In this document: positions 1 through 64,000 of the stretch, one piece after another
Layout of the letters: each line of letters opens with the position of its first letter
Position numbering within the stretch: position 1 is the first letter of the stretch
Source: Armatimonadota bacterium
Lineage (GTDB): Bacteria > Armatimonadota > UBA10988
DNA: 64,000 bases
Assembly: GCA_016235455.1 (NCBI GenBank)
Contig: JACRKZ010000102.1
Coordinates: 7,744-71,743 of the forward strand
Direction: 5' to 3'
Program-made: the position numbers and the translations under genes
The notes under the pieces: model-generated
Seen by the model: only the letters and a program-made list of their open reading frames with translations
Told to the model about the DNA's origin: nothing
The model's database searches: none

Positions 1-1449
1 CGGCGATAGCCTGGGTCCTTGGGCGGGAATTGCATCGATTGGCTTCTCCAGCACACGCTGACCGCTGCCCGGCGCCGGCGGCAGGTCGACCTTCGGCAGC
101 CAGCGCGCCAGCTCCGCGAGGCGCGCGGCCTGGGCGGGGTCGCCCGCCAGATTGCGCCACTCGTTGGGGTCGGCCTGCATGTCGTACAGCTCCTGCGAGC
201 CGTCGGCATAGCGGATGTAGCGCCAGCGCTCGGTGCGCACGGTATGGTTGCCCTGGTTGTGCGTGGTGATCGCCGGCCACGGCCGCGCGGCGCGCGCGTT
301 CCGCAGTTGGGGCACCAGGCTGTGGCCTTCGAGCCCAGGCCGAGCCGGCAGACCGCAGAGCGCGTTCAGCGTCGGGTACATGTCCAGCAGCTCGGCCGGC
401 TGGGTGCAGCGTTGACCGGCCTTCACGCCCGGCCCGGCGAAGATCAGCGGCACCCGCGTGGAGCGCTCCCACAGCGAGTTCTTGCCGGTTATGTCCTTCT
501 CGCCCAGGTGCCAGGCGTTGTCCGACCAGAGCACGACGATCGTGTTGTCGCGACGGCCCGTCTCTTCCAGCGCGGCCAGCAGCCGGCCGATCTGGCTGTC
601 CATGAACGCTGTGCTGGCCAAGTAGGCGTGGACCAGCGGCCGCCATTGGTCGTGCGCCCTCAGCCACGACAACCGCGGCTCGGGCAGCTTCCAGTGCAGA
701 TACCACGAGAACTGCGGCGTGTCGTCGCGGTCACCGGTCAGTACCGGCGGCAGCCGGATGTCCTCGGGCCGGCCGATCAGATCGAACCACGGCTGGCTGG
801 CGAAGCACGGCACATGCGGCAGGCGGAACCCGCAGGCCAGGAACAGCGGCTGGCTCCGGGGCTGCGCGCGCAGGTGCTCTATGGCCCGGTCGGCGATCTG
901 CCAGTCCGCCTGCAGGCGGTCGTCGGTGGGGAATACGCCCCAGTCCACCGCGCGCATGGGGTCGGGCGTCTGCACGAACTTGGTGGGCGGCAGCGGCATG
1001 CCCGGCGCGGGCCCCCAGACGTCGAGTTCCTTGGCTCGTAGCTCGGGCGGGATGGCGCCGTCGTGAAACACCTTACCGAACCCGGCGGTGTGGTAGCCAT
1101 GCTGGGCGAAGTGCTGCGGCAGCGTCACCGCGTCACGCGTGGCCGGCACCGCGCGCAGGCCCGGCACCAGCCCGTAGATGCCCGTGCTCGACGGCCGCCG
1201 GCCGGTCAGCAGGCTGCTGCGCGAGGGGTTGCACAGCGGCGCCTGGCAGTGCGCGTTGCCGAACAGCGTGCCGCGCGCGGCCAGCGCGTCCAGGTGCGGG
1301 GTCCGCGCCTGCGGATGCCCGCCGAGACAGCCGACCCAGTCGTTCAGGTCGTCGATGGCGATGAACAACACATCGGGCCGCTTGGGCTGGGCCATCGCGG
1401 CGGCAGCCATGGCCAGCCCGGCCGTGCGCATGAAGCCTCGTCGGTCCAT
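1..1449 (-). CDS. Sulfatase (formylglycine-dependent arylsulfatase family), N-terminal portion; C-terminus lies beyond window start
   Basis: Minus-strand frame from ATG at 1449 is absent from the ORF track because it has no in-window stop. It translates MDRRGFMRTAGLAMAAAAMAQPKRPDVLFIAIDDLNDW...CQAPLCNPSRSSLLTGRRP: a Tat-like signal plus the sulfatase C-x-P-x-R active-site motif. It lies 19 nt downstream of the previous sulfatase on the same strand. Confidence 0.75.
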   Translation of the reverse strand, partial: MDRRGFMRTAGLAMAAAAMAQPKRPDVLFIAIDDLNDWVGCLGGHPQARTPHLDALAARGTLFGNAHCQAPLCNPSRSSLLTGRRPSSTGIYGLVPGLRAVPATRDAVTLPQHFAQHGYHTAGFGKVFHDGAIPPELRAKELDVWGPAPGMPLPPTKFVQTPDPMRAVDWGVFPTDDRLQADWQIADRAIEHLRAQPRSQPLFLACGFRLPHVPCFASQPWFDLIGRPEDIRLPPVLTGDRDDTPQFSWYLHWKLPEPRLSWLRAHDQWRPLVHAYLASTAFMDSQIGRLLAALEETGRRDNTIVVLWSDNAWHLGEKDITGKNSLWERSTRVPLIFAGPGVKAGQRCTQPAELLDMYPTLNALCGLPARPGLEGHSLVPQLRNARAARPWPAITTHNQGNHTVRTERWRYIRYADGSQELYDMQADPNEWRNLAGDPAQAARLAELARWLPKVDLPPAPGSGQRVLEKPIDAIPAQGPRLSP

Positions 1450-1467
1450 CAAGTACGCTCCCAGGGC

Positions 1468-2893
1468 CTACGGCGCCCGACGCGGCGACTGCACCGGCGC
1501 GCCCTGCGCATAGGACACGCTGCCATGCGGCGCCAACGTGTAGCCGAAGCGCTTGAGGTACGCCTCGCGCGGTTCGAACCGGTCGCCGATGCGCCGCAGC
1601 GCGGCCTGCAGGCGGCCGTCAAGTTCGTCGCACAGCGCCTTCTGGTCCACCAAGTTGCGCTGCTGATAGGGGTCGGCCAGGTTGTCGAACAGCAACCACG
1701 GCCCATCGAGCCGCCGCGCATAGGTGTACTGGCGCGAGCGGATCATGCGGTACTCAGGCAGCCGCGCGGTGAACGGCGACACACTCATGACCAGCGCATC
1801 GCGGTCCGGCCCGGGCCCTGTGCCGCGCACGACCGGCGCCAGGTTCTCGCCCTCGACCGTCCTGGGCACATCGAGCCCGACCAGCCCCAGCAGCGTGGGC
1901 AGGACATCCGGCGCATTGATCGGCGTGTCGACCACGCGTGGCGCGACGCCGGGCACGCGCAGCAGGAACGGCACATGCGCCGCCTCGTCATAGGGCCACT
2001 GCTTCTGCGTGGGCGAGACGCCATGCGCGCCCATCATCTCGCCGTGGTCGGAGGTGAAGACGACGATGGTGTTGCTGGCCAGCCCGCTCTGGTCGAGCAT
2101 CTCCAGCAGGTCGCCGACGCACTTGTCCAGCGCGGAGCAGTGCCCGTAGTAGCCCACCAGCTCGCGCCGCGCGGCCTCGGCGTGCTCGGGCGCGACGTTG
2201 GGCGCCAGCTTGAGGTCGTTGGGCGAATACAGCTTGCGGTACTCGGCCGGCGCGGTGGCATGGGGGAAGTGCGGCGCGCCGTAGCTGAGGAACAGGCAGA
2301 ACGGCTTGGAGTCGGGCTGTCGCGAACAGACGAAGTCGGTCGCCGCGCGCGTCTGGTCAAAGGCGTCGTAGCCGTCCCAGAAGCGCTTCTCGGGCGAGTC
2401 GTCGGTGTAGTAGTGCGAGTGCGGGTAGTTGTGATCGCATTCCGCGCCGAACCACGTGGCCCAGCCCTGCCGCCGCGCGGGCGGGATGTAGCTGTCGCGC
2501 CCATGCCCATCAAGATGCCACTTGCCGATGTAGGCGGTGTCATAGCCGCCCGCGGCCAGCGTCTCGGCCAGGCAGACCTCGCCGTCGGGCAGATACGCGT
2601 CGTTGAGGAACATGCCGGTCGAGGTCGGATACCGCCCGGTCATCAGCGCCGCGCGATACGGCGTGCAGACGGGGCAGACGGAGACGGCGTTGGCAAAATG
2701 CACGCTCTGGCCGGCGAGGCGGTCGAGGCGCGGGGTCTGCACGTTCGGGTCGCCGGCATAGCCCAGGGCCGAGGCGCGCCATTGGTCGACGAGGACGAAC
2801 AGCACGTTGGGCCGGCGCGCGGGTTGGGCTCGCAGCGCGGGTGCGGCCAGCGCGGCTGCGCCAGCGCTCTGGAGGAGTTGGCGGCGGTTCATG
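1468..2893 (-). CDS. Sulfatase (arylsulfatase family), Tat-secreted
   Basis: ORF 1468..2982 trimmed to the internal ATG giving MNRRQLLQSAGAAALAAPALRAQ (twin-arginine signal). Motifs: VLVDQW, CPVCTPYRAALMTGRYP (Cys-x-Pro-x-Arg FGly site), GKWHLDG, TSDHGEMMG. Confidence 0.85.
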
Positions 2894-2897
2894 GCGA

Positions 2898-4517
2898 CTA
2901 GTCCTTCGCATCCGCCGGCGGCTTGCCGAAGGGCAGCACCGGCCCCGCATCCGCCTTCCACTGCTCGCCCAGCGCCTCCCACCGCGCGGCCATGGCCGTG
3001 ACGCGGTCGGGCTGGGCGGCGGCCAGGTCCTTCTGCTCGCAGCGGTCGGTCTTCAGGTCGAACAGCTCCCAGCGGTCCCCACCCTCGCGCGCCGAGACCA
3101 GCTTGTAGTCGCCGGCACGCAGCGCGTGGTTGCCCTCGTGGTTGAAATACAGCTCGCCCGCGCGCGCGCCCTGGTCGCGGCGCAGGCTCGGCGCGAGGCT
3201 GTGGCCGGGGAACGGCGGCGCTGCGGCCGGGAGCTGGGACTTGGCGCCGGTCAGCTCCAGCAGCGTCGGCGCGAGGTCGATGACGTGGCCTACGTCGTGC
3301 CTGAGCGAGCCGCGCTCCAGCGCGGCGGCCGGCCAGTGGGCGATGAGGGGCGAGGCAATGCCGCCCTCATGCACCCAGATCTTGTGCTTCCGGAACGGCG
3401 TGTTGCCGGCCGACGACCAGCTTGGCCCGAGGCACAGATAGGAGCCGCCCGAGCCGGGCTCGGCCGCGGGATCGTGTCCGTCGCCACGCACCAGAATGGT
3501 CGAATCGGTGCCGTTGTCCGAGGCGAACAGGATCAGCGTGTCGTCCCAGGCGCCCATGGCCCGCACCTGGTCGAGCACGCGGCCGATCTCGCGGTCCATG
3601 CGGTCCACCATGGCCGCGTGGATGGCCATCTTGGTCGCCTGGAAGTGCTTCTGCTCGTCGTTGAGCCGGGCCCAGGGCAGGGTCTTCTCCGTCTCGCCGG
3701 GGCCCAGGTTGCGCAGGAACTCGGGCTTGAGGTAGCGCGGCTCAAACGACTCGTCCAACGGCGCCAGATCGCAGTCGACGATGCCCATCTCGCGCTGCAT
3801 TCGCCAGCGTCGGTCACGCACGGCATCCCAGCCTTCCAGGTAGCGGTCACGGTACCGCGCGATGTCCTCAGGCGGCGCCATGAGCGGGAAGTGCGGCTCG
3901 GTGAAGGCCAGGTAGGAGAAGAACGGCTGCTCCGCAAAGTGCTCCGCGTGGTCGCGCAGGCAGTCGATGGCGTGGTCGGCGAAGGCCGTGGCGGTGTAGT
4001 AGGCGCCGCCCCGGTCCACCGGCGGCAAGGGCTTGTCGTCGCGGCGGTGCAGTTTGGGGTAGAACTTGCGGTCGTGGTCGTCGAGCACGTAGGAATGGTC
4101 GAACCCGCCGTCGGCGCAGGGCTTGGGCGCGCCGTTGACGTGCCATTTGCCGCTGTGATAGCAGCGATAGCCCGCGGGCCGCAGATGGTGCGGCAGCAGC
4201 CGGGCCCAGGCGGGCAGCCGGCCTTGGGGCGGGTCCATGTGCAGTTGCTGCGGGTAGTAGCCGGTGAGCAGCGCGCTACGCGTGGGCCAGCAGCGGGCCG
4301 TGCTGTAGAACTGCGTGAAGCGCACGCCGCCACGCGCCAGAGCGTCCAGCCGTGGCGTGGCGATCTCGCTGCCGTAGCAGCCGATGTCCGAGAAGCCGAG
4401 GTCGTCGGCCAGGACCAGGAGGACGTTGGTGCGTCGCGGCCGCTGGCCCGCGGCGCGCGGGATGCCCAACGCCATCGTGCCGGCGGCGCTGGTCTGCATG
4501 AAATCGCGTCGGTTCAT
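2898..4517 (-). CDS. Sulfatase (arylsulfatase family), Tat-secreted
   Basis: ORF 2898..4553 trimmed to MNRRDFMQTSAAG (RRxFM Tat motif; cat verified at 4515-4517). Motifs: LVLADDLGFSDIGCYGS, CWPTRSALLTGYYP (C-x-P-x-R), SGKWHV. The start overlaps the stop of the upstream gene by 4 nt. Confidence 0.85.
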   Translation of the reverse strand: MNRRDFMQTSAAGTMALGIPRAAGQRPRRTNVLLVLADDLGFSDIGCYGSEIATPRLDALARGGVRFTQFYSTARCWPTRSALLTGYYPQQLHMDPPQGRLPAWARLLPHHLRPAGYRCYHSGKWHVNGAPKPCADGGFDHSYVLDDHDRKFYPKLHRRDDKPLPPVDRGGAYYTATAFADHAIDCLRDHAEHFAEQPFFSYLAFTEPHFPLMAPPEDIARYRDRYLEGWDAVRDRRWRMQREMGIVDCDLAPLDESFEPRYLKPEFLRNLGPGETEKTLPWARLNDEQKHFQATKMAIHAAMVDRMDREIGRVLDQVRAMGAWDDTLILFASDNGTDSTILVRGDGHDPAAEPGSGGSYLCLGPSWSSAGNTPFRKHKIWVHEGGIASPLIAHWPAAALERGSLRHDVGHVIDLAPTLLELTGAKSQLPAAAPPFPGHSLAPSLRRDQGARAGELYFNHEGNHALRAGDYKLVSAREGGDRWELFDLKTDRCEQKDLAAAQPDRVTAMAARWEALGEQWKADAGPVLPFGKPPADAKD

Positions 4518-5470
4518 GGTTGCTCCACCAGTTCGGCGATGCCGATACCGCATTCACCTGCCACCGAGTACAGCAGGTAGACTTGGCCGTCCGTGTCCAC
4601 GAAGATAGCCGGGTCGCGCAGGGCGTTCTCGGGCCCATTGACCGCCCCAGAGGCGGACTTGCGGAGCGGCAGGTCGGCGCCCTCCCACGGTCGCTCGGGG
4701 CGCAGGACCTCTTCCGAGTCGCCCGCGCGCCACTGCCGCCAGTCGCTGCTCAGCGCCAGCTTGCGCCGCAGAACGCGCTCCGGCGCATCGCCTATGTTGG
4801 TGTAGTAGACCCACAGCGTCTCGTCCACGCGATGCAACGCCACATGCCGCGGGCCAGCGCTGTTGGCCTGCTCGTCGCGACCGTCGCTGTCGGGCAGCGG
4901 GTTGCCGCCTTGGACGAACCCGGTCAGGCCGTCGTCCGAGCGGTACATCCGGCCGCCCTTGGCCATGGCGTACCAGGCGTCCTGCCACGGGAAGGCGCGG
5001 AAGTAGAACAGCCCCAACGGCTCCGGCCCGGCCTTGAAGGTCAGGCCGTCGGACGAACGCGCCGCAAACGACATCTGGCCGCCGCCGCCCTTGGCCGGGC
5101 CATGGAAATAGAGCCGGATCTCCTGGCGCAACCCATCCACGTGGGCATCGGGCGAGGCGATGTGGCCCGAGCAGCCGGGCGCATCTCGTAGCGCGAGCAC
5201 GCCCGGCTCATGGATGCGCCAGGGGCCGGCCAGCGCATCGGCGTAGGCCAGTCGAATGTACTTTCCGTTGTGATGCGCGAAGTACAGGTAGTACCGGCCC
5301 AGCCGGCCTGGCAGCCAGTCGGGCACGCGCACGAGCGATGGGCCGTTGATGTTGGCGCCATCCTTGCCCGGCAGCATGTCGGGGCGGATGATCGGCGCGT
5401 CGGTCAGTCGCCGCGCGGCCGGCGCGGCCGCGGTGGCCAGCACGTTGGCGGCAAGCAGGACCGACACCAT
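4514..5470 (-). CDS. Secreted beta-propeller glycoside-hydrolase-like protein (GH43/GH32-superfamily-like fold; family not resolved)
   Basis: ORF 4514..5509 trimmed to the signal peptide MVSVLLAANVLATAAAPAA. Composition with repeated Trp/Tyr-Gly-Asp blades (YLYFAHHNGKYIRLAYADALAGPW, VYLLYSVAG) resembles five-bladed propeller hydrolases. No catalytic residues assigned. Confidence 0.4.
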   Translation of the reverse strand: MVSVLLAANVLATAAAPAARRLTDAPIIRPDMLPGKDGANINGPSLVRVPDWLPGRLGRYYLYFAHHNGKYIRLAYADALAGPWRIHEPGVLALRDAPGCSGHIASPDAHVDGLRQEIRLYFHGPAKGGGGQMSFAARSSDGLTFKAGPEPLGLFYFRAFPWQDAWYAMAKGGRMYRSDDGLTGFVQGGNPLPDSDGRDEQANSAGPRHVALHRVDETLWVYYTNIGDAPERVLRRKLALSSDWRQWRAGDSEEVLRPERPWEGADLPLRKSASGAVNGPENALRDPAIFVDTDGQVYLLYSVAGECGIGIAELVEQP

Positions 5471-5540
5471 GGATGAAGCGGTCACGCCGAGCCCTCCATA
5501 CGATGCCAAGGCGGGTTCGCCGGCGCGGCGCCGGGACCTC

Positions 5541-7037
5541 CTACGGCCGCGTCTTCGGCGTGTTGCGGCACCACTCGATCTTCGCCGCCAGCTCGGCGAC
5601 GATCTCGGGGTGGTCGGCGGCGACGTTGCGGGTCTCGCCGATGTCGTCCTTCAGGTTGTACAGCGTGCCCGGCTTGGGATGGCCCGGTCCGACGATCAGC
5701 TTCCAGTCGCCGCGCTTGAGCGCCAGCGGGTTGCCGCCGTTGTTCTGGCTGAGCAGCCACTCGCGGCCGGTCCGGCTCTCGCCCAGCAGCGCGGGCAGCA
5801 CGTTGAGGCTGTCGGGCGCGTCGTTGTCGGCCAGCTTGGCGCCGACCAGCGCCGACAGGCTGGCACAGAAGTCCACCTGGCTGACCACGGCATCGCTCAC
5901 GCCCGGCTTGACCCGCGCCGGCCAGCGCACGATGAACGGCTCGCGTGTGCCGCCCTCAAGCACCGTGTACTTGCCGCCGCGGAACGGGCCGGCGGGCTTG
6001 TGGTCGCCCAGCTTCTCCACGGCGCCGTCGCGGTAGCCATCGTCCAGCACGGGGCCGTTGTCCGAAGACAGGATGACCAGCGTGTTGTCGCTCAGACCGA
6101 GCCGCTCGAGCGCGTCCAGCAGCGTGCCCACGCAGGCGTCGAACTCGACGATGGCGTCGCCGCGCGGGCCCATGGTCGTCGCGCCCTGGAAGCGGGGATG
6201 CGGCACGCGCGGCACATGGATGTCGTGTGTGGCGAAGTACAGGAAGAACGGCTTGGTCCGGTTGCGCTCCATGAACTCGACGCCCTTCGCGGTGAAGGTG
6301 TCGGCCATGTCCTCGTCCTTCCACTGCGCCGCGCGACCGCCTCTGTACCAGCCGATGCGGCCGATGCCGTTAACCACGCCCATGTTGTGGCCGGCGCTCC
6401 AGTCCATCTTGAGGTGGTCGCGCTCGCTGACGCCGGTCGGCTCGCCGGGGAACGGCTGCTTGTAGCTGACCTGCAGCGGGTCGTCGGCGACCAGACCCAC
6501 GACCCGCTGGTTCTCGACGAACACGCAGGGCACGCGGTCGCCGGTGGCGGCCATGACGAACGAGTAGTCGAAGCCGACCTCACGCGGGCCGGGCTTGATC
6601 TCGGCGTTCCAGTCCAGTGTCTGGCCGTCGCCCAGGCCCAGATGCCACTTGCCCACGGCCCCGGTGGCGTAGCCGGCCTGTTTGAGCAGCGCCGGCAGGT
6701 TGGAGCGGTCGGTGGGCACAATGAGTGCGGCGTCGCCCGGCAGCACGCCGGTACCGCGGCGCCGGAAGGCATACTCGCCCGACAGCAGCGAGTAGCGCGA
6801 CGGCGTGCAGGTGGCCGCGGGACAGTGGCCGGCAGTGAAACGCAGACCTTGGCGCGCCAGACGGTCGATGTTCGGCGTCTTGACCGCGACCGCGCCGTTA
6901 CAGCCCACATCGCCATAGCCCAGGTCGTCGGCGTACAGGATGACGATGTTCGGCCTCGTCTCGGCGCTGTGCAGGCGCGAAGCCAGCAGCGTGGCGGCGC
7001 TCAGACCGGCTGCGCCAAGGAAGTTGCGGCGGTCCAT
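5541..7037 (-). CDS. Sulfatase (arylsulfatase family), Tat-secreted
   Basis: ORF 5541..7058 trimmed to MDRRNFLGAAGLSAATLLA. Motifs: IVILYADDLGYGDVGCNG, CTPSRYSLLSGEY (C-x-P-x-R), GKWHLG, SSDNGP. Confidence 0.85.
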   Translation of the reverse strand: MDRRNFLGAAGLSAATLLASRLHSAETRPNIVILYADDLGYGDVGCNGAVAVKTPNIDRLARQGLRFTAGHCPAATCTPSRYSLLSGEYAFRRRGTGVLPGDAALIVPTDRSNLPALLKQAGYATGAVGKWHLGLGDGQTLDWNAEIKPGPREVGFDYSFVMAATGDRVPCVFVENQRVVGLVADDPLQVSYKQPFPGEPTGVSERDHLKMDWSAGHNMGVVNGIGRIGWYRGGRAAQWKDEDMADTFTAKGVEFMERNRTKPFFLYFATHDIHVPRVPHPRFQGATTMGPRGDAIVEFDACVGTLLDALERLGLSDNTLVILSSDNGPVLDDGYRDGAVEKLGDHKPAGPFRGGKYTVLEGGTREPFIVRWPARVKPGVSDAVVSQVDFCASLSALVGAKLADNDAPDSLNVLPALLGESRTGREWLLSQNNGGNPLALKRGDWKLIVGPGHPKPGTLYNLKDDIGETRNVAADHPEIVAELAAKIEWCRNTPKTRP

Positions 7038-7093
7038 GGGCTCGGCTCCCAGCCCCATGGTACACGAGCGGAGGGTCCGTCGGCAACGCTTGC

Positions 7094-7744
7094 TCAGACC
7101 GGCCAGCGCAGCAGGCCGTCGCGCACGCGGCAGCGGTTGGCGTTGTCCCAGGCGATGCGCCCGTCGACCCAGCCGCCCGTCGCATCGCGGTAGTTCATCA
7201 CCGAGCGCTCGGGCAGCCGGGTGTCGTCGAGGTCCACCGCGCCGAACCAGTGGCTCATCTCGTGGCAGAGCAGGCCGGTGGTGTAGACGTCGGTCGGCTC
7301 ATGCACCTGCGCCTTGAACAGCAGCCGCGGCCAGGAGGCCATGCCGCCCCAGTTGATGTCAGGCCGCGCGGCGACGGCGATGAGGCAGTTGGCGCGCGAC
7401 CCATGCGGCACGCCGCGGGGCACGTTGTCACGGTACACGGTGGCCAGCCGCGTTGGCCCGTCGGGCAGCGTCCAGCGGCCGGTGCCGGCCACCGACACCT
7501 CCACGCGCCGGCCGGGATAGGCCAACTGGAACTGGCGCGCCGCCAGGTACAACCACTCGTTGAGCCGCGCCCGGCCGTTGCCCGCCAGCGCGCCGAAACG
7601 CGGCTCGAAGTGCTGGTCGACCACCACGAAGGCGGCAATGCGCACCGGCGGCGTGGTGGCGACGGCGCGGGCAGGCGGCCGCGTGCAGCCGGCCAGAAGC
7701 GCTGCGCCGGCCACGGCCAACCATCGGTATCGTGCCGTGCCCAT
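7094..7744 (-). CDS. Lipoprotein with HExxH zinc-metallopeptidase-like motif (HEMSHWFGAVD, i.e. HExxHxxGxxD)
   Basis: Signal plus lipobox LLAGC. Sequence LLCHEMSHWFGAVDLDD contains HExxH followed by Gly and Asp at metzincin spacing. ATG verified at 7742-7744. Confidence 0.55.
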   Translation of the reverse strand: MGTARYRWLAVAGAALLAGCTRPPARAVATTPPVRIAAFVVVDQHFEPRFGALAGNGRARLNEWLYLAARQFQLAYPGRRVEVSVAGTGRWTLPDGPTRLATVYRDNVPRGVPHGSRANCLIAVAARPDINWGGMASWPRLLFKAQVHEPTDVYTTGLLCHEMSHWFGAVDLDDTRLPERSVMNYRDATGGWVDGRIAWDNANRCRVRDGLLRWPV

Positions 7745-7787
7745 GCTCGGCTGTGACTCGCGGTGGCGACGACGTTACGCGGCGGTG

Positions 7788-9170
7788 CTACGGTCTCACG
7801 CCCACCTGCGCCCGCTCGCCGATGAGCAGCGGCCAGTCGCACACCGGCACGCGCCACTTCAGCGTGCCGTGCGGGCCCGCCTCGGCCGGCGCCGACCAGA
7901 CTGTCTGGCGGATGGGATCGATGAGCACCGGCTGGCGCGGGCGCAGCGCTGTCGGCAGCCAGGCCGTGAGCTGCCCGGCGACCGGCGGCAGCGGGTTCAT
8001 CACGTCCTGGGCGCGCCAGAAGGCCAGCAGCGGGCCGCGCTCGGTGCCAAAGGCCACGGTGCGGGCGTCGGTGCCGGGCTGGAGCACGGCGTTGATGGAC
8101 GCGTCGACGCTGATCTCGCCGGCCAGCAGCGTGCAGAGCGACTGCGCGGCGAGGAAGGCGGGCTTGCGGCGCATCTCCTTGCCGCCCAGCAGGCCGAAGT
8201 AGTATTCGCGCTCCACGTACTCGTTCTTGATGATGTAGAACTGAAAATCAGCGATGTGGAAGAACGCGGACAGGGCGGCGCCGTTTTGCAGGTCGAGCAG
8301 CGCGCGGCGTGCGTCCCACACCGCCTGGCGGTCCTCGTCGAACTCGCAGTCGGCCAGCGCCTGGCCGGCCACCGCCTTGGACGGCGCGCCGGATTCGCCC
8401 TGCCACAGCGGCAGGCCCGGCCGGTAGCGCTCGACCAGCGCGCGCAGCGTGGGCTGGAGCGGCTCGTAGCGCGGCTCGGGCGTGGGTGTGTAGATGTGGT
8501 AGGAGAAGGCGTCGATGTGCTCGCCCATGCCGGCCTCGAAGCAGCCCTGCACCCACTCGAACCCGTTGTGGCCCAGCGCCATGGCCGTGGCGCCACCGAC
8601 CACCTGCACGCCGGGATGGCCCTGGCGCAGCGCCGGTGCGGTCAGCTTGACCAGTTCGGCGTAGTCGGCGGGCGACGGGTCGTAGGGCGTCCAGAAGGGC
8701 TTGATGTCCGGCTCGTTCCAAACCTCGTAGTAGCGCACGCGGCCAGCATAATGGGCCGCCAGCGCGGTGCAGAAGGCGGCCCACCCCGCGCGCGCCGCGG
8801 GCTCGCGCACGGGCGTCCAGCCGACGGCGGTGGGATGCGGCGCGTCCGGCGTGTAGAGCTGGTTGCCATAGCCGACGTTGAACCACGGCTCGATGCCCAC
8901 CGCGATGAGCTTGTCGACGATGTCGTCCAGCCAGCCGAAGTCGTAGACGCCCGGCTGCGTCTCGCAGCGGCCCCAGCCGGTCTGCACGCGAGCCCACTTG
9001 GCGCCGAGTTCGGCCAGATGAGGCAAGGCTGGGTCGAGCTGCCACATGCCGCGGTCGAGGGTCTCCACGCCGATCGAGAAGCGGCTGCTCGCGATGTCGT
9101 CAGCGCGCCGCGTGGCCAGCAGGCCCAGTGGCGTCAGGTTCAGCTCGGAGGCCAGGTGGTCCAGGTTCAT
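7788..9170 (-). CDS. Glycoside hydrolase, TIM-barrel clan GH-A (GH5/GH39-like)
   Basis: The motif YYEVWNEPD is the typical acid/base NEP motif of GH-A hydrolases; LWQGESG is a candidate nucleophile region. Full-length 460-aa ORF with ATG verified at 9168-9170. No signal peptide is obvious. Confidence 0.55.
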   Translation of the reverse strand: MNLDHLASELNLTPLGLLATRRADDIASSRFSIGVETLDRGMWQLDPALPHLAELGAKWARVQTGWGRCETQPGVYDFGWLDDIVDKLIAVGIEPWFNVGYGNQLYTPDAPHPTAVGWTPVREPAARAGWAAFCTALAAHYAGRVRYYEVWNEPDIKPFWTPYDPSPADYAELVKLTAPALRQGHPGVQVVGGATAMALGHNGFEWVQGCFEAGMGEHIDAFSYHIYTPTPEPRYEPLQPTLRALVERYRPGLPLWQGESGAPSKAVAGQALADCEFDEDRQAVWDARRALLDLQNGAALSAFFHIADFQFYIIKNEYVEREYYFGLLGGKEMRRKPAFLAAQSLCTLLAGEISVDASINAVLQPGTDARTVAFGTERGPLLAFWRAQDVMNPLPPVAGQLTAWLPTALRPRQPVLIDPIRQTVWSAPAEAGPHGTLKWRVPVCDWPLLIGERAQVGVRP

Positions 9171-9173
9171 CGC

Positions 9174-10037
9174 TCACTCCTTGTCCAGCCGGCCGAAGCA
9201 GCTCTGCGCCGCGGCCAGGTAATCGAATCCCGCCGAGCCGCGCAGTCCGTGCATGACCAGCGCCCAGCAGCCCTCAAACAGCGTGACCACCGAGGTGATG
9301 CGCGCGGCGCTGGCCAGTTCGTCCTCGCGGTAGCCGCATTCGACCAGGAAGGCCCGCTTGACCGCGTCGTCCCAGCCGGCCGACCAACTCAGCGTGGCCA
9401 CGTCGTACAGCCCGTCACCCAAGCCGCCGAACTCCCAGTCGACCAGCCACAGGCGTTCGCCGTCGTCCATGAAGTTGTTGGTCCACAGGTCGTTGTGGCA
9501 GAGGCAAGGAGCGAATCCAGCGGACGCGCGGCGCTCGTCCTCGAAGGCTACCGCGCGGTCGCGATGGGCCAGCAGGTCCGGCGTGACGGCCAGGCCAAGC
9601 GCGCGGGCGCTGGCCAGCAGTGCGTCGATACGGTCCGTCACCCGGCCGTTGGCGGCCACGGCGCCGATGCCGCGCAGGCGCCGCAGCACATCGGCCAGGC
9701 GTGCGCGATTGGCCTCGTCGGCGAAGTCCTCGGCACGCCAGTGCCGGCCGTCGATCCAAGCCAGCAGGTGATTGCCGCGGGCATCGCTCCAGATCACCTC
9801 GGGCGACACGCCAGCCGCGGCGGCGGCGTGCGCGGCGGCCTCCTCCTCGGCGCGACGAATGCCCAGGTGGCGCCCGTGATCCGAGGCCAGCCGCAGCAGG
9901 TATGTCCGGCCATCGGCGTCGACGCGGAAGTTGTGGTTGTTGAGCATGACCACATCGTGCAGCGGCTGCACCGCCACGGCGCGCGCCGCGCGCAGCGCGG
10001 GGATGGTCGAGGCCAGGGCCTGGGCTGCGTTGAGCAT
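9174..10037 (-). CDS. Phosphotransferase of the APH/choline-kinase family (possible anomeric sugar kinase, NahK-like)
   Basis: Brenner catalytic motif CHNDLWTNNFM (HxDxxxxN) and LVDWEFGG (the DWE motif of the APH/ChoK family). Embedded between glycosidases, 4 nt from its neighbours. Confidence 0.6.
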   Translation of the reverse strand: MLNAAQALASTIPALRAARAVAVQPLHDVVMLNNHNFRVDADGRTYLLRLASDHGRHLGIRRAEEEAAAHAAAAAGVSPEVIWSDARGNHLLAWIDGRHWRAEDFADEANRARLADVLRRLRGIGAVAANGRVTDRIDALLASARALGLAVTPDLLAHRDRAVAFEDERRASAGFAPCLCHNDLWTNNFMDDGERLWLVDWEFGGLGDGLYDVATLSWSAGWDDAVKRAFLVECGYREDELASAARITSVVTLFEGCWALVMHGLRGSAGFDYLAAAQSCFGRLDKE

Positions 10038-10046
10038 GGTCTGCTC

Positions 10047-11489
10047 CTAAGCCGGCGTCAGCTTCACCAGCACCACGCCGTGCGGCGGCACGTCGGCGGC
10101 GAAATCGTCGTGGCGCTCGCCCAGATCGGCCTGCCGCCACAGGTCGCGCACCTGCTGCGGCCCGGTCAGGCCCAGCTCGCTCCAGGCCACGCCCACGCGC
10201 ACGGTGCTGTCTCCCACGTTGAACAGGCCCACGGCGCGCGTGCCGTCGGCCAGTTCCTTGACCAGCACCTCGCCGCTGCCGCGCGGCTCCAGGTCATAGG
10301 CCTGGTGACCCAGCTCATCCTGGTCCAGCGCCAGCACCTCGTCGTTGGTCAGCAGACCCAGGGTGAACGCGTCGAGCCGCTCGGGCGGACAACCGATGAT
10401 CAACGGCGCCGACCACAGGCACCACAGGCTCACGTGGCTGTATTGCTCATCGGCCGTCAGCCGGGTCGGCCGCAACGGCTGCAGGTCCCAGCCGCCGAGC
10501 AGGCCCACGCGCAGCGGGCACGGCATGTTCCAGTGGCCGGGCCGGTTGTAGGCCTGCCAGGCGCGATGGCCGAGCCAGATGTCGCGCACGCCGAGCGCCC
10601 AGCGCCGTTTGTCGTCGTCGAGTTGCGAGCGATCCCAGACGTCGACGATGTCGCCCGTGGTGCGGCACATCGACGCGATCTCGGTGTAGGCCGTTGCCTC
10701 GGCCAGTGGCGCGCTGTTGGAGAGTTCCAGGACGATATCGCGCCCGGAGTCGCGCAACGCGTTGCCCATGGATCGCGCCAGATCGACACTGTCGATGAGC
10801 CAGTCGTACTTGAAGTAGTCAAAACCCCAGGCGGCCACCTGCTGGGCGTCGGTCTGGTCGAACAGATGCCGGCCGCAGCGCCAGCCGGCGTGGACGGGCG
10901 TGCTCGGCTGCCAGGCGCCGCTGGGCTCGTCGCTGGAACCGCCGCAGAAGCCCGCGTAGCTGCTGACCCAGGGCGTCGAGTAGGTGCCCACCTTGAGGCC
11001 CAGACGATGCAGGTCGGCGCACAGCCGCGCCGGGTCGCCGAACTTGTCGTTCGGCTGGAGCGCGCCGTCGCGGTGGCCCTGCCAGCCGTCGTCGATGTTG
11101 ACATAGCAGTAGCCGTGCTCGGCCAGGCCTGTGTCGAACAGGGCCTGGGCACCCTCGCGCACGTTGGCCTCGGTGACCGCCGGCCCCCAGCCGCCCCAGG
11201 TGTTGAAGCCCATGGGCGGCGTCAGCGCGAAGTCGATGCCGATGACGATGCGCAGTGGCTTCTCGGCGCGGCCGTGGGCGTTCTCGGCATGCAGGACCAC
11301 GTGGTACGTGCCCACCGCGCCGGTCGTGCCGCTGATGACGCCGCTGGCAGCATCGAGCGCGAGCCCCGGCGGCAGGCCATCGGCGCCGAACGTCATCGGC
11401 CGCTCGCCGACCGCGGCGATGTGGAACAGGAGCGGGCTGCCGGGCCGCGCGCCGTAGACCGCGGCGGTGTTCAGGCGGGGTTCGCTCAT
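10047..11489 (-). CDS. Alpha-galactosidase / alpha-N-acetylgalactosaminidase, GH27
   Basis: PPMGFNTWGGWG and YCYVNIDDGWQ are classical GH27 (melibiase) motifs; DYFKYDW also matches. ATG verified at 11487-11489. No signal peptide, so probably cytoplasmic. Confidence 0.75.
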   Translation of the reverse strand: MSEPRLNTAAVYGARPGSPLLFHIAAVGERPMTFGADGLPPGLALDAASGVISGTTGAVGTYHVVLHAENAHGRAEKPLRIVIGIDFALTPPMGFNTWGGWGPAVTEANVREGAQALFDTGLAEHGYCYVNIDDGWQGHRDGALQPNDKFGDPARLCADLHRLGLKVGTYSTPWVSSYAGFCGGSSDEPSGAWQPSTPVHAGWRCGRHLFDQTDAQQVAAWGFDYFKYDWLIDSVDLARSMGNALRDSGRDIVLELSNSAPLAEATAYTEIASMCRTTGDIVDVWDRSQLDDDKRRWALGVRDIWLGHRAWQAYNRPGHWNMPCPLRVGLLGGWDLQPLRPTRLTADEQYSHVSLWCLWSAPLIIGCPPERLDAFTLGLLTNDEVLALDQDELGHQAYDLEPRGSGEVLVKELADGTRAVGLFNVGDSTVRVGVAWSELGLTGPQQVRDLWRQADLGERHDDFAADVPPHGVVLVKLTPA

Positions 11490-13513
11490 CGCTCTGCCTC
11501 CCAGGCCAACAGGCGCGCCTCGTGCGCCTCGAGGGGCACATCGACATACCAGCGGCCCGTGCCGCCGTCGCGTTGCGCTGTCAGCAGGCCGGCGCGACCC
11601 GCGGCGCGTGTGCTCAGCAGCGGTCGCAGACTGCGCCGCTCGGGCAGCCAGACGCGTCGCGTCAGCGCTGTCGGCGAGTGCAGGCCGAGCACCTGATTGC
11701 TGGCGTACAGCGGGTGGTCGTCATCGCAGTAGATGTGCGCGCCGGCGCGCTGGGCGATCTCGCGCAGCAGCCAGCCAGGCACGGGCCCGACCGCCGACCA
11801 AGCCACGCGACTGTCACCCAGGCGGCCCTCGACCAGCCCGGCGTGGCCGTCGGGCGTGCGGCCCAGCACGTCCAGGTCGGCGGTGGTCACCGCCACGAAA
11901 CCCGGCTGCTGATCGGCCGCGAAACCGTAGTCATGCTCGCCCACACGCACCGACCGCACGGCGGGCACCTGGGCGAAATGCAGTCCGGTCAGCTCGGCCA
12001 TGGCCTCGACGCTCAGGCCGTCCTCGGCCACGAACCCCGGCGCGTAGGCCCACAGCAGCGTGCGGTCGGCGCCGCGCAGGCGCTTGACCGCCGCGCGCAG
12101 CTTCGCGCTCGGCGCGAACAGGTTGGGGAAGTAGATCAGCCGGTAGGCGTCGGCCGACCAGTCAGGATCGAGCAGGTCGCCGCTGAACACGATGTCGTAA
12201 GGCGTGCCCATGCGGCCCAGGCCGTCGAGCTGCCTAAGCAGCAGGCTCTGGGCCAGGCTGCCGCGCTGGTCCACGTACAGCAGCGAGGTCGTGTCGACGA
12301 CCACGGCCACCTGAGCCACCGAACGGTACGGTTGGTCGAGCAGCGATTCCGCGGCGGTCTGGGCCTGGCGGACAACGCTCCGCAGTCGATCGTCGTCGAA
12401 CCAGCCGCCGAACATGTCGAACCACCACAAGCCCTGGCCCTTGGCCAGCGCCAGGCAGGCGTCGCGGCCCATGACGCCGCTGGCCTGGTCGAAGTCGGCC
12501 AGCCGCGAGTCCTGGCCGGGGATCGGTTGGCCCTCGACATGCGTCACCGCGCTGGGCGTGATGTGGTCGAACTCCAGCAACGCCAGCTTGCCATGCCGGC
12601 GCAGGCTGTCCACCGGCATCATGAAGCTGCTGACCTGGTCGGCGCGGCGGTGATGGTAGTTGGCCGGGCAAAGGAAGAAGTCGAGATCCGCCGAGGCAAA
12701 GACCCGCTCGCAGTCCAGATGCCCGCCGAACAGCAGTTGCTGGCTGCCGAACTGGAGCACATAGCCAAAGAACGCGCCGAGCACTTTGCGATGGTCGAGC
12801 ACGCCTTGGGCCAGGCGTGCGAAATGCAGCAGCAGGTCGGCCACCTGCTCGTTGTGGAAGCGCCAGGCGTCGACGGCAGGCGATGCGGGGTCACGGAACT
12901 GGCCTTGAGCGAACACGCTCTCGCGCTCGGCCCGCGACGGCCACGGCCGACCCAGCGCGCGTTCGGCAGCCTCCACCTTGATCGGCTGGTCGGTGGCGTC
13001 GCGGTGACAGAACCACTCGTGAGTGCGACCGCCGAGCAGCGCATAGCCGGCGATGCGCTGGCCCCAGCGCGCCTCGCAATGGGCCAGCACGGCGGCCAGA
13101 TAGGCGCCGGCGTCCGCGCGCCAGGCCGGCGAGCTGGCCGCCTCGCCCAGGTCGGTGAACGGGTTGGCATGCCCGGGATGCGCCGCCAGCCACCACTCGG
13201 GCGGGTTGAGGTCGAGCATCATCAGCACCAGTTGGCCGCCCGACCAGGCCTCCAGATCGGCCATCTGCCGGTCGACCACAGTGAAGTCGTAGGTGCCCGG
13301 CGCGGTCCAGGCCGAGCCGTACAGGCTGTAGGGCACGCCGAGGCTGCACAGGTTGCCCGAGACCTGGGCATTGACGATGTCCACGCCCAGCGCGGCGAAC
13401 TCGGCCACATAGCGCTGTTGCGGGCGGAACGAGCGGAAGGTCACCGGCGCAATGGGCCGGTCGTCGACCAGCAGGCGCGGGTGGCCGAGCGTGGTGTCGA
13501 GGCGGGTGATCAT
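11486..13513 (-). CDS. Beta-galactosidase-like glycoside hydrolase (GH42-like, 675 aa)
   Basis: Size and TIM-barrel N-terminus plus a following trimerisation-like domain match GH42 architecture. Its stop overlaps the start of the downstream GH27 gene (TGA/ATG overlap). Family call is by architecture only. Confidence 0.4.
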   Translation of the reverse strand: MITRLDTTLGHPRLLVDDRPIAPVTFRSFRPQQRYVAEFAALGVDIVNAQVSGNLCSLGVPYSLYGSAWTAPGTYDFTVVDRQMADLEAWSGGQLVLMMLDLNPPEWWLAAHPGHANPFTDLGEAASSPAWRADAGAYLAAVLAHCEARWGQRIAGYALLGGRTHEWFCHRDATDQPIKVEAAERALGRPWPSRAERESVFAQGQFRDPASPAVDAWRFHNEQVADLLLHFARLAQGVLDHRKVLGAFFGYVLQFGSQQLLFGGHLDCERVFASADLDFFLCPANYHHRRADQVSSFMMPVDSLRRHGKLALLEFDHITPSAVTHVEGQPIPGQDSRLADFDQASGVMGRDACLALAKGQGLWWFDMFGGWFDDDRLRSVVRQAQTAAESLLDQPYRSVAQVAVVVDTTSLLYVDQRGSLAQSLLLRQLDGLGRMGTPYDIVFSGDLLDPDWSADAYRLIYFPNLFAPSAKLRAAVKRLRGADRTLLWAYAPGFVAEDGLSVEAMAELTGLHFAQVPAVRSVRVGEHDYGFAADQQPGFVAVTTADLDVLGRTPDGHAGLVEGRLGDSRVAWSAVGPVPGWLLREIAQRAGAHIYCDDDHPLYASNQVLGLHSPTALTRRVWLPERRSLRPLLSTRAAGRAGLLTAQRDGGTGRWYVDVPLEAHEARLLAWEAER

Positions 13514-13620
13514 CGGCAGCCCTCCCTGTAGTCCCCCCGCGAGCGGGGGGACGGTGCAGTGACTCCCTCCCCGCTCGCGCGGAGGGCCGGGGTGGGGGCT
13601 GTTCGCGACGCCATCGTAAC

Positions 13621-14382
13621 CTACCCTTCCGCGCCAAGCGGCACCAACTGCACCGACACGCCGCCATCCACCACCAGCCGCGCGCCAGTCACGTTGGCCG
13701 CGTCAAGGGAGGCGAAGTACAGCACCGCCGCCGCCACGTCGTCGGCACTCGCGGGCTCGCCAAGCGGGGCATTGGCCCGCCGCCGCGCGGCGACCTCGGG
13801 GTCCAGTGTCGCCCAGCGCTCGGTGAGGATGTAGCCCGGCGCCACGGTGTTCACGCGGATGCCGTGCGGCGCCAGGTCCAGCGCCATGGCCCGCGTCAGC
13901 GCGTCGATAGCGCCCTTGGAGGCGCAGTAGGCCGTGCGCCCGCGCACCGGCCGCTCGGCCGTGTTGGAGCTGACATTGACGATCGCGCCTCGCGTGCTCT
14001 GGTCGATCATGCGCCGCGCCGCAGCCTGTGCGCAGCGGTAGTAGCCCAGCACGTTGACCGCCATGACCGCCTCGAGCAGCTCGTCATCGACGTCTACGAA
14101 CGTCGGACCCAGGCCCAGATGGGCCGCGTTGTTGACCAGCACGTCCACCCCACCCAGCTCGCGGTCGACGATGTCGAACAGTGTTCGGACTCCGCACGCC
14201 GTGCCGAGGTCGGCGACGGCCGGCACCGCGCCGGGCACGCTGGCCACGGCGGCGTCGACATGGGCCGGGTCGGTGCCGTTGATGGCCACCCGCGCGCCCT
14301 CGGCGGCGAAACGCCGGGCAATGCCCAGACCGGTGTTGCGCGAGGAGCCAGTGACCACCACGCGCGCGCCGTCAAAGCGCAT
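13621..14382 (-). CDS. Short-chain dehydrogenase/reductase (SDR) family oxidoreductase
   Basis: TGSSRNTGLG cofactor-binding glycine motif, NNAA, and the catalytic S...YCASK (YxxxK) motif. 253 aa. Confidence 0.85.
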   Translation of the reverse strand: MRFDGARVVVTGSSRNTGLGIARRFAAEGARVAINGTDPAHVDAAVASVPGAVPAVADLGTACGVRTLFDIVDRELGGVDVLVNNAAHLGLGPTFVDVDDELLEAVMAVNVLGYYRCAQAAARRMIDQSTRGAIVNVSSNTAERPVRGRTAYCASKGAIDALTRAMALDLAPHGIRVNTVAPGYILTERWATLDPEVAARRRANAPLGEPASADDVAAAVLYFASLDAANVTGARLVVDGGVSVQLVPLGAEG

Positions 14383-14383
14383 A

Positions 14384-15553
14384 TCAGGTCTCCTTCATCC
14401 ACGGCACCGCGTCGGGCGGGCGGATCTCGGTCAGCGTGCCCACGTAGTGCCGCAGGTTGCGCCGCTCGTAGGGATGCTGGGCGATGGCTTCCAGGTTCAG
14501 ATCCAGGCCCAGGCCGGGCGCCGTGGGGATGAGCATCTCGCCGGCGGCGAAGCGCACGTCCTCGGTAGTGACATCGCCACGCCAGGGGACATCGGTGTTC
14601 ATCGTCTCCAGCAGCCAGAAGTTGGGCACGCAGGCGGCCAGATGCAGCGTGGCCGCGTTGGCCACCGGGCCGATGGGGTTGTGCGGGCAGACCACGCGGC
14701 TGTAGGTTTCGGTCATGGCGGCGATCTTGCGCAACTCGCCGATGCCGCCCACATGGCTGACATCGGGCTGGAGGATGTCGGCGCAGCCCTGCTCCAGGTA
14801 GGTGCGCGCATCCCACCGCGAGTAGAGCCGCTCGCCGCCGGCGATGGGCACCCGGCTGCGGCGCACCACCTCCGCCATGCCCTCGGGGTGGTCGGGCATG
14901 ATCGGCTCCTCGAACCATGAGATGTCGAAGTCCTCCAGCGCGTGGGCGATGCGAATGGCCGTCGGCACGTCGAACCGGCCGTGGCCCTCGATGAGGATGT
15001 TGACCTCCGGCCCGACCGCCTCGGCGACCGCCGCCACACAGGCGATGGCCTGCCGCAGCTCGGCCTTCTCGATGGTGCGGTAGGCGGAGCCGAAGGGGTC
15101 CCACTTGAGCCCGCGGAAGCCCTGGTCGACCGCGATGCGGGCTTTTGCAGCAAACTCCTCGGGCGTCTTGGCCGGCGAGAACCAGCCGTTGGCGTAGCAC
15201 GGCACGCGGTCACGGCAGCGGCCGCCGAGCAACTGCCAGACCGGCACGCCGAGAGCCTTGCCCTTGATGTCCCAGAGCGCCATCTCGACACCCGACAGAG
15301 CGGTCATCAGCACCGGGCCGCCGCGCCAGTAGCTGTCGCGGTAGCACTCGTGCCAGATGGACTCGATGTCGTGCGGGTCGCGGCCGATGAGGTGGCGCTC
15401 CAACTCCTGCACCGCGGCCGCGGCCGTCGGCTCGCGCATCTCCAGCGTCGCCTCGCCGATGCCGTGCAGACCCTCGTCGGTCATCACCCGCACAAACACC
15501 CAGTTGGCGCGGTAGCAGTGGCAGAGGTAGGTCTCCAGGGCCGTGATCTTCAT
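14384..15553 (-). CDS. Enolase-superfamily sugar-acid dehydratase, D-galactonate dehydratase family (DgoD/ManD-like)
   Basis: MKITALETY...VFVRVMTDEGLHGIGEAT, ALWDIKGK, PVWQLLGG, IAGGERLYSRWD and ILQPDVSHVGGI closely track E. coli DgoD motifs. Its stop is adjacent to the SDR start and its start overlaps the IclR stop. Confidence 0.85.
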   Translation of the reverse strand: MKITALETYLCHCYRANWVFVRVMTDEGLHGIGEATLEMREPTAAAAVQELERHLIGRDPHDIESIWHECYRDSYWRGGPVLMTALSGVEMALWDIKGKALGVPVWQLLGGRCRDRVPCYANGWFSPAKTPEEFAAKARIAVDQGFRGLKWDPFGSAYRTIEKAELRQAIACVAAVAEAVGPEVNILIEGHGRFDVPTAIRIAHALEDFDISWFEEPIMPDHPEGMAEVVRRSRVPIAGGERLYSRWDARTYLEQGCADILQPDVSHVGGIGELRKIAAMTETYSRVVCPHNPIGPVANAATLHLAACVPNFWLLETMNTDVPWRGDVTTEDVRFAAGEMLIPTAPGLGLDLNLEAIAQHPYERRNLRHYVGTLTEIRPPDAVPWMKET

Positions 15554-16386
15554 TCGGCGTCTCCAAACGGTGACTGGCTCATCTCGTCGCGCATGGGGTC
15601 CAGAGGCAGCGTGGCCCAGTCGATGACCGGCATGGGCCCGGGCAGCTCACCGCCGAGTTCGGCCGACAGCTCAACCGCCGCCGACCACAGCGCGGCGGTC
15701 ATGCGCGCGCAACGCTCACCGTCGGCGCGGAACGCTGGGCAGGCCACGCCAATCGACGCCACGGGCGCCCCTTTGGCCACGACCGGCAGCGCCAGCAGCA
15801 CCTGCCCGCCGTCGCGATCGGTGCGCAGCGCGCAGTAGCCCAGCGCGCGCACCCGCCGCAGATCCGCCTGCCAGGCCGCCAGCGAGCAGCCTGGCCGCGT
15901 GTCGGGGCTGCGCTCGACAAAGGCCGGCCAGGCCGCCTCGTCGCCGCAGGCCACCAGCAGTCGGCCCGTGGCCAGCTTGAGCGCCTGGGGCCAGGACCAT
16001 TGCGGGAAGTGGATGGTGATCGCCTCGGTGCCCGGCTGGAAGGCGATGAGCCGGGCCTCGAAGCCCAGCAGGATCGTCGCCGAGGCGGCCTCGCCCGATT
16101 CGCGCGCCACCCGCACGAGTTTGGGCTGGAGGATGTCGGGCAGCGCTTGCACCGGATCCCAGCGCGAAGCCAGCACGCCGGCCGCGGGCCCCAACCGGTA
16201 GCGTCCGTTGTGGTTCAGGAGGAAGTGACGCGTCGCCAGCGTGCGCAGCAGGTTGTGTACCGTGGCGACATGCAGCCCCAGCTCACGCGCCAGCTCCGAC
16301 ACGCCGATCTCGCCCGCTGCGGCCACCGCCTCCAGCAGGTCCAGCGCCCGCTCCACCGACTGCACCAGATTGCCCGTGTTCGCCAC
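15550..16386 (-). CDS. IclR-family transcriptional regulator
   Basis: N-terminal wHTH (VERALDLLEAVAAAGEIGVSELARELGLHVATVHNLLRTL) and a C-terminal IclR effector domain. Apparent GTG start. First gene of the long minus-strand operon. Confidence 0.8.
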   Translation of the reverse strand: MANTGNLVQSVERALDLLEAVAAAGEIGVSELARELGLHVATVHNLLRTLATRHFLLNHNGRYRLGPAAGVLASRWDPVQALPDILQPKLVRVARESGEAASATILLGFEARLIAFQPGTEAITIHFPQWSWPQALKLATGRLLVACGDEAAWPAFVERSPDTRPGCSLAAWQADLRRVRALGYCALRTDRDGGQVLLALPVVAKGAPVASIGVACPAFRADGERCARMTAALWSAAVELSAELGGELPGPMPVIDWATLPLDPMRDEMSQSPFGDAE

Positions 16387-16461
16387 GTCGCACGCCTCCG
16401 CATATCAGAATAGCGGATGGCTTATGGCAATGCAAGATGCACCGGGTGCTTGGCGCAGCTA

Positions 16462-16493
16462 TGCGTAGCCCAGCCTGGTCTCGGGGCTACGCA
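16462..16493. other. Perfect 10-bp inverted repeat hairpin (TGCGTAGCCC-12 nt-GGGCTACGCA)
   Basis: Read directly: tgcgtagccc agcctggtctcg gggctacgca. Lies 34 nt past the stop of the small minus-strand ORF and about 75 nt upstream of the IclR start. No U-tract follows. Confidence 0.35.
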
Positions 16494-16526
16494 CGGCCAA
16501 TCGGTGCGATGCGCTGGTGCTAAGGG

Positions 16527-16775
16527 TCAGTAGGCCCGAGCGGCGCGGGCGGTACGCGCCGGTGCGGCGTAGCCGGTGCGGCGACCGACCGTCGCGGCGC
16601 GCGGCGCGGCCGGCTGCGCGTAGGTGGCATAGAAGGTCGGTTCGTTGCCCACATACGACGGCCAGAGCCACGCGCCGTCCAGCGGCAGTCTGGCGTAGAC
16701 CGTGACATTGGGCGCGTCGGCCGGTGTGACAGGCTCGGCCAACAGGGCCGCAGCGAAGAGTATCGTCAACATCAT
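16527..16775 (-). CDS. Small secreted hypothetical protein (82 aa)
   Basis: MMLTILFAAALLAEPVTPADA is a signal-peptide-like N-terminus. No family recognised. Could be spurious. Confidence 0.3.
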   Translation of the reverse strand: MMLTILFAAALLAEPVTPADAPNVTVYARLPLDGAWLWPSYVGNEPTFYATYAQPAAPRAATVGRRTGYAAPARTARAARAY

Positions 16776-17173
16776 CAGCTTCCTTTGATCCTCACTGTGG
16801 GTGGCCCTGAAATCTGAGCAAGGCAGCGGATCCGGCGTTCGTCACAGCTTCGCCATACTTGCTATGGCGGTCCGACTCGCTCCACAGCTGACGGGAAGGA
16901 CCGTGGGTGGCTGATGGCACACTCCGCGGGGCCAAGGCAGGTCCCAGCCCAGGACCAGACTGCTGTCGTTGAGCAAGGCGCAGTTCGACGAGCGATTCCC
17001 CTCGACGCCATACCCGACGGGAGGTGGGGTGATGCCGGCACCGCCTGCTGCGTTCGCGGCACGTCGTCGGGCCAGACCGACACGAGGCTGTTCGACTGGC
17101 CCGACTGCTGAGCGCCAACGCTGAACCAGGACCGCGGGCCGAGCGTCTATGCTCCACCGAGAGGGAACCGCAC

Positions 17174-18535
17174 ATGGACCGCCGACACTTCCTCGGCGCC
17201 GCCGGCCTCGGCCTGGCGGCGGCTGCCTGTCGTTCACCTTTGCGCGCCGCCGATGCGCCGGCCGGCCGCCGGCCCAACATCATCCTCATCCTGAGCGATG
17301 ACGTGGGCATCGCCGAGCTGAGTTGCTACGGCGGCGAGCACCCCACGCCGCGGCTCGACGCCCTGGCCGGTGCCGGTATCCGCTTCGAGCAGTGCTACTC
17401 CACGCCGCTCTGCGGGCCGTCGCGCTGCCAGTTGCTCACCGGGCGCTATCCGTTCCGCACGGGGCTCAACACCAACCAGAGCGCCACGGCCGTCTCGCCC
17501 CAACGCGAGGTGATGATCCCCACCGTGATGCGCAAGGCCGGCTACGTGACCGGCAGCGTGGGCAAATGGGGCCAGATCTGCCTGGGACCCAAGGAGTGGG
17601 GTTTCGACGAGTGGTTCGTGTTCCAGGGCAGCGGCCGCTACTGGGCCAGCCAGAACATCAGCTACAACGTCAGCGGTCAGAGCAAGACGCTGGGACAGAA
17701 GGAGTATCTGCCCGACCTCATGCACGACTTCGCCGTCGACTTCACCACCCGGCACCGCGACAAGCCGTTCATGCTGTACTACCCCATGTCGCACATCCAC
17801 GGGCCGATCATGCCCACGCCCGACAGCAAGCCGGGCGCCGACGCCAAGCAGCTGTACGCGGACAACATCAGCTACATGGATAAGCTGGTGGGCAAGCTGG
17901 TCGACCATCTGGACCGGCTCGGGCTGCGCGAGAACACGCTGATCCTGTTCGTCGGTGACAACGGCACGGCGCGCTTTGGCGAGGCGACTATTGGCGGCAA
18001 GTCGCTCAGCGGCAAGAAGGGCTCCATGCTCGAAGGCGGCGCGCGCGTGCCGCTGCTGGCCAACTGGCCCGGCACCACGCCCACGGGCCGGGTCAATCGC
18101 GACCTGATCGACTTCTCGGACTTCTTCGCCACCTGCGCCAGCCTCGGCCGCGCCGATCTGCCCGCGGGCGTCACCCTCGACAGCCAGAGCTTCGCCGAGC
18201 AGTTGCGGGGCGAAGCCGGCAAGCCGCGCGAGTGGGTCTATGTCGAACTCGGCGGCAAGAGCTACGTGCGCGACAACCGCTACAAGCTGACCAACGGCGG
18301 CGCGCTCTTCGACCTGTCCAAGGCGCCGTTCGAAGAGATCGCGGTGCCGGACGACACCAAGGACACGCTGGCGCTGGCCTCGCGCGCCAAGCTGCAGGCC
18401 GTGCTCGATACACATCGGGCCAAGCCGGCGGGCGGCGGCGGCGGCGGCGGCGGCGCGGCAGGTGCAGCCGGCAAGGGCAAGGCCAATCGACCGGGCAAGG
18501 CCGGCCGACGCGCGAAGGGTCAAGCGGCGAAGTAG
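17174..18535 (+). CDS. Sulfatase (arylsulfatase family), Tat-secreted, with Gly/Lys-rich C-terminal tail
   Basis: MDRRHFLGAAGLGLAAAA Tat signal. Motifs: IILILSDDVG, CGPSRCQLLTGRYP (C-x-P-x-R), GKWG, GDNG. The C-terminus is AKPAGGGGGGGGAAGAAGKGKANRPGKAGRRAKGQAAK. Confidence 0.85.
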   Translation: MDRRHFLGAAGLGLAAAACRSPLRAADAPAGRRPNIILILSDDVGIAELSCYGGEHPTPRLDALAGAGIRFEQCYSTPLCGPSRCQLLTGRYPFRTGLNTNQSATAVSPQREVMIPTVMRKAGYVTGSVGKWGQICLGPKEWGFDEWFVFQGSGRYWASQNISYNVSGQSKTLGQKEYLPDLMHDFAVDFTTRHRDKPFMLYYPMSHIHGPIMPTPDSKPGADAKQLYADNISYMDKLVGKLVDHLDRLGLRENTLILFVGDNGTARFGEATIGGKSLSGKKGSMLEGGARVPLLANWPGTTPTGRVNRDLIDFSDFFATCASLGRADLPAGVTLDSQSFAEQLRGEAGKPREWVYVELGGKSYVRDNRYKLTNGGALFDLSKAPFEEIAVPDDTKDTLALASRAKLQAVLDTHRAKPAGGGGGGGGAAGAAGKGKANRPGKAGRRAKGQAAK

Positions 18536-18572
18536 ACGCTCGGGCTCGTCGCCCCGGCGCCCGGCGTCGGGG

Positions 18573-21500
18573 TCACTTGCCCAGCGGCGTTCCCTCGCTG
18601 ATCACCGTGACCTGGGCGCGCGCTCTCACGCCCGCCGGTGCCTCGGCGGCGAACGTCAGGGCGTTGGTGCCCGGCGCGAGGCTCGGCACCACGCCGCGCG
18701 GCGTCACATGCGCGATGACCGCGCCGCGCTCATCGCGCATGGTAGCCTCGCCGGTCCCCTCGTACTCCAGGTACTGGCCGCTCTCCAAGGTGACCGGGAA
18801 GCTCAGCGCCTGGCCCGCCACCGTTACCGTCGGGTTGGTCAGTTTGACCTTGAGCACGGGCAGCGCCCTGACCGCGCTGAGGTAGCAGGTGATCGGCTCA
18901 CCAGGCGGCAGGTTGTTGGCCCACAGGTTGAACGCCCCCACCCGACCCCGCACCAACGGGCTGCGACCGACCTCGCAGGCCCCGCCATACGGCCAGAAGT
19001 AGTCCTGATGGCGCTGGGCATCACGCTCGCGCAGCAGCAGTTCCACGTAGCGCCAGCCGACGAAGTCGATGTCCACGTAGTGGTCGTCCCAGGCCGTGTA
19101 GTCCTCGCGGGTGTTGTTGAGCTGGAGGTTCAGCAACTCGCCCTTCCCATCGCCATGGATCCACACGCCCAGCGCGCCACACGCGCTCATGTTCAGCGGC
19201 GGCGTGAAGGCCTGGGCCAGTTTGGTCCACGCGCCGCGGCGCTCGGCCGTGGTGTTCGTGGCGGTCAGCCGGCCGCTCACGCTGCCCGCGCGCGCGGGCT
19301 CGGTGGCCGTGGTCAGGCTCTGCGTCGCGCCCGCCGCCTGCGGGGTGAACCGCTCGGGGCGGGTGAAGTCGGTGACCAGCACCCCGTCAGGCGAATCGTA
19401 GGGCTGCACGGCATACAACGCCTCGATCCGCAGCCGCAGCGGCTGGGCGGCGTGGCGATTGATCACCTGCCAGCGGCCGGAGCCGTCGTCGAGCGCGGTC
19501 ACGCGATGGTGCGCGTAGTCCGTGGGTCGCAGCTGCCAGGCGCCGCCCGCGGCCGGCGCGAGCCGGAACTGCTCGCCCGGCGCGCGCAGTCTGGCCAGCA
19601 CCTGCGGCGCGAACGCGCGGTCCAGCCGCAGCCGCTCATAGCGCCCGAGCAGGGCCAGGTACTCGTCCTGGCGCGCATTGGGCGGAGTGGGCCCGGCCTC
19701 GATGCCCTGCAGGCTTGACGAGTGGTCCCAGCCCAGGCACTTGCCGGCGAAGTACTCCATGTCCTCGGGGAACATGCCCGCGTGGTCGGCCGACGGGCCG
19801 TTGAGCACCCACCAGCCCATGTGGCCGGGCAGCATCTCGCCCGTCGCGTAGGTGGCCAGCTCGGCGCAGTGCAGGTCGGTGAAGCGGTTGTAGCCCCACA
19901 GCGGATGGTCCCAGGCGCCCACCCGCGAATGGAACGGCCAGGCGCCCCACGAGCCCGAGCTGGACTCGACCAGCACGCGTCCCTTCAGCCGGCGGAAGAT
20001 GGCCTGCTTCATGACGGCCACCGCGTGCGCGGTCTTCATGCCCTCGGAGCCGTCCATGTAGATCATGTCGAACCCGCAGGTGTTGTAGACCTCGGCGATG
20101 CGCGCGGCCAGTTCATCGACCAGCGTGCTGCCCTCGTCGGGGATGTAGCAGCAGTAGCTGGCCAGCAGATGGTCCGTCGCGTCGCCCTGAGCATGCGCCG
20201 CCGGCCGGGTCCCCCACCGCCCGCGCGTGCAGCCGTTGAAGCCGTAGGGCGGCTGGCTGGCGATGCCGCTGTAGGCGATGATCTCGTCGCCGATCTGGAT
20301 GGTGTTGCCCGTGCTCATATCGCTCCAGAAGGTCTCCAGCCCTTCGGGCCGCTCGACGGTCGGGATCACCTTGTCGTTCGGGCCGATATCGCCGGCCAGC
20401 GTGAAATGGGCGTCCTTGGCCAGCCGCTTGTCGGGCACCGGCGCCACCCAGGGGTCGTCGACCTGGATGCACCCGGTGAGCGTATGCATGCCGGCCTTGA
20501 GCCCGGCCGCATGGACCTTGGCCACCACCTGCGCGAGCCCGGCCAGGCCGTGGGGGAACAGCGCCGGATTGGGCTCGTAGTGCCCCATGGTGCGCCACCA
20601 CGGGTGGAAGTGGATCTCGGCGAAGCCGCCGCGGCGGGCCAGGGCGATCCACTCGTCGACATTGGCCTCGGAGATCGTGGCGAACACGTATGAGCCGCGA
20701 TTCTCGGGCGCGTCGAGCGCGAACGGCCCGCCCAGCGGCGAGTACGGCAGCCCTTCGGCGCGTACGACGTCCTGCAGCACGCTCCTGATGGCCGCCTGCG
20801 GGCACGCGACCAGCGCCACCTTGGCGCCGACGAGGCCGTAGCGGCGCTCGCAGCGCGGCGTGAGCACGGCCGGCTCGCCGCCCTGCACCGCGGCCTCGAC
20901 CTGCAGGTTGAGCGGCACAGTGGCCGCGGCAAAGTCGGCGTTCACCGCCCAGGCTACGGAGGCGCTGGAGCGCTTGGCGCCGGCGAAGGCCACGCGCCCG
21001 AAGACCACCTGCTCGACCTGCGGGTCGCTGACCGACAGTAGCTCGCAGACCAGGTAGCGACCGCGGTCGGTGACCTTGACCCGCGCGCTGACGCCCGACC
21101 GACCAAAGGTGAAGCTGAGCACGCCGTCACGGTACCCGCAGGCGCTCGGCCGGAAGGTCGTCCCGCCACGCCGGATGCTGACGAAGTCGACGGCCGGCTG
21201 GCCACCATGGTCGCGGCCGGTGGCGCGGTCCACCAGCCCCACCACACGACCGCGCTGGTCGAGCAGCAGGCGCGCTGAGCGAGTCTCCAGGGTCACCGCG
21301 GGCTTGGCCGGAACCGTCGGCATCGGTGCGTAGGCGACGCTGGTCCGCTGTGGCGCGCCGGCCCGATAGTCCGCGAGCACCTGCTCGGGCGTCAGCGCGC
21401 GGTTGTAGAGCTTCACCTCGTCGATCAGGCCGGTATGGCCGGGCTGCTCACCGGCCCAGCGCCCGACCTGCAAGTCGCCCGTGGCTCCCACCGGATAGTC

Positions 21501-22046
21501 CCATTGGGCGGTGCCGACCTGCTTGCCATCGAGGTAGGTGGTCACCGTGGGCCGCGCGAAGGTGGCGGCCAGATGGTACCAGCGACCCGGCTCGAAATGC
21601 CCGAGGCCGACGCCGACCTCGGTCCAGTCGGTCATGGCCATCGGCGCGCGGCCAGGCTTGCCCATGCGGAACGAGCAGTCCTGGTCGGAGACGAACAGCA
21701 TGAAGCCGCCGGGGCACCAGTTGCCCGTGGTGAGGATGTTGGGGTAACGCCCGCCACGTTCCCAACAGACCCACGCCTCGACGGTCAGCGCGGCGGCACC
21801 ATCGAGCCCGGCCGGACAGGGGATGGACACCCAAGCGCCGTTGCCACCGAAGCGCAGTGCCGTGCCAAACGCGCCGCGCACCCACGCCGCGCCGTGGACC
21901 TCACCGTCATTGCCCTGACCCGAGCCGTCAACCACGACGTCACCGGCGCCATCGTCGAAGCGCCAGTCGCCCAGCAGCCCTGGGGTCTGGGCGCGGAGCA
22001 GCCCGCACGCCAGCAGCAGCAACAGAACGGCGCTCCGGTTGGCCAT
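18573..22046 (-). CDS. Large secreted LamG (concanavalin-like) domain protein with glycoside-hydrolase-like central region
   Basis: ORF 18573..22127 trimmed to MANRSAVLLLLLACGLLRAQT (cat verified at 22044-22046). The N-terminal LamG_3-type domain ends in the characteristic IDEVKLYNRALTPEQV. About 1150 aa. Confidence 0.6.
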   Translation of the reverse strand: MANRSAVLLLLLACGLLRAQTPGLLGDWRFDDGAGDVVVDGSGQGNDGEVHGAAWVRGAFGTALRFGGNGAWVSIPCPAGLDGAAALTVEAWVCWERGGRYPNILTTGNWCPGGFMLFVSDQDCSFRMGKPGRAPMAMTDWTEVGVGLGHFEPGRWYHLAATFARPTVTTYLDGKQVGTAQWDYPVGATGDLQVGRWAGEQPGHTGLIDEVKLYNRALTPEQVLADYRAGAPQRTSVAYAPMPTVPAKPAVTLETRSARLLLDQRGRVVGLVDRATGRDHGGQPAVDFVSIRRGGTTFRPSACGYRDGVLSFTFGRSGVSARVKVTDRGRYLVCELLSVSDPQVEQVVFGRVAFAGAKRSSASVAWAVNADFAAATVPLNLQVEAAVQGGEPAVLTPRCERRYGLVGAKVALVACPQAAIRSVLQDVVRAEGLPYSPLGGPFALDAPENRGSYVFATISEANVDEWIALARRGGFAEIHFHPWWRTMGHYEPNPALFPHGLAGLAQVVAKVHAAGLKAGMHTLTGCIQVDDPWVAPVPDKRLAKDAHFTLAGDIGPNDKVIPTVERPEGLETFWSDMSTGNTIQIGDEIIAYSGIASQPPYGFNGCTRGRWGTRPAAHAQGDATDHLLASYCCYIPDEGSTLVDELAARIAEVYNTCGFDMIYMDGSEGMKTAHAVAVMKQAIFRRLKGRVLVESSSGSWGAWPFHSRVGAWDHPLWGYNRFTDLHCAELATYATGEMLPGHMGWWVLNGPSADHAGMFPEDMEYFAGKCLGWDHSSSLQGIEAGPTPPNARQDEYLALLGRYERLRLDRAFAPQVLARLRAPGEQFRLAPAAGGAWQLRPTDYAHHRVTALDDGSGRWQVINRHAAQPLRLRIEALYAVQPYDSPDGVLVTDFTRPERFTPQAAGATQSLTTATEPARAGSVSGRLTATNTTAERRGAWTKLAQAFTPPLNMSACGALGVWIHGDGKGELLNLQLNNTREDYTAWDDHYVDIDFVGWRYVELLLRERDAQRHQDYFWPYGGACEVGRSPLVRGRVGAFNLWANNLPPGEPITCYLSAVRALPVLKVKLTNPTVTVAGQALSFPVTLESGQYLEYEGTGEATMRDERGAVIAHVTPRGVVPSLAPGTNALTFAAEAPAGVRARAQVTVISEGTPLGK

Positions 22047-22132
22047 GGTCGGCCCTCCTGTGTCGGGTGGAGGCCTTCGGCGGTGGGCTGGCAGGACCTT
22101 CTGACGGCCGTGCCCGCGACGTGGCATAATGG

Positions 22133-24190
22133 GTGGCGGCTTGGAGGCGACGAGCAGTGCTTCAGTACCTGCGACTAGAGAACGTCGGGCCGGCGCCCGA
22201 GATGGCGTTCGACTTCGCGCCGCGGCTCAATCTGTTGACCGGCGACAACGGGCTGGGCAAGAGCTTCGTGCTGGATGTCGCTTGGTGGGCGCTGACGGGG
22301 ACGTGGGCCAATGGCATCGCGATCCCTCCGGCGGAGGCTGCAGCCCCAGCGATCGCCTTTCGGCACACGTCTGCCGACGCGGGCGCAACGCGGCCCACGC
22401 TCGCTGTCAAGCGCGCTGACTCGGTTGGGCTGGACTGGCCGCAGCTAGCCAGAGCACGACTGCTCGCACACGGCCATGACCAGAACGAGTGGGGGTCCCT
22501 TCTCCCGGCACTGCTAGAGCAACAGGCAGGCGACACCGACCTGTTGGCGACCGGCCGCGCGTGGCTCATGGGCCGCGAAGACCAGGCGGGCTGGAGCCAG
22601 GTCTGGCAGACGCTGCTAGCCATGCAGCCGGGCGACGCCGACCTGTTGGCGACCGGCCGCACGTGGCTCACCGGCCGCGAGAACCGGGCGGAGTGGGCGC
22701 ACGTCTACCAGACGCTGCTGGCGGCGCAGCCGGGCGACGCCGAGCTGTTTGCGACCGGCCGCGCGTGGCTCGCGGGCCGCGACGACCGGGCGGAGTGGAG
22801 CTACGTCTGGCAGACGCTGCTGGCGGCGCAGGCGGGCGACGCCGAACTGTTGGCGACCGGCCGCGCGTGGCTCGCGGGCCGCGAGGACCGGGCGGAGTGG
22901 AGCCACGTCTGGCGGAGGCTGTTGGCGGCGCAGCCGGGCGACACCGACCTGTTGGCGACCGGCCGCGCGTGGCTCATGGGGCGCGAGGAGCAGGCGGGCT
23001 GGAGCCAGGTCTGGCAGACGCTGCTAGCGACGCAGCCGGGCGACACCGGCCTGCCAATGGGCGAGCTGGCGAAACTACTCGGCCAACTAACCCACGTGGG
23101 CGGACGCGCAGAGACCGTGCACGGCGGCCGAGCGGATCTTGCAGGCGGGTCTGCGTCCAGAGGGCCCCGTGCATCAGCTGGCCCGCAAGACCGCCTTGGC
23201 CTGTACGATCGCGCCACGCAGCAATGGAGGATCGGCAAGGCGTTACCCGGCCACGCTGGCCTTGTCGTCTACATGCGGGTGGACGGTGGGTTCGCAGTTT
23301 GGGATCCGCAGCGCAACGCGGTCAGCGCCGACGGGCCGGGGCGGCCACCAGCGTTTGTGTTCACAGCCGATGAGCTGTGGTCGGGCAACTCAGCCTGCGA
23401 AGGCCTGGTACGCGACTGGACGTCTTGGCAGCGCGAAGGAAACAACGCGTTTCAGCTCCTCTCGAGAGTGCTCGAAGAGCTGGCGCCCGCCGCAGAGGAG
23501 CCGCTGGTGCCCGGTGAGCCGCGACGCATAGCCGTGGGCGACCCCAGAGACTACCCGACTCTGCGGATGCCGTACGGCGAAGACGTTCCGGTGGTGCATG
23601 TCTCCGCAGGCATGAAGCGCATTATCAGTCTGGCCTATCTGCTAGTCTGGACTTGGCGTGAACACCAGGAGATATGCCAGTTGCTCGGGCAGCGGCCAAC
23701 TGACGAACTGGTCCTTCTCGTCGATGAGGTCGAGACGCACCTGCATCCACGTTGGCAACGCTGTATCGTACCCGCCCTTCTGACGGTAATGGACACCATC
23801 ACCGCCGGTTGTCGACTTCAGGCCATCGTGGCCACCCACTCGCCGCTGGTCCTCGCCTCGATGGAAGACACCTTCGACACGAGCACCGACCAGGTCTTCG
23901 ACCTGGAGCTGACCGACGGCCAGGTCGAGGTGCGCCGGCTGCCCTACGAGCCGCTGGGCACCGCCGACGACTGGCTGACCTCCGACGCCATCGGCTTGCG
24001 CTCGGCGCGCGGCTCCTTGGTGCAGGAGGCGCTGCTCGAGGAACTGGCGGCAGCCTGGAACGATCCCGCGCTCACCGAACCGCGTTACCGCGAGCTGTCG
24101 GAGAAGCTGGCGTCGTCGTCCATGCGTGACACCGACCCTGTGCGCAGCCGCTGGCTGGCGCTGGGCGAGCGCCGAGGGTTCGTGTCGTGA
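22133..24190 (+). CDS. AAA_15/AAA_21-type (SMC-head-like) ATPase, PtuA-like, with internal 34-aa TPR-like tandem repeats
   Basis: N-terminus LQYLRLENVGP...LLTGDNGLGKSF (beta-strand plus Walker A). C-terminus LLVDEVETHLHPRWQ (Walker B with THLHP) and IVATHSPLV (H-loop). Five full 34-aa repeats lie between. GTG start. GTGA overlap with the next gene. Confidence 0.6.
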   Translation: MAAWRRRAVLQYLRLENVGPAPEMAFDFAPRLNLLTGDNGLGKSFVLDVAWWALTGTWANGIAIPPAEAAAPAIAFRHTSADAGATRPTLAVKRADSVGLDWPQLARARLLAHGHDQNEWGSLLPALLEQQAGDTDLLATGRAWLMGREDQAGWSQVWQTLLAMQPGDADLLATGRTWLTGRENRAEWAHVYQTLLAAQPGDAELFATGRAWLAGRDDRAEWSYVWQTLLAAQAGDAELLATGRAWLAGREDRAEWSHVWRRLLAAQPGDTDLLATGRAWLMGREEQAGWSQVWQTLLATQPGDTGLPMGELAKLLGQLTHVGGRAETVHGGRADLAGGSASRGPRASAGPQDRLGLYDRATQQWRIGKALPGHAGLVVYMRVDGGFAVWDPQRNAVSADGPGRPPAFVFTADELWSGNSACEGLVRDWTSWQREGNNAFQLLSRVLEELAPAAEEPLVPGEPRRIAVGDPRDYPTLRMPYGEDVPVVHVSAGMKRIISLAYLLVWTWREHQEICQLLGQRPTDELVLLVDEVETHLHPRWQRCIVPALLTVMDTITAGCRLQAIVATHSPLVLASMEDTFDTSTDQVFDLELTDGQVEVRRLPYEPLGTADDWLTSDAIGLRSARGSLVQEALLEELAAAWNDPALTEPRYRELSEKLASSSMRDTDPVRSRWLALGERRGFVS
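22529..23038 (+). repeat. Five tandem near-identical 102-bp coding repeats (34-aa units, consensus D-x-D/E-L-L-A-T-G-R-A-W-L-x-G-R-E-x-x-A-x-W-S-x-V-W-Q-T-L-L-A-x-Q-P-G) inside the ATPase gene
   Basis: Direct reading: gacctgttggcgaccggccgcgcgtggctc... recurs with period 102 nt. Units 1 and 5 are nearly identical at the DNA level. A partial unit precedes from about 22454. Confidence 0.85.
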
Positions 24191-24753
24191 TCCGTGTCAA
24201 ACCAGCACCAGAACCGCCGTCGTTCGACGAGCGAGTTCGCCAACCCGGCTTGGCGCAGTTGCCTGAGCTGAAGCCGCACTGGCGCCGCTGTCTACCCGAC
24301 CTGCTCGCCGCGTACCAGCACATCTGCGCCTACTCGTGCTTCTACATCCATCCGGTCGCCGGCGCGCGTACCGTCGAGCACTTCGGGCCGAAGTCGGCGT
24401 CGCCCGAGCTGGCCTACGAATGGTCGAACTACCGCCTGGTGTGCAGCCTGATGAACAGCCGCAAACAGGCCTTCGACGATGTCCTCGACCCGTTTGAGAT
24501 CGAGAACGGGTGGTTCGTGCTCGACTTCGTGAATTTTGAGGTCCATCCGGACGTTGAGCTGGCCATTGACCACGCCGCCATCCAGGCCACAATCGACCGG
24601 CTCGGACTCAACGACGCGCCCTGCCCGAGCACGCGCCAGCAGGAGTACGAGATGTATGAGCGCGGCGACGCCTCCTGGCGGCATCTCTGTCGCGTCAGCC
24701 CCTTCGTCGCCGCCGAAGTGGAGCGCCAAGGCCTGCGCCGGGCCGGCGACTGA
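24187..24753 (+). CDS. HNH-like nuclease, TIGR02646/PtuB-like
   Basis: HICAYSCFYIHPV...TVEHFGPKS...NYRLVCSLMNSRK matches the Cys-x-Tyr-x-Cys ... (I/V)EHF-PKS ... N-x-x-K pattern of the TIGR02646 HNH-like family that partners AAA ATPases in Septu systems. GTG start overlaps the ATPase stop. Confidence 0.5.
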   Translation: MIRVKPAPEPPSFDERVRQPGLAQLPELKPHWRRCLPDLLAAYQHICAYSCFYIHPVAGARTVEHFGPKSASPELAYEWSNYRLVCSLMNSRKQAFDDVLDPFEIENGWFVLDFVNFEVHPDVELAIDHAAIQATIDRLGLNDAPCPSTRQQEYEMYERGDASWRHLCRVSPFVAAEVERQGLRRAGD

Positions 24754-24769
24754 TTCGTCGGAGACACCC

Positions 24770-25897
24770 ATGCCCAGGCTCAAATGGACCCGCCACGCCG
24801 ACCTGGCCATCTCGCGCGGCTGCTCCGTGCGGCGCGAGGAATACCTCGACCACATGACCTTCGCCGCCAATGCTCGGCCGCTGTTCACCGAGATCTTCGG
24901 CCCGCTCATTGGCCTCAAGGAGGAATGGGAGGAGCAGGGCGCCAGCCCCGAGGAACTCGACTTCTCCGCCTTTCGCTACCGCTGCCCGCTGACCGCGGGC
25001 CTGCCGATCAACACCGGTTGGCTCGGCGGGCCGGCGCCCGAGACGCTGTCCGAGACCGACGACTTCCTGACCTACCGCGATGCCATGGGCCGCACCATGA
25101 AGCTGGCCAAGGGCGTCTCGACGCTGGCGCTGCCCATGGACTGGCCCGTGCGCGGCATGGACGACTGGCTGGCCATCCGGCACCACTACGCCTTCGATGA
25201 GGCTCGTTTCGGCGCCGGCTGGGAGCAGATGGCCCGTGACCACCTGGCCGCCGGCCGCGCCGTGACCGTGTCCCTGCCCGGCGGCTACGACACGTCGCGG
25301 CAGCTCATGGGCGACGAGGCGGCCTGCCTGGCGTTTGCCGACCAGCCGGAGCTGATCGCCGACATCCTGCAGACCGTCGGCGCGATGGTCCAGCGGGTGC
25401 TCGACCGCGTGTCGGCGGCGGTGCAGGTAGACATCCTCAGTGTGCACGAGGACATGGCTGGCCGGAGCGGGCCGATGGTCGGGCCGCGGCAGGTGCGTGA
25501 GTTCATCGCACCCTACTACCGCCGCGTCTGGGACATGCTCGCCGAGCGGGGCGCGCGTCTGTTCGACCAGGATTCCGATGGCAACATGAACCCGGTCATC
25601 GACGCCTTCCTCGACGCGGGCGTCAACGTCATGCACCCCATGGAGCCCGCCGCCGGCATGGACATCGTGCAGGTGCGCCAGCGCTATGGCCGCCGACTGG
25701 CGTTCTATGGCGGCATCGACAAGCATGTGCTGCGCCGCTCGCACGAGGAGATCGACGCCGAGTTGGCGTACCGGGTCCCGCCGCTGCTGGCCTCGGGCGG
25801 GTGCGTGTTCGCGCTGGACCACCGCATTCCCAACGGCACGCCGCTGGGCAACTATCGGTACTATGTGCAGCGGATGTGGGAGATGCTGGGAGATTAG
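24770..25897 (+). CDS. Uroporphyrinogen-decarboxylase (URO-D)-like TIM-barrel protein (MtaA/methyltransferase-like family)
   Basis: ORF 24536..25897 trimmed to the ATG at 24770, preceded by GGAGA 8 nt upstream. Length about 375 aa. Resemblance to the URO-D family (RLAFYGGIDKHVL C-terminal region) is moderate. Confidence 0.4.
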   Translation: MPRLKWTRHADLAISRGCSVRREEYLDHMTFAANARPLFTEIFGPLIGLKEEWEEQGASPEELDFSAFRYRCPLTAGLPINTGWLGGPAPETLSETDDFLTYRDAMGRTMKLAKGVSTLALPMDWPVRGMDDWLAIRHHYAFDEARFGAGWEQMARDHLAAGRAVTVSLPGGYDTSRQLMGDEAACLAFADQPELIADILQTVGAMVQRVLDRVSAAVQVDILSVHEDMAGRSGPMVGPRQVREFIAPYYRRVWDMLAERGARLFDQDSDGNMNPVIDAFLDAGVNVMHPMEPAAGMDIVQVRQRYGRRLAFYGGIDKHVLRRSHEEIDAELAYRVPPLLASGGCVFALDHRIPNGTPLGNYRYYVQRMWEMLGD

Positions 25898-26007
25898 GTG
25901 CACCGAGCACGGCCGACTCTCTTTGGTTGTCTCAGAACAAAGAATCCAGAGAACGATGAATCTACATTTACAGCGACGGCACGCATGGCTACATTCGACA
26001 TAGTCGA

Positions 26008-27606
26008 ATGGAGATCGAGATGATATCGTGTCGGACTGGGCTCGCGACGGTGGTTCTGGTCGCGACACTCTCGCCGCTGTCAGCGCAGAACAGCAGCAGT
26101 ACCGGCGGCATCTGCGGCGTCCCGCCGCGCGAAGCCCTGTTGATACTCCGAGAGGCTGGGATGCCGTGGGCACCGTGCAAGGGTTGGGCCGACGTCATGG
26201 CCGCCGGCGGCGGCGAGCCCGGGCTTGACCTGTCGAGCTGGGGCAGCGGACGCACCTGGCGCACGCTCAAGGGCTGGAATCAGGATCTGACGGTCACTCA
26301 GCTCGGTAGCTGGGCGCAGACCTTGCGTGCGCCGGAGCGCGTGGCCAGCATCGAGCGACTCGGAGCCACGGGGCTCCCACAGGCCGTGGACGCACTGGCA
26401 GTGCTGCTTGACTCCAGCGATGTGGGCATCGCCCCGGCCGCAGGCAAGGCCTTGCGCCGACTTGCGGAACGGGGCTTGGTGAAGCCTGACCGGGTGGCGG
26501 ACTGGCTACAGGTCGGCGCCAAGCAAGCCGCAGCGATCAGCGTGGCGGCAGGGGTGAAGGACGAGACTGGCGTTATGGTAGATCGTGTCGCCAGCCTCGT
26601 CCCAGACCTGTTGCTGCGGGCAGACACCACGACCCTGGGTTGTGCGGCGCTGGCGCTGTACCGCAACGGCCGAAGCGAGCAGGTCGATGCTCTGCTCGGG
26701 TCGGGCGCGAAGGGCAGAGACAGGGACCTCGCCTATCAGGCACTCGCCGACATCGCCGGTGACGTGCGCCCCAACGACCTTCACTGGCTGCCCGGCACAT
26801 GGCAGAGCAAGACACGCGCCGATGAGCCTGACGCGTTGGCAGCGGCGGGGCTCCTGCTCCAGGCCAGCCTGGCCGCCCGCGCCGACCCGGCCACCGAGCT
26901 CGCAAGCGCCGCCCTGCTGGACGACCTACTGGCCGCGGACCGACCTGTTTGGCTGCGCGTGCACGTGGCTGACCTGATAGCGCGGCAGGGCCTCCTTGCC
27001 GACTGCCGGCCGCGCCCCGGCGGCGCCACGCTAGGCGAGCACGCCAGCCAGACCCCGGCTGAGATAGTGGCCAGCGGCACGCTGCCAACCGAGTCGATTT
27101 GGTGGCTTGTGTACCACTTCAGTGTGCCCTGCGCGCTCCGCGCGGGGTGGCCACTACCGAACCACACAGGGATCCTCTCATGCAAACCGACGGCAGAGAA
27201 CACCACCTGCGCCGCGCAATGCCGGGCCATCGGCAAGCTGGCCAAGGAGCGAGGTGAGCACATCGTCGCCCGGTACGTCGAGTTGAACGCAGGCACCCAG
27301 CATGCCGCCTGCGGTGTGTTGCTCCGCGACTCATCGTGCGACAAAGCCTGGGATCAGGAGTTCGTGCTCGTTCGCCTGGCCCACACCGCTTGTGCCGAGG
27401 CAAGGACGTTCGCGCGCTGCGTCGAGCTCAACTACGTCAAGCCCGACACGGTCGGCGCCATTGACGTACTTGCATTGTCGTACAGCTGGCACAACGGCAG
27501 GTACGAACTGGTGACGACGGCAAGCGGCGCTGTTGCGCGGAACGCTTTCGCGCGTATGGTCACAAACAATCTCGGCCACCTGAACTGGAAGGAGACGGAC
27601 ACATGA
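26008..27606 (+). CDS. Secreted hypothetical protein with HEAT/PBS-lyase-like repeat and Cys-rich C-terminal region
   Basis: Signal peptide MISCRTGLATVVLVATLSPLSAQ. PQAVDALAVLLDSSDVGIAPAAGKALRRL is a HEAT-like repeat. The C-terminal 150 aa hold about 10 Cys. The gene and upstream spacer are lower in GC than their surroundings. Confidence 0.4.
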   Translation: MEIEMISCRTGLATVVLVATLSPLSAQNSSSTGGICGVPPREALLILREAGMPWAPCKGWADVMAAGGGEPGLDLSSWGSGRTWRTLKGWNQDLTVTQLGSWAQTLRAPERVASIERLGATGLPQAVDALAVLLDSSDVGIAPAAGKALRRLAERGLVKPDRVADWLQVGAKQAAAISVAAGVKDETGVMVDRVASLVPDLLLRADTTTLGCAALALYRNGRSEQVDALLGSGAKGRDRDLAYQALADIAGDVRPNDLHWLPGTWQSKTRADEPDALAAAGLLLQASLAARADPATELASAALLDDLLAADRPVWLRVHVADLIARQGLLADCRPRPGGATLGEHASQTPAEIVASGTLPTESIWWLVYHFSVPCALRAGWPLPNHTGILSCKPTAENTTCAAQCRAIGKLAKERGEHIVARYVELNAGTQHAACGVLLRDSSCDKAWDQEFVLVRLAHTACAEARTFARCVELNYVKPDTVGAIDVLALSYSWHNGRYELVTTASGAVARNAFARMVTNNLGHLNWKETDT

Positions 27607-28064
27607 GTGGTACTGCACCGACAGTGATCAGCCGCCGTGCGGGCCGCAAGCGCCTCACCAGCGCTCTCGGCCTGGGCTGCGTCGTTGCGGCGGTCTGCGG
27701 CCTGGCGGCGAGTCTCTATAACCGCGACCACGACATTGTGCGGCTCGCGCAGGCCATCCTGCCAGCCTTCCTGCCCGCGCTCTCGGCCTTGGTGCCACTG
27801 GTGCTGACCCCGCAGAAGGACGACGATGAGCCGCTACCTGATGGGGCCTTGTCGCTGGCCCTGGGTATCTGCGTCATCTACTCGACCGCCTGGTGTGTGC
27901 TGGCCGCGTGCTCCTACACGCTCGATGATCTCGGAGTCGGGCAGCGGCCCCACTTCGACAGCGCCGTGGCGCTGCTCTCAACCATCGGCCAGTCGGTGGT
28001 GGTCGGCATGGTGGTCACGAGTTTGGGCGGCGCGGCGAAGGCCGTCACTCCGCCGGGCAAGTAG
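27603..28064 (+). CDS. Small integral membrane protein (3-4 predicted TM helices)
   Basis: ATGA overlap with the preceding gene. Hydrophobic segments LGLGCVVAAVCGLAASLY, ILPAFLPALSALVPLVL, LALGICVIYSTAWCVLAA and LLSTIGQSVVVGMVVTSL. Confidence 0.4.
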   Translation: MSGTAPTVISRRAGRKRLTSALGLGCVVAAVCGLAASLYNRDHDIVRLAQAILPAFLPALSALVPLVLTPQKDDDEPLPDGALSLALGICVIYSTAWCVLAACSYTLDDLGVGQRPHFDSAVALLSTIGQSVVVGMVVTSLGGAAKAVTPPGK

Positions 28065-28127
28065 GATCGGCACGGCATGCCTCGCAGGCGCCCGACCTTG
28101 GTATACTGACGCCCAAGGCTCAGGGAC

Positions 28128-30755
28128 TTGCTGATGACCGCCATCACCTTCCTCCAAACCGCCCTGCTCGGCCTGGCCCTGACGCAGCCCGGCGCAGCGA
28201 CAGAAACCCGCCTCTCCGAGCTCGACCTGTCGGGCCTGACCCAGGGCTACGGCTCGCCGCAGGTGGACGTCTCGGCCATGGGCCATGCGCCGGCCAAGTG
28301 GACGCTGCGGCTCGATGGCAAGGCGACCGAGTTCAGAGCGGCGGTCGGCGTGCAGGAGTACGCCGACAACGTCGGCGTCGGCAGCGTCGAGTTTGTCGTG
28401 CTCGGCGACGGACGCGAGCTGTTCCGCTCGGGAGTCATGCGCGGCGGGCAGCCGGCCAAGGACGTCAAGGTCGACCTGACCGGCCTCAAGGAGCTGGTGC
28501 TGCAGGTCACCGACGGCGGCGACGGCAACAGCTCGGACCATGCCGACTGGCTGGAGCCGGTCATCGTCCACAACGGCGCGCCGCTGCCCCTGCCGCCGAC
28601 CGACCCGGTGGTGCCCGACCCGCCCGGCGCGCCGCCCAGCCAGGCCGCCAAGGTCGAGTTCGACGCCGGCCGTGGCACGCTGCGGCTGACCTACAACGGG
28701 GGCGTCCTGCTGGATGCGAAGGTCACCGGCCGGGCCAGACTGGAGCAGCAGGTCAGCGAGGCCAAGGGCGCGGTCACTCAGGTGCTGACACTGACCGGCA
28801 CCGGGCTGAAGCTGGCCGGCAGCGTGCAGGCGGGCGAGCAGTCGCTGGCCGCGGAGACGCGCGGCGAGGCGCAGAAGCGCTTCCCGCTGGTGCGCACCAG
28901 CCATGGCGCCAGCCGGAACCTGCGCAACAACGCCGTCTACGACCGCGCGGGCGACTGGTGCCTGCTGGGCCCGGCCGATGGCTCAACCCGCATCACGCCC
29001 ACCGCGAACCATGCCTACCGGCTGGCGTGCACGGGCGACACCATCCGCCTGACTTTCCAGCCGCGGCTGTATAGCCGGCACCGCAACCTGCCCTACTACC
29101 GGCCCTGGACCTACCGCGTGCGGCAGGATAGCATCACCGGTTGGTGCTCGTGGTGGGCTTACATGCGCGGCTTCCGGCAGACCGACCTGGACGGGCTGCT
29201 GGCGGTCTGGAAGGACAAGCGTCTGGCCGACTACGGCTACCGCTTCATCCAGATCGACGACTGCTTCCAGGGCGGCGAGGATGGCGGCCGGCCCGGCACG
29301 CCCAAGACCAACGGCTACCCCGGTGGTCGGCCCGAGACCTGGCTGAAATGGCGGACGGACGCGTTCCCCGGCGGCCTGACCGGCTATGCCGAGGCCTGCC
29401 GGCAGGCCGGCTTCGAGCCGGGCGTGTGGATCGGCAGCGGCATGGGCGACTTGGGGACCGTCGAGGCTCATCCCGACTGGTTCGTCCACGGGCCGGATGG
29501 CAAGCCATTTGCCGGCGACTGGGTGGGCTTCGCCGTGGACAGCACCATCCCCGCGGCGGCCGACGCCCTGGTGCGACCCATCTACCGCGGGATCCGGCAG
29601 GCCGGCTACTCGTATGTCAAGATCGACACGCTGCGCCATCGGCTGTACGACAACCTGCACCACAACCCCGGCTATTGCGCCGAACGCGGCAAGTCGGCCG
29701 CTGAGATCTTCCGCTCTTACGTGCAGGCCGCGCGCGAGGAACTGGGGCCGGACACGTTCCTGCTGGCCTGCTGGGGCGTGTTGCCCGAGGTCATCGGCCT
29801 GGCCGACGCCTGCCGCATCGGCGGCGACGGCTACGGCCCCGTGACCATGCAGTCGTACAACTCGTTCAACGGCATCGTCTGGCGCAACGACCCCGATCAC
29901 TGCGACGTCTACCCGCGCTTCAAGCCGGCCGAGAGCGGCAACGTGACGCACACCAACGTGGTGACCGCGACCAACAGCGAGACCCTCCTGCGGCCGGCGC
30001 TGGCCTCCATCGCCGGGTGCATGCTGATGCTCAGCGACAAGCCCGAGGTGTATCGCGACGACGCCAACCTGATCGGTGCGCGGCGGGCCTCACCGGTGCT
30101 GTTCTCGGTGCCCGGTCAGCTCTATGACTTCGAGCCGGCCAAGTCCGACAACCTGCGGCGCGGCGCCCGGCTGTCGATCACCTCCGGCGGCCCGCCGGCG
30201 CCGGTCGACGCCGACCAGTTCGGCCCGGTCTGCCCCTGGTGGCTCAACGAAATCGACCGGCCGTTTGAGCATTGGAGCGTGCTGCACCACCTCAACTGGA
30301 CCGACCGCCCCATGACGGCGACCACCGTCGCGCTGGCCGACCTGGGCCTCGACGCCGACCGCGACTACCTGGTCTACGAGTTCTGGTCGCAGCGCTTCGT
30401 GGGCAGCGTGCGCGGCAGCCTGGCCGTGCCGGAGCTGGCCGCTCAAGGCCTGGCCAGCTACGCGCTGCGCGAACGGCTCGACCGGCCGCAGTTGCTCAGC
30501 ACGAGTCGCCACCTGACCCAGGGCGGCGTCGACCTGCTGGCGGTGAACTGGCGCGGCAAGACCCTCTCTGGTAGCAGCAAGGTCGTGGCTGGTGACCGCT
30601 ACGAACTGGTGCTCCACGCGCCGGCCGGCTTCACGCTCGCCGCGGCAACGATCGCCGACAAGGCCGCCGAGGCCAAGACCGACGGCGAGGTGCTGCGCGT
30701 GGCCTTCACACCGACCGCCACCGGCACGGTAGCGTGGTCCGTGAGCTTCCACTGA
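28128..30755 (+). CDS. Alpha-galactosidase-like glycoside hydrolase (GH27/GH36 clan) with N-terminal NPCBM domain
   Basis: The N-terminal domain (GSVEFVVLGDGRELFRS ... LVLQVTDGGDGNSSDHADWLEPVI) matches the NPCBM/NEW2 carbohydrate-binding module. The central region has YRFIQIDDCFQ (melibiase-type IDDxW/F motif). 875 aa with a signal peptide. Confidence 0.65.
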   Translation: MLMTAITFLQTALLGLALTQPGAATETRLSELDLSGLTQGYGSPQVDVSAMGHAPAKWTLRLDGKATEFRAAVGVQEYADNVGVGSVEFVVLGDGRELFRSGVMRGGQPAKDVKVDLTGLKELVLQVTDGGDGNSSDHADWLEPVIVHNGAPLPLPPTDPVVPDPPGAPPSQAAKVEFDAGRGTLRLTYNGGVLLDAKVTGRARLEQQVSEAKGAVTQVLTLTGTGLKLAGSVQAGEQSLAAETRGEAQKRFPLVRTSHGASRNLRNNAVYDRAGDWCLLGPADGSTRITPTANHAYRLACTGDTIRLTFQPRLYSRHRNLPYYRPWTYRVRQDSITGWCSWWAYMRGFRQTDLDGLLAVWKDKRLADYGYRFIQIDDCFQGGEDGGRPGTPKTNGYPGGRPETWLKWRTDAFPGGLTGYAEACRQAGFEPGVWIGSGMGDLGTVEAHPDWFVHGPDGKPFAGDWVGFAVDSTIPAAADALVRPIYRGIRQAGYSYVKIDTLRHRLYDNLHHNPGYCAERGKSAAEIFRSYVQAAREELGPDTFLLACWGVLPEVIGLADACRIGGDGYGPVTMQSYNSFNGIVWRNDPDHCDVYPRFKPAESGNVTHTNVVTATNSETLLRPALASIAGCMLMLSDKPEVYRDDANLIGARRASPVLFSVPGQLYDFEPAKSDNLRRGARLSITSGGPPAPVDADQFGPVCPWWLNEIDRPFEHWSVLHHLNWTDRPMTATTVALADLGLDADRDYLVYEFWSQRFVGSVRGSLAVPELAAQGLASYALRERLDRPQLLSTSRHLTQGGVDLLAVNWRGKTLSGSSKVVAGDRYELVLHAPAGFTLAAATIADKAAEAKTDGEVLRVAFTPTATGTVAWSVSFH

Positions 30756-30771
30756 TGCCAAGCGCTCATTC

Positions 30772-30845
30772 GATCCACAGATGACACAGATGCCACAGAT
30801 CACGGACCCGACAATCTGTGTAATCTGTGTAATCTGTGGATGATC
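30772..30845. repeat. Extragenic palindromic element, copy A (3x CACAGAT heptamers, spacer, 3x ATCTGTG)
   Basis: gatccacagatgacacagatgccacagat cacggacccgaca atctgtgtaatctgtgtaatctgtggatgatc. A long imperfect hairpin with 9-nt periodic heptamers. Confidence 0.8.
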
Positions 30846-30874
30846 ATCCACCCAACAGTCTGGAGAGAAACCGC

Positions 30875-31567
30875 ATGCCCCAGCTCAGCCGTTCAGTCAT
30901 CAATGCCGCCATCGAGCAGGCCAAGGCGACGTTTGCCCAGTTTGGCATCGCCTTGCCGCCGTTCGCCTTCTGGACGCCCGAAGACTGGGCCACCAAGGGC
31001 CCGGAGTGCGATGAGATCCGGCACTGCATGTTGGGCTGGGATGTGACCGACTTCGGCAGCCAGCGGTTCGAGCAGATCGGCCGCACGCTGTTCACACTGC
31101 GCAATGGCACGACGCGGCACCTGGGCTATGCCAAGACGTATGCCGAGAAGCTGCTGTTCGACCCCGAGATCCAGCGTGCGCCGGCGCACTTCCACCGCTC
31201 TAAGATGGAGGACATCTGCTGCCGCGCGGGCGGCAACATGCTGGTGCAGCTCACTGCCGCCACACCCGACGGCCAACCGAGCGACCAGCCGCTGACGATC
31301 AAGGTCGACGGCGTGGCGCTGAGCGTGCGGCCGGGCGGCATTGTGCGGCTGCGGCCGGGCATGAGCGTGAACATCCCGCCGCGTACCATCCATCAGTTCT
31401 GGGGCGAGGAGGGCACCGGCCTGACCGTCAGCTCCGAGGTGTCGAGCGTCTGCGACGACTGGAATGACAACGCCTTCCTGGAGCCGGCCGAGCGCTTCCC
31501 CAGCCTGATCGAGGATGCGCCGCGCGTGCACTACCTGTGCCACGAGTATCCGGCGGCGAGTGCGTGA
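30875..31567 (+). CDS. D-lyxose/D-mannose ketol-isomerase (cupin family)
   Basis: ORF 30836..31567 trimmed to MPQLSRSVINAAIEQAKATFAQFGIALPPFAFWTPEDW...DEIRHCMLGWDVTDFG, matching the conserved N-terminal region of D-lyxose isomerases. Confidence 0.65.
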   Translation: MPQLSRSVINAAIEQAKATFAQFGIALPPFAFWTPEDWATKGPECDEIRHCMLGWDVTDFGSQRFEQIGRTLFTLRNGTTRHLGYAKTYAEKLLFDPEIQRAPAHFHRSKMEDICCRAGGNMLVQLTAATPDGQPSDQPLTIKVDGVALSVRPGGIVRLRPGMSVNIPPRTIHQFWGEEGTGLTVSSEVSSVCDDWNDNAFLEPAERFPSLIEDAPRVHYLCHEYPAASA

Positions 31568-31585
31568 CGCTCCGGCCGGGCTATG

Positions 31586-31655
31586 ATCCACAGATTATGA
31601 AGATTACACAGATTGGCAGGTCCGCAATCTGTGTGATCTGCGTAATCTGTGGATT
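31586..31655. repeat. Extragenic palindromic element, copy B
   Basis: gatccacagattatgaagattacacagat tggcaggtccgca atctgtgtgatctgcgtaatctgtggat. The right arm overlaps the stop codon (tta at 31654-31656) of the convergent DUF1801 gene. Confidence 0.8.
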
Positions 31656-32025
31656 ATGACTTCGGCTTCTTGTCGGCCAGTTCGGCCAGCCGTAGCGTGA
31701 TGACCTTCTCCACGAGTTCCTCGGGCAAGGGCTCGTCGGGCGGGAAGCGGATGGTGCCCTCGCTGGTCGAGTAGCCGGCCAGGTCGTCGGCCAGCGACTT
31801 GATCACCGCGCGGCTCATGGGATAGAGCGCGCAGTGGTGCTTGGCGGCGCCGAAGCAGACCAGCAGCCGGCCCTGCCAGCGGAAGGCGGGCAGTTGATAG
31901 CTGATGCCCTCGGTCACCTCGGGCACCAGCTCACTCACCGTCGCTCGCAGGTGTTGCAGCGTGCGGCGTTTGTCGCTGGGCAGCGTGTCCAGATAGCCGT
32001 CGATGGGGCTGGGTGCGTCGATCAT
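31654..32025 (-). CDS. DUF1801-domain protein (YdhG-like)
   Basis: MIDAPSPIDGYLDTLPSDKRRTLQHLRATVSELVPEVTEGISYQLPAFRW fits the DUF1801 N-terminal pattern. 123 aa. Confidence 0.55.
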   Translation of the reverse strand: MIDAPSPIDGYLDTLPSDKRRTLQHLRATVSELVPEVTEGISYQLPAFRWQGRLLVCFGAAKHHCALYPMSRAVIKSLADDLAGYSTSEGTIRFPPDEPLPEELVEKVITLRLAELADKKPKS

Positions 32026-32051
32026 CGGGGTGCCTCACCGATATGGTGGGT

Positions 32052-33251
32052 TCACTCCGGGCCGGCGTCAGCCTCGGTGTCGGGTCGCGGTATGGCGGCG
32101 CCTGGCACACCTGCCGCCAGCAGCGCCTGCTCGATGTGGTCGGCGGCCAGTTGGTAGTCCTCGCCGACGGCCAGGATGGAGCGGGCCACTGCCTCGCGCA
32201 CCTCGGTCTGGGCCAGACGGGCGATGTCTTTCTCCTCACCGGGCGCCACGCCGTGTAGCACGGCGCTGTGTTGCAGCGCGGCGACCGCGGCGCGCAGTTG
32301 TTTGGCCATAACCGGCTCGGCCAGCGCGGCGTCGGCCAGGAAGGCCGTGACTCCGCCGCGCTCGACCTGCATGGTCATGCCGTCCCAGTGGCTGTGGAGC
32401 CGTTCCAGCAGCACCTTGGGGTCGTCGGGGAAGAAGTCGTTGGCGCGCATGTCCGCCGCCCAGGCCTCGAACGCGGCCGGGCCGGCGGCATGCCTGCCCA
32501 CGCGCCGCTCGCGCAGTACCTGGACCAACCAGAGCAGCGTATCGCGCCGCAGCTCCGCGGCGGCCGGCGGCGCGGTCTGCTCGCCCAGCAGTAGCAGGGC
32601 GTGGGTGGAGGGGTACCAGTTGCGCAGCCGGAAGTGCCCCGACGGCTCGGTCTCGGCCTTCTCCTCGTCCTGGAAGGTGTTCCAGCCGAGCAGCACCGCG
32701 CCGCCCTCGTCGTAGCCACAGATGACGCAGGCCTCCGGCGGGCCGATGACGCCGAAGGCGATGACCGGGCGGCCCCGGTCGATGCTGTCCACGATGCGGC
32801 GGCGGAAGCCCGACTCATCGGTCGACTCGCCACCAAGCCGGCGCGTGTCGGCCACCAGGATGTCTTCGGGCCAGGCGCCCGGCGCGGCCTTGGCCACCGC
32901 CTGCATGGTCCATCCAGCCGAACGGAACGCCCGGCGCATGGGCTCTAGCGTCTGGCGGGCCATGTGCAGAATGTCGCTGTTGCCGCCGTCCCAGGCTCGT
33001 GCCGACCAGGCCAGCCGTACGCCCGCACCCGACATGGCCATCAGCCGGTCGTACTGCTCGCGCTGACCGACGAACTGCAGGCACGCGTCGAGCGCGTTGC
33101 AGAACGCGGCAAACCGCCAGCGGTCGGTGTGCCACGACACGCGCCGCACGCCCTCCAGCAGCCGCCGCCCAGGCGGCGCGGTGGGTTGGGCCGAGGCTCC
33201 CGCGCCCAGCAGCACGACAAGCGTGACCGCCACCGTGTGCCTTGCCACCAT
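32052..33251 (-). CDS. Secreted hypothetical protein (399 aa)
   Basis: Signal peptide MVARHTVAVTLVVLLGAGASAQ. No confident family. Codon-usage-consistent long ORF. Confidence 0.45.
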   Translation of the reverse strand: MVARHTVAVTLVVLLGAGASAQPTAPPGRRLLEGVRRVSWHTDRWRFAAFCNALDACLQFVGQREQYDRLMAMSGAGVRLAWSARAWDGGNSDILHMARQTLEPMRRAFRSAGWTMQAVAKAAPGAWPEDILVADTRRLGGESTDESGFRRRIVDSIDRGRPVIAFGVIGPPEACVICGYDEGGAVLLGWNTFQDEEKAETEPSGHFRLRNWYPSTHALLLLGEQTAPPAAAELRRDTLLWLVQVLRERRVGRHAAGPAAFEAWAADMRANDFFPDDPKVLLERLHSHWDGMTMQVERGGVTAFLADAALAEPVMAKQLRAAVAALQHSAVLHGVAPGEEKDIARLAQTEVREAVARSILAVGEDYQLAADHIEQALLAAGVPGAAIPRPDTEADAGPE

Positions 33252-33278
33252 GATGTTCCCCTGCCCAGCGGTCGCGGC

Positions 33279-36200
33279 TCAGTGGCCAGCCGCCTTCCGC
33301 CAGTCCGGAATGCTCACCGGCTTGGTCACCACCGGCCAGCTGGCGCGGAAGTCGTCGTCATAGAGCCCGATCTCGTCGATGGGAATGGGCTTGAAGCCGA
33401 CCTTGGCCAGCAGCTCGCTCTTGGCCTTGAGGTCGTAGTCGCCGGCCTCAGGGTTCACGAACCCTGGATTCGCCTCGGGCCATTCGCCGTTCTCGATGAG
33501 ATCGTAGCCGGCGCGGTTGCCGCGGACCATGTCGCCGCTGCGGTAGAAGACATTGCGCCACAGGTAGTTGATGCCTGGCGGCTTGAGCATGGTCTTCATC
33601 TCTGGGTAGCGCTCCTGGTAGAGCGGGTTGTTGATGTAGGCGGCCGGCGGCGTGGCCTGCGCCATCTGCACCCAGCAGGAGTTGCCGGCGTGCCAGCCGC
33701 CACTGACGCCCTGCTTGCAGTCGACAAACAGGTTGTTGTCCATGATGTTGTCACGGCCGCTGTTGATCTGCACGGCGCCGAAGTTGCCGTTGGCGCTGCG
33801 GATGAACACGTTGCCGTAGACCACCATGCCGCTGATGGCGTCGTCGAAGCGGATCGCCGCCTGGCCGTGCACCGCCGCGCCGGGCTTGTCCTTGCCGCAG
33901 TTCTCAAAACGGTTGTACCGGAAGATCACCCCGCGGTAGGTCGGGTTGCCGAACAGCTCCATCGCGCCCTGGTCGTCGCTCTCGCGTACCGCCGAGTGGA
34001 CGTCGTTGTACTCGATTAGGTGGTCGTTGCCCTCGATGCGCATGACGCTGCTCGGGCAGTCGTACATGAGGTTGTGCGCCACGCGGTTGCCCACGCCCTC
34101 AAGCTGGATGGCCGGCGTGTAGGTACGGTCGATGCGGCCGAAGTTGTGTATCTGGCAGTTCTCGACGAAATGCTGGCCCGGCGTCAGCGTCGCGCGGTCG
34201 CCGCCGATGACTTCCGTGGCGCGGCGGCCGATGGTGTGGATGTCACACCCATAGATGCCGTCGGCCGTGCCGCCGTTGATGGTGATGCCGTTGCCGGCCA
34301 GTCGGCTGACGGTGCAGCCGGCCACCAGCGCGCGGTTGCAGTTGGTCAGCACGAGCCCGTTGGACCGGCCCAGGTCGAAGGTCAGGCCCTCGAACCGCAG
34401 GTCGTTGACGCTGTCGGCGGTGACCATCGGCGTGGCCAGCAGGCCCACCTCCACCGTGGCACCGGCCAGGTCGGTCGGCGGGTAGAGGTAGAGCACACCC
34501 GACTTGCGGTCCAGGTAGTACTCGCCCGGTTGGTCGATCTCTTCGAGCAGGTTGAAGGCGTAGTACTGGATGCCCTGCCCTGGGTCCATGCCCGGCCCGC
34601 CATACTGGTAGGCCTCGTTGCAGGTCATGGTCTTGGTCGCGGGATCGATCTTGGAGACCTTGATGGTCGCGTCGGCCCACAGGTAGCGGAAGTAGCCGAA
34701 CAGCCAGGCGTCGTCGGCCTGCGTCCAGCGCGCATGACGGTCGTCCAGGTACTCGAAGACCGACGGCTTCTTCTGTCCGCGGTCGCCGCGTTCGGTCAGC
34801 TTGCCGATGCCCACGAAACCCTCATTGGGCCAGCGTGCCGGCGTCAGCGCCCGGCCATTGACGAACACCTCCAGCGTCGGCGGCGAGTCGGGCTGGCCGA
34901 AGCCGCGGACGGCGAGTTGGCCATACTCGGTGATGCCTTGTTCCTTCAGATCGCAGCGCATGACCTTGCCGCGGCTGGCCTCGGGCAGGCGCGCGGTGAT
35001 GGCCGCGTCGGTCACGGGGCCGAAGCCGGTCAGGCGCTGGCCGCCATACAGCCGCGTCTTGCCGGGCTGCGAGGCGCGGTAGACCGTGGGGCCGCTGTCG
35101 GTGCCCGAATCCGGCGCGGTCAGCGCCAGCGGGCCGGTGACCCGGTATTCGCCCGGCAGCAGCGTCACGGTCACGGCGCCCTTGACGCCCCGAGCGCGCT
35201 GTGCCCGCACCAGGTCGCGCGCGCGGGTCAGGCTGGCCACGGGCTTGGCCACGCCGTTGGCGGCATCGTCGCCCGTGGGCGAGACGATGATCTCGGCCTC
35301 GAACTTGGTCACTGCGTCGGGCGTGTGGCGGGACGACAGCGGGTTGTGGCCCGGCAGGCCCTTGCCCTCGCGCTCGATCTCGCGCGCGCACGCCAGCGCC
35401 TCGTCGCGATGGACCTGCGGGTACTCGACGTTGTTCGCGATGTCGTTGTAGACGTTCTGAGCCTCTTTGGCCTTGCCCTGGGCCACCCAGGTCTGCGCCG
35501 AGCGCAGGTGGGCGTAGCTGCGCAGCGGCGCCGGCAGCTCCTTGGTGGCGATGAGCGCCACGCAAGCGCGGCGCACGGCGGTGTAGTCGCCGCGAGCCCA
35601 GTCATCGTGCGATTTGGCGAAGTCCTGCATGAGCGCCTCCCGCCGTTCGGCGGCGGCCGCCTCGGGCGAGATGATCACGCCGAAGGTCTTTTGCAGCCGG
35701 TCGAACTCGGCCTTGGCATCGGCCCGGGTCAGCGCTCGGCGGTAGACCTTAGCCTCGTCCATCAGGCCCATGTAGTTGTGCCAGCCGTTGCCCAGGGTCA
35801 GCTCGCCGCCCACCGAGAAGTCACCGCTCCAGCCCGCGGGCAGCGTCGAGCCGCCCTGGTTGAAGCCGTTGAGGAACACGTCGACGCGACCCTTGGCACG
35901 ATCCACGCTGAGCACCAGGTGCGCCCACTCGCCGACCTTGAGGCCCATGGCACCGCCGCCGCCGGTCGAGGCCACCTTGCCATCGGCGCCCTTGTAGCAG
36001 AAGTAGTAGTTGGGCGTGCCGTTGGCCATCAAGTCGAGCACGAGGTACGCATCGGGATACGTACCGCAGCCGAAGATGCGCCGCTGGTTCTGGGCGTCGG
36101 CGATGTCGAACCTGGTGGGCTTGAGCCACAAGCTCACGCTCCACGAGCCCTTGCCGAAGCGCTGGTTGTCAGGCAGCTTGACGCTGACCACGCTGGCGCC

Positions 36201-36410
36201 GGTGCCGTCGCACGACAGCGCCTGGCCCGAGGGCGACGCGACCAGCGTGCCACTCGTGGTGCCGTCGAGCTTGTTGGGCGAGCGGTCGGCGATGACCCGG
36301 CCCGCGGGCTCATCGAACGTGTAGTGCAGCAGCAGGCCATCCTGGGCCCAGAGCACCGCCTGGCTGACCATCAGCGCCAGACAACCCAACAGCATACGAC
36401 GTGCGGACAT
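33279..36410 (-). CDS. Secreted LamG-domain plus right-handed parallel beta-helix protein (polysaccharide hydrolase/lyase-like)
   Basis: Signal MSARRMLLGCLALMVSQAVLWAQ. LamG_3 domain ends in LMDEAKVYRRALTRADAKAEF. The central beta-helix repeats (NGITINGGTADGIYGCDIH, RFENCGKD) follow. Shares YY..N..E....PGE.YLDR..G.L.Y.P with the beta-helix protein at 43484..46225. Confidence 0.6.
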   Translation of the reverse strand: MSARRMLLGCLALMVSQAVLWAQDGLLLHYTFDEPAGRVIADRSPNKLDGTTSGTLVASPSGQALSCDGTGASVVSVKLPDNQRFGKGSWSVSLWLKPTRFDIADAQNQRRIFGCGTYPDAYLVLDLMANGTPNYYFCYKGADGKVASTGGGGAMGLKVGEWAHLVLSVDRAKGRVDVFLNGFNQGGSTLPAGWSGDFSVGGELTLGNGWHNYMGLMDEAKVYRRALTRADAKAEFDRLQKTFGVIISPEAAAAERREALMQDFAKSHDDWARGDYTAVRRACVALIATKELPAPLRSYAHLRSAQTWVAQGKAKEAQNVYNDIANNVEYPQVHRDEALACAREIEREGKGLPGHNPLSSRHTPDAVTKFEAEIIVSPTGDDAANGVAKPVASLTRARDLVRAQRARGVKGAVTVTLLPGEYRVTGPLALTAPDSGTDSGPTVYRASQPGKTRLYGGQRLTGFGPVTDAAITARLPEASRGKVMRCDLKEQGITEYGQLAVRGFGQPDSPPTLEVFVNGRALTPARWPNEGFVGIGKLTERGDRGQKKPSVFEYLDDRHARWTQADDAWLFGYFRYLWADATIKVSKIDPATKTMTCNEAYQYGGPGMDPGQGIQYYAFNLLEEIDQPGEYYLDRKSGVLYLYPPTDLAGATVEVGLLATPMVTADSVNDLRFEGLTFDLGRSNGLVLTNCNRALVAGCTVSRLAGNGITINGGTADGIYGCDIHTIGRRATEVIGGDRATLTPGQHFVENCQIHNFGRIDRTYTPAIQLEGVGNRVAHNLMYDCPSSVMRIEGNDHLIEYNDVHSAVRESDDQGAMELFGNPTYRGVIFRYNRFENCGKDKPGAAVHGQAAIRFDDAISGMVVYGNVFIRSANGNFGAVQINSGRDNIMDNNLFVDCKQGVSGGWHAGNSCWVQMAQATPPAAYINNPLYQERYPEMKTMLKPPGINYLWRNVFYRSGDMVRGNRAGYDLIENGEWPEANPGFVNPEAGDYDLKAKSELLAKVGFKPIPIDEIGLYDDDFRASWPVVTKPVSIPDWRKAAGH

Positions 36411-36485
36411 GCGCGGCTCCCGTGATGGCGGGGACTTCGACACGGGGCGCGCGGTTCCTTCCGCCGGTGCGCAGGTGCTTCTGGG

Positions 36486-37706
36486 TCAGCCGCCGATCGG
36501 CGTGCGGCCGAGGTCGGCCAGCGCCGCCATCTCGGCAGCGGTCAGCGCGCGCCCGAACACCGCCACGCCGCCGATGTAGCCCGTGAAGCCCACCGACCGG
36601 CCCATGTGAACCACACGGCCGATGGTGAACGGCCCGCCCAGCTCCGGGCTCGACGGCGTGTGGATGTCGTAGGGGAACCACCACGGGTTCTTGCGCACCG
36701 CCACCAGCTCGCGGCCCGCCTCGGTCCAGGCGTCGCCGGCGCGGCGCAGCGTGACCTTGATCTTGGAGTACGGGTACTCGCGCAGCTCGACACGCTCGGC
36801 GTCAGTCTCGCTGACGACGTTGACGCTGACCGTCTTGGTCTCCGGCGGTCGGTAGCGCTGGTCCGGCGGGCAGGCCGGCGCGCCCGACCAGGCGCCGGTC
36901 ACGAAGCGGTCGCGGATGGGCGCTTCGTCCCAGCGCGGGCTGACCACGCCGTTGAGCCAGGCGGCGGCCTCGTCGCGCTCGTTGTCGAAGGTCAGACCGA
37001 TCGTCGACCACGAGCGGCCGAGCACTTCGGGCGGCGAGTCGCCCGGCACGGTGGCCATTAACGCACCGGTGGTCGGCTTGTGGTGGGCGTAGATGTCGCC
37101 AAACGACGCGGCGCCGTTCTCCGAAACGTGGCCGCAGGCCGCGCCGGGATACTCCAGCCCGGCGAACAACGCGTACTGCCTCATGCCGCGCTGCACCTTG
37201 GCCGCGGCGCCTTCGTGCCGGAGGTCGGTGCCCTCGTGCCAGATGCCGGCGACGGCATGGTTGCCGCTCTCGCGGATGACCCAGGCGACAAGCGTCACAC
37301 TACGGCCAGGGCCCTTGATGTCCAGGTCGCTGTCGTGAAAGCGCGCCCGCGGTAGGACGAGCATCGGCCGGAAGTCGCGGTCGGTCTCGGCGCGCAGGCG
37401 GATGGCCTGGCCGAACGGGCCACGGCCGAGCAGCGGGAAGTCGTCGTATGTGGCCTCGCGCCCGGCGTTCCAGAACTCGCGCACGTAGTTGGCCGCATCG
37501 AGCGCGAAGCTGTTGGTCTCCCCCGGCGGCCGGTGAGCGACAAACCGGCGAGAGCCATCGGGTTCACGCTGCACGAAGTCCCACAGGGCGACGAACCCGG
37601 GGATCCGAGTGACAGTGGCGACACGGTCGGCGTAGCCGTCGGCCAGGACCGCCGAACAGAGCCCGGACAGTGTCAGCAACATCGCGCCCGTGCTGGACCT
37701 CATCGC
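36486..37706 (-). CDS. Secreted concanavalin-A-like (LamG-type) lectin/glucanase domain protein
   Basis: ORF trimmed to MRSSTGAMLLTLSGLCSAVLA. The C-terminus GYIGGVAVFGRALTAAEMAALA is typical of LamG_3 domains. Confidence 0.5.
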   Translation of the reverse strand, partial: AMRSSTGAMLLTLSGLCSAVLADGYADRVATVTRIPGFVALWDFVQREPDGSRRFVAHRPPGETNSFALDAANYVREFWNAGREATYDDFPLLGRGPFGQAIRLRAETDRDFRPMLVLPRARFHDSDLDIKGPGRSVTLVAWVIRESGNHAVAGIWHEGTDLRHEGAAAKVQRGMRQYALFAGLEYPGAACGHVSENGAASFGDIYAHHKPTTGALMATVPGDSPPEVLGRSWSTIGLTFDNERDEAAAWLNGVVSPRWDEAPIRDRFVTGAWSGAPACPPDQRYRPPETKTVSVNVVSETDAERVELREYPYSKIKVTLRRAGDAWTEAGRELVAVRKNPWWFPYDIHTPSSPELGGPFTIGRVVHMGRSVGFTGYIGGVAVFGRALTAAEMAALADLGRTPIGG

Positions 37707-40405
37707 GCCGCCCTCATCGTGACCGCCAACGGCGCTTCGCCCTCGGCGACCGCCACGCGCACCAAGCCGTTGCGGTGCGCGAGCAGGTCCGGCTCCAGCC
37801 GCCAATGCGGGCCGCTGAGCTCCACGGCCTGGCCATCGCGCTCGAGCCACAGCCGGTCGCCATCGTTGGCCACCGCCGTGTGCGTTTGGCCGTCGAACTC
37901 CAGGAAGGGCCAGCGCACGGTCCGCGCCCCGGCGCGCTGGAGCAGCAGTCCGTCGCGGCCGAGGGTGACCGTGTCGCCCCAGCCGTCGAAGGCGACCTCG
38001 AAGCGCACTTGCTCAGGGGTCTCGGCCAGGACGCGCGGTCGGCCCGCGGGGCAAGGTTCCTTGTCCAGCAACCCGTCGGACGGGCCCAGCAGCGGGTTGC
38101 CGCCGGCCAGGTGGACGCGGATCAGGCCACTGGGGTTGTACTTGCCATTGCCGTGGGTCATGTACTGCGCATACGTCCCGCCGGCGTTGGCGATGACCAT
38201 GTCGAACCGTGGCAGGACCACGGCGAACCCGCCGACATCGGCCGGCGCAGGCCCCTCGGCGATGCTGTCATCGGCCATCTGCCACGCGGCGCAGAGCTTG
38301 GTGCAGGCCAGCAGGTTGTAGTTGACGTGCTCGGAGTAGCCTTCGTAGCCGAACCGGGCCTCGATGGGGTAACGGTTCTTGACCACATAGCCCGAGCCGT
38401 CGGCGCGAATCCAGCGTGCCACAGCGCCCAACGCCAGCCGCGCGCCGCGCTTGAAGGCCGTGGCCAGGGCTGGTTGACCGGCGGCGGCGTAGTGCCGGGC
38501 GTAAGTCTCGTAGACCGTGGTCAGCTCAGCCTCGTTCCAGATATGTTGCGCGCTGCGGTAGCCTGTGGGCAGCTCGCCCGACGGCGACTGGATGAGCAGC
38601 GAGGTCCAGGCCCCGCGCTGGCAGGCGTCGCGGTAGAACTCGTCGCGCAGACCGTGGTGCAGCATGCCGGTGAGGAAGTAGCGGCTGAAGGCGTCGTAGG
38701 CGAACGGCGCGCCACCTTCCAGGTACAGTCCCTCGGCGGTGATGTGTGGCCGCTGACGGGCCAGCGCACTGGTCACGTAGGCGGGGTCCACCAGGCCCTG
38801 CCGGGCGCGCAGGAACTCGCCCGCGGCGTGAACCAACTGCCAGTTGTTGCCGGGGTTGTCGTAGGTGGCATAGGTCTTGGCCGGGTCGATGGCGGCCAGG
38901 GCCCGGCGCCATGCCGCGAGCCGCTGGGTGGGTGCCACCAGTTCAAACTGCTCCAGCGCCAACATGACCGGGTAGATGTAGAAGTCGGGATGCCGGTCGC
39001 GGAAGGCGGTGAGCCCTTTGGCCAGGGCGTTGACACTGTAGTCCATGGCCAACATGCCCGAGGCCAGCAGATCGGCGTCGGTGTCGTAGCCGCTGGCCGC
39101 CAGCGTGGCCACGCAGTGGGCGTAGCACGGCGCGGCGTAGTAGGTCTTGCCCGACACCGGGTCGGGCAACTCGCCGTTGGGCGCCTGGTAGCGGCGCAGC
39201 GCGCGTACCTGGCCGTCCACGATGCGCAGGTAGTCGTTGCGGCCCAGGCCGGTGGGAGTGAAGCCGTCGACACGGTCGCGGCCGGCGAGGTAGCGGTCGA
39301 TCTGGGCTTGCAGCGGATGAGGCGCGCTGCCGATCAGCGACTCCGGTTGCTCCAACTTCACCATCTCGCTCCCGGCCAGCAACAAGGTGCCCGTGACATA
39401 CTCGTGGCTGTCGCCGGCCTTCACCGGCGCCGGCCGGTCACCGACCAACTGGCCCCATTGCACTTTGCCGTCGTCGGCGACGGAGCGCAGGAGCCCATCC
39501 CAGGCCCGACGCGCGCTCGACAGGTAGGTGGCTCGGTTGAGCAGGCCGCGATTGAGCCCCCAGGCCAGCCCATGGCAGAAGAAGCCCGTGCCGCTGGATT
39601 CGCCCATGGTGAACTGCGCGGGATCGTCCAGGTTCGGCCGCCACAGTCCGTCATCGCCCTGGCACTTGACCAACGCCGCGGCCATGGTTCTGAACAGCGC
39701 GACATAGCGCGGTCGCTGCGGGTCGTTGGCGGGCAGGTGCTCCAGGAGCCGCGCCAGCCCAGCAAACGCCCAGCCGTTACCGCGCGACCACAGCACCCGG
39801 CGGCCCCGGGGCGTGCGCTGACCGGCGAAGCGCTCGTCGCGGTAATACAGACCGACCTCCTTGTCGAAGATCGCGTCGGTGACGTCCCAGAAGAAGGCGT
39901 GCATCCACTCGCGATAGCGCGGGTCGCCCGTCTGTTCGGCCAGCATGGCCAGGCCGGCGGCGCCGTAGAGCGAATCGGCATAGTGCCGGCCGCCTTCGAG
40001 GTACCACAGGCGCGCGCCGGACGGCGAGTTCGGCGCCACGGTGTCGAGCCACCGGATAGCCGGCGCCAGGGCGAACGGGTTGTGGGTGGCGGCGGCGAGT
40101 TCGGCCCAGGTCTGCACGCAGAACAGGCGGTTGGCACCGCCTGACTCGGTGCCCACCTGCCACTGGTGCAGTTCGGCCCAGTCGCGCGCCTGCTTGAGGT
40201 AGGCGGCCTCGCCCGTGGCGCGCCACGCCGCCAACACGCCGGTGTACCACGTGGCGCGCTCCCAGTTGCGGTTGCCCGCGGGCATGACGGGATGCGCCAG
40301 TTGCCAGGCGTTGGCCCGGCGCATGACCGCGGCGATGTCGTCGGGCCGCGCGGTCTGCGCACCGGCCGTGGCCACCAGCAGAACGAGAGCCAGTGTGGCG
40401 CGCAT
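37700..40405 (-). CDS. GH88/GH105-like unsaturated uronyl hydrolase N-terminal (alpha/alpha)6 domain fused to large C-terminal domains (901 aa)
   Basis: Signal MRATLALVLLVATAGAQ. GLYYRDERF...VLWSRGNGWAFAGLARLLEHLP resembles the conserved WSRGQ-AW region of the GH105/GH88 six-hairpin hydrolases. The C-terminal 500 aa are unassigned. Confidence 0.5.
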   Translation of the reverse strand: MRATLALVLLVATAGAQTARPDDIAAVMRRANAWQLAHPVMPAGNRNWERATWYTGVLAAWRATGEAAYLKQARDWAELHQWQVGTESGGANRLFCVQTWAELAAATHNPFALAPAIRWLDTVAPNSPSGARLWYLEGGRHYADSLYGAAGLAMLAEQTGDPRYREWMHAFFWDVTDAIFDKEVGLYYRDERFAGQRTPRGRRVLWSRGNGWAFAGLARLLEHLPANDPQRPRYVALFRTMAAALVKCQGDDGLWRPNLDDPAQFTMGESSGTGFFCHGLAWGLNRGLLNRATYLSSARRAWDGLLRSVADDGKVQWGQLVGDRPAPVKAGDSHEYVTGTLLLAGSEMVKLEQPESLIGSAPHPLQAQIDRYLAGRDRVDGFTPTGLGRNDYLRIVDGQVRALRRYQAPNGELPDPVSGKTYYAAPCYAHCVATLAASGYDTDADLLASGMLAMDYSVNALAKGLTAFRDRHPDFYIYPVMLALEQFELVAPTQRLAAWRRALAAIDPAKTYATYDNPGNNWQLVHAAGEFLRARQGLVDPAYVTSALARQRPHITAEGLYLEGGAPFAYDAFSRYFLTGMLHHGLRDEFYRDACQRGAWTSLLIQSPSGELPTGYRSAQHIWNEAELTTVYETYARHYAAAGQPALATAFKRGARLALGAVARWIRADGSGYVVKNRYPIEARFGYEGYSEHVNYNLLACTKLCAAWQMADDSIAEGPAPADVGGFAVVLPRFDMVIANAGGTYAQYMTHGNGKYNPSGLIRVHLAGGNPLLGPSDGLLDKEPCPAGRPRVLAETPEQVRFEVAFDGWGDTVTLGRDGLLLQRAGARTVRWPFLEFDGQTHTAVANDGDRLWLERDGQAVELSGPHWRLEPDLLAHRNGLVRVAVAEGEAPLAVTMRAAR

Positions 40406-40685
40406 GGGCTCAACCTCCGATGGCCGCGAATTTGCCGTTCAGCACGGCCAAGCCTGCCCGGCGCTGGCCTGCCGGGTCGACAGGCCGGGCCAGGAGGCCG
40501 GTGCGGCCGGCGTCTGACCGGTTGGTAGGGACAGCCATGGTCGCGGCTCCGAGCGTGTGGTTGGGCCGCATGGTAGCACCTGGCCACGCCGCTGGCCAGA
40601 CGTCGGCGGATGGCGCCACGGACAGGCGTGCACAGGCGGCCCCGAGGTGCGGGGCTCCTGACGGCGGTCGTCGCGGCTCACCGCA

Positions 40686-42884
40686 TCAGCGCACTATCTC
40701 CACCGCGATGGCCGGCAACGCGCCCAACGGCACGCGCAACTTGTCGTCGGGGATCGGCGGACCGCCCGCGGGCTGTCGTTGCTCGGCGGACACCAGCACG
40801 ATCAGGTTGCCGAGCCAGCCGACCGGGCAGCGGCCGGCCTCGGCGCTCAGCGTCAGCATCGACGGCGAGAGCGTGGCCACCGACACGCCGGCCGGCGGCT
40901 CAAGCAGCTCGAACGCGACGTTGCCGAGCGCCGGGGGCAGCGGCAAGACCACGCCAACGCGAGCGCTGCCGCCGGCGCGCAACAGGACCGGCTCGTCGCT
41001 GGCGAGCTGCATCCGGGCGTCGGGCCGCGACCGCCCGACCACCGCCGCCAGCAGGTCTTGGGCCGGCACCAGATGGCGGTAGGAGAAGGCCTGCGTCTGG
41101 TTGTCCGCGGGCACGGCGGCACGGCTCGTCTGGTGACCGGCGATCACGGCGCGACCGGCGATGCGCAGGCCAAACGGCTCCGGCCACACCTGCGTCGGCG
41201 CCGACACCGTGAACGTCACGCGATCCTGCCCGCTGGGGATGACCGCGCCGGTGACTGCGCAGCCACGTGGCGCGTCGACCAGGGTGAGGGCGATGTCGCC
41301 ATCGAAGCCGTCGCGCCGCTGGGCGAAAGCAGTCACCGGCACGTTGGCGCCGCCGCGCATGGTCAGGCTGGAGGGCGTCACGCGCAGCTCGAAGTCCGGC
41401 CGAGGCGCGCTGAGCCGCAGGCGATAGCGCCACGCCGGGCCGCCGGCCTGCTGCGCGTCGCCCAGTTCCAGCGTGTAGCGGCCCGTGACCGGCAAGGTCA
41501 GCATCAGGTAGGAATCCGCATGGTGCGTCTGCAGACCGGCGGCCTGGTCGTCGCGGTCGTCGTTGGCCGCGATGAGCTGGCCGGTCGGGTCGCGCAGCCG
41601 CAGAACCGAATCGATCGGCGAGTCGAGCCGGCGCCCGTAGACTTCGGCCACCAGTGCCTGGCCGGCGCGCCCCTCGACGGCGAAGCAGTCCCAGTCGCCC
41701 GGCGCATCGAGGCGGCCGTTGACCATGGCCGGCAGGCTCACCGACCGGGCCTGGTCGGGCGTGTCGTTGGGCTCGCGCTCATCGAGTTCGGGCAGGGCGT
41801 CGGCCTGCATGGGCAGCTCGTTGGCCTGCGGCCAGGCCTGCCAGGACTGGAGGCCGGGCGCCTGCGCCAGCGGCTGCCAGTCGACGGGATTGGCGGGCAG
41901 GTTCCAGCCGTCGAGTCGCACGGTGGTGGGCTGACCCAGCCGGCCACCGGCGGGGAAGGCGCCGGTGACGAACGGCAACTCGCCCAGCGTGACGCGGTAG
42001 ACGAAGTCCTCGCGCCCGCGGTACAGCGAGTCGCGCAGGTCCAGACGATAGGTGCCATCGGCGGGGATCTGGTAGCCAAGGACCGGATCGGGCCGGAACA
42101 GGTAGTTGTCGGCATGGGCCACTTCGCGGCCGGCGGGGTCGTAGAGCGTGGCCGTGGCCTGGAGCCAGCCGGGCACGGCGTCGGCGATGTAGGGGATCAG
42201 ATCACGCGCCTTGACGGCCACGGTGAGCCGCTGGCCGGCGCGCGCGGCGAAGCGGTAGTGATCGACGCAGCCGGGTGAGAGCTGGCCGTTGAGCACCAGC
42301 GGCGGCGTCACGTCGACCGGCGCGGGATCGGCGTCATTGGCGGCCGCCATGCTGTCGCGACCCATCGGCACGTCCTTCCAGTCGGGCTTGCGATATTCCG
42401 GCAGGTCGCCTACCCAGAAGGCGCGTGGGTTGGTCAGCCCGGCGCGCGTCAGCAGCCGCACCTCGTGCCGGCCCACGGTGGCATCGGCGGCGATGGTCAC
42501 ACGTAGCGTGATGAACTCGCCCAGAGACGGGTTGGACAGCCGCCGACCAAAAGCGGTCAGCGTGCTCTTGATGGCATCGACCTGCGCTCGCTCTTCGGCC
42601 GTCAGCCGCATGCCGTCGCGCAGCTTGGCCTGCAGCCGGCCCAGCCGGTCGCGCAGATCACGTTGCTCTTCGGGCGTCACCTGCCGCGCCTGCGCCAGCA
42701 CCGCTGCCTGCACGCCGCCGCCGACGAACAGGACGGCGACGGGATCGTTGAGATCGGCGCCGCCGACAACGGCCGAGAAGCTCGTGCCGCGTTGGCCGCC
42801 GGCCGGGTAGACATAGCCCAGCCGCGGCTCTCGAGCCGCAGCCACCGTCACCATCAGCAGGACCAGCCCGACACAGCTTCGCAT
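40686..42884 (-). CDS. Secreted protein with multiple pre-peptidase C-terminal (PPC)-like domains
   Basis: ORF trimmed to MRSCVGLVLLMVTVAAA (cat verified at 42882-42884). Three or more repeats contain the D-x-Y-R/x-F ... G-x-Y-x-L pattern (VDHYRFAARAGQRLTV...GTYRLDL; DWDCFAVEGRAGQ...GRYTLEL). Confidence 0.45.
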   Translation of the reverse strand: MRSCVGLVLLMVTVAAAREPRLGYVYPAGGQRGTSFSAVVGGADLNDPVAVLFVGGGVQAAVLAQARQVTPEEQRDLRDRLGRLQAKLRDGMRLTAEERAQVDAIKSTLTAFGRRLSNPSLGEFITLRVTIAADATVGRHEVRLLTRAGLTNPRAFWVGDLPEYRKPDWKDVPMGRDSMAAANDADPAPVDVTPPLVLNGQLSPGCVDHYRFAARAGQRLTVAVKARDLIPYIADAVPGWLQATATLYDPAGREVAHADNYLFRPDPVLGYQIPADGTYRLDLRDSLYRGREDFVYRVTLGELPFVTGAFPAGGRLGQPTTVRLDGWNLPANPVDWQPLAQAPGLQSWQAWPQANELPMQADALPELDEREPNDTPDQARSVSLPAMVNGRLDAPGDWDCFAVEGRAGQALVAEVYGRRLDSPIDSVLRLRDPTGQLIAANDDRDDQAAGLQTHHADSYLMLTLPVTGRYTLELGDAQQAGGPAWRYRLRLSAPRPDFELRVTPSSLTMRGGANVPVTAFAQRRDGFDGDIALTLVDAPRGCAVTGAVIPSGQDRVTFTVSAPTQVWPEPFGLRIAGRAVIAGHQTSRAAVPADNQTQAFSYRHLVPAQDLLAAVVGRSRPDARMQLASDEPVLLRAGGSARVGVVLPLPPALGNVAFELLEPPAGVSVATLSPSMLTLSAEAGRCPVGWLGNLIVLVSAEQRQPAGGPPIPDDKLRVPLGALPAIAVEIVR

Positions 42885-43194
42885 GGTGTCTCTGACCTCC
42901 AGCAGCCCCATAGACGCCGTGATGCCGAACTCGGGCTTGCGATCCTGTTAACTGCGGTCGACAGGCGCGGGCGGTCGAGCGCGCGATCGCCAACGACCAA
43001 GGTAGCGGCGGCCACAAGGCGAGGCGTGGCCAAGGGTCTGTCGATGCGATCGCGGCTGATGCTGGTCACGACCGCCCCACCCCGGGATGTTGGCCGCGCG
43101 GATTGCCACGCGGACCGGCGCGCTGCCGCGTTTGGCCTTGCGGTGCTGTTGCACTTGGCTAGGATACGATCGACACACGCCTCGGAGGATCGTC

Positions 43195-43446
43195 ATGTGC
43201 GCCTCGCGCCTATGGGCCATCGTGGCCGGCGCGGCCACGCTCGCGCTGGCCGCCTTCTTCACCGTTCTGCTGCTGGTCAAGACCCTGTGGGCTTGGACCA
43301 TCCCCGACCTCTTCCCCGGCGCTGTGCGGCAGGGCCTGGTGGCCGGCTCCATCTCCTGGCTCACGGCCATGAAGGTGGCGCTGTTCGTGGCCATCTTGTC
43401 GGGGTTCAGCCGCGGTCAGGACGGCCTCCGAACCGGGTCGGCCTAG
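43195..43446 (+). CDS. Small membrane protein (83 aa)
   Basis: ORF 43087..43446 trimmed to the ATG at 43195, giving MCASRLWAIVAGAATLALAAFFTVLLLV ... two hydrophobic helices. No family assigned. Confidence 0.3.
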   Translation: MCASRLWAIVAGAATLALAAFFTVLLLVKTLWAWTIPDLFPGAVRQGLVAGSISWLTAMKVALFVAILSGFSRGQDGLRTGSA

Positions 43447-43483
43447 GCACGGCCGGTGCACTGTTTCTGGGTGAGATCCGGTC

Positions 43484-46225
43484 CTACTCGACGGTCAGCG
43501 CCAGATCATCCAGCTCACAGGAGCCGGCCACGTTGCCGGCGCAGATGAACATGACGCGGCTGAGCGTCTGGAAATCGTCGGCCAGCGGCACCTCGGCCCG
43601 CTGCTCGCGGCCGTCGGGCCAGGTCGCCGTGACGACGGCTCGCCGCGCGTCGGCCCGGCCCAGCGTGAACCGCACGCTCAGCCGCAGCCACTCGCCCGGC
43701 GAGAGCTGGCCGAGCGTCTGGCCGCCGGCCGTGACCCGGCCATCGCCGTTGACCTGCGCGCTAGGCCCACCGGCGAACTCGCGGCCGGTCTTGGGCTGGT
43801 AGTCGCGGAACTCGAAGGACACGCCGCACGGCGCGCCGGGCTCGGTTCGCACGCGGCCCGACAGTGTCACCGTGCCCGACGGCACCGGCCTGGCCAGCGT
43901 GTGCGACAGATACGGCAGGAATGAGCGCGTCGCCAGCACCGTGTCCGTCAGTCGCAGGCAGCGCCGGCCCTCCGCCGCCACCGCGTCGGTGACCCCGACA
44001 TCGGCCTGCCGCCCATCGGCCACCGCGACGACGAACTCGCGCGGCACCATGCCCACGGGCACATCCTCCAGGCTCAGCCGGAACCCCGGCACAGGCTCGG
44101 GAATGGCCGCCGGCTTCATCGCGTAGACCGGCGGCGGGGTCACGCGTACCGGCGCGGCCACGTCGCGGTAGTCCGCGCCGCGCCCCGCCTGGCTGGGATC
44201 GAACGGTACGAAGCCCAAGGCCAGGGCCGGCGACCCGGGCTTGAGCCGGAAGTCGCCGTGCGCCGGATCGACAAACAGCGGATCGGCTCTGACCGAGCCC
44301 TGGTCCTGCCCGAGCGCCTGCCATTCGGCCCAGGTCTTGCCCGCGAAGCCCAACGGCAGGCCGGCGGCGTTCCAGTACAGGTTCCCGCGACAGGCCATCA
44401 GCCCCAGCGGCCACACGGCATCAACCAGGTTGGGGCTGGTCGTGTAGCACAGGTTGCGCTCGAAGACGTTGGCCTTGGCGTACGGATTGGCGTAGCTGCG
44501 CACGAACGGCGCGGATTCGCCGTGCACCGGCCCGAAGATGTTGTTGCGAATGGTGTTCTGTGCGCCGCCGTTGATGTTGAACCCGTGCGTGCCCACGTTG
44601 TAGTCGAGGTTGTTCTCGACCAGCATCTCCGACGACCCTTCATCGAGATACAGGCCCAGTTGCCAGTGTTCCCGAGCGTGCGGGCCCTGCCGGTTGTCGT
44701 AGAGCACGTTGCCGGCGATGACCGTCCCCGGCTGTCGGCCGAGCGTATAGATGCTAGCGCCATCGGCCAGCAGCGACACGACGTTGTGAATGCGGTTGTA
44801 CTCGATGCGGTTGCCTCCGCAGGCGGTGGGCTGGTCGCTCCAGTTCCAGCCCACGGCAATGCCCGAATACGGGAAGTTCCAGATTTCGTTGTGCGCGATG
44901 ACCGTGTTGCGTACGATGCCGGCCCAGATCGCGTTGGCCGAGTAGTACATCAGCCCGCCGTCGGAGACCGCGCAGTTCTCGATGCGGTTGCCCGTCGGCA
45001 CTTCCGGCGCGGTGGCATCGCCCTTCATGGCAATATCGCCGATCTTGATGCCGCCGCCGCCCAGGTCATACAGCCGGCAGCCCGAGACACGATCGTCGGC
45101 GCAGCCCAGGCCCAGGCCGAGACCGTAGTTGCCGGTCTGCGCGATGGTGCAGCGCTCCCACACGCAGCCGCGCGCGCCGACCGCCTCGACCGCGGCGGGC
45201 AGGTCGGGCTGGGCCTGGGAGCCGCCGTAGCCCTCACGCGGCAACGGGGTCTCGGTGTGCGAGAACGTCAGCCGCTCGAACCGCACGTGGTCGACGAACC
45301 GGCCCTTGGCCCAGTCGCCCGCGAGCCGCAGCACACGGTCGAGCCGGGGCGCCACCAGTCGCGTGTCGGCCAGCGCCTCGCCTGGCAGGGGCAGGTAGGT
45401 CAGCGTCCCGGTCGGCCGATCCAGATACCACTCGCCCGGCTCGCGCAGCGCCTCGGCCACGTTCTCCACGTAGTAAGGGTTGTGTGGCCCGACCTGGCCG
45501 ATGGCGAAGGTCGGCAGGCCGGTGAACTCGACGATGCGGCTGGCTTCGTCGACGCGCGCGATGCGCAGGCGCGACGAACTCCACATGTGCAGCGCCACTA
45601 CCTCCACATCGTCCAGGTTGCGCCAGGGCCGAATGTCGCCGGCGAAGTAGACGAAGTCCTTCTGTGCCGCGCGGTGCGCCGCGGCTACGCGCCGGGGCGA
45701 GTAGGTCAGCTGGTCCACGGCCAACATGCCGAGATGCGGCCGGTAGCGCCGCTGATAGGGCCCGTTGCCCGTCGAGACGAACAGCTGCCGGAAGGTCCAC
45801 TGGCCCGCCGCCACCTCGGGCAGCGTGACGGTCCACTGGCGCCGGCCGCCGACCGTGCTCTCGCGCAACCCGCTCAGCGCGCGGCCGCCGCTGATCACCG
45901 GGCGCTCGTCGCGATAGGCGCGCCACACGGTCGGCGCCGCGGCCGTGCCGGAGTCCTCCGGCCCCAAGGTCCACGGCGCGTCCAGCGCGTAGGTCCCGCC
46001 GCGCAGCTCCACCGCCACCGGTCGGGCGGCGGCGCGCACTGCCTGCTGAGCGCGCCCGAGCGTGGCGAACGGACCATCGGTACCCGCGGCGTTGGCGGCC
46101 GGCAGCCGGCCCGACCAGGCGTCGCGGCCGGCGGGCGCCACGTAGAAGGTGGTCTGGCCCAGCGCGGCGACGGCACACAAGCCGGCGCACAACAGCGCTC
46201 GCGCGGGCAGTGGTATCGTGATCAT
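43484..46225 (-). CDS. Secreted right-handed parallel beta-helix protein (polysaccharide hydrolase/lyase-like), paralogue of 33279..36410
   Basis: ORF trimmed to MITIPLPARALLCAGLCAVAALGQTT (cat verified at 46223-46225). Beta-helix repeats: NCAVSDGGLMYYSANAIWAG, NTVIAHNEIWNFPYSGIAVGWNW, NRIEYNRIHN. Shares the YYVENVAEALREPGEWYLDRPTGTLTYLP block with the other paralogue. Confidence 0.55.
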   Translation of the reverse strand: MITIPLPARALLCAGLCAVAALGQTTFYVAPAGRDAWSGRLPAANAAGTDGPFATLGRAQQAVRAAARPVAVELRGGTYALDAPWTLGPEDSGTAAAPTVWRAYRDERPVISGGRALSGLRESTVGGRRQWTVTLPEVAAGQWTFRQLFVSTGNGPYQRRYRPHLGMLAVDQLTYSPRRVAAAHRAAQKDFVYFAGDIRPWRNLDDVEVVALHMWSSSRLRIARVDEASRIVEFTGLPTFAIGQVGPHNPYYVENVAEALREPGEWYLDRPTGTLTYLPLPGEALADTRLVAPRLDRVLRLAGDWAKGRFVDHVRFERLTFSHTETPLPREGYGGSQAQPDLPAAVEAVGARGCVWERCTIAQTGNYGLGLGLGCADDRVSGCRLYDLGGGGIKIGDIAMKGDATAPEVPTGNRIENCAVSDGGLMYYSANAIWAGIVRNTVIAHNEIWNFPYSGIAVGWNWSDQPTACGGNRIEYNRIHNVVSLLADGASIYTLGRQPGTVIAGNVLYDNRQGPHAREHWQLGLYLDEGSSEMLVENNLDYNVGTHGFNINGGAQNTIRNNIFGPVHGESAPFVRSYANPYAKANVFERNLCYTTSPNLVDAVWPLGLMACRGNLYWNAAGLPLGFAGKTWAEWQALGQDQGSVRADPLFVDPAHGDFRLKPGSPALALGFVPFDPSQAGRGADYRDVAAPVRVTPPPVYAMKPAAIPEPVPGFRLSLEDVPVGMVPREFVVAVADGRQADVGVTDAVAAEGRRCLRLTDTVLATRSFLPYLSHTLARPVPSGTVTLSGRVRTEPGAPCGVSFEFRDYQPKTGREFAGGPSAQVNGDGRVTAGGQTLGQLSPGEWLRLSVRFTLGRADARRAVVTATWPDGREQRAEVPLADDFQTLSRVMFICAGNVAGSCELDDLALTVE

Positions 46226-46289
46226 CGGGGTGGCTCCGCGGGCCGCCTTCGCCGTCGGGCTCAGCACATCCTTCCGCGGCGCCGGACAG

Positions 46290-46320
46290 GTCGAACCGGA
46301 TCATGACATCCGGTGTCTTC
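46290..46320 (+). promoter_or_regulatory. Candidate ECF-type promoter (GAACC-N17/18-GTC) upstream of the sigma gene
   Basis: tcGAACCggatcatgacatccggtGTCttc lies 20-45 nt upstream of the ATG at 46337. It resembles AAC-N16/17-CGTC autoregulated ECF promoters but with slightly long spacing. Speculative. Confidence 0.2.
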
Positions 46321-46336
46321 ACTTCGGAAACGGTCG

Positions 46337-46918
46337 ATGCACGCCGAGCAGAATCCCACAACCCGAGACGCGGCTGCGTTCGAGGCGGCTTGTGCGCAGT
46401 GGCGTGGCGAGCTGCAGCGGCTGGCGCTGGGCATTCTGCGCCAACCCGACACGGCCGACGACGTGGTGCAGGAGGCGTTGCTGCGGCTGTGGACCGCCGA
46501 CCCGCCACCATCGACCCAGGGCACGCGGTCCTGGCTGCTCAGGGTCACCACCAACCTGGCGCTCAACGCGCTGCGCAGCGCGCGCCGCCGGCCGGCCGAC
46601 CCGGTCGATCCCGCGAGGCTGGGTCTGGCCCTGGCCGCGGGCGCGGGCCTGGCGGCCGGCAGTCAGCCGCCGGCCACGCCGCATCAGGCATTGGTACGCG
46701 CCGAGACCGACGGCCTGTACCGTCGCGCCCTGGCCGACCTGCCGCCTGCTCAGCGGCAGATCGTGTCGCTGGTCTACGAATCCGAGATGCGCCTGCGCGA
46801 TGTGGCGGAGGCGCTCGGGGTGCCCGAGGGCACCGTCAAGTCGCGGCTGCACGCCGCCCGCGCCAAACTGTCGCGCCGCTGGCGCGAACTGGCCCCCGAC
46901 TGGGAGGATGAGTCATGA
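46337..46918 (+). CDS. ECF-subfamily sigma-70 factor
   Basis: Region 2: ADDVVQEALLRLW...SWLLRVTTNLALNALRS. Region 4.2 HTH: MRLRDVAEALGVPEGTVKSRLHAARAKL. Start could alternatively be the GTG at 46313. The TGA stop overlaps the ATG of the next gene (ATGA). Confidence 0.8.
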   Translation: MHAEQNPTTRDAAAFEAACAQWRGELQRLALGILRQPDTADDVVQEALLRLWTADPPPSTQGTRSWLLRVTTNLALNALRSARRRPADPVDPARLGLALAAGAGLAAGSQPPATPHQALVRAETDGLYRRALADLPPAQRQIVSLVYESEMRLRDVAEALGVPEGTVKSRLHAARAKLSRRWRELAPDWEDES

Positions 46919-49881
46919 ACCCCATTCCGCCAACCCCCTGGCACGCCGCCTCGTTTGACCACTGCCTGCGCGGCAGCCTCCCGCGGCTTCTTGCCGAGCG
47001 ACTGCCGTTGAGCGGTTACCACGTCGCGCCCGGCGAGGACGGCCAGGTGCGCGTGACGGTGACCGTCGACGCGGCCGCCGCCGTCTACCACCTGCCGGCG
47101 CCCACGCCGGACGGCGTTTTCCACACGCCGCGCGGACCGCGCGTGGTCACGCCGTTGGTGGCCCATGACGATCTGGCCACGGCGGCGGTGGCCTGCGTGG
47201 GCGAGCAGTTGGCCACCATCGTCGAAACGCGCCTGGGCGTCGCGCCGGCCGACATCCCCTGGGACGAGGCGCTGCTGCGCGCCTGGCTGCCGCTGGACGG
47301 TTGGCTGGCCGAGTTGCTGGCCACCGCCGCGCCGCTGGACGAGCGCAATCTGCTGGCCCGCCTGACGCATCTGCGGCGCATCCGCGTGACCGCCATCGGG
47401 CCCGACGGACCGATCCTGCTGCCCGGTCACTGGGGCCGGGTCTGTCCCGTGGAGTCGCCCGAGGGCGAGAACCTGGGCCGGGTGCTGGTGCTGGCGCGCG
47501 GCGCCGGCATCGCCCACGGCCGTATCCTGCCCGCCGGCGCCGAGCCCGCGGAGCAGCTCGGACCTGGCGCGGCCTGCATCCCGTTCCTGCATCACGACGA
47601 CGGCGTACGCGCGCTGATGGGCGCCAACATGATGCGCCAGTGGCTGCCACCCGAGGCGCCGGAGCCGGCGCTGGTGGTCACCGGCCTGGAGCCCGGTGAG
47701 CCGGCGCTGTGGTGCGGGCGCAACCTGCTCACCGGCTACCTGGATGTGGGCGCCGACACCCACGAGGATGCGCTGGTGGTCAGTGCCTCGGCCGCCTCCC
47801 GCCTGGGCCAGCAGGCGCCGCTGGAGCCCGGTGACAAGCTCAGCAACCGCCACGGCCAGAAAGGCGTGGTCAGCGCGATCTGGCCCGACGCGGCCATGCC
47901 GCGGCTGGCCGACGGCACGCCACTCGACCTCGTCGTCAGCCATCTCGGCGTGCAGACCAGGCTCAACCTCGGCCAACTGCTGGAGGCCGTCGCCGGCCGG
48001 CTGGCCCGCGCGGAAGGCCAGGCCGTGGCAGCGCCACCCTACAGCGGGCCGAGCGTCGACGACCTGCGCCAGCGGCTGCGCGCCGCAGGCCTGCCCGAGG
48101 ACGGCATGGAGCGGCTGAGCCTCGACGGCGCGGCGCTGGAACTGCCGTCGACGGTCGGCTACGTGTACTGGGGCAAGCTCTACTTGCGCGCGGCGCCGGC
48201 CCTGCACAGCCAGCCCGCGGGCCATGCCGGCGAGCGCATGGGGTGGCTGGACCACGCTTGCGTGCGCGAGAGCGGCTGCCGCGCCATCCCGGCCGAATGG
48301 GGCGGTCTGGGCTCGGTGGCACGGCTGGCACCGGGCGAACTCGCCGAGCTGCTGGCCGCCGGCGAGCCGCCACCACTGGGTCCGCCGACGCCCTGGCTGG
48401 CGGCGCTGACGCGGCGCCTGGCGGTGCTCGGCATCGGCGTCGAGATCGACAGTGCCGGCCTGCATTTCGGGCTGCGTGAGCCGGACGACGCGCTGGAACT
48501 GGCCGAGCCGGTGCCGCATCCGTGGCACCGCGACCTGCTGCTGACCCGCCTGGGGCCATGGAGCGGCGACGCCTGGGAGGCCACCCTGGCCGCTAACGCC
48601 AGGTTGGCCCGGCTGCGGGCCGAGGCCGCGCCCGACGCCTTGCTGCAGCCCGCGCGCGGCGCGCTGGCCAGCGCCATCGAGGCGCTGGCGCGGCGGCTGG
48701 TGCGCCGCGAGCACCTGTGCGCCGGCGACCGCGTGGCCTACAGCGGTCGTGCGGTCATCGCGCCCGGCGGCGACCTGTGCTGGGACCAGGTCGGCCTGCC
48801 GCGCGACCTGGCGGAGCCGTTGTTCGCGCCGCTGCTGGCCCGGAGCGGCGAGACGGACTTGGCGGCGGTGATGGCGCGGCACTGGCTGTTGGTGACCCGC
48901 GCGCCGGCCGTGGCGGCCTCCGCTCATGTGGCGCTGCGGCCGGTGCTGGTGCCCGACCGCGTCATCCGGCTGCATGCGCTGACGCTGATGATGCTCAACG
49001 CCGACTTTGACGGTGATCAGGTGGCGGTGATGCTGCCGCTCACCGCCGCCACGCAGGCCGAGGCGGCGCAGCGGCTGAGCATCGGCGCCCACCTGGAGCG
49101 CGATTCAGGCTTGCTGGGCTCGCTGCTGCCGCCCATGTCGGCACGCTGGGGCCTGGCCTGGCTCAGCCTGACCACCGCCGGCCGGCAGCAGATCGCCCAC
49201 CTGCTGGGCTTCGAGCTGCCCGACGATGGCCACTTGACCCGCGCCGGCCTGCTGGAAGCCGCGGCGCAGATACGGCTGCGCGACGGCGTGGACGGCCTGA
49301 TGGGCACTCTCGACGCGTTGACCCGGCTGGGCTTCGCCGCGGCCCGGCGTAGCGGCGCGTCGCTGGCGCCGTTCGCCGGCACCACGCGCGCCCTGCCGCC
49401 GCAGCCGCAAGACGATGATCGCGTGGCCTGGGCGGCCTACGCCGAGCAACTCGTCGAGTGCCTGCGGGCCGTGGAGGACTATGCCAACCCCGACCTCGGG
49501 CCGCAGATCCTCGCCGTCAAGTCCGGCGCGCGCGGTACGTGGCGCTTCTTCGAGCGGATGCTCGGCGGCCAGCTCCTACCCGATGGCGCGGCCGGGCTGA
49601 CCCCGCAGAGGCATTCGCAGATCGAGGGCCTGAGCCCCGAGGAGTACCGCCTGCGCCTGCACTCTGGCCGTAGCGCGCTGGCCATGTGGCTCCAGAGCTG
49701 GACGGCCACCTGCACCAGCATCCGCGAGGGCGCCGGCCCGCATGGCTTCGGCGTGCTGGCGCGCGCCTGCCACTCGGCGCAGCCGGGCGTCATCTTCGCC
49801 CGCGCCGCGCTCACCGGCGAGTGCGACCCCCTGGCTGACGCCGCCAGCCGCCTGTTCGTCGGCGTCGCGGACCGCGGGTAG
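46915..49881 (+). CDS. Single-chain miniature RNA-polymerase-like protein fusing the RpoB (beta) and RpoC (beta-prime) catalytic cores, 988 aa
   Basis: RpoB-type motifs: [68 protein letters not shown]...[66 protein letters not shown]. RpoC-type motifs: [50 protein letters not shown]...[53 protein letters not shown] precedes the ATG at 46915. Confidence 0.7.
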   Translation: [988 protein letters not shown]

Positions 49882-49895
49882 TCATGCCTGAATCA

Positions 49896-49975
49896 GATCC
49901 ACAGATTACGCAGGTTGCACAGACTGCTCAGAGGCCAGTCCGAGCGATCTGTGTCATCTGTGTGATCTGTGGATC
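49896..49975. repeat. Extragenic palindromic element, copy C
   Basis: gatccacagattacgcaggttgcacagac tgctcagaggccagtccgagcg atctgtgtcatctgtgtgatctgtggatc. Lies immediately 3' of the mini-RNAP gene, between convergent genes. Confidence 0.8.
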
Positions 49976-49988
49976 CTCAGGGAGATGG

Positions 49989-51038
49989 CTAGCGATTGGC
50001 GCACCAGGTGCGCAGTGTGGCCAGGATGCGCCGTGCGTCGTCCAGTGGGCGGCCGCCCATGTTGAACAGGAACCGCGTGTCGGGCCGCGCCAGGTCGAGC
50101 ATTTCGCGCACGCCGGCCTCGTCGCGCCAGGCGACCATGTGCACCGTCTCGCCGGCGAACAGATCGAGCGCGGGCTTGGGGCCGGGCGGATACTGGAACA
50201 CGCGGTTGAGCCCGCGCAGCCGCGGCACCCGCGCGAACAGCGGGTAGTGCGCGTCGGCCCGAGCGCAGCAGTGCATCCACATGCCGCCGTAGCGCTCGCT
50301 CATGGCCACCAGGCTGGGCAGGCAGAACTGCTCGAACATGGCCGGCGACAGGCTGCCCGTTTCGTCCTCGGACAGTGAGCAGCCCAGCGCCGGCGGCCCG
50401 TAGGCGGCGCCGGGGCAATGGATGGCGTTGTGGCCAGGGAACGCGCGGCGGAAGTCGTCGAGGAAGCCGGTGAGCAGCGCGTAGGTCTTGTCCACCAGTG
50501 CCAGCACCGCCTCGGGCGTGTCCACCATGGCGATGAACATCTCCTCCTTGTTCCAGATCAGCGCGGCAATGTCGAACGGACTCTGGATGTCCGGGCCGGT
50601 GATCGGCGCGTCAGGCCCCAGTTCGGCCTGCACCAGCTCCGCCAGCTCCCACCAGCGCGCCAACCCGCGACCGGCCGACCAGTCGGGCGTCGGCAAGGCA
50701 TCGGCCTCGGCGGCGGCATGCACGAACGGCAGCGCGGCGGCGTTCGAATCCCGGAACGGCACCACGCGGCAGCCAAAGGCCTCGGCGAAAACGCCGGTGT
50801 GCGTGGTCATCGGCGCCACCGGCACGGTGTCGCAGCCCAGCGCCTCGGTCTGCGCCAGCCAGGCGCGGTACTGAGCAACGATGCCCGGCACCCAATCGCT
50901 CACCGGCCGGTCGGACACCGTCACATCGCCCGGGCTGTCGACGAGGCCGGGCGGATCGAAGGTGATGGCATGGCCGGGGAATGGGCCGCTGAACAGATCG
51001 ATCTGGTACTGACGATTGCGCGCAATGCGATCGGGCAT
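49989..51038 (-). CDS. Hypothetical protein, possibly URO-D-like TIM barrel
   Basis: ORF 49989..51251 trimmed to MPDRIARNRQYQIDLF (cat verified at 51036-51038). GGMWMHCCARADAHYPLFARVPRLRGL is weakly reminiscent of the URO-D family HxCG region. Low confidence in the family. Confidence 0.35.
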   Translation of the reverse strand: MPDRIARNRQYQIDLFSGPFPGHAITFDPPGLVDSPGDVTVSDRPVSDWVPGIVAQYRAWLAQTEALGCDTVPVAPMTTHTGVFAEAFGCRVVPFRDSNAAALPFVHAAAEADALPTPDWSAGRGLARWWELAELVQAELGPDAPITGPDIQSPFDIAALIWNKEEMFIAMVDTPEAVLALVDKTYALLTGFLDDFRRAFPGHNAIHCPGAAYGPPALGCSLSEDETGSLSPAMFEQFCLPSLVAMSERYGGMWMHCCARADAHYPLFARVPRLRGLNRVFQYPPGPKPALDLFAGETVHMVAWRDEAGVREMLDLARPDTRFLFNMGGRPLDDARRILATLRTWCANR

Positions 51039-51114
51039 GGCCGACCTCCCAGCCGCGTAGCATAGCGCGTTTGGGGCGCGGTTAGGTACAATCCCCCGAC
51101 TGGGAGCCTGTGCC

Positions 51115-52149
51115 ATGGCCGCTCGCTGGCTGCGCTGTCTGTTGTTGGTCCTGCCCCTCGCCGCCGGAGCCGCTCCGGCTCGCACCGAGCATGTCAGCGA
51201 TGGCGCCGAACTGATGGCCGCCGTGGCGCGCGGTGGCGGCGAACGCAGCATCGTGCTCGACGCGGGTACCTATGAGATAAGTGGGACTCTGAGCTTCGAG
51301 CGCGTGAACCAGGTAAGCGTGCTGGGCAGCGGCTGGAATACGGTCATTCGCAAGACCGGGCCCGGCCCGGCCATGGCCTTCGCCGACTGCGGCTTCTGCC
51401 TGGTGCGCGACCTGCTGATCGTCGGTGACGGCAAGGCTCAGGCCGGCATCGTCTTTGGCGGCCAGAGCAGCTCCAACACCGTCGACAAGTGCCGACTGGC
51501 CGACTTCCTGCTGAGCGGCATCCGCTTCCAGGGCGAGGCCGCCCGCCCCATGTCGTCCAACGTGGTGCGCGACTGCCACTTCGTCGACAACGCTGCCGCG
51601 CAGCTCTACAGCGAGTACAACAACGACTACGCGATCAGCGGCTGCCAGTTTGGCGCGCACCACTCGACCCCCGCCGCCGGCGCGCAGTTGTTGCACTCGT
51701 CGGCCGGCAACTACACCGGTAACTTCCATTGGGGCAACCAGAACGCGCTACTGCTGGGGCCCGGCAGCAACTTCAACCGCATCCAGGCCAACCGCCTGGA
51801 GGAGAGCCAGCGCGAGGCGCTGATCATCGGCTCACCCGAGCCCAGCCCCGCCTGGTCGGGTCATTGCAGCCTGAACATCATCACGGGCAACACCTTCCAC
51901 ACCAACTCCAAGCAAGAGAAGGGCCGCTACGACGCCATCGCCGCCTACGACGCGGTGGACACGACGTTCACCTCGAACCAGGTGTTCTCGTGGGACTCCG
52001 ACCACTTCCGCCACCGCGCGGCGTTGGCGCTGGGTCGCGGCTGTGGCACGTGGATCGTCCGGGACAACATCCTGCGGCACCACACCGGGCCGGCGCTCGT
52101 GTTCGATGCCGGTTCGGGGCATCTGGTGAAGGACAACCTGGGCCAGTAG
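51115..52149 (+). CDS. Secreted right-handed parallel beta-helix repeat protein
   Basis: Signal MAARWLRCLLLVLPLAAGAAPA. Repeated short beta-helix rungs with Asn/Gly ladders (NTVDKCRLADFLLSGIRF, NVVRDCHFVDNAA, NIITGNTFHTN). Confidence 0.5.
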   Translation: MAARWLRCLLLVLPLAAGAAPARTEHVSDGAELMAAVARGGGERSIVLDAGTYEISGTLSFERVNQVSVLGSGWNTVIRKTGPGPAMAFADCGFCLVRDLLIVGDGKAQAGIVFGGQSSSNTVDKCRLADFLLSGIRFQGEAARPMSSNVVRDCHFVDNAAAQLYSEYNNDYAISGCQFGAHHSTPAAGAQLLHSSAGNYTGNFHWGNQNALLLGPGSNFNRIQANRLEESQREALIIGSPEPSPAWSGHCSLNIITGNTFHTNSKQEKGRYDAIAAYDAVDTTFTSNQVFSWDSDHFRHRAALALGRGCGTWIVRDNILRHHTGPALVFDAGSGHLVKDNLGQ

Positions 52150-52375
52150 GCGGGGGAACCAGCTCGATCACGCTGGATTGCCACGGGCCGGCTATGCCTT
52201 GAGGGCGCCGCCACGGGCTCCATGTTCCTGTCAAGGCGATTCCGCTCGCGAACGAGCGCCCGCTGACGATCGCCGCGCCCGGTCGAGTCCTCGTATTGCG
52301 ACATTGTGATCTCCTTCGGTTTACTCCCGGGGGTATTCAGGGTATGAAGCGAAAATAGACCAGGCGTGTCCGATT

Positions 52376-53656
52376 ATGCGGCGCGCCCCGGAGGACGATA
52401 TGGAACTTCGCGGATCCGTGTCAGGACGAGGGCGTACCCTCACTGCTCGACCAACGACGGTGGTGCTGGGGCTGATGGTGGGTGTGCTGCCCTGGCTGAC
52501 CAGCTGCGGTAGCGCCAGCGATGCCGGTGGCAACCCACTGGCCGCGGCCGGCCCGACGAGTGAAGGCGGCCGGGCGGTCGCCTCGAACCCGTATGTGGTC
52601 ATCGGCTGGAACGATCTGGGCATGCACTGCATGAACCAGGACTTCTCGAATCTGATGATCCTGCCGCCGTACAACACACTGCACGCGCAGGTCATCCGGC
52701 GCGGTGAGGAGCCGCAGATCGTCAGCAGCGGCGTGACGGTGAACTACAGCGTGCCGGGCAACACGCGCTCGAGTACCAAGACGAACTTCTGGCAGTACGC
52801 CAAGGCCCTGACCGGCCTGACCTTGGCCAACGATGTCGGCTTGACGGGCCACCGGCTGGCCGGGACCATGACCGCGACGAGCAATCGAGACTGGAGCGTG
52901 ACCGGCGTGCCCATCACTCCGGTGACCGATGTGGGCGCGCTGAACGCCTACCAGATGGCCAGCATCAGTGTGGCTAGCCGGGGTACCACGGTGGCCAACA
53001 CACAGGCGGTGATACCAGTCTCGTGGGAGATAAGCTGCAATCTGTGTCACAACACGCCGGGCATCTCGCCCGATGTGGACATCCTGCGCAAGCACGACAG
53101 CCTGCACGGCACCCAACTGGTCAAGCAGCGGCCGGTGAACTGCGCCAAGTGCCATGCCGAGCCGAACCTGGGCTCGACCGGCGCGCCTGGCGTCAAGAGC
53201 CTGTCGGCCGCCATGCACGGCTCACACGCCAAGCGCATGGCCTCCGCCAAGCTGACCAACGAATGCTACGCCTGTCACCCTGGCGTCAAGACCAACTGCC
53301 AGCGTGACGTGCACAAAGCCAAGGGCATCACCTGCACCGCCTGCCACGGCTCCATGGCCACGGTGGCCGCGCCGAGTAGGCGCCCGTGGGTCGATGAGCC
53401 GAGCTGCGGCAGCTGCCACAAGCGCGCCGGGTTCGAGTTCGAGCAGCCTGGCAAGCTGTTCCGCGACAGCAAGGGCCATCATGGGGTCCAGTGCGCGGCT
53501 TGCCACGGCAGCCCGCACGCCGTCGGGCCCGCTGTGAACGCGGCCGACAACGCCCAGGCCATCGCCCTGCAAGGTCATGCCGGCCCGATCGACACCTGCA
53601 CGGTCTGCCACACCAAGCGGCCGGACGAGGCGTTCGAGCATCGGCTCGACGACTGA
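52376..53656 (+). CDS. Multihaem c-type cytochrome lipoprotein (7 CxxCH motifs)
   Basis: Lipobox LTSCGS. Haem-binding motifs CNLCH, CAKCH, CYACH, CTACH, CGSCH, CAACH and CTVCH sit in the C-terminal 210 aa. The N-terminal ~200 aa domain is haem-free. Confidence 0.8.
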   Translation: MRRAPEDDMELRGSVSGRGRTLTARPTTVVLGLMVGVLPWLTSCGSASDAGGNPLAAAGPTSEGGRAVASNPYVVIGWNDLGMHCMNQDFSNLMILPPYNTLHAQVIRRGEEPQIVSSGVTVNYSVPGNTRSSTKTNFWQYAKALTGLTLANDVGLTGHRLAGTMTATSNRDWSVTGVPITPVTDVGALNAYQMASISVASRGTTVANTQAVIPVSWEISCNLCHNTPGISPDVDILRKHDSLHGTQLVKQRPVNCAKCHAEPNLGSTGAPGVKSLSAAMHGSHAKRMASAKLTNECYACHPGVKTNCQRDVHKAKGITCTACHGSMATVAAPSRRPWVDEPSCGSCHKRAGFEFEQPGKLFRDSKGHHGVQCAACHGSPHAVGPAVNAADNAQAIALQGHAGPIDTCTVCHTKRPDEAFEHRLDD

Positions 53657-53759
53657 CGCAATAGCTCATCACCGAGCGCACGGGGAGCACAGGGATCGGC
53701 CCGTTCCGGGTTCGCGCCCTGTGCTCTCTGTGTGCTTGGTGACGATGCGGCGGCGCGCA

Positions 53760-55043
53760 CTAAGCCGACGGGTCGGCCACGCGGCCCAGGAACAGCACCG
53801 CGCCGGTGGGCCGGTCGCGCAGCACCAGCAGGAACGGCCGGTCGATGGTCAGCGTGACGTGGTCACCGGGTGCCGAGGTGGCGCCGATGACCACCGCCGT
53901 GGCCGCGGCGGCTTCGGTGCCGGTCTCGTCGATACGCACGTACGCCTTGTGCAGCACATCGCTGATGGCCAGGTCGCGCCGGCCGTCGATGCCGCTCAGG
54001 TCGGCCAGGGATCCGTCGAAGGCGTCGGTCATGCCCAGCGACTGGAGCGCGGCACTGAGCGGCAGGCTGCTCTCCACCTTGAACTTGGGTAGCGCCAACG
54101 AGACGTCGGTGTTTCTCAACCCACCGAGGATCGCCGTCAGCCGCGCCGCGTCGAGCGCGTTCTCCACCGCGGCGAAGCGGCCGGCGTCGGGCACGAGCAG
54201 CAGCAAGGACAACTGCTCGCCGGCGTAGGGCAGTTCCACCGCGCGCCAGCCGTCGCCGGCCGCATACGGCAGGGCTTGGCGCTGGTTCATGAACGTCACG
54301 GTGACGCTGACGCCAGCCAGCGTGGTGAAGGAGCGGTCGGCGGTCTGCGCCACCTCGAACGGCGTGGCCCAGGGCGCCAGGAAGTAGATGGCGTTGGTCA
54401 GCACCAGCCGCGTCAGCGTCGTCACCGCGCCCGGCGGCAGGAGATTGTTGATGCGGTCGGCGGTCTGGTCGCTGACCCACTGGTTGATGGTGCCGCGCGC
54501 CGCCTCGGCGTTGGCCTGGTAGTCCACCACCCTCATGCCCGCGCCGTAGTTGACCGCCAGCGTGTCCAGGAAGGCCGACTGGAACGTCTCGCCGCGCTGG
54601 CCCCAGATGGCGTTGGCCACGCGCAGCCGGAAGCCCTGGTTGCCGTTTTGCCCCGCCTCGCGCGCGGCCAGCGCCAGGTCGAGCGCGTCGAACGCCGGGT
54701 GCAGCCGCGCCGCGGGCAGGTCGTAGCCGAGCGCGGCGGCCATCTGCGTCGCGGTGTTGCCAGCGGCGCCGGCATAGGCCATGGCCAAGGCCAGCGACAC
54801 GCTGTAGGGTGAGAAGAAGAGGTTGCCCGAGCGGCTCTGGGTGCCATACAGGTTGAGTGCAAAGCGCGTGTTGCCCGCCACCAGCGCGGCCAGATCGCCA
54901 GCGGGCACAACGGGTGACGTGTTGCGCGGCAGATCCGAGGCGATGCGCGACGAGTCGCCCGACTTGCCGCTCGAGCCGCAGCCGCCCAAAGCGGCATAGC
55001 CGGATGCCAGCGCCAGCATCCGCAGGAGAGAACGCCTGTCCAT
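53760..55043 (-). CDS. Serpin (serine protease inhibitor) family lipoprotein
   Basis: ORF trimmed to MDRRSLLRMLALASGYAALGGCGS (Tat-like plus lipobox; cat verified at 55041-55043). Serpin hallmarks: LVLTNAIYFLAPWATPFE, FKVESSLPL, and the C-terminal signature FLLVLRDRPTGAVLFLGRV. Confidence 0.75.
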   Translation of the reverse strand: MDRRSLLRMLALASGYAALGGCGSSGKSGDSSRIASDLPRNTSPVVPAGDLAALVAGNTRFALNLYGTQSRSGNLFFSPYSVSLALAMAYAGAAGNTATQMAAALGYDLPAARLHPAFDALDLALAAREAGQNGNQGFRLRVANAIWGQRGETFQSAFLDTLAVNYGAGMRVVDYQANAEAARGTINQWVSDQTADRINNLLPPGAVTTLTRLVLTNAIYFLAPWATPFEVAQTADRSFTTLAGVSVTVTFMNQRQALPYAAGDGWRAVELPYAGEQLSLLLLVPDAGRFAAVENALDAARLTAILGGLRNTDVSLALPKFKVESSLPLSAALQSLGMTDAFDGSLADLSGIDGRRDLAISDVLHKAYVRIDETGTEAAAATAVVIGATSAPGDHVTLTIDRPFLLVLRDRPTGAVLFLGRVADPSA

Positions 55044-55183
55044 GATCGACTCCCGCCAGATAGGATGCCACTGCAACGCGGCGACGGCCATGGGTGTTCA
55101 AGACGATGGTACGCGCCACGGGGCGATTATCCTCAGAGAACAGTAGTCGCCCCTCTGACTTCCCGGGGTAATCGCTGTCCGCC

Positions 55184-56173
55184 CTACCAGTGCGGCTCGA
55201 TGGCCGGCGGCGTGGCGATGCCGGCCAGGGGATGCTCGCTGACTACCTTCCACACCACCTGCTGCACAAGCTCGGCGAAGCGGGCGTCGGTGACCTTGTA
55301 GGGCTCGGTCGGGAAGCCCTTGGGGTCGCGCCGCAGCAGCGTGGCGTAGAAGGTCGCGCCGACCACGTAAGAGCCCGCGTTGGTCAGGTGGATGGCGTCC
55401 TTGTAGAGGTCGTAGGCGCCCTTGAAGCCGGGCATGTCGCCGGCGCGGAAGCGGCGGTCGAGTTCCAGCAGCACATGGCCGACGGGGATCATCAGCGGCG
55501 GCTTCTTGGCCTTGGGGTTGATGTTGCGCAACGTGCGCGTCAGCGTCTCGAAGTAGTCGGCCGTCTCGTTGGTGGTGTCCCAACCGCCGGTGTACTTCGC
55601 GGTGAAGCGGCCCTCGAACGGGTCGACCTTGCTCCAGTCGGCGGTCTTGCCCTCGACCGGCTTGTCGTAGGCGTCCTTGTCGTAGGGCACGCCCTGGCGG
55701 CCGATCAACATGCGCGGCCAGCGAGCGTAGATGTAGACCTGCACGTCGGGGCTGCGGCGCGTGGCCAGGTCGAAGTACTTCTGGGCATAGAGGATATCGC
55801 CCTGCTCGTCGGCGTTCTTGGGGTCGGCGTTGGCCAGCAGCCGGTCGAAGGGCTGGAGGGTGACGGCGTCCCACTCGTAGTTGGCCAGCGCGTTCAGACC
55901 GCTGCCAAAAGGCTTCTCGACGAACCCGCAGTTGTCGGGCCGGCTCTCGGCCGCGCGCCACAGGCCGAACAGCGGGCAGCCGGGTATCATCTGGCGGCCC
56001 CAGAGCACCTTGGTGCCCAGGCTCTCGGCGCACTGGGCGAAGGCGCGGTAGTTGACGGTATCGGTGACGCTGTTGCCCAGGTAGAAGACGCGCAAGGGCG
56101 GGTCGGCGGCCAGGGCCGAGCCCGCGACGACGGCCAGAGTCAGCAGAACGGTGCCGAGTCGCCTCAGGTCCAT
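55184..56173 (-). CDS. SGNH/GDSL-family hydrolase (candidate carbohydrate esterase)
   Basis: Signal MDLRRLGTVLLTLAVVAGSALA. Block I VFYLGNSVTD (GDSL-type Ser). A C-terminal DAIHLT resembles the block V DxxH motif. Confidence 0.55.
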   Translation of the reverse strand: MDLRRLGTVLLTLAVVAGSALAADPPLRVFYLGNSVTDTVNYRAFAQCAESLGTKVLWGRQMIPGCPLFGLWRAAESRPDNCGFVEKPFGSGLNALANYEWDAVTLQPFDRLLANADPKNADEQGDILYAQKYFDLATRRSPDVQVYIYARWPRMLIGRQGVPYDKDAYDKPVEGKTADWSKVDPFEGRFTAKYTGGWDTTNETADYFETLTRTLRNINPKAKKPPLMIPVGHVLLELDRRFRAGDMPGFKGAYDLYKDAIHLTNAGSYVVGATFYATLLRRDPKGFPTEPYKVTDARFAELVQQVVWKVVSEHPLAGIATPPAIEPHW

Positions 56174-56282
56174 GGTTCAACTTCCTTGTCTGGTGCAAGT
56201 TCGGCGCGGCGCAGGGCCGATCCTGCACTGCGGCGGCAGGAACTCATGGCACGCAGCCGAACCGACTCACGGGAGGGCACCC

Positions 56283-56576
56283 ATGGACGACGGCCGACAG
56301 CGCCGACGCGAGGTGGAGGCTCGGCAGATCGAGCGTCGAGCGCGGCTGCTGGCGCGCTATGGCCTGGGCATCGACGAGCCGCACCGCCTGGCGCACAAGC
56401 TGCGCTGCTGTCGCCGTGGCTGCCTCTACTGCCGTCTGGAAGCCGACCGCCGATCCGTGCTGCGCACCGAGCGCCGGTTGGTGCTCGACGATGACGACCG
56501 GGCAGCGCTCGGCGCGCACGCGACCGACCGGCTGAGCCGGCTGCGCACGCGTCGTCGCCACCGGCAGGTGCCCTAG
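56283..56576 (+). CDS. Small Arg-rich protein with CCRRGCLYC cysteine cluster (98 aa)
   Basis: In-frame ATG within ORF 56151..56576. Strong GC3 bias consistent with coding. MDDGRQRRREVEARQIERRARLLARYGLGIDEPHRLAHKLRCCRRGCLYCRLEADRR. No family. Could be spurious. Confidence 0.25.
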   Translation: MDDGRQRRREVEARQIERRARLLARYGLGIDEPHRLAHKLRCCRRGCLYCRLEADRRSVLRTERRLVLDDDDRAALGAHATDRLSRLRTRRRHRQVP

Positions 56577-57606
56577 CGCTTCAACCTCACCAGCGCCTTC
56601 ACCGTCCGCCGCGCGCGCACCGCGTCGAACGCCTCGCCGATGCGCGCCAGCGGCCAGGCCGCCTCGACGTCGTACCACAGCCGCGCGTCGAGCTTGCCGC
56701 ACAGCACGAACTCGGACACCCGCTGGTGCGTCTCGGCCTCGTCGTAGTTGCCGCCGCCATAGACCGTGAACGCGCCGCGGGCGCGGGTCGGATCGAGCCG
56801 GATCTGCCCCAGGTCATCGATGCCATACGTGGCGTACTTGCCGCCGGGCTTGAGCACAGGCAACACCGCGTCGGCCACGCTCCGGCGGCCCACGGCGTCG
56901 ATGATGATGTCCACGCCACCCGGCAACGCGGCGGCCAGCGCCGCGCCGAGATCCTCGCGGCGGTAATCCAGGTACGTATCCACCCCGGCCAGCGCCTGCG
57001 CCGGCTCAGCCAGCGCGGCCGAGCCGACCATGGCCACCGTCGCCGCGCCCACGTTGCGCGCGTGCGCCGCATAGCTCAGCCCATTGCCGCCCGAGCCCAC
57101 CACCAGGATCGACTGCCCGGCGGCAAACCCCAGTCGCGTCAGGTAGGACAGCGTCTCGCGCCAGGTGGTGAACATCGGCGCGACGCGCTCATCGATGCCA
57201 TGCGGCACGACCTGGTTGACGCGATGGCCCATCCACTGCTCGGCGGGCAGGCCGTCGGCGGCCATGGCCCACCAGTCACGTGCCAGACCATACTCGGCGA
57301 ACCCGCCCCAGGTCACCGACAGCCCCACCTCGGGCGCCGCGGGCGTGCCCACACGGGTCACCAGATCGCCCACGCGCAGGTGCCGCACCTTGGCGCCAAG
57401 CTCCACCACGCGGCCCACCGACTCATGCCCGAACACCGTGGGCAGCGGCGAGAGGTAGGGGAACCCGCCGTCGATGATGTGTGTGTCGGTGCCGGTGCAA
57501 CTCGCGCCGTAGACCAGCTCGCACAGCGCCTCATACGGCCCGGGCCGGGGCTCGGGCATCTCACGCACGACCAGTTGACCGGGACCCTCGACGACGGCTG
57601 CCAGCA
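56573..57606 (-). CDS. Zinc-binding alcohol dehydrogenase (MDR superfamily)
   Basis: Portion of ORF 56573..58606 starting MLAAVVEGPGQLVVREMPEP. CTGTDTHIIDG...GHESVGRVVELG (catalytic Zn ligands) and VVGSGGNGLSYAAHA (Rossmann GxGxxG). cat verified at 57604-57606. Confidence 0.8.
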
Positions 57607-57612
57607 TGTCCA

Positions 57613-60576
57613 CTACCCTTCCTTGCTCGCCTGGCCCAGAAGGACCACCTCGCGGTACACACAGAACCCCAACGGCCCATCGCCAAAGCTCAGGCGCACG
57701 GCCACCACGCGCTTCGCCAGCAGCGCGCCGTTCCCTGCGGCCAGGCGCACCTGCGAGCTGCCGCCCGCGCAGACCAGCCGGGCCTCGCCCAGCGGCTCGA
57801 AGCGGTCGGGCGCATCCGCGGTCGCTGCCGACACCGCGTAGCTCTGGCTCGCGCGCTGGTCGTCGTGGCCGGCGAAGGTGCGGATCTCGCTCAGGTCGCA
57901 CGCTCGCGCCAGCCGCAGCGTCAGCGTCTGGCCGGCGGCATAGCCGCGGAAGGTCTTGCCGTCGGTGGCGGTCGCGTCGCCACCCGCCGCGTTGAGCGTC
58001 GTGCCGTTGAGCAGCGCGGCCGGCGTGGGCGCGCCGCCGTCGTGCGCGGCACCGCTCTCCTCGGTGCCGGCGATGGCCAGGCGCTCGGCCGTGGTGATGT
58101 CGCTCTCGAAGCCGGCCAGCGAGGCGTCCGTGGTGCGGCCGGTAACCACCGGCGTGGCTCCCTCGGCCGACAGGCGCTGCTCGACAACGGTGGTGGCGGG
58201 CGCCGGCGGCGGCGCTGGGGCGGTGGTGACCGTACCCGCGTGTGCGCCGGCGCCCAACTCGGCGCAGACGTAGCGGCCATCGACCGTGGCCTTGGCCGGC
58301 TTGCCGTCGACGATCAGCGTCTTCGCCTCGGCGTCGGGCAGGCGCAATCTGGCCCGCGTGCCGGGGGGCACGTCCAGGTTGAAGCGGAGTTGCCGGCCCT
58401 CCCGGCGCCACGCGACCGGCACCGGCCCGAACTCCGTGCAGACGACGCCGCCGGCCTCCGTCAGGTCGGCCAGGCGCGGCTCGATGATCAGCCGCCGCCC
58501 GCTCACCGGCCCGTCGAGCCGCACGCCCAGCACATAGGAGCTGAGGAACCAGGCCGGCACCGAGCCGTAGTTGTGGCACGACTCCGGTCCGCTGAACATT
58601 TCCCACAGCGTGCCACAGTCGTCCGGCTTGACCATCCGCGCCCAGCGCCGGCGCATCTCGCCCAGCGCCAGCGCGTCGGCCGAAGCGCTGTCCATGCGGT
58701 ACAGCTCGCCGAACACCCAGTAGTAGGTGACCGGCATGCCGATGCCCGCGCGCCGGGCCACCGACTGCTCGTAGTCGTTGTTGTCACCGCAATGCCACAC
58801 CGCCGGCCGCTGGTAGTTGGCCTGGAACCAGGCTCGAGTCGAAGCCACGCGCTCGGCCGGCACCACGCCGCGGGCCAGCGCCAGCAGCGCCGCGTGCGCC
58901 GTCGGGCCGAGCCGTTTGTCCTTGACATACCCCGAGTCATACGTCCCCTCGGCCGCGTTCCACAGGTGCTGGTGTATGGCCGTGGTCAGGTCGGCCGCCT
59001 CGCGCGCGTAGCCCGGCTGCCCGATGACCGCGCCGAGCGCCGTGGCATCGCGCAGCGCCTGGGCCACGAAGGCGTTGAGCGCGGTGCCCTCGCAGGTCAC
59101 ATAGGCCAGCGGGTCGTCGAACGAGGTGTACTGCCGGGCTGAGACCAGCCCGCGCGGCGTGCGATGGTCGAGGAACCAGCGCATCTGGCGGACCAGCGCC
59201 GGCCACATCTCGCGCACGAAGGCGTCGTCGCCGGTGGCCAGCCAGTAGAGCCGCAGCGACTCCACCCACTGGCAGGCGTAGTCTTCGATGTAGCCGTGGA
59301 TGTCCCAGCGGTCGGAGATGGAGTGCGCCTTGAGCCGGCCGTCGGGCGTCTGCGACAGGGCGATATGGCGCAGCAGGTTCTTCAACAGCCGCGGGTCGGA
59401 GTAGACCGGCCGACCACCTTCGCCCGGCCCGGCCAGCGCCACGCGGCTGGTGATGAAGTTGGGCTGGGCCGGATCCTGCAGCCACTCGTTGCGCTCGCGC
59501 GCGTCGGCGCCGTAGGCGTCGTCGCAGGTGGACTCGATGGTGTTGACCGCCATCTCCCACAAGCGGTTGAGGAACGGATCGCTGCACGCGAACCGCCCGA
59601 CCCGCTCGAACGGGTAGCGCCGGTCGGTCATGGTCAGGCCGAGCACCTTCACGCGGCCGACCGCGCAGCGCAGCGTGACGTAGTGACAGCCCCATTCGTC
59701 GCCGGTGACGAAGCTCTGCCGGCCGGCGCGTGCGGTGTAAGTGGTGCCCTCGCCGTAGGTCTCGGTGGGTTGGCCGTTAATGCTGCGCAGCGAGTAGCTC
59801 AGCTTGAGCACGCTGTCGGCGTCCGCCTCCAGATCGACCGCGGCCCAGGCCATGGCCATGCGGCCCAGGTCGACGGTCACCTGCTGCCCAGCGCTCAGTT
59901 CGGCGGGAATGCCGCGCAGGCCGGTCAGCTCGCGCTCGCGGGCCAGCGGGATAGCCCGCGGCTGCAGAGCGCCCCACAGCGCCCCATCGACCGCCCGGGC
60001 CGCCTCCCAGGCGGAATCGTCGAAGTCGGGCTGGGTCCAGTCGCCGGTCTCCAGGCGCGCGTCGATGACATCGGGGATGGAGCCCCAGGCCGCGGGCGAC
60101 GGGCGGTACCGCGTGCGGCTGCTGCAGCGCCACGCGGTGTCGGTGCGCACGGTCTCCGCACCGCCGACGGTCAGCACGGCACCGAATCCGGGCGCATGCT
60201 CGATGACCTTCGAGTTGTGCCCGCCGGCATAGCCATGCACCAGCGCCACGAGCACGTTGCGGCCGGCGCGCAGGTACGGCGCGACCTCGACGCTGTCGTA
60301 CTCGGGGCGCTGCGGGTCGAACCGGCACGGCCCGCGCAGCACATAGCGCCCGTTGATCCACAGGATGTAACGCGAGTCGGCAAACAGATGCAGCGTCGCG
60401 GCCGTCGGCGCCTGCGGCAGGTCGACCGCGCGGCGGAAGGCGACGTACGCCTGTTGACCCGCCGGCACCGCGGGCGACCAGACCAGCGAGGCTTGCAGCC
60501 GCGGGCCGAGGTCGGCGGCGTGAGCGCTGGCCAGGCAGGTCAGCAGCGTCAGCAGGCGGAGGGGATGGCTGTGCAT
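57613..60576 (-). CDS. Alpha-L-rhamnosidase, GH78
   Basis: Signal MHSHPLRLLTLLTCLASAHA. TLHLFADSRYILWINGRYV is typical of the GH78 N-terminal domain, followed by the six-hairpin catalytic region. 987 aa with a C-terminal extra domain. Confidence 0.65.
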   Translation of the reverse strand: MHSHPLRLLTLLTCLASAHAADLGPRLQASLVWSPAVPAGQQAYVAFRRAVDLPQAPTAATLHLFADSRYILWINGRYVLRGPCRFDPQRPEYDSVEVAPYLRAGRNVLVALVHGYAGGHNSKVIEHAPGFGAVLTVGGAETVRTDTAWRCSSRTRYRPSPAAWGSIPDVIDARLETGDWTQPDFDDSAWEAARAVDGALWGALQPRAIPLARERELTGLRGIPAELSAGQQVTVDLGRMAMAWAAVDLEADADSVLKLSYSLRSINGQPTETYGEGTTYTARAGRQSFVTGDEWGCHYVTLRCAVGRVKVLGLTMTDRRYPFERVGRFACSDPFLNRLWEMAVNTIESTCDDAYGADARERNEWLQDPAQPNFITSRVALAGPGEGGRPVYSDPRLLKNLLRHIALSQTPDGRLKAHSISDRWDIHGYIEDYACQWVESLRLYWLATGDDAFVREMWPALVRQMRWFLDHRTPRGLVSARQYTSFDDPLAYVTCEGTALNAFVAQALRDATALGAVIGQPGYAREAADLTTAIHQHLWNAAEGTYDSGYVKDKRLGPTAHAALLALARGVVPAERVASTRAWFQANYQRPAVWHCGDNNDYEQSVARRAGIGMPVTYYWVFGELYRMDSASADALALGEMRRRWARMVKPDDCGTLWEMFSGPESCHNYGSVPAWFLSSYVLGVRLDGPVSGRRLIIEPRLADLTEAGGVVCTEFGPVPVAWRREGRQLRFNLDVPPGTRARLRLPDAEAKTLIVDGKPAKATVDGRYVCAELGAGAHAGTVTTAPAPPPAPATTVVEQRLSAEGATPVVTGRTTDASLAGFESDITTAERLAIAGTEESGAAHDGGAPTPAALLNGTTLNAAGGDATATDGKTFRGYAAGQTLTLRLARACDLSEIRTFAGHDDQRASQSYAVSAATADAPDRFEPLGEARLVCAGGSSQVRLAAGNGALLAKRVVAVRLSFGDGPLGFCVYREVVLLGQASKEG

Positions 60577-60625
60577 GGACGTTGCTCCCAGGGCCGCTGG
60601 CCCGTCTCGAACTGCGCCGCCCGGG

Positions 60626-61546
60626 TCACAACCCCAGCAGCGGATCCGGCATGGTCAACCACGCCGCCCCGGCATCGCTGACACCGGCGAACAGCGTCGC
60701 CGTGCCATCCCAATGCCGCTGAAGCCCGCCGCTGAAGACCACGTCGACCAGGTCGGGCCGCTTGGCCGGGCCGGGCGGGAACTGCGCGCGCGTGGCGATG
60801 ATGCGCACCGGCGTCGTGGCCAACGTATCGGGGTCGACGGCGAAGACCATCGGGTAGTAGTGGCGGATATCGCCGGCCTCCATCCAGGCGATATGGCCCA
60901 GCACGCCGAACCGGCCGTCGGGCAGCAGGTGCGCCTCGTTGGCCCCACCCCACTCGTAGGGCACGAAGTTGGTCGTCAGCAGCGGCGCTTCGGCGATCCG
61001 CTCGGCGGTCAGGTCGGCGAGCCGGTCGACCGTGGTCAGGCCGATGCGCGCGCGCCACTCGGCGGCGCCGTGCGGGCGGCTGAAGACCGTCACCCGGCCG
61101 TCACGCCGTTGGGCCAGGCGGATGTCCTTCATGTGGTCGGGCCCGCTGAGGAAGTGTTCCAGCCCGTCCAGCCGCCGGCCGCGATAGAAGTCCATGCGCC
61201 AGCCGATCTGGCCGCTCGGCAGCGTGACCGGGTAGCGCACGCCACCCAGCACCAGTTCGCCGTCGACGAAGGCCACGCACGGGTCCTGCAAGGCCTCGAA
61301 GGTCGGCGCCTCGGGACACGGATGCCAGACGCCGTCGGCCGCGCGCTCGAACAGCATCAGCGTCGAATACTCGGTGGCCCGTGACTCCACGCGGCCGGCC
61401 AGCAACAGGCGTCCGTCGAACCAGAACGGCGCGGCGATGTTGTAGACGTCGCAGTCGCCCACGCCGCCGAAGCGCAACGTGCCGGTGGCGAGCGGCGGCG
61501 CCGGCAGGTTGGCCAGCAGTTGCGCACAGGTCAGGGGCGAGGCCAT
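60626..61546 (-). CDS. DUF1861-like beta-propeller protein (GH130/GH43-related fold)
   Basis: ORF trimmed to MASPLTCAQLLANLP. Overall pattern (FGGVGDCDVYNIAAPFWFDGR, GVLGHIAWME) resembles the DUF1861 family. Low confidence. Confidence 0.35.
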   Translation of the reverse strand: MASPLTCAQLLANLPAPPLATGTLRFGGVGDCDVYNIAAPFWFDGRLLLAGRVESRATEYSTLMLFERAADGVWHPCPEAPTFEALQDPCVAFVDGELVLGGVRYPVTLPSGQIGWRMDFYRGRRLDGLEHFLSGPDHMKDIRLAQRRDGRVTVFSRPHGAAEWRARIGLTTVDRLADLTAERIAEAPLLTTNFVPYEWGGANEAHLLPDGRFGVLGHIAWMEAGDIRHYYPMVFAVDPDTLATTPVRIIATRAQFPPGPAKRPDLVDVVFSGGLQRHWDGTATLFAGVSDAGAAWLTMPDPLLGL

Positions 61547-61562
61547 CGATCCGTCTCCTTGG

Positions 61563-63416
61563 TCAGGTTCGCGTCCACCGGCCAAAGTCCCACACCATCC
61601 GCCGCCCGCCGTGCTCGACGATCAGCGTGTCGCCGCCAACGGCCTGCTTGACCCACGGGCTGTCGGTCAGCGGGAAGGCGCGGTAGTCCACGGTCTTGCC
61701 GTCCACCCGGTGCTGGTCGCGATAGGCGGTGCCGTGTGGCGTGTAGGTGAGGTCCAGCCGGTGGCCGGCCAGGTTGGTGTAGACCAGTCGTGGCGTCTTC
61801 GCGGCCAGCCCCGTGGCGTCGAGCCGGGTCCTGGCGCCCAGCGCATCGGCGAAGCGCGCCAGTTCCGCGTCGATGCCGCCACCGGCATACGGCGCCAGCT
61901 CGCTGGCCTCCAGCACCCAGGCGTTGCGCCGTTCGTTCGACCAGAGCACATCGCAGCCGTTCTCGGGCTTGCCCCAGGCGCCGGGCTTCACCAGCCGATA
62001 GGCAAAGAGCGTCGAGCCGCCGTGGCAGACCACCCAGCCTTCGCGCTCGACGCGCCGGACGATGGCGCCGGACAGCGGGAAGGGCACGTACAGCCGGTAG
62101 AACGGGAAGGCCGCCGGCACGTCGTAGAGCGCGATCTGCGTGGCTTCGTGTTGCAGGATCTGCTCATACGGGTTGTCGCCGTAGCCGAAGGCGTTCTTGG
62201 TCACGTCCTTCGGCCGGTAGGGACGCAGCAGGTTCTCCTGCTGCACCGCGAAGGTGCTCATCGGCTTGTCGGACACCCACTTGAGCATCTGCCGCTTCTG
62301 CTCCTTGTAGAGCCCGTCATCGCGGCTGGGGATGCTCTCCCACTGGCTGGCCAGGCTGTAGCTGGAGGTGTGCCAGGTCTGCAGTCGGATATCACGACCG
62401 CCCAGCGAAGCCACCGTCTGGCGCAGCAGGTGCGGCGCGGCACGGTCGTTGGCCACCTCGGCCACCAACGGCGGCAGGTGCCAGCGGCCGGGCCAGGCCA
62501 TCCAGAAGACGTGATACGGGCCCGTGGGCGACACGGCTATGCCGCGCCGGCCACCGAAGTACAGCCAGCCCACGCCGCCCGTGGAGCCGTTGGCGTCGGG
62601 GCTGGTGGCCACTGAGAACCAGTACTTGGCGCGTGAGCAGGCGCTGACGTAGTAGCCCTGGTTCCAGGCGCACGCCAGGTTGATCATCATCGCGTCAAGT
62701 GTCAGCTCCGCCTGCCGGCGGATGGTCTCATCCTGGGCGAACTCGGCGATCATACGCACCGGCATCAGGTCGCAGGCGAAGTAGATGGGCGCGTTGTACT
62801 CGTCCAAGCCGCGCGTGCAGATGCTCCGGAAGTACTCGCTGAGCCGCCGTCCGCAGGCCGTGCGAATCGCCGGGGCATCCAGCCCGTCCGCGTCGACCAG
62901 GTCGGGCCAGCGCTCGGCGGCGAGGTAACCTGCGCCGTCCTTCATGAGCCGGTAGTTCATGGCGCCGTAGCCGGTGTATTCGCGGTGCCGCCAGGTGGCC
63001 ACGAGGTCGCGGATTTTGAGAGCCGTGGCGGCGGGTATCTTCTCGGGGCAGAGGAGGTAGCCGTTGACCAGCGCATGTTTGTCGAACGGGTCACCAGGGT
63101 TGTTGTCGGTGGGATTGGCCTTGGATTTGGCTCGCGCCGCCGGCAGGACCGCGCTCACGGCCGCATCGATGCCTTTCAGCGCATACGCCGTGTCCTGGTC
63201 GAGGATCAGCCGCGCGGCGTAGTAGCCCATGGCTTCCTTGGGGTAGTTCGGCTTGGATGGTTTGTTCGTCGCACACCAGCGCAGGTACGCGGCGCAGCGC
63301 GCCTCGGCGCTCGCGCCGTTGATCGTCGCGCCGCCCGCGGCACCCGCGGGCACGTCGTCACCCTCCTGCGCCAACGCAGGCGTCAACAGCAGCGCCAGCA
63401 GCCAGACCACCCTCAT
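61563..63416 (-). CDS. Secreted hypothetical protein (617 aa)
   Basis: Signal MRVVWLLALLLTPALAQ. No confident family. Overlaps the downstream gene by 23 nt. Confidence 0.45.
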   Translation of the reverse strand: MRVVWLLALLLTPALAQEGDDVPAGAAGGATINGASAEARCAAYLRWCATNKPSKPNYPKEAMGYYAARLILDQDTAYALKGIDAAVSAVLPAARAKSKANPTDNNPGDPFDKHALVNGYLLCPEKIPAATALKIRDLVATWRHREYTGYGAMNYRLMKDGAGYLAAERWPDLVDADGLDAPAIRTACGRRLSEYFRSICTRGLDEYNAPIYFACDLMPVRMIAEFAQDETIRRQAELTLDAMMINLACAWNQGYYVSACSRAKYWFSVATSPDANGSTGGVGWLYFGGRRGIAVSPTGPYHVFWMAWPGRWHLPPLVAEVANDRAAPHLLRQTVASLGGRDIRLQTWHTSSYSLASQWESIPSRDDGLYKEQKRQMLKWVSDKPMSTFAVQQENLLRPYRPKDVTKNAFGYGDNPYEQILQHEATQIALYDVPAAFPFYRLYVPFPLSGAIVRRVEREGWVVCHGGSTLFAYRLVKPGAWGKPENGCDVLWSNERRNAWVLEASELAPYAGGGIDAELARFADALGARTRLDATGLAAKTPRLVYTNLAGHRLDLTYTPHGTAYRDQHRVDGKTVDYRAFPLTDSPWVKQAVGGDTLIVEHGGRRMVWDFGRWTRT

Positions 63417-63469
63417 GCCCTTGTCTCCGCGTCGGCGCAGTATAGCGCGCCGACGGGTCGGCGACGAGG

Positions 63470-64000
63470 TCAGAACCCGTGGCGATGCCGCGCCATGATG
63501 TGCTGTTGGTAGACCTCGTCGAGCTCACAGAAGTAGCCGCTCCAGCCCCACACCCGCACGATCAGGTTGCGGTGCTGCTCGGGATGGCGCTGCGCGTCCT
63601 CCAGCGTGTCCAGGTCCAGCGTGTTGAGCTGGAGTTGCTGCCCGCCGGTCTGGGCGAAGGCGCGCACCAACATGGCCACTTTGTCCAGCGCCTCGTCGTT
63701 GCGGAAGGCGGTGTCGCTCAGTTCAAGCGTGATCGGCCCGCCGTTGCAGACACGCTGGTAGGGGATCTTGGCAAAACTCTGCAACACGCTCAGCGGCCCG
63801 CGCACGGTCGCGCCGGGCGTGGGGGCGAGGTTGGCGCCGAAGAACTCGCCCGCGTGGCGACCGTCGGCGGTGGCGCCGACCACCGGCTCGCGCATGCCCT
63901 CATGGCCGCGCGCCAGCCACACGTAGTACATGGCCGAACCCGTGCCGGGCCGCACAATGCCGCCGCGACCGTTCTCGCCTACCGCCTCGCAGGCGTCGGC
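63470..64000 (-). CDS. Glycyl-radical enzyme (PFL/choline-lyase/diol-dehydratase family), C-terminal part; N-terminus beyond window end
   Basis: C-terminus HPEQHRNLIVRVWGWSGYFCELDEVYQQHIMARHRHGF matches the glycyl-radical domain consensus (RV-x-G-x-S-x-x-F...Q..I..R). The ORF-track Met at 63955 is probably internal. Confidence 0.55.
   Translation of the reverse strand, partial: ADACEAVGENGRGGIVRPGTGSAMYYVWLARGHEGMREPVVGATADGRHAGEFFGANLAPTPGATVRGPLSVLQSFAKIPYQRVCNGGPITLELSDTAFRNDEALDKVAMLVRAFAQTGGQQLQLNTLDLDTLEDAQRHPEQHRNLIVRVWGWSGYFCELDEVYQQHIMARHRHGF

What the first reader, a model, noticed from the sequence alone, without database searches (positions are those of the whole stretch)
22133..24753. 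Septu-like two-gene defence candidate (AAA_15/21 ATPase + TIGR02646-type HNH nuclease) inserted between CAZyme operons
A GTG-started ATPase is coupled by a GTGA overlap to a 188-aa protein.
- The ATPase has an SMC-head-like N-terminus (LRLENVGP...LLTGDNGLGKS) and a C-terminal LLVDEVETHLHP Walker B with ATHSP H-loop.
- The small protein carries the HNH-like pattern CAYSC...TVEHFGPKS...NYRLVC...NSRK.

This architecture matches PtuA/PtuB of Septu and retron-associated PtuAB. The pair sits at a divergent junction next to the LamG gene, at the start of a stretch (22.1-28.1 kb) with slightly lower GC than the flanking operons. That is consistent with horizontally acquired defence cargo inside a polysaccharide-utilisation region.
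Basis: partly seen in the sequence, partly recalled or inferred. Interest (0 to 1): 0.7.

Follow-up and report, generated by a model that had tools for sequence, protein, structure and literature searches.

The report
Septu defence operon with grafted repeat array
This is a genuine two-gene Septu anti-phage system (PtuA ATPase plus PtuB HNH nuclease) in an Armatimonadota genome. Its ATPase carries a 265-residue array of helical repeats otherwise seen only in the sensor arms of NLR-like STAND immune proteins.

Summary
Two overlapping genes (GTGA at 24187-24190) encode a PtuA ABC-type ATPase and a PtuB HNH nuclease. PADLOC models match both over their full length (PtuA E=4.7e-143, PtuB E=3.1e-64). 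The catalytic motifs are intact, and the nearest solved folds are E. coli Septu and retron I-A PtuA. There is no reverse transcriptase or ncRNA, so this is stand-alone Septu type I.

- The start is GTG 22157 (677 aa), not 22133.
- TIGR02646 is hit only below its cut-off.
- The 22-28 kb stretch is not one island. The URO-D-like gene after ptuB has host-like composition and is syntenic in a relative.

PtuA residues 73-337 (window 22373-23167) are an in-frame insertion absent from all 119 other listed homologues, including the syntenic closest relative. It holds about 6.5 tandem 34-aa TPR-like helical hairpins (102-nt period).

These repeats are homologous (E down to 4e-174) to the C-terminal arrays of large nSTAND5-type STAND NTPases. 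None of the 151 repeat-bearing proteins examined has a PtuA core.

I infer, untested, that the insertion is a grafted sensor module. The system is a new variant of a known kind and of moderate interest.

The parts
22101..22130 (+). Promoter-like site (CTGACG-18-CATAAT, TG-extended) upstream of ptuA, in the divergent intergenic region shared with the LamG gene
   Evidence: Consensus scan, (4 sites found against 0.2 expected in shuffles). This is a pattern match only, and promoter rules in Armatimonadota are not established.
22144..22148 (+). Shine-Dalgarno-like GGAGG, 8 nt before the GTG start at 22157
   Evidence: Sequence read directly.
22157..24190 (+). ptuA, a 677-aa ABC/SMC-head-type ATPase of Septu type I
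   Evidence: PADLOC PDLC00307 E=4.7e-143 and PDLC00270 E=2.3e-115. Pfam AAA_21 and AAA_15 are above their cut-offs. It is identical to the NCBI 677-aa protein P0001. The AF2 core has pLDDT >90. The best Foldseek hits are PtuA 9n6b/9n69/8eea/8ee4.
22241..22264 (+). Walker A motif GDNGLGKS (PtuA res 29-36)
   Evidence: Invariant in a 71-sequence alignment. Position.
22373..23167 (+). Lineage-specific in-frame insertion (PtuA res 73-337): a flexible linker, about 6.5 helical-hairpin repeats, then a second flexible linker
   Evidence: It is absent from all 119 other listed homologues (396-456 aa). The syntenic relative L010 lacks about 798 nt exactly here. In the AF2 model it forms 14 helices (res 94-313) between strands E65-70 and E344-351, with low-confidence tethers at 76-92 and 313-340. 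It has no PADLOC or Pfam hit.
22433..22525 (+). Degenerate leading repeat unit (res 93-123, DWPQLARARLL...EWGSLLPALLEQQ)
   Evidence: Read by eye against the unit consensus. It is helical in the AF2 models.
22526..23035 (+). Five tandem 102-nt (34-aa) units with consensus xGDxDLLATGRAWLxGREDRAEWSxVWQTLLAxQ
   Evidence: TRF finds period 102, 5.1 copies, 87% matches. The repeat finder family D1 agrees. Units share 79-93% nt and 68-91% aa identity. The array is homologous to STAND C-terminal arrays.
23036..23098 (+). Partial trailing repeat or capping helix (res 294-314)
23603..23620 (+). ABC signature-like motif SAGMKR (res 483-488)
   Evidence: S483, G485 and R488 are invariant. Assigning it as the signature motif is an inference from its position before Walker B.
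23714..23749 (+). Walker B and following motif, LLVDEVETHLHP (res 520-531; D523, E524)
   Evidence: Invariant D523, E524, H528 and P531. It aligns to the Walker B region of retron Ec78 PtuA and related solved AAA-family ATPase chains (9vkz, 22bu).
23831..23845 (+). H-loop ATHSP (res 559-563; H561)
   Evidence: H561 is invariant.
24017..24175 (+). C-terminal three-helix extension of PtuA (res 621-673), the expected docking site for PtuB
   Evidence: Helices H621-634, H641-653 and H661-673 in the AF2 model. The docking role is inferred from solved PtuAB complexes, in which two PtuA C-terminal extensions and three PtuB helices form a nine-helix bundle (PMC12819146).
24187..24753 (+). ptuB, a 188-aa HNH (beta-beta-alpha-Me) nuclease whose start overlaps the ptuA stop (GTGA)
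   Evidence: PADLOC PDLC00348 E=3.1e-64, residues 1-185 of 188. A homologue profile hits PtuB 8ee7_C at E=4.9e-5. TIGR02646 scores 28 bits, below its cut-off. The overlap is read.
24325..24465 (+). HNH core of PtuB: C47, C51, H65, N81, C86, N90, K93
   Evidence: All are invariant in 30 homologues. H65 aligns with the HNH histidine region of solved PtuB chains.

Best explanation
The locus is a stand-alone Septu type I system.

**Shown**
- ptuA and ptuB are translationally coupled.
- PtuA is an ABC-type ATPase with intact Walker A, signature-like, Walker B and H-loop motifs and a three-helix C-terminal extension.
- PtuB is an HNH nuclease with an intact H-N-N core.

**Inferred from characterised Septu and retron PtuAB**
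- PtuA dimers oligomerise and clamp PtuB through their C-terminal helices.
- The nuclease stays silent in uninfected, ATP-replete cells.
- Infection releases or activates it.
- PtuB then cuts phage DNA or a host tRNA, which stops phage replication.

**Special here (shown)**
- A surface beta-hairpin of the N-terminal ATPase lobe carries a 265-aa insertion.
- The insertion is two flexible tethers holding about 6.5 TPR-like 34-aa helical hairpins.
- The hairpins are homologous to the C-terminal repeat arrays of nSTAND5-type STAND (NLR-like) NTPases.

**Special here (inferred)**
- The array was copied from such a gene and expanded by tandem duplication.
- It acts as a ligand-binding (phage-protein) sensor.
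- It couples recognition to the PtuA nucleotide or oligomer state, and so to PtuB activation.

**My sub-confidences**
- Septu identity: about 0.95.
- The insertion is real: about 0.9.
- The sensor role: about 0.4.
For: **Septu identity**
- PADLOC matches PtuA at 4.7e-143 and PtuB at 3.1e-64. Pfam AAA_21 and AAA_15 are above cut-off.
- The motifs are invariant.
- The best Foldseek hits are PtuA of retron I-A and E. coli Septu. The PtuB profile hits 8ee7_C.
- The same 4-nt-overlapping gene pair recurs in varied contexts in L007, L011, L012 and L013.
- There is no Rfam hit or tRNA in the window, and the neighbours are LamG and URO-D-like genes.

**Mobility**
- PtuAB GC3 is 0.79-0.84 against 0.91-0.93 in the neighbours.
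- dS between the window and L010 is 1.06 (PtuA) and 0.84 (PtuB), against 0.43 for the adjacent URO-D gene.
- PtuAB sits at a different site in L007, which shares an 89%-identical MR_MLE gene.
- Plasmid-borne homologues exist.

**The insertion is real**
- It is in frame, and the ATPase core still folds with pLDDT >90.
- An independent Logan assembly is 100% identical across repeat 5, the linker, the ATPase half and ptuB.

**Origin and role of the insertion**
- HMMER against 1.84 billion representatives gives 350 hits, 87 of them below 1e-30. The top hits are 1000-2000-aa proteins with the repeats in their C-terminal part.
- These proteins carry nSTAND_NTPase5, and 77 of 151 share one STAND N-terminal module.
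- Folded alone, the insertion gives pLDDT 83.6, and its nearest folds are TPR superhelices.
- Core positions (L6, G10, R11, W13, L14, W23, V26, W27, L30, L31) are conserved. The variable positions track those of the STAND units (rho 0.50).
- dN/dS between units is about 1, against 0.25-0.28 for the rest of PtuAB.
- Literature: STAND C-terminal TPR-like arrays are phage-protein sensors, and one such sensor is shared with a non-STAND system, Avs7/Dsr1 (PMC13581612).
Against: - No experiment exists. The sensor role rests only on homology to arrays whose own ligands are unknown, and those STAND proteins have no PADLOC hit.
- Only one instance of the architecture was seen, in one MAG and in runs that may belong to the same study.
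- dN/dS of about 1 over 34-codon units is equally compatible with relaxed constraint after recent duplication.
- The 5' junction of the insertion and the repeat copy number rest on a single short-read MAG assembly.
- Characterised Septu needs no such domain. Its activation has been ascribed to a fall in ATP or to a phage tail fibre.
- TIGR02646 and NCBIfam PtuA/PtuB equivalogs are far below their cut-offs, so this subfamily is distant from the studied proteins. Its substrate (DNA or tRNA) cannot be predicted.
Confidence: 0.5

Rival explanations
1. This is an ordinary Septu whose PtuA tolerates a selectively neutral passenger insertion. A repeat segment was captured by illegitimate recombination into a permissive surface loop and amplified by slippage or unequal crossing-over. 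It has no role in sensing, and the system works exactly like insertion-free relatives.
For: - dN/dS between units is about 1.
- The architecture was seen once only.
- The closest syntenic allele works without the insertion.
- The tethers are predicted to be disordered.
- Related STAND clusters show repeat copy-number polymorphism, so these arrays are intrinsically unstable.
Against: - The reading frame and all hydrophobic core positions are kept in every unit.
- The array folds confidently as a solenoid.
- A degenerate leading unit and a trailing cap suggest a complete domain rather than raw slippage.
- The variable positions coincide with those of the STAND arrays.
Confidence: 0.3
2. The insertion is functional but not a foreign-ligand sensor. 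It acts as an auto-inhibitory lid or an oligomerisation scaffold for the PtuA assembly, in the way that the coiled-coil, helical-flap and N-terminal elements of retron-type PtuA reshape the assembly.
For: - Retron PtuA acquired extra structural elements that change its oligomeric state and partner binding (PMC12819146; PMC12673091).
- TPR-like solenoids commonly mediate protein-protein assembly (fold matches).
- The flexible tethers would let the array reach neighbouring subunits.
Against: - The homologous arrays sit where STAND proteins carry their sensors, not their oligomerisation modules.
- Fast divergence between units fits an interface with a changing partner better than a fixed self-interface.
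Confidence: 0.12
3. The long PtuA is an assembly chimera or an inactivated gene, so the locus is a decaying remnant.
For: - The source is a short-read MAG.
- The Logan contig breaks inside the repeat array, so the copy number and the 5' junction are not independently confirmed.
Against: - There is no frameshift or stop over 2034 nt.
- The 3' junction is reproduced at 100% identity in an independent assembly.
- The insertion splits the ATPase exactly in a loop between two strands, and all catalytic motifs are intact.
- ptuB is intact and coupled to ptuA.
Confidence: 0.05
4. The pair is a housekeeping ATPase-nuclease (for example in DNA repair) rather than a defence system.
For: - The pair lies next to a host-like URO-D gene in the same order in two related organisms.
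- There are no other defence genes within 6 kb, and no integrase or flanking repeats.
Against: - The best matches are defence-specific PtuA and PtuB models and structures.
- The pair's position differs in the relative L007, and the LamG orthologues of L001-L006 have no PtuAB beside them.
- Codon composition is atypical and synonymous divergence is elevated relative to the neighbour.
- Homologues occur on plasmids.
Confidence: 0.03

Closest known systems
Septu type I (PtuA/PtuB), e.g. E. coli Septu, PDB 8EE4/8EE7/8EEA
   Same: - Two-gene operon of an ABC-type ATPase and an HNH nuclease.
- Full-length PADLOC PtuA1 and PtuB1 matches.
- Same fold.
- Conserved ATPase and HNH motifs, and the three-helix C-terminal extension that clamps PtuB.
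- No reverse transcriptase.
   Different: - Sequence similarity to the solved proteins is low: phmmer E=2e-4 to 8ee4 and about 11-18% identity in the structural alignments.
- This PtuA has a 265-aa repeat insertion in lobe I that no listed homologue or PADLOC model has.
- The trigger and the substrate are unknown.
Retron type I-A effectors PtuAB (Retron-Eco7/Ec78, Eco4/Ec83)
   Same: - Homologous ATPase and HNH pair. The top Foldseek and PDB sequence hits are these chains.
- They set a precedent that PtuA acquires extra structural elements to change how the system senses infection.
   Different: - There is no RT or ncRNA here.
- NCBIfam retron PtuA scores 53 bits against a cut-off of 500, and PtuB 27 against 150.
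- The added element here is a TPR-like repeat array, not an N-terminal extension, coiled coil or helical flap.
Antiviral STAND NTPases (Avs/NLR-like), specifically the nSTAND5-type family (Pfam PF25199) with C-terminal 34-40-aa helical repeats
   Same: - The repeat units are homologous, with up to 52% identity in the large (over 1,000 aa) proteins and E down to 3.7e-174.
- They share the same conserved core positions.
- They are TPR-like solenoids.
- The arrays are expandable, with copy-number polymorphism.
   Different: - PtuA has no STAND NTPase, winged-helix or effector module. Its ATPase is of the ABC/SMC-head type.
- The array is internal, inserted in a loop, rather than C-terminal.
- It has only about 6.5 units.
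Sensor sharing between unrelated defence systems (Avs7 and Dsr1 share a TPR sensor for the major capsid protein)
   Same: The principle is the same: a helical-repeat sensor module typical of STAND proteins appears in a defence protein of another class (PMC13581612).
   Different: That case is proven experimentally. It involves a different sensor family and a terminal fusion. Here the ligand is unknown and the module is an internal insertion.
Other ABC-ATPase defence proteins (AriA of PARIS, GajA/OLD, LmuB)
   Same: They share the AAA_15/AAA_21 ATPase head. Weaker PADLOC hits are AriA at 2.6e-25 and LmuB at about 1e-5.
   Different: Their partner genes and effectors differ (Toprim, AriB, LmuA). 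PtuA and PtuB models score over 100 orders of magnitude better.

Membership tests
Septu (PtuA/PtuB) | PtuA: an ABC-type ATPase (AAA_15/AAA_21) matching PtuA profile models | tested here: met
   PADLOC PDLC00307 E=4.7e-143 and PDLC00270 E=2.3e-115. Pfam AAA_21 scores 64.9 bits (cut-off 27) and AAA_15 44.1 bits (cut-off 32.1).
Septu (PtuA/PtuB) | PtuB: an HNH-type nuclease matching PtuB profile models | tested here: met
   PADLOC PDLC00348 E=3.1e-64 over residues 1-185. The homologue profile hits solved PtuB 8ee7_C at E=4.9e-5.
Septu (PtuA/PtuB) | The two genes are adjacent on one strand, in the order ptuA then ptuB | tested here: met
   4-nt GTGA overlap at 24187-24190. The same arrangement occurs in L007, L010, L011, L012 and L013.
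Septu (PtuA/PtuB) | Intact catalytic residues (Walker A Lys, Walker B Asp/Glu, HNH His/Asn) shown to be essential in studied systems | tested here: met
   K35, D523/E524 and H561 in PtuA, and H65, N81 and N90 in PtuB, are invariant in the alignments. Their essentiality in E. coli systems is reported in PMC13096335 and PMC12819146.
Septu (PtuA/PtuB) | Fold of PtuA resembles solved Septu PtuA | tested here: met
   Foldseek gives 8eea_D at E=5.5e-9 and 8ee4/8sux at E about 1e-7, all with prob 1.00.
Septu (PtuA/PtuB) | Protects against phage infection | not testable with these tools
   Needs heterologous expression and phage challenge.
TIGR02646 (retron-system putative HNH endonuclease subfamily, NCBIfam) | Score at or above the curated cut-off (52.15 bits) | tested here: not met
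   28.0 bits, E=1.9e-6, residues 39-92 only. This indicates a related HNH core, but the protein is not a member by NCBI's threshold.
Retron type I-A PtuAB | Adjacent reverse transcriptase and msr/msd ncRNA, plus the equivalog models NF041760 and NF041761 | tested here: not met
   The flanking genes are LamG and URO-D-like. There is no Rfam hit in 64 kb. NF041760 scores 53 bits against 500, and NF041761 27 against 150.
STAND NTPase (nSTAND5, PF25199) | A STAND P-loop NTPase module N-terminal to the repeats | tested here: not met
   PtuA has no PF25199 hit. Only the repeat array is shared.
TPR (tetratricopeptide repeat, Pfam clan) | Sequence match to TPR profile models | tested here: not met
   No TPR family hit at E<=1. 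Only the 34-aa period and a weak fold resemblance to TPR superhelices are seen (best E=4.4e-3), so 'TPR-like' describes the shape only.
Defence island / mobile element cargo | Neighbouring defence genes, an integrase, or flanking repeats | tested here: not met
   The three downstream genes have no PADLOC hits. There is no tRNA, and only chance-level flanking repeats. Horizontal origin is supported only by composition, excess dS and variable position.

The most novel reading that the evidence does not exclude
The repeat array is a recently grafted and still-expanding NLR-type sensor. It retargets a Septu ATPase-nuclease to a specific phage protein.

This would be the first case of a STAND-family sensor module transplanted into the loop of an ABC/SMC-head defence ATPase. 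It would show that Septu activation can be driven by direct protein recognition. It would also show that the lobe-I beta-hairpin of PtuA is a natural, engineerable port for sensors.
Probability: 0.35. Interest if true: 0.7.

Novelty: new variant of a known kind. Interest (0 to 1): 0.5.

Why it matters
How stand-alone Septu senses infection is unsettled. ATP depletion, a phage tail fibre and tRNA or DNA targeting have all been reported.

A natural PtuA carrying a discrete, tethered, NLR-type repeat module makes the question testable. One can delete or swap the module, pull down its ligand and select escaper phages.

It would also extend a recently recognised principle, that sensor modules move between unrelated immune systems, to ABC-ATPase systems. 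And it would mark a permissive insertion site for engineering.

If the insertion turns out to be a passenger, the locus is simply one more Septu operon in an uncultured Armatimonadota genome.

Tried and rejected
- **Word-index search with the insertion alone.** It gave only 2 hits, because low-complexity words swamp the candidate list. The full HMMER scan was needed.
- **Look-up of the exact 677-aa PtuA in the contig index.** It is not on record, so the 5' junction could not be checked in an independent assembly.
- **Metagenome scan with exact peptides of PtuA.** 91 pattern matches were found, but none was a relative.
- **PDLC00270 as a known PtuA with an insert at the same loop.** Rejected. 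Its extra 214 positions are an N-terminal extension, and the query N-terminus aligns to profile positions 215-276.
- **URO-D-like gene as a third system component.** This was considered because it starts 17 nt after ptuB both here and in L010. It was rejected for three reasons.
  - It has host-like GC3 (0.915).
  - It is 89.5% identical between the two organisms, against 62-75% for PtuAB.
  - It is absent next to PtuAB in L007, L011, L012 and L013.
- **Defence-island idea for 22-28 kb.** There are no PADLOC hits for the URO-D-like, 532-aa and 153-aa products.
- **Cap4/DUF4297-like N-terminal effector in the repeat-bearing STAND proteins.** This was recalled from a GGxxAxSGFxYQ-like motif. Pfam gave no hit at E<=1, so it remains unsupported.
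- **Flanking direct or inverted repeats, tRNA or ncRNA as signs of a mobile element.** None were found.
- **Phage genomes.** No homologue of the PtuA core.
- **afdb50 fold search.** The library was not available.
- **tblastx of regions upstream of LamG orthologues against the window.** There are no shared genes, so no clean empty-site comparison exists for this exact position.

Full report
**1. The observation**

They overlap by GTGA. Every quoted motif is present.

The start needs correcting to GTG 22157. Three things support this:
- NCBI's own model of this protein is 677 aa (P0001, 100% identical, 'MAG: Armatimonadetes bacterium', contig 72,590 bp).
- GGAGG lies 8 nt upstream of 22157.
- Nucleotide similarity to the syntenic relative L010 begins exactly at 22157.

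A promoter-like site lies at 22101-22130.

**2. Identity of the two proteins**

- PADLOC models give PtuA1 at E=4.7e-143 and 2.3e-115, and PtuB1 at E=3.1e-64 over residues 1-185 of 188.
- Pfam AAA_21 and AAA_15 are above their cut-offs. PtuB has no Pfam hit.
- NCBIfam hits are all far below their cut-offs: TIGR02646 28 bits against 52, retron PtuA 53 against 500, retron PtuB 27 against 150. This is therefore a distant, non-retron subfamily.
- In a 71-sequence alignment the following are invariant: Walker A (G29-S36), S483/G485/R488, D523/E524 and H561.
- In 30 PtuB homologues C47, C51, H65, N81, C86, N90 and K93 are invariant.
- A profile of these PtuB homologues finds solved Septu PtuB (8ee7_C, E=4.9e-5) and retron PtuB chains.
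- An AlphaFold2 model of PtuA has mean pLDDT 83, with the core above 90. Its best Foldseek matches are retron I-A PtuA (9n6b, 9n69) and E. coli Septu PtuA (8eea, 8ee4, 8sux), followed by SMC and Rad50 heads.
- The model ends in three helices (621-673). This matches the C-terminal extension that clamps PtuB in solved complexes (PMC12819146).
- The flanking genes are a LamG-domain protein and a URO-D-like protein. There is no Rfam family or tRNA in the 64 kb.

The locus is stand-alone Septu type I.

**3.

All 119 other listed PtuA homologues are 396-456 aa. This one is 677 aa. Alignment places a 265-residue insertion between FRHTS (res 68-72) and RASAGPQ (res 338-344), which is window 22373-23167.

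The insertion contains five clean tandem units of 102 nt (34 aa). TRF reports period 102, 5.1 copies and 87% matches. There is also a degenerate leading unit and a partial trailing one.

In the model it forms 14 helices in hairpins. It is attached by two low-confidence tethers (res 76-92 and 313-340) between strands 65-70 and 344-351 of the N-terminal ATPase lobe. Folded alone it gives pLDDT 83.6, and its nearest solved folds are TPR superhelices, though weakly (best E=4.4e-3). Pfam and PADLOC have no model for it.

**4. Where the repeats come from**

A full HMMER scan of 1.84 billion representatives with the insertion returned 350 proteins, 87 of them below 1e-30. The best hits are 1000-2000 aa long and carry the repeats in their C-terminal part.
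- Five of six examined carry the Pfam 'Novel STAND NTPase 5' domain, though only one (P0245, 39 bits) scores above its 34-bit cut-off. One also has a C-terminal Fic domain.
- 77 of the 151 share one N-terminal STAND module. None has any similarity to the PtuA core.
- Ten mid-length hits have no PtuA match either.
- The unit consensus (..L...GRxWLxGRED..EW..VW..LL..) is the same in both sets. The positions that vary among the PtuA units are those that vary among 490 STAND units (Spearman 0.50, p=0.002). Three anchor positions were fixed by the extraction pattern.

So a repeat type otherwise seen only in the sensor-side arrays of one STAND family sits inside a PtuA. The one PADLOC PtuA model that is longer (PDLC00270) has an N-terminal extension, not an insertion at this loop.

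**5. Is the insertion real?**

- It is in frame and stop-free, and it splits the ATPase at a loop without disturbing the predicted core.
- A Logan assembly of run SRR12113407 is 100% identical to window 22999-24832. This confirms the junction from repeat 5 through the linker and ATPase half to ptuB. A second run gives 99.9% over 23924-24936.
- The Logan contig ends inside the array, as expected for short reads. The 5' junction and the copy number therefore rest on the MAG alone.

**6. Evolution and context**

*The syntenic relative L010.* This JGI contig has PtuA-PtuB-URO-D in the same order, with the same 17-nt gap before URO-D.
- Its PtuA is full length but lacks about 798 nt exactly at the insertion site.
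- URO-D is 89.5% identical between the two, whereas PtuA is 63-75% and PtuB 74%.
- Synonymous divergence is 1.06 (PtuA core) and 0.84 (PtuB), against 0.43 for URO-D. dN/dS is 0.28, 0.25 and 0.15 respectively.
- The PtuAB alleles are therefore older than the split of their hosts, or have been exchanged.

*Composition.* PtuAB GC3 (0.79-0.84) is well below that of its neighbours (0.91-0.93). The insertion (0.87) is nearer to the host value.

*Other relatives.*
- In a Fimbriimonadaceae MAG (L007), a 53%/51%-identical PtuAB sits between an MR_MLE gene (89% identical to window 14384-15553) and an SDR gene. Those two genes are directly adjacent in the window.
- Other relatives place the pair beside sulfatases or unrelated genes.
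- A 73%-identical LamG orthologue has no PtuAB nearby.
- Homologues at 39-42% identity lie in six PLSDB records: five plasmids or megaplasmids of Azotobacter (two records), Nostoc, Allocoleopsis and Azospirillum, and a 4.9-Mb Aeromonas caviae record that is chromosome-sized. None is found in phages.

*Selection within the array.* dN/dS among the five units is about 1 (range 0.2-2.5), but each comparison covers only 34 codons. This fits either diversification or relaxed constraint.

*Not an island.* The downstream genes have no defence-model hits. No integrase, tRNA or flanking repeats mark a mobile element.

**7. Mechanism**

*Shown:* the gene pair, the motifs, the fold, and the repeat homology.

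*Inferred from characterised systems:*
- PtuA dimers assemble. They form hexamers in E. coli Septu and tetramers in retron-released PtuAB.
- They hold PtuB through a shared helical bundle.
- Both ATPase and HNH motifs are needed for defence.
- The activated nuclease degrades phage DNA or cleaves tRNA-Tyr (PMC12819146, PMC13096335, PMC12673091).

*Inferred for this locus:* the tethered solenoid binds a ligand, most plausibly a phage protein, and transmits this to the ATPase assembly. Two published findings support the inference (PMC13581612). STAND C-terminal TPR-like arrays are the phage-protein sensors of Avs systems. One such sensor is shared with a non-STAND system (Avs7/Dsr1).

The rivals are a neutral passenger insertion, an auto-inhibitory or scaffolding element, an artefact or pseudogene, and a housekeeping role. 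They are weighed in the rival section.

**8. Comparison and verdict**

Membership in Septu is met on every testable criterion. Membership in TIGR02646 (by its cut-off), retron I-A, STAND and Pfam TPR is not met.

The locus is a new variant of a known kind because of the STAND-type repeat insertion. No paper in the held library links PtuA with tetratricopeptide-type repeats.

Interest is moderate. The Septu call itself is routine. The insertion is a single-instance but well-defined lead on how Septu-type systems could sense infection.

Noticed in passing
Proteins P0245 and P0392-P0405 (one 90%-identity cluster of a repeat-bearing STAND protein): Full-length members are 1144, 1066, 1027, 949 and 871 aa long. 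They differ by multiples of 39 aa, which is the repeat period of that protein (a sixth, 1120-aa, member does not fit the series). This indicates repeat copy-number polymorphism among near-identical genes (period read).
   Followed up: partly
L007:6776-11565 against window 13621-15553: In a Fimbriimonadaceae MAG, a PtuAB pair plus an alpha/beta-hydrolase gene (about 2.8 kb) lies between the MR_MLE and SDR genes. Those two genes are directly adjacent in the window (junction near 14382-14384). This gives an occupied/empty site pair for Septu in related genomes.
   Followed up: partly
window 26008-28064 (+): Two genes overlap by 4 nt: a 532-aa product with a signal-peptide-like N-terminus and a 153-aa product that looks hydrophobic (membrane-like by eye). 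They have no Pfam or PADLOC hits and low GC3 (0.80 and 0.84) compared with the neighbours. This may be a second acquired module of unknown function.
   Followed up: partly
window 24770-25897 (+); L010:1863-2999: A URO-D-family gene starts 17 nt after the ptuB stop both here and in L010, and no terminator-like site was found, so it may be co-transcribed with ptuAB. It is host-like in composition and 89.5% identical between the two organisms. A 39%-identical URO-D-like segment also lies downstream of the LamG orthologue in L005.
   Followed up: partly
window 18573-22046 (-); L001-L006: The 1157-aa LamG/Laminin_G_3 protein has 64-75% identical orthologues in MAGs labelled Armatimonadota, Planctomycetota, Rhodopirellula and Gammaproteobacteria. 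They have no shared neighbours, which suggests horizontal spread of this large secreted protein. Several loci carry a second, 31-35% identical partial copy just downstream.
   Followed up: no
window 22383-22400 and 23311-23328: An 18-nt imperfect direct repeat (83%) has one copy at the start of the insertion and the other 145 nt beyond its end. It is probably chance, but it was noted as a possible trace of the recombination that created the insertion.
   Followed up: no
window 1-64000: There are no tRNA genes and no Rfam family at gathering threshold anywhere in the 64 kb.
   Followed up: yes
P0246 (1407 aa): One repeat-bearing STAND protein carries a C-terminal Fic/DOC domain that matches PADLOC candidate-defence models (PDC-S04, SoFic). 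This is the only direct link found between this repeat family and annotated defence models.
   Followed up: no

What the first reader, a model, noticed from the sequence alone, without database searches (positions are those of the whole stretch)
22454..23050. Five near-identical 102-bp tandem repeats encoding 34-aa TPR-like units inserted between Walker A and Walker B of the PtuA-like ATPase
Read directly from the DNA, the motif gacctgttggcgaccggccgcgcgtggctc...cagacgctgctggcggcgcagccgggcgac recurs with a 102-nt period five times, plus a partial unit. Units 1 and 5 are almost identical at the nucleotide level.

Each unit encodes 34 aa (DTDLLATGRAWLMGREDQAGWSQVWQTLLAMQPG). Small and hydrophobic positions fit the TPR consensus (G8, aromatic 11, A20, hydrophobic 24, A27, P32, shifted by one).

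In PtuA-like ATPases this inter-motif region is normally a coiled-coil arm; a TPR-like solenoid in its place would be an unusual sensor or partner-binding module. The DNA-level identity implies recent expansion, and copy number could vary between strains by slippage or recombination.
Basis: seen in the sequence. Interest (0 to 1): 0.65.

Follow-up and report, generated by a model that had tools for sequence, protein, structure and literature searches.

The report
STAND-type sensor repeats inside a Septu ATPase
A bacterial anti-phage ATPase (Septu PtuA) carries, spliced in frame into a surface loop, a six-unit helical repeat module otherwise found only at the sensor end of NLR-like STAND immune proteins; no second example turned up, so it looks like a one-off graft of one immune system's sensor onto another system's engine.

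Summary
TRF finds 5.1 in-frame copies of a 102-bp unit at 22529-23053 (87% match, no indels). They lie between Walker A and Walker B of a PtuA ATPase (22157-24190) that is followed by a PtuB HNH nuclease, so this is a Septu pair.

- **Not a replacement for a coiled-coil arm.** About 266 aa (aa 85-351) are added at the tip of a beta-hairpin some 30 residues after the Walker A helix. All 119 closest homologues (396-456 aa) and all 80 genome loci examined lack the insertion.
- **Not a detectable TPR by sequence.** The units belong to an unannotated 34/40-aa repeat family (342 cluster representatives). That family forms the C-terminal arrays of nSTAND5-like STAND NTPases carrying TIR or Fic effectors.

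AlphaFold2 gives six helix hairpins plus a cap helix (pLDDT 91), tethered by two disordered linkers. The nearest solved folds are TPRs, but only weakly (best E 4e-3).

Positions that vary between units coincide with the family's variable positions, and the framework residues are invariant.

Best reading: a STAND-type sensor solenoid grafted into PtuA, probably for ligand binding. That function is inferred. It is a single example from a MAG, so a neutral accident remains a serious rival.

The parts
22157..24190 (+). ptuA: Septu ABC-type ATPase, 677 aa from the annotated GTG start. The ORF is open from 22133.
   Evidence: PADLOC PtuA PDLC00307, E 4.7e-143. Pfam AAA_21 and AAA_15. 100% identical to an NCBI Armatimonadota MAG protein, P0001. 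GGAGG lies upstream of the GTG at 22157. The AF2 core has pLDDT above 90, and Foldseek's top hits are PtuA structures.
22241..22264 (+). Walker A motif, GDNGLGKS (aa 37-44 of the 685-aa ORF).
   Evidence: Invariant in 120 homologues.
22349..22366 (+). Beta-strand (aa 73-78), the N-terminal arm of the hairpin that receives the insertion.
   Evidence: AF2 secondary structure. Aligns to IxFxYTK of the homologues.
22385..22426 (+). N-terminal linker of the insertion (aa 85-98), predicted disordered.
   Evidence: Absent from all homologues. pLDDT below 50 for aa 83-100. The codon-position GC profile is atypical for this frame (pre-repeat insert, 22385-22528: GC1 0.81, GC3 0.69).
22427..22528 (+). 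U0, a degenerate N-terminal capping repeat unit: GLDWPQLARARLLAHGHDQNEWGSLLPALLEQQA.
   Evidence: Shares 7-10/34 aa and 42-50/102 nt with U1-U5. Forms a helix hairpin in both AF2 models. Included in phmmer alignments to STAND arrays.
22529..23038 (+). U1-U5: five 102-bp (34-aa) near-identical repeat units, each a helix-loop-helix.
   Evidence: TRF. Pairwise identities. AF2 of the isolated domain, pLDDT 91.3. Each unit scores 49-54 bits against the family unit HMM. GC3 is 0.97.
23039..23092 (+). Partial unit and C-terminal cap helix (aa 303-320, GDTGLPMGELAKLLGQLT).
   Evidence: Helix at aa 309-319, which is H215-229 of the domain model. Weak alignment to the array ends of STAND proteins P0143 and P0162.
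23093..23185 (+). C-terminal linker (aa 321-351), rich in Gly, Arg and Ala, predicted disordered.
   Evidence: pLDDT below 50 for aa 319-348. Absent from homologues. GC3 0.65 for the post-repeat insert, 23039-23185.
23192..23209 (+). Beta-strand (aa 354-359), the C-terminal arm of the interrupted hairpin.
   Evidence: AF2. Aligns to xSxFDR of the homologues.
23603..23845 (+). ABC signature region (SAGMKR, 23603-23620), Walker B (LLVDEVE, 23714-23734) and H-loop (ATHSP, 23831-23845).
   Evidence: All 58 columns invariant across the 120-sequence alignment, this protein included, fall in the core on either side of the insertion.
24187..24753 (+). ptuB: HNH nuclease partner, 188 aa. Its start overlaps the ptuA stop by 4 nt (GTGA).
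   Evidence: PADLOC PtuB PDLC00348, E 3.1e-64, full length. NCBIfam TIGR02646 and PtuB hits are sub-threshold. The overlap is shown.

Best explanation
The locus is a two-gene Septu defence system (PtuA ABC-type ATPase plus PtuB HNH nuclease). Its ATPase has acquired, in frame, a module of about 266 aa. The module consists of a disordered linker, a degenerate capping unit, five near-identical 34-aa helix-loop-helix units, a cap helix and a second disordered linker.

The module sits at the turn of a beta-hairpin in the N-terminal lobe of the ATPase head. It leaves every conserved ATPase element intact.

It is homologous to the C-terminal repeat arrays of nSTAND5-like STAND (NLR-like) NTPases. 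In characterised STAND immune proteins, the C-terminal repeat array is the ligand-sensing part.

Most likely mechanism (inferred): the tethered alpha-solenoid acts as a protein- or ligand-binding sensor or adaptor. Its occupancy would change PtuA head engagement, oligomerisation, or access to the head surface, and so release or activate the PtuB nuclease.

The near-identity of the units reflects amplification or concerted evolution of the array. Copy-number change in 102-nt steps preserves the reading frame and could retune the binding surface.

- **Shown:** the anatomy, the homology, the predicted fold, and the absence of a second example in what was searched.
- **Inferred:** ligand binding and coupling to nuclease activation.
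For: - **Septu identity.** PtuA 4.7e-143 and PtuB 3.1e-64 in PADLOC. The model's best structural matches are PtuA and retron PtuA cryo-EM structures.
- **Insertion delimited.** Eight-sequence and 120-sequence alignments place it at aa 85-351. The closest homologue (64% identity, 408 aa) lacks it, and all 58 invariant columns lie in the core on either side of it.
- **Fold.** The full-length model gives hairpins at pLDDT 70-88 with linkers below 50. The isolated domain modelled with 24 STAND segments gives pLDDT 91.3, pTM 0.83 and 13 helices.
- **Homology to STAND arrays.** phmmer of the insert against 1.84 billion cluster representatives gives 342 hits at E<=1e-3 and 81 at E<=1e-30, with a best hit of 4e-209. 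Most are 1000-2000-aa proteins with the repeats at the C-terminal end.
- **Host proteins are STAND-like.** 13 of 14 scanned have their NTPase region hit PF25199 nSTAND_NTPase5, plus TIR_2 or Fic effectors. At least 76 of 150 share the same N-terminal module.
- **Unit consensus.** The consensus of 610 family units is AELLALGRAWLAGREDRPEWSYVWQRLLA. Window unit U4 reads AELLATGRAWLAGREDRAEWSHVWRRLLA.
- **Pattern of variation.** Positions that differ between the five units are the family's variable positions (entropy 2.45 against 1.47 bits, p=0.011). Framework residues L5, G9, W12, L13, G15, R16, W22, V25 and L29 are invariant.
- **Rarity.** No other high-scoring PtuA-plus-repeat protein appears in the 5.8-billion-protein search. 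None of 150 repeat-bearing representatives has a PtuA core. None of 80 genome loci has the insertion.
- **Precedents.** STAND sensors are mostly TPR-like arrays that bind phage proteins (bioRxiv 10.64898/2026.01.04.697583). Retron Ec78 PtuA uses a lineage-specific helix-loop-helix insertion in its nucleotide-binding domain, together with loops of the helix-grip fold, to hold its regulator msDNA (PMC12819146).
- **Repeat-number variation.** It is seen in this repeat family and in NLR repeats generally (PMC4986451).
Against: - It is a single example from one metagenome-assembled genome. With no orthologue carrying the module, there is no evidence of selection acting on the chimera itself.
- The two linkers look like non-native sequence. 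They are rich in Gly, Arg and Ala, predicted disordered, and have GC3 of 0.65-0.69, below GC1. That suits a recent illegitimate recombination.
- dN/dS between units is about 1-2.8 for most pairs, on only 34 codons. This fits relaxed constraint as well as diversification.
- The match between variable positions and family-variable positions could have been inherited from a donor array.
- The position of the solenoid relative to the PtuA oligomer and the PtuB site could not be evaluated, because no model coordinates or PAE were available.
- No ligand is known.
Confidence: 0.6

Rival explanations
1. Evolutionary accident. A fragment of a STAND NTPase repeat array, with flanking junk sequence, was recombined into ptuA recently. 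It is neutral or mildly deleterious, or it inactivates the ATPase, and it has no sensor role. The gene only looks intact because too little time has passed.
For: - It is a single example: no second case.
- The linkers are disordered and have an atypical codon-position GC profile.
- dN/dS between units is about 1 or higher.
- The Septu pair is isolated among carbohydrate-metabolism genes, not in a defence island.
Against: - The insertion sits exactly at a hairpin turn with no loss of flanking strand residues. It is in frame at both junctions.
- It brings a complete mini-domain: an N-cap unit, five units and a C-cap helix. The predicted fold is confident.
- Framework residues are invariant in all five units, while differences avoid them.
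- The ATPase core retains all invariant residues, and AF2 predicts an undisturbed core.
Confidence: 0.3
2. Assembly artefact. The insertion, or at least the number of units, comes from metagenome mis-assembly, either a chimeric join with a STAND gene or collapse or expansion of near-identical repeats.
For: - The source is a MAG contig.
- The units are 81-95% identical over 102 nt, which can confuse short-read assemblers.
- The exact protein is not in the gene-position index. The unit 27-mer has no exact match in the genome or metagenome collections, so there is no independent confirmation.
Against: - A chimera would need two independent false joins. Both would have to be in frame and return to the same gene.
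- The junction and linker sequences resemble neither ptuA nor the repeats. They share only chance matches of 11-14 nt with the array, well below assembler k-mer sizes.
- No other copy of the repeat exists in the 64-kb window.
- The units differ at 5-19 positions each, enough to order them.
Confidence: 0.07
3. One reading: a canonical TPR domain replacing the coiled-coil arm that normally separates Walker A from Walker B in PtuA-like ATPases.
For: - The period is 34 residues and the units are helix-turn-helix.
- The top Foldseek neighbours are TPR proteins, including consensus TPR, KLC2, OGT, PEX5 and LGN.
- G8, an aromatic at position 11 and a proline near position 32 are present.
Against: - No Pfam TPR model hits the insert at E<=10 or the STAND relatives at E<=1e-3.
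- The Foldseek matches have a best E of 3.8e-3 and TM of 0.23-0.51.
- The helices are 11 residues long with an 8-residue conserved loop (GREDRxEW).
- The family also has a 39-40-aa period mode.
- The homologues have nothing at this site, so nothing was replaced.
Confidence: 0.05

Closest known systems
Septu PtuA/PtuB (stand-alone Septu; PDB 8EE4, 8EEA) and retron type I-A (Ec78/Eco7) PtuAB
   Same: - An ABC/SMC-like ATPase with Walker A, a signature motif, Walker B and an H-loop.
- A downstream, translationally overlapping HNH nuclease.
- Strong matches to PADLOC PtuA and PtuB models, and PtuA cryo-EM structures as the best structural matches.
- Retron PtuA also carries a lineage-specific helical insertion in the nucleotide-binding domain that binds its regulator (PMC12819146).
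   Different: - About 266 extra residues form a tethered repeat solenoid at a hairpin turn. The 119 closest homologues, 80 genome loci and the solved PtuA structures all lack it.
- Nothing points to a retron partner. Neighbouring ORFs were only partly scanned, and ncRNA was not searched for.
- The score is far below the NCBIfam retron-PtuA equivalog cut-off (53 against 500 bits).
- The 627-aa PADLOC PtuA model PDLC00270 owes its length to an N-terminal extension, not to an insertion at this site.
C-terminal repeat arrays of nSTAND5-like STAND NTPases (bacterial NLR-like conflict proteins with TIR or Fic effectors; for example P0121, P0124, P0126)
   Same: - The same repeat family: the framework is LxxxGRxWLxGRxDxxxWxxVWxxLL with a 34-aa period.
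- Up to 76% unit identity (U4 against P0126 units).
- High internal repeat conservation, and length polymorphism in whole units.
   Different: - Here the array is short (6 units, against a median of 7 and a maximum of 20).
- It is internal, not C-terminal.
- It is attached to an ABC ATPase, not a STAND NTPase.
- No STAND domain is detectable in this protein.
Avs and other STAND pattern-recognition receptors with TPR-like sensors
   Same: A helical-repeat solenoid coupled to an NTPase that controls a nuclease effector. In these proteins, ligand binding by the solenoid drives activation.
   Different: Here the NTPase class is ABC, the solenoid is inserted in the head through flexible linkers, and no ligand or activation data exist.
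Highly internally conserved TPR, ANK and WD repeats of fungal NLRs (Dyrka et al. 2014, PMC4986451)
   Same: Near-identical tandem units, with variation confined to a subset of positions, and repeat-number polymorphism as a route to diversification.
   Different: - Mean amino-acid identity between the units here is 75%, below the 85% criterion of that paper. Only U1 and U5 reach 94%.
- Positive selection could not be tested from one allele.

Membership tests
Septu PtuA (PADLOC definition) | Match to a PtuA profile over the ATPase core. | tested here: met
   PDLC00307 scores E 4.7e-143 (475 bits). ORF residues 10-82 match profile positions 2-76, and residues 357-682 match positions 84-421.
Septu PtuA (PADLOC definition) | ABC-type catalytic motifs are intact (Walker A, signature, Walker B, H-loop). 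| tested here: met
   GDNGLGKS, SAGMKR, LLVDEVE and ATHSP are all present. All 58 columns invariant across the 120-sequence alignment lie in the core outside the insertion.
Septu PtuA (PADLOC definition) | An adjacent PtuB HNH nuclease gene. | tested here: met
   24187-24753 matches PDLC00348 at E 3.1e-64, with a 4-nt overlap with ptuA.
Septu PtuA (PADLOC definition) | Confers anti-phage defence. | not testable with these tools
   This needs an experiment.
Retron Ec78-type PtuA (NCBIfam NF041760 equivalog) | Score above the curated cut-off of 500 bits. | tested here: not met
   The score is 53.1 bits, E 2.5e-14. It is related to this equivalog but not a member.
TPR (tetratricopeptide repeat, Pfam clan) | A 34-residue helix-turn-helix unit repeated in tandem. 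| tested here: met
   The period is 102 nt or 34 aa. There are two 11-residue helices per unit.
TPR (tetratricopeptide repeat, Pfam clan) | Sequence match to TPR profile models. | tested here: not met
   No TPR family is among the Pfam hits at E<=10 for the insert. None appears at E<=1e-3 for 14 STAND relatives.
TPR (tetratricopeptide repeat, Pfam clan) | Structural superposition on solved TPR domains. | tested here: inconclusive
nSTAND5-associated C-terminal repeat family (unannotated) | Significant sequence similarity of the units to the family. | tested here: met
   phmmer gives 342 hits, with a best of 4e-209. Each unit scores 49-54 bits against the family unit HMM.
nSTAND5-associated C-terminal repeat family (unannotated) | The array is attached to a STAND NTPase domain in the same polypeptide. 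| tested here: not met
   The host here is an ABC ATPase. Pfam and NCBIfam find no STAND domain. The module belongs to the repeat family, but the protein is not a STAND protein.
Highly internally conserved NLR-type repeats (Dyrka et al. 2014 criterion) | More than 85% identity between units over at least 100 aa. | tested here: not met
   Mean pairwise amino-acid identity is 75%. Only U1 and U5 reach 94%. It is still the highest internal identity of the 83 arrays compared.

The most novel reading that the evidence does not exclude
This is a functional hybrid immune receptor. A Septu ATPase-nuclease has captured a diversifiable NLR/STAND-type sensor array, so an ABC-ATPase defence system senses a phage or host protein directly through a tethered solenoid. 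Unit gain, loss or conversion in 102-nt steps would retune its specificity. If so, sensor modules would be exchangeable between unrelated NTPase classes of prokaryotic immunity.
Probability: 0.35. Interest if true: 0.75.

Novelty: new variant of a known kind. Interest (0 to 1): 0.55.

Why it matters
How stand-alone Septu senses infection is poorly understood. A PtuA carrying a sensor-type array would give a concrete, testable handle: pull down the ligand of the solenoid.

It would also show that the repeat sensors of NLR-like STAND proteins can be transplanted onto a mechanistically different NTPase, here an ABC/SMC-like head. Modular exchange in prokaryotic immunity would then extend beyond effector swapping.

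As a by-product, the work defines a widespread repeat family: 342 representatives at 50% clustering, with 34-aa and 39-40-aa periods and the framework LxxxGRxWLxGRxDxxxWxxVWxxLL. No Pfam, NCBIfam or PADLOC model matched it in the searches run here.

Tried and rejected
- **Insertion hot-spot idea.** PADLOC PtuA model PDLC00270 (627 aa) seemed to have about 215 extra positions at the same site. Scanning the N-terminal 90 aa alone showed that the extra 213 positions are an N-terminal extension, since Walker A maps to profile positions 214-276. Rejected.
- **L027.** This genome locus had a match span of 2361 nt and looked like a second insertion. It is two tandem Septu pairs. Rejected.
- **Word-index search with the insert alone.** It returned nothing, not even the protein itself. 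This looks like a limitation of candidate selection for repeats, because the exhaustive HMMER search found the family.
- **Exact 27-mer scans.** Genome contigs and metagenome contigs gave 0 matches. No sister strain or recent DNA donor was found.
- **Gene-position index.** P0001 is not in it.
- **High GC3 as evidence of foreign origin.** The repeats have GC3 of 0.97 against 0.79-0.80 in the ptuA core. The same excess is seen in STAND protein P0126 (0.85 against 0.74). It is therefore a property of such arrays, perhaps from conversion bias, and not proof of origin.
- **Junction repeats.** There are no target-site duplications or terminal inverted repeats, only chance matches of 11-14 nt.
- **Donor in the window.** No frame of the 64 kb carries another unit.
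- **Mid-sized repeat proteins.** Ten of them (600-730 aa) were tested as possible PtuA chimeras. None has any PADLOC hit.
- **Literature.** No paper linked PtuA with TPR insertions, and 'nSTAND5' does not occur in the searchable library.
Full report
**1. The observation**

Tandem Repeats Finder reports one array at 22529-23053, with period 102, 5.1 copies, 87% matches, no indels and score 761. A 27-mer from the unit recurs five times at 102-nt spacing with at most one mismatch. Dinucleotide-preserving shuffles expect none.

The units are in frame in the ORF 22133-24190, and each encodes 34 residues. U1 and U5 share 97/102 nt and U3 and U4 share 94/102. All other pairs share 83-89/102.

A degenerate unit, U0 (22427-22528), precedes the array. 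A partial unit that forms a cap helix (23039-23092) follows it.

**2. The host gene**

The ORF is a Septu PtuA. PADLOC model PDLC00307 scores E 4.7e-143, and Pfam finds AAA_21 and AAA_15. The next gene (24187-24753) is a PtuB HNH nuclease, with PDLC00348 at E 3.1e-64. It overlaps the ptuA stop codon by 4 nt.

The protein is 100% identical to an NCBI protein from an Armatimonadota MAG. That record starts at the GTG at 22157, which has GGAGG upstream. The score is far below the NCBIfam cut-off for the retron Ec78-type PtuA equivalog, at 53 against 500 bits. It is therefore a Septu-type PtuA, not a retron-type one.

The neighbouring genes encode a sulfatase, Laminin_G_3 and NPCBM proteins, a lyxose isomerase, an enolase-superfamily enzyme and an IclR regulator. 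The Septu pair is thus isolated among carbohydrate genes. Its GC3 (0.79-0.84) is lower than that of its neighbours (0.88-0.93), which suggests horizontal acquisition.

**3. Where the repeats sit**

The closest homologues after the self-hit are all 396-456 aa. Alignments with 7 and with 119 of them show that residues about 85-351 of the 685-aa ORF (nt 22385-23185) have no counterpart. The flanks IAFRHTSADAG and DRLGLYDRATQQW align to the two strands of a conserved hairpin, IxFxYTKxTxG and SYxYxSxFDRxxERW. The module is therefore added exactly at the turn and deletes nothing.

In the AlphaFold2 model (mean pLDDT 83), these are strands 73-78 and 354-359 of the N-terminal lobe, about 20 residues after the Walker A helix (aa 43-55). 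The core has pLDDT above 90. The short helix pair 425-450, the signature helix and Walker B are undisturbed. All 58 columns that are invariant in the 120-sequence alignment lie in the core outside the insertion.

This PtuA clade has no long arm, and nothing was replaced.

**4. What the repeats are**

No Pfam TPR model hits the insert even at E<=10, and no PADLOC model hits it. An exhaustive phmmer search of the insert against 1.84 billion cluster representatives gave 342 hits at E<=1e-3 and 81 at E<=1e-30, with a best hit of 4e-209. Almost all are proteins of 1000-2000 aa with the matching region near the C-terminus.

Of 14 such proteins scanned, 13 have their P-loop region hit Pfam PF25199, 'Novel STAND NTPase 5'. 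The hits are consistent but below threshold, at 20-31 bits against a cut-off of 34. One protein has an N-terminal TIR domain and another a C-terminal Fic domain. At least 76 of the 150 representatives share the N-terminal module of the top hit. None has a PtuA core.

A unit HMM finds a median of 7 and up to 20 units per protein, with period modes at 34 and at 39-40 residues. The consensus of 610 units is AELLALGRAWLAGREDRPEWSYVWQRLLA. Window unit U4 reads AELLATGRAWLAGREDRAEWSHVWRRLLA.

Named sources include Longimicrobium, Photobacterium, Thermoanaerobaculia and Candidatus Kentron. The entries are hypothetical or uncharacterised, apart from one labelled an S1 RNA-binding domain protein and one a pentapeptide-repeat (YjbI) protein.

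The insert is thus a member of an unannotated repeat family whose normal home is the C-terminal, sensor-position array of nSTAND5-like STAND NTPases.

**5. Fold**

The insert (aa 95-325) was modelled with 24 STAND array segments as its alignment. The result has pLDDT 91.3 and pTM 0.83, with 13 helices forming six hairpins and a cap. Each unit has helix A at positions 3-13, a conserved 8-residue loop (xGREDRxE), and helix B at positions 22-32. The two linkers (aa 83-100 and 319-348) are predicted disordered.

Foldseek against the PDB returns mostly TPR and TPR-like repeat proteins at the top, including consensus TPR, KLC2, OGT, PEX5, LGN and LapB. The best E is 3.8e-3, TM is 0.23-0.51 and rmsd is large. 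'TPR-like alpha-solenoid' is a fair structural label. Membership of the TPR family is not established.

**6. Evolution of the array**

- *DNA similarity.* The window's units are far closer to one another (83-97/102) than to the units of the best foreign relative, P0126 (60-70/102). At protein level U4 is as close to P0126 units (26/34) as to its own siblings. This fits amplification or concerted evolution within the array, here or in an unsampled donor.
- *Internal identity.* The array has the highest internal amino-acid identity (0.75) of the 83 arrays compared.
- *Where the units differ.* Differences between units are not concentrated at third codon positions (9, 8 and 12 sites by position). 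dN/dS is about 1-2.8 for most pairs. The differences do fall on the family's variable positions (entropy 2.45 against 1.47 bits, one-sided Mann-Whitney p=0.011). They avoid the framework residues L5, G9, W12, L13, G15, R16, W22, V25 and L29. Variable sites cluster in the A-B loop and at helix-B positions 23, 24, 27 and 28, which read as one face of the helix.
- *GC3.* The GC3 of the repeats (0.97) exceeds that of the ptuA core (0.79-0.80). The same excess occurs in P0126, at 0.85 against 0.74. It is therefore not proof of a foreign origin.
- *Repeat-number change.* A 90%-identity cluster of one STAND protein contains members of 1144, 1066, 1027, 949 and 871 aa, which differ by multiples of 39 residues. 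Unit gain and loss does occur in this family.
- *Junctions.* No target-site duplication or terminal repeats mark the junctions.

**7. Rarity**

- In the 5.8-billion-protein search, the only hit above 553 bits is the protein itself. A second PtuA carrying the array would have ranked there.
- None of the 150 best repeat-bearing representatives is a PtuA.
- A scan of species-representative genomes found 559 relatives. The 80 best loci have match spans of 1065-1362 nt. The one exception proved to be two tandem Septu pairs.
- The 627-aa PADLOC PtuA model owes its length to an N-terminal extension, not to an insertion at this site.

**8. Mechanism**

*Shown:* an intact Septu pair, and a complete, well-formed STAND-type mini-solenoid tethered by flexible linkers to a surface hairpin of the ATPase head.

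*From the literature:*
- PtuA oligomers scaffold PtuB. ATP or ADP binding keeps the nuclease quiescent (PMC13376987).
- In retron I-A systems the regulator msDNA is held by loops of the PtuA helix-grip fold and by a lineage-specific helix-loop-helix insertion in the nucleotide-binding domain (PMC12819146).
- STAND sensors are mostly TPR-like arrays that bind phage proteins and thereby trigger oligomerisation (bioRxiv 10.64898/2026.01.04.697583).

*Inferred:* the solenoid is a ligand- or partner-binding module. Its occupancy alters PtuA head engagement or oligomerisation, or it acts as a removable lid on the head, and this controls PtuB.

I put the descriptive part of this account at about 0.85-0.9 and the functional part at about 0.4.

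**9. Rivals**

- A recent, functionless recombination accident remains serious, at about 0.3. It rests on the lack of a second example, the junk-like linkers and dN/dS near 1.
- A chimeric assembly is unlikely, at about 0.07. It would need two in-frame false joins without shared k-mers. The copy number could still be mis-assembled.
- The canonical 'TPR replacing the arm' reading is rejected on the alignments and the Pfam result.

**10. Verdict**

The correct description is a STAND/NLR-type repeat array inserted into a hairpin of a short-form Septu PtuA. This is a new variant of a known kind of system. It is interesting as a possible cross-class sensor graft, but it rests on one MAG sequence and has no functional evidence.

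Noticed in passing
P0127 cluster; no window coordinates: A 90%-identity cluster of a STAND protein carrying the same repeat family has members of 1144, 1120, 1066, 1027, 949 and 871 aa. Most of the length differences are multiples of 39 aa, one repeat unit. This indicates natural copy-number polymorphism of these arrays.
   Followed up: partly
Proteins P0121-P0270: A widespread repeat family with the framework LxxxGRxWLxGRxDxxxWxxVWxxLL and periods of 34 and 39-40 aa. It forms the C-terminal arrays of nSTAND5-like NTPases with TIR or Fic effectors. No Pfam, NCBIfam or PADLOC model matched it in these searches. It could be defined as a new family.
   Followed up: partly
window 22133-24753 compared with neighbours 9174-36443: The ptuA core and ptuB have GC3 of 0.79-0.84, while the surrounding carbohydrate-metabolism genes have 0.88-0.93. 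This suggests that the Septu pair was acquired horizontally into a non-defence neighbourhood.
   Followed up: partly
window 26008-27606 and 27603-28064 (+): Two overlapping ORFs of 532 and 153 aa have no Pfam, PADLOC or NCBIfam hits. Their GC3 is 0.80-0.84, like ptuAB and lower than the neighbours. They may be further acquired genes of unknown function.
   Followed up: no
L085 1185-5408 (P0126 gene) and window 22529-23038: In both genes the repeat array has markedly higher GC3 than the rest of the gene: 0.85 against 0.74 in P0126, and 0.97 against 0.79 here. This would fit GC-biased conversion among repeat units.
   Followed up: partly
L027 2155-5960 (Marinobacterium weihaiense): Two complete Septu ptuA-ptuB pairs lie head to tail (424 + 213 aa and 425 + 199 aa), followed by a 782-aa ORF that was not characterised.
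   Followed up: partly
window 18573-22127 (-) and 33279-36443 (-): Two very large proteins of 1184 and 1054 aa with Laminin_G_3 domains, one also with a beta-helix. An 875-aa NPCBM protein lies at 28128-30755. Together they look like a polysaccharide-utilisation neighbourhood.
   Followed up: no
(tool behaviour): The word-index protein search with the repeat insert alone returned no hit at all, not even the identical NCBI protein. The exhaustive HMMER search found 342 relatives. Negative results from the word-index tool are unreliable for repeat queries.
   Followed up: yes

Follow-up and report, generated by a model that had tools for sequence, protein, structure and literature searches.

The open reading frame at positions 46915-49881 of the 64-kb window (the whole stretch of DNA analysed) encodes bacterial RpoB and RpoC fused colinearly into one chain with extensive deletions; translational coupling links it to the gene of a dedicated ECF sigma factor. 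We give about an even chance to the reading, suggested by the sequences, that the two genes constitute a sigma-programmed, self-transcribing minimal RNA polymerase. All features described here lie on the + strand, apart from a palindrome to which no strand is assigned. The finding suggests that some bacteria may carry a second, miniature transcription enzyme. The system is apparently undescribed: in keeping with an earlier note on this DNA, a full-text literature search found no account of a sigma-coupled mini-RNAP.

The identity of the 988-aa, 110-kDa protein (mini-RNAP) was established by Pfam, profile alignment, AlphaFold and Foldseek. Pfam domains occur in the order Rpb2 domain 3 (residues 141-197), Rpb2 domain 6 (295-423; E 4e-29) and Rpb1 domain 2 (654-719; E 1e-16), and the top solved relatives were bacterial beta (E 1e-39) and beta-prime (E 1e-17). 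The family profile is colinear with E. coli beta 471-580, 649-707, 789-821, 1054-1148 and 1177-1341, and then aligns to beta-prime 266-513, 588-640 and 717-797. The motif matches from which the earlier note had proposed a miniature single-chain RpoB/RpoC core fusion coupled to an ECF sigma factor are colinear in this alignment. Measured against the cut-offs for full-length proteins, mini-RNAP scored 153 versus 801 bits for rpoB and 76 versus 963 for rpoC. The AlphaFold model was compact and confident (pLDDT 91.9, pTM 0.89); its best Foldseek matches were the beta and beta-prime chains of bacterial RNAP, which was its sole structural relative.

Mini-RNAP has kept a beta1 remnant, the fork, both barrels, switches 2 and 3, the funnel, the bridge helix and the beta-prime clamp helices, and has lost the lobe, flap, Zn finger, lid, rudder, rim helices, trigger loop and jaw; profile alignment confirmed the suspected absence of the trigger loop, jaw and Zn finger. 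The protein begins with a reduced beta1/protrusion domain (46945-47154; residues 11-80, corresponding to E. coli beta 32-147), which matched the canonical RpoB profile in local profile-profile comparison (probability 90%, E 1.7e-6). This reduced domain is found in this family only, at the N-terminus in every case, and the beta lobes had all been thought missing; that was right for the beta2 lobe alone. The beta fork and conserved regions D-F follow (47335-47700; residues 141-262, beta 471-580 and 649-707; Pfam Rpb2_3), and are also supported by column conservation. The second Mg ligand, E813/D814 of E. coli beta, had been assigned to an HDD pair; by profile alignment its equivalent is E284-D285 of the THEDA motif (H283-E284-D285, 47761-47769). 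The beta double-psi barrel, with K308/K316, funnel R349, switch 3 and the beta C-terminus, spans 47806-48474 (Pfam Rpb2_6); residues 298-520 correspond to beta 1054-1148 and 1177-1341, and K308/K316 to beta K1065/K1073.

The two halves meet in a junction segment (48487-48567; residues 525-551, beta-prime 103-129) with moderate support in local profile comparison (E 5.6e-4, probability 30%), and the Zn finger that would precede it is deleted. It leads into the beta-prime clamp helices, a coiled coil (48568-48714; residues 552-600, beta-prime 266-309). The first of these helices had been reported missing, whereas the AlphaFold model contains both (552-569 and 574-595). Beyond them, profile alignment places switch 2 at 48727-48765 (residues 605-617), and the beta-prime double-psi barrel (48880-49074; Pfam Rpb1_2) carries R662, P664 and the Mg triad D697/D699/D701 within NADFDGDQ (codons at 49003-49017). 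The funnel motif KSGARG (869-874) and the bridge helix (905-942, beta-prime 757-799) occupy 49519-49740, and a model helix at 908-940 matches the position of the latter. Finally, a C-terminal motif (49786-49863) is as well conserved as the barrels (conservation 0.74). Its best match, beta-prime region H (1329-1354), gave E 0.008 in a regional comparison and, still as the top match, E 0.1 when all of beta-prime was compared, suggesting a region H-like element. The trigger loop was a poorer match to this motif, with E 0.88 in profile comparison.

Eight residues are invariant in two-barrel polymerases (PMC2919709), and all eight are conserved in the mini-RNAP family, both among 50 members and among 201. 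The Mg triad and the beta lysine, which had been described as intact in this protein, are likewise conserved in the orthologues: the triad is intact in ~97% of the 201 members (D697 in 196, D699 in 199, D701 in 198), and K308 and K316 are present in 194 members each. D285 is present in 188/201, with E in seven more, and E284 in 169/201; the corresponding counts are 196/201 for R349, and 192/201 and 198/201 for E969 and D971 of the C-terminal motif. The funnel residues R349 and SGARG are conserved, and conservation of K308, K316, R312, R349, D285 and the bridge helix extends over at least seven phyla. Outside the active site, switch 2 residues S610, G611 and R612 are each found in 46 of 50 members, and the clamp helices retain N561 (49/50), R566 (45/50), P573 (50/50), L576 (49/50) and L584 (49/50). 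Approximately 3% of members have a substituted triad, which reads N-F-D-G-D in L002, L008 and L168 and is more degenerate in P0189, P0225 and P0193. With such substitutions, some lineages may use the protein in a non-catalytic role; the substituted proteins are still full length.

The gene upstream encodes a 193-aa ECF sigma factor (46337-46918; Pfam Sigma70_r2 and r4_2), which scored 80 bits against the TIGR02937 cut-off of 43 and has SigW, SigH and SigL as its nearest solved structures. The mechanical reading frame begins at GTG 46313; because this codon sits inside the promoter -10 element, ATG 46337 is the most likely start. The coupling junction at 46902-46918 was confirmed in the sequence as first described: the SD GGGAGGA (46902-46908) doubles as coding sequence for the W-E-D tail of sigma, and the mini-RNAP ATG (46915-46917) overlaps the sigma TGA (46916-46918) as ATGA (46915-46918). 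L001 and L010 share this TGGGAGGA and ATGA junction; at most other loci, a spacer of 1-18 nt separates the two genes. The adjacency is itself conserved, with sigma directly upstream of mini-RNAP in 19/20 loci (all 16 genome loci and three of four further loci) and mini-RNAP following sigma in 5/5 sampled sigma orthologues. The two proteins co-diverge (Mantel r 0.95, a value reached by none of 2000 permutations). The ECF sigma factor is the dedicated partner of mini-RNAP.

An ECF-type promoter precedes the operon. It had been given as GAAC-N17-GTC, and is corrected here to GAAC-N14-CGGTGTC at 46293-46317, with a -35-like GAAC at 46293-46296 and a -10-like CGGTGTC at 46311-46317, in ordinary ECF spacing. 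The motif matches once in the 64-kb window, and conservation of TGAAC-N14-CGGTGTC 5' of the operon extends across phyla. Of 15 complete genome loci, 14 have a single exact match shortly before the sigma gene, as against 1/65 unrelated loci, and the motif is also exact in L162, L163 and L167-L171. In two lineages, at L164/L165 and L176/L238, it stands immediately 5' of the polymerase gene, with no sigma upstream. The promoter search, including that of the 64-kb window, identified no target besides the module's own.

Right after the mini-RNAP stop codon lies an 80-nt palindromic hairpin (49896-49975; arms of 37 nt, 78% complementary) with a predicted RNA folding energy of -64.4 kcal/mol (z -7.5). 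This element had been counted as part of the module. It is instead a dispersed REP-like repeat of this genome, with related copies at ~30771-30841 and 31585-31654, and unrelated terminator hairpins take its place at other loci; here, it may serve as a terminator or RNA stabiliser.

The sigma and mini-RNAP genes form a two-gene unit in at least nine bacterial phyla, with hosts that include Armatimonadota, Planctomycetota, Chloroflexota, Poribacteria, Latescibacterota, Gemmatimonadota and Myxococcota. Mini-RNAP homologues number in the hundreds, are uniformly ~1000 aa with the same architecture, and fall into 152 clusters at 50% identity. No anti-sigma gene or third conserved gene was found at the module loci.

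We propose that mini-RNAP may be a minimal DNA-dependent RNA polymerase, which would have evolved when a bacterial beta::beta-prime fusion shed nearly all of its peripheral domains. Sigma region 2 would dock on the retained beta-prime clamp helices, as it does for ECF sigma factors in canonical enzymes (PMC6648896), and sigma regions 4 and 2 would read TGAAC-N14-CGGTGTC. The two-barrel site (Mg triad, E284-D285, K308/K316, R662, bridge helix, fork, switch 2/3 and funnel) could then make RNA without a trigger loop, as does the phage enzyme YonO, a single-chain two-barrel protein that lacks a trigger loop and is a processive DNA-dependent RNA polymerase (PMC5467207). The operon itself, the only target identified, would be transcribed in a self-amplifying loop, together with any unlinked genes carrying the same promoter. 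The survival of the clamp helices, though nearly all peripheral elements are lost, is consistent with this mechanism, and we infer that sigma binds mini-RNAP, beyond the host core alone. Polymerase activity and the biological role of the module are predictions of the same kind. Several observations count against the mechanism: mini-RNAP has lost the beta flap tip and the beta-prime Zn finger and lid, on which sigma region 4 and the sigma linker dock in canonical enzymes; the switch 2 lysine equivalent to Rpb1-K332 is not conserved in the family; the sigma factor resembles an ordinary two-domain ECF sigma; ~3% of members have a substituted Mg triad; and the promoter search yielded only the module's own promoter as a target. 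An autonomous transcription module and a sigma-binding decoy, the two possibilities raised at the outset, both remain main candidates, and the evidence does not separate them decisively.

The first of these observations bears on a different division of labour, somewhat unlikely in our view, in which an ordinary ECF sigma factor transcribes the operon with the host core, and mini-RNAP is an active, sigma-independent polymerase that acts as the effector of this very small regulon. It might make primers or short RNAs, copy RNA templates, or transcribe when the host enzyme is blocked. Canonical ECF promoter spacing, despite the loss of the elements by which sigma region 4 and the sigma linker are held in place, is expected if sigma uses the host core. 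The loci at which the polymerase stands alone behind the promoter, the conserved catalytic residues, and YonO, which works without an identified specificity factor (PMC5467207), are also consistent with this arrangement. However, it leaves unexplained why the clamp helices are retained amid the loss of other peripheral elements, and why a sigma subfamily exclusive to the mini-RNAP gene is translationally coupled to it.

Clamp helix retention could also be accounted for if mini-RNAP were a mimic of the core enzyme, an anti-sigma or buffer whose clamp helices bind sigma region 2 in negative feedback, with polymerase chemistry secondary or vestigial. The gene slot is usually that of an anti-sigma, the gene order and ATGA overlap are typical of sigma/anti-sigma pairs, a conventional anti-sigma is absent, and a few full-length members have a substituted Mg triad. 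We nevertheless regard this role as improbable, as a pure decoy would not maintain the triad in ~97% of members along with the other catalytic residues, and a 110-kDa protein with a confidently predicted full active-site fold would be a costly way to show one coiled coil.

An origin in a mobile element, prophage or defence system, with a YonO-like polymerase only transient in chromosomes, would fit the patchy distribution across phyla, the self-contained module with its variable flanks, and the transposases and PIN toxins flanking L167 and the IS200 transposase beside L164. We consider such an origin very improbable. No member of the family was present in 2.9 million viral contigs, no match covering ≥80% of the query was found in 50,697 phage records and 72,556 plasmids, and no defence-system model matched the module; its flanks are mostly metabolic genes, and its GC content is that of its surroundings. 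The setting of the module is chromosomal and non-viral. A relic of rpoBC left by decay or frameshift, or a chimeric assembly, could be suspected from a length of about one third of rpoB and rpoC combined and a metagenome-assembled source, and is refuted by the hundreds of equal-length homologues with one architecture, the gene's presence on closed chromosomes of several phyla, the uninterrupted ORF (pLDDT 92), and the conserved partner and promoter.

Among known systems, the bacterial RNAP core with an ECF sigma factor (for example, E. coli sigmaE or M. tuberculosis sigmaH) is the one from which mini-RNAP clearly derives: its barrel blocks are ~40-50% identical to bacterial beta/beta-prime, and archaeal relatives score far worse. 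Catalytic residues, bridge helix, fork, switch 2/3, funnel and clamp helices are shared with the canonical enzyme, and the ECF partner, GAAC -35 and CGT-like -10 with ECF holoenzymes. In contrast to the canonical ~2750 aa in two chains plus alpha2 and omega, mini-RNAP is one 988-aa chain without the beta2 lobe, flap, Zn finger, zipper/lid, rudder, rim helices, trigger loop and insertions, jaw and most of the clamp. Unlike canonical rpoBC, its gene fails the rpoB/rpoC cut-offs and, as already recognized, lies away from ribosomal genes. The full-length beta::beta-prime fusions PRK09603/PRK14844 (~2840-2890 aa) have the same head-to-tail order in one chain, but are complete housekeeping enzymes, against whose cut-offs of 4632-5372 bits mini-RNAP scores 131-139.

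Phage split RNAPs (the Caudovirales lineage of PMC7481178, and those of jumbo phages) are also reduced multisubunit-type enzymes encoded outside the host rpoBC operon. They are, however, viral, just 22-27% identical to mini-RNAP, and encoded by separate genes of ~900 and 1000 aa, beta-prime then beta, or as giants of 1455-2804 aa; the viral contigs scanned held many split beta-prime/beta gene pairs and no fused ~1000-aa form. YonO, from the Bacillus prophage SPbeta, resembles mini-RNAP as a single-chain two-barrel protein of ~100 kDa that lacks trigger-loop homology and most msRNAP domains and coexists with the host enzyme, as mini-RNAP presumably does. It is phage-encoded, has few catalytic residues in common with msRNAPs and no known specificity factor (PMC5467207), whereas mini-RNAP has long alignable beta/beta-prime blocks and a dedicated sigma, is chromosomal and is absent from viral collections. 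Orf6 of the yeast linear plasmid pGKL2, an Rpb2::Rpb1 fusion of 982 aa (PMC2919709), is near-equal in size, has the same subunit order (second-largest then largest) with about half of each parent deleted, and has likewise kept the barrels, bridge helix, protrusion, fork, hybrid-binding region and switch 3 and lost the trigger loop, rudder and lid. In contrast to mini-RNAP, Orf6 belongs to a eukaryotic cytoplasmic plasmid, is thought to have come from subunits of the eukaryotic type, and has no sigma; with the two set beside each other by description, their resemblance looks like convergent reduction.

The fusion of RpoB and RpoC that we term mini-RNA polymerase (mini-RNAP) is encoded by an uninterrupted ORF of 988 aa at 46915–49881 on the + strand. 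Its ATG overlaps the TGA of the ECF sigma gene directly upstream (46337–46918, +) in the sequence ATGA at 46915–46918 (+), and is preceded by GGGAGGA at 46902–46908 (+). The DNA of the window is 73% G+C and contains long spurious ORFs in other frames, such as an antisense ORF of 772 aa at 46774–49092; it is homology that singles out the + strand ORF as the real gene. The Pfam domains are arranged in the order Rpb2 domain 3, Rpb2 domain 6 (Rpb2_6) and Rpb1 domain 2 (Rpb1_2), and the closest solved relatives are bacterial β (E 1e-39) and β′ (E 1e-17), with archaeal subunits ranking behind. The ORF, the overlap, the domain order and the bacterial best relatives bear out the claim of an earlier note that a genuine RpoB/RpoC-like fusion is coupled to an ECF sigma factor through ATGA. 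Mini-RNAP is not a housekeeping subunit, scoring 153 bits against a cut-off of 801 for the NCBIfam rpoB model TIGR02013 and 76 against 963 for the rpoC model TIGR02386, nor a full-length β–β′ fusion as modelled by PRK09603 and PRK14844 (131 and 139 bits against cut-offs of 5372 and 4632). The database entry with an identical protein, from an Armatimonadetes metagenome-assembled genome, is labelled 'hypothetical protein'.

A profile of 50 family members was colinear with E. coli β over residues 471–580, 649–707, 789–821, 1054–1148 and 1177–1341, reaching the end of β, and continued colinearly on E. coli β′ over residues 266–513, 588–640 and 717–797. The bridge helix aligned to β′ 757–799. Canonical RpoB and RpoC profiles, made from 64 ordinary rpoBC loci, were compared locally with the family profile, and mini-RNAP residues 11–80 matched β 32–147, the core of β1/protrusion (probability 90%, E 1.7e-6), whilst residues 525–551 matched β′ 103–129 (E 5.6e-4). 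Residues 1–140 had been considered as a novel N-terminal domain, as Pfam and plain profile searches were blank, yet the comparison with the RpoB profile revealed a reduced β1/protrusion there. At the other end of the protein, residues 958–983 weakly matched β′ region H (1329–1354; E 0.008 in the regional comparison and 0.1 over whole β′, ranging to 0.24), which was the top match over the whole of β′ and likewise against E. coli alone. A further idea, that the motif at 968–983 is left over from the first trigger helix, was rejected, as comparison with the trigger-loop region gave an E of 0.88 and region H was, weakly, the best register. No counterpart was found in mini-RNAP for β 148–470 and 822–1053, or for β′ 1–102, 130–265 and approximately 800–1328.

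By these alignments, mini-RNAP retains both double-psi barrels with the bridge helix, the fork and the funnel, switches 2 and 3, and a remnant of β1. Its clamp is small but has the pair of clamp helices, and region H is probably present too. Lost are the β2 lobe, the whole flap (β 822–1053), the Zn finger, the zipper/lid, the rudder, the rim helices, the trigger loop and its insertions, and the jaw. An AlphaFold2 model built from the family alignment had a mean pLDDT of 91.9 and a pTM of 0.89, with zero disordered segments. The only Foldseek matches in the PDB were RNA polymerase β and β′ chains (probability 1.00), and the only matches among viral models were separate giant-virus subunits. Pfam, alignment and Foldseek agree on a bridge helix linking two barrels, the hallmark of the two-barrel superfamily, and we class mini-RNAP as a variant within the two-barrel polymerase kind, belonging to a family previously undescribed in the literature that we found.

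Ruprich-Robert and Thuriaux list eight residues that are invariant across two-barrel polymerases, namely the equivalents of the three DxDGD aspartates, Rpb2-D837, two basic-loop lysines, Rpb1-R446 and Rpb1-P448 (PMC2919709). All eight are found in mini-RNAP, and each is conserved in 180–199 of the 201 distinct, full-length family members aligned. The Mg triad comprises D697 (196/201), D699 (199/201) and D701 (198/201); D285 is kept in 188 members and replaced by E in seven more, and lies beside E284 (169/201). K308 and K316, corresponding to β K1065 and K1073, are each kept in 194 of the 201, R662 in 180 and P664 in 189. The earlier note had assigned Mg binding to an 'HDD pair', which proved to be a different conserved block; the true ligand lies in the F/H-E-D motif at 283–285. 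The DNA-dependent subgroup of two-barrel polymerases is further marked by the equivalents of funnel residues Rpb1-G750/K752 and Rpb2-R1020, and of Rpb1-K332 in switch 2 (PMC2919709). Funnel R349 of mini-RNAP is kept in 196/201 members, and within KSGARG G871 is kept in 38 of 50 and R873 in 39 of 50. Switch 2 has a conserved S-G-R, a variable column aligned to K332 (residue 605) and an adjacent R606 in 35/50 members. The first Mg aspartate is replaced (N-F-D-G-D) in three full-length members, from loci L002, L008 and L168, and the triad is more degenerate in two or three others (proteins P0189, P0225 and P0193). These members could be inactive copies, or could reflect sequencing errors in long-read assemblies. 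Together with the variable K332 column, they qualify the likelihood that the family is catalytically active.

Mini-RNAP belongs to a family of uniform architecture. The best 120 matches in a whole-protein search were all 988–1079 aa long with the same domains and 40–47% identity over 99% of their length, apart from one closer relative at 66% identity; named matches were labelled only as 'hypothetical protein' or by the name of a Pfam domain, and are in effect unannotated. These named matches came from Armatimonadetes, Phycisphaerae/Planctomycetota, Chloroflexota, Gemmatimonadota and Chthonomonadaceae, to which a scan of species-representative genomes added Poribacteria, Latescibacterota, Planctomycetales, Caldilineaceae, Anaerolineae and Myxococcales. 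The N-terminal 140 residues alone, a query that avoids canonical RpoB, were also searched against 1.84 billion cluster representatives. This returned 152 clusters, among which complete proteins were all approximately 990–1100 aa in length with the domain always N-terminal, and no second architecture was seen. No family member was detected in 2.9 million viral contigs, where the matches were split β′/β pairs or giants of 1455–2804 aa. Many of the IMG/VR contigs retrieved (L082–L161) carried a β′-like gene (~900 aa) followed immediately by a β-like gene (~1000 aa), and a few had single ORFs of 1455–2804 aa holding both halves. Among 50,697 phage records and 72,556 plasmids, zero records covered ≥80% of the mini-RNAP query, and PHROGs yielded generic RNA polymerase families only. 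Viral contigs, phage records and PHROGs therefore gave no sign of the phage or prophage encoding that characterizes YonO. PADLOC defence models contained no family for mini-RNAP, and gave the sigma factor marginal helix-turn-helix matches only.

The upstream gene product consists of regions 2 and 4 alone (Sigma70_r2, r4 and r4_2; TIGR02937, 80.1 bits against a cut-off of 42.9), its nearest solved structures are SigW, SigH and SigL, and by these matches it appears to be an otherwise ordinary two-domain ECF sigma factor (group 4). An orthologue lies directly upstream of mini-RNAP on the same strand in 16/16 genome loci and three of four further metagenomic loci. Conversely, a profile of 14 sigma orthologues defined a tight subfamily (best 120 matches, each ≥297 bits), and in all five subfamily members sampled on long contigs the sigma gene is followed by a mini-RNAP of 1024–1052 aa. 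Pairwise identities of the two proteins across 24 loci were correlated with r 0.95, a value reached by 0 of 2000 permutations, and with r 0.75 when between-clade pairs only were considered. The junction is an ATGA overlap or a spacer of 1–18 nt in most lineages, and is longer in Poribacteria; one poribacterial locus (L005, 5714–5976) has a 263-nt insert between the two genes, compared with ~70 nt in its relatives.

The sigma C-terminal tail, W-E-E/D, is encoded by TGGGAGGA, and the overlapping polymerase gene has its ribosome-binding site in these very bases (window 46900–46918, and the junctions of loci L001 and L010–L013). The TGGGAGGA stretch is thus under two constraints, and this overlap explains conservation of the tail more simply than a role as a docking motif, an idea that we rejected. 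The gene downstream of sigma has no anti-sigma domain, and no anti-sigma was found among the flanking genes of the compared loci. The flanks differ between phyla, without a third conserved partner gene; a GFO/IDH/MocA oxidoreductase was considered for this role and dismissed as a semi-recurrent neighbour, probably coincidental.

The motif TGAAC(y)t-N11-gCGGTGTCa is conserved 20–100 nt upstream of the sigma start across phyla, in genomes ranging from ~40% to 73% G+C. This AAC-type −35 with a CGT-like −10 is the pattern of ECF autoregulation, and we infer that sigma itself uses TGAAC-N14-CGGTGTC. In the window, the exact form GAAC-N14-CGGTGTC has a single match in 64 kb, at 46293–46317 (+), which places the sigma start at ATG 46337. 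The exact form was single-copy in 14 of 15 complete genome loci, versus one of 65 unrelated loci. In two independent lineages, the promoter stands directly before the polymerase gene, at 5147–5171 of the Chthonomonadaceae loci L164/L165, and at 826–852 of L176 and 1631–1657 (minus strand) of L238; the upstream sequence available held no sigma gene, which is presumably encoded elsewhere. These loci point to the polymerase gene as the constant target of the promoter. An IS200-type transposase adjoins the promoter–polymerase unit in L164. The window and ~300 kb from related loci yielded no second target. A 17-base version of the motif, scanned against metagenomes, matched at least 120 sites, mostly chance occurrences, with 50 of those listed falling inside ORFs; sigma and mini-RNAP were the only recurrent downstream genes among the sites listed, a weak test of a wider regulon. 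Downstream of a copy of the motif that looks like a chance occurrence, three different metagenome contigs (L199, L203 and L211) have an identical stretch, non-coding in appearance and with no Rfam match.

The palindromic element that follows mini-RNAP had been proposed as part of the system, and is instead a dispersed repeat. Intergenic copies of ~70–80 nt with GATCCACAGAT...ATCTGTGGATC ends, built of inverted runs of ATCTGTGT-like units, occur at 30771–30841, 31585–31654 and 49896–49975, the last of which folds at −64 kcal/mol (z −7.5); they look like a REP- or MITE-like repeat particular to this genome. Genes of the URO-D (uroporphyrinogen-decarboxylase-like) family lie beside or near the module at three unrelated loci (window 49989–51251, minus strand; L163, 4125–5195; L166, 15073 onward), an adjacency that may be coincidental in genomes rich in such genes. 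A 426-aa ORF at 52376–53656 (+), with many CxxCH motifs, looks like a multihaem cytochrome and sits among β-helix (GH141/NosD-like) genes at 43484–46267 and 51115–52149.

In the canonical ECF holoenzyme, sigma region 2 binds the β′ clamp helices and region 4 the β flap tip, and the linker between them reaches the RNA exit channel after passing the lid (PMC6648896). Only the first of these sites is kept in mini-RNAP, in which clamp-helix residues N561, R563, R566 and P573 align to E. coli N276, R278, R281 and P288; the flap-tip and lid/linker sites are absent. We hypothesize that sigma region 2 would dock on the mini-RNAP clamp helices, the one canonical docking site retained. A sigma-programmed minimal polymerase would be the best single explanation of the module, and one on which we remain evenly divided, because the sigma-docking coiled coil is kept in an otherwise stripped enzyme, because the sigma factor is exclusive, co-diverging and translationally coupled, and because the catalytic centre is conserved. 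A precedent is YonO, which is processive though single-chain and without a trigger loop (PMC5467207). We extend a little under half of our belief to the fuller proposal that the 110-kDa β–β′ fusion and its ECF sigma would constitute a second cellular RNA polymerase, found in at least nine phyla, that is complete, promoter-specific and self-transcribing, and works beside the five-subunit core and independently of it.

The sigma-programmed reading has to be weighed against two others, both of which are kept in play by the lack of a region 4 site and by a promoter of ordinary geometry. It is possible, though unlikely, that sigma acts on the host core and that mini-RNAP is a sigma-independent effector. 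More doubtful still is the idea that mini-RNAP imitates the core enzyme and so buffers its sigma. The G+C content of the module is that of its flanks, and a mobile-element origin is poorly supported and decidedly improbable. The gene also occurs on closed chromosomes of 4.8–6.7 Mb, and the closed genomes with the module include OY762266.1, OZ241983.1, OZ244235.1, OZ220089.1 and JAWKOU010000001.1; an artefact, likewise poorly supported, can be practically discounted.

Should the holoenzyme reading be true, the module would be a transcription system of a type new to bacteria, and no smaller RNA polymerase that depends on sigma would be known; nature would have produced a minimal form of the multisubunit enzyme. 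An active holoenzyme would overturn the working rule of one RNA polymerase core per bacterium, and would show, as a natural experiment, what parts sigma-dependent initiation can do without (flap, Zn finger, lid, rudder, trigger loop, jaw, α and ω). It would also offer structural and synthetic biology a compact, sigma-programmable and host-orthogonal enzyme that is kin to the bacterial polymerase rather than to that of T7. If mini-RNAP were instead a core mimic buffering sigma, it would work by an anti-sigma mechanism of a new class. On both readings, the conserved family, ~150 clusters now labelled 'hypothetical protein', gains a testable function.

Full-text searches turned up no account of the mini-RNAP family, nor of any ECF group whose partner resembles RNA polymerase, although the subscription literature may mention one; the main text of the ECF reclassification paper mentions no RNA polymerase-like neighbour. 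YonO, by its published description, is likewise a single chain, but is phage-encoded and probably barely alignable. Full-length β–β′ fusions are among the closest known proteins to mini-RNAP, which falls far below their cut-offs. The yeast plasmid protein Orf6, an Rpb2–Rpb1 fusion of 982 aa, is a striking parallel in reduction, and mini-RNAP, whose history would mirror the independent reduction of Orf6, is a present-day case of a reduced β/β′ core, a form otherwise known mostly by inference.
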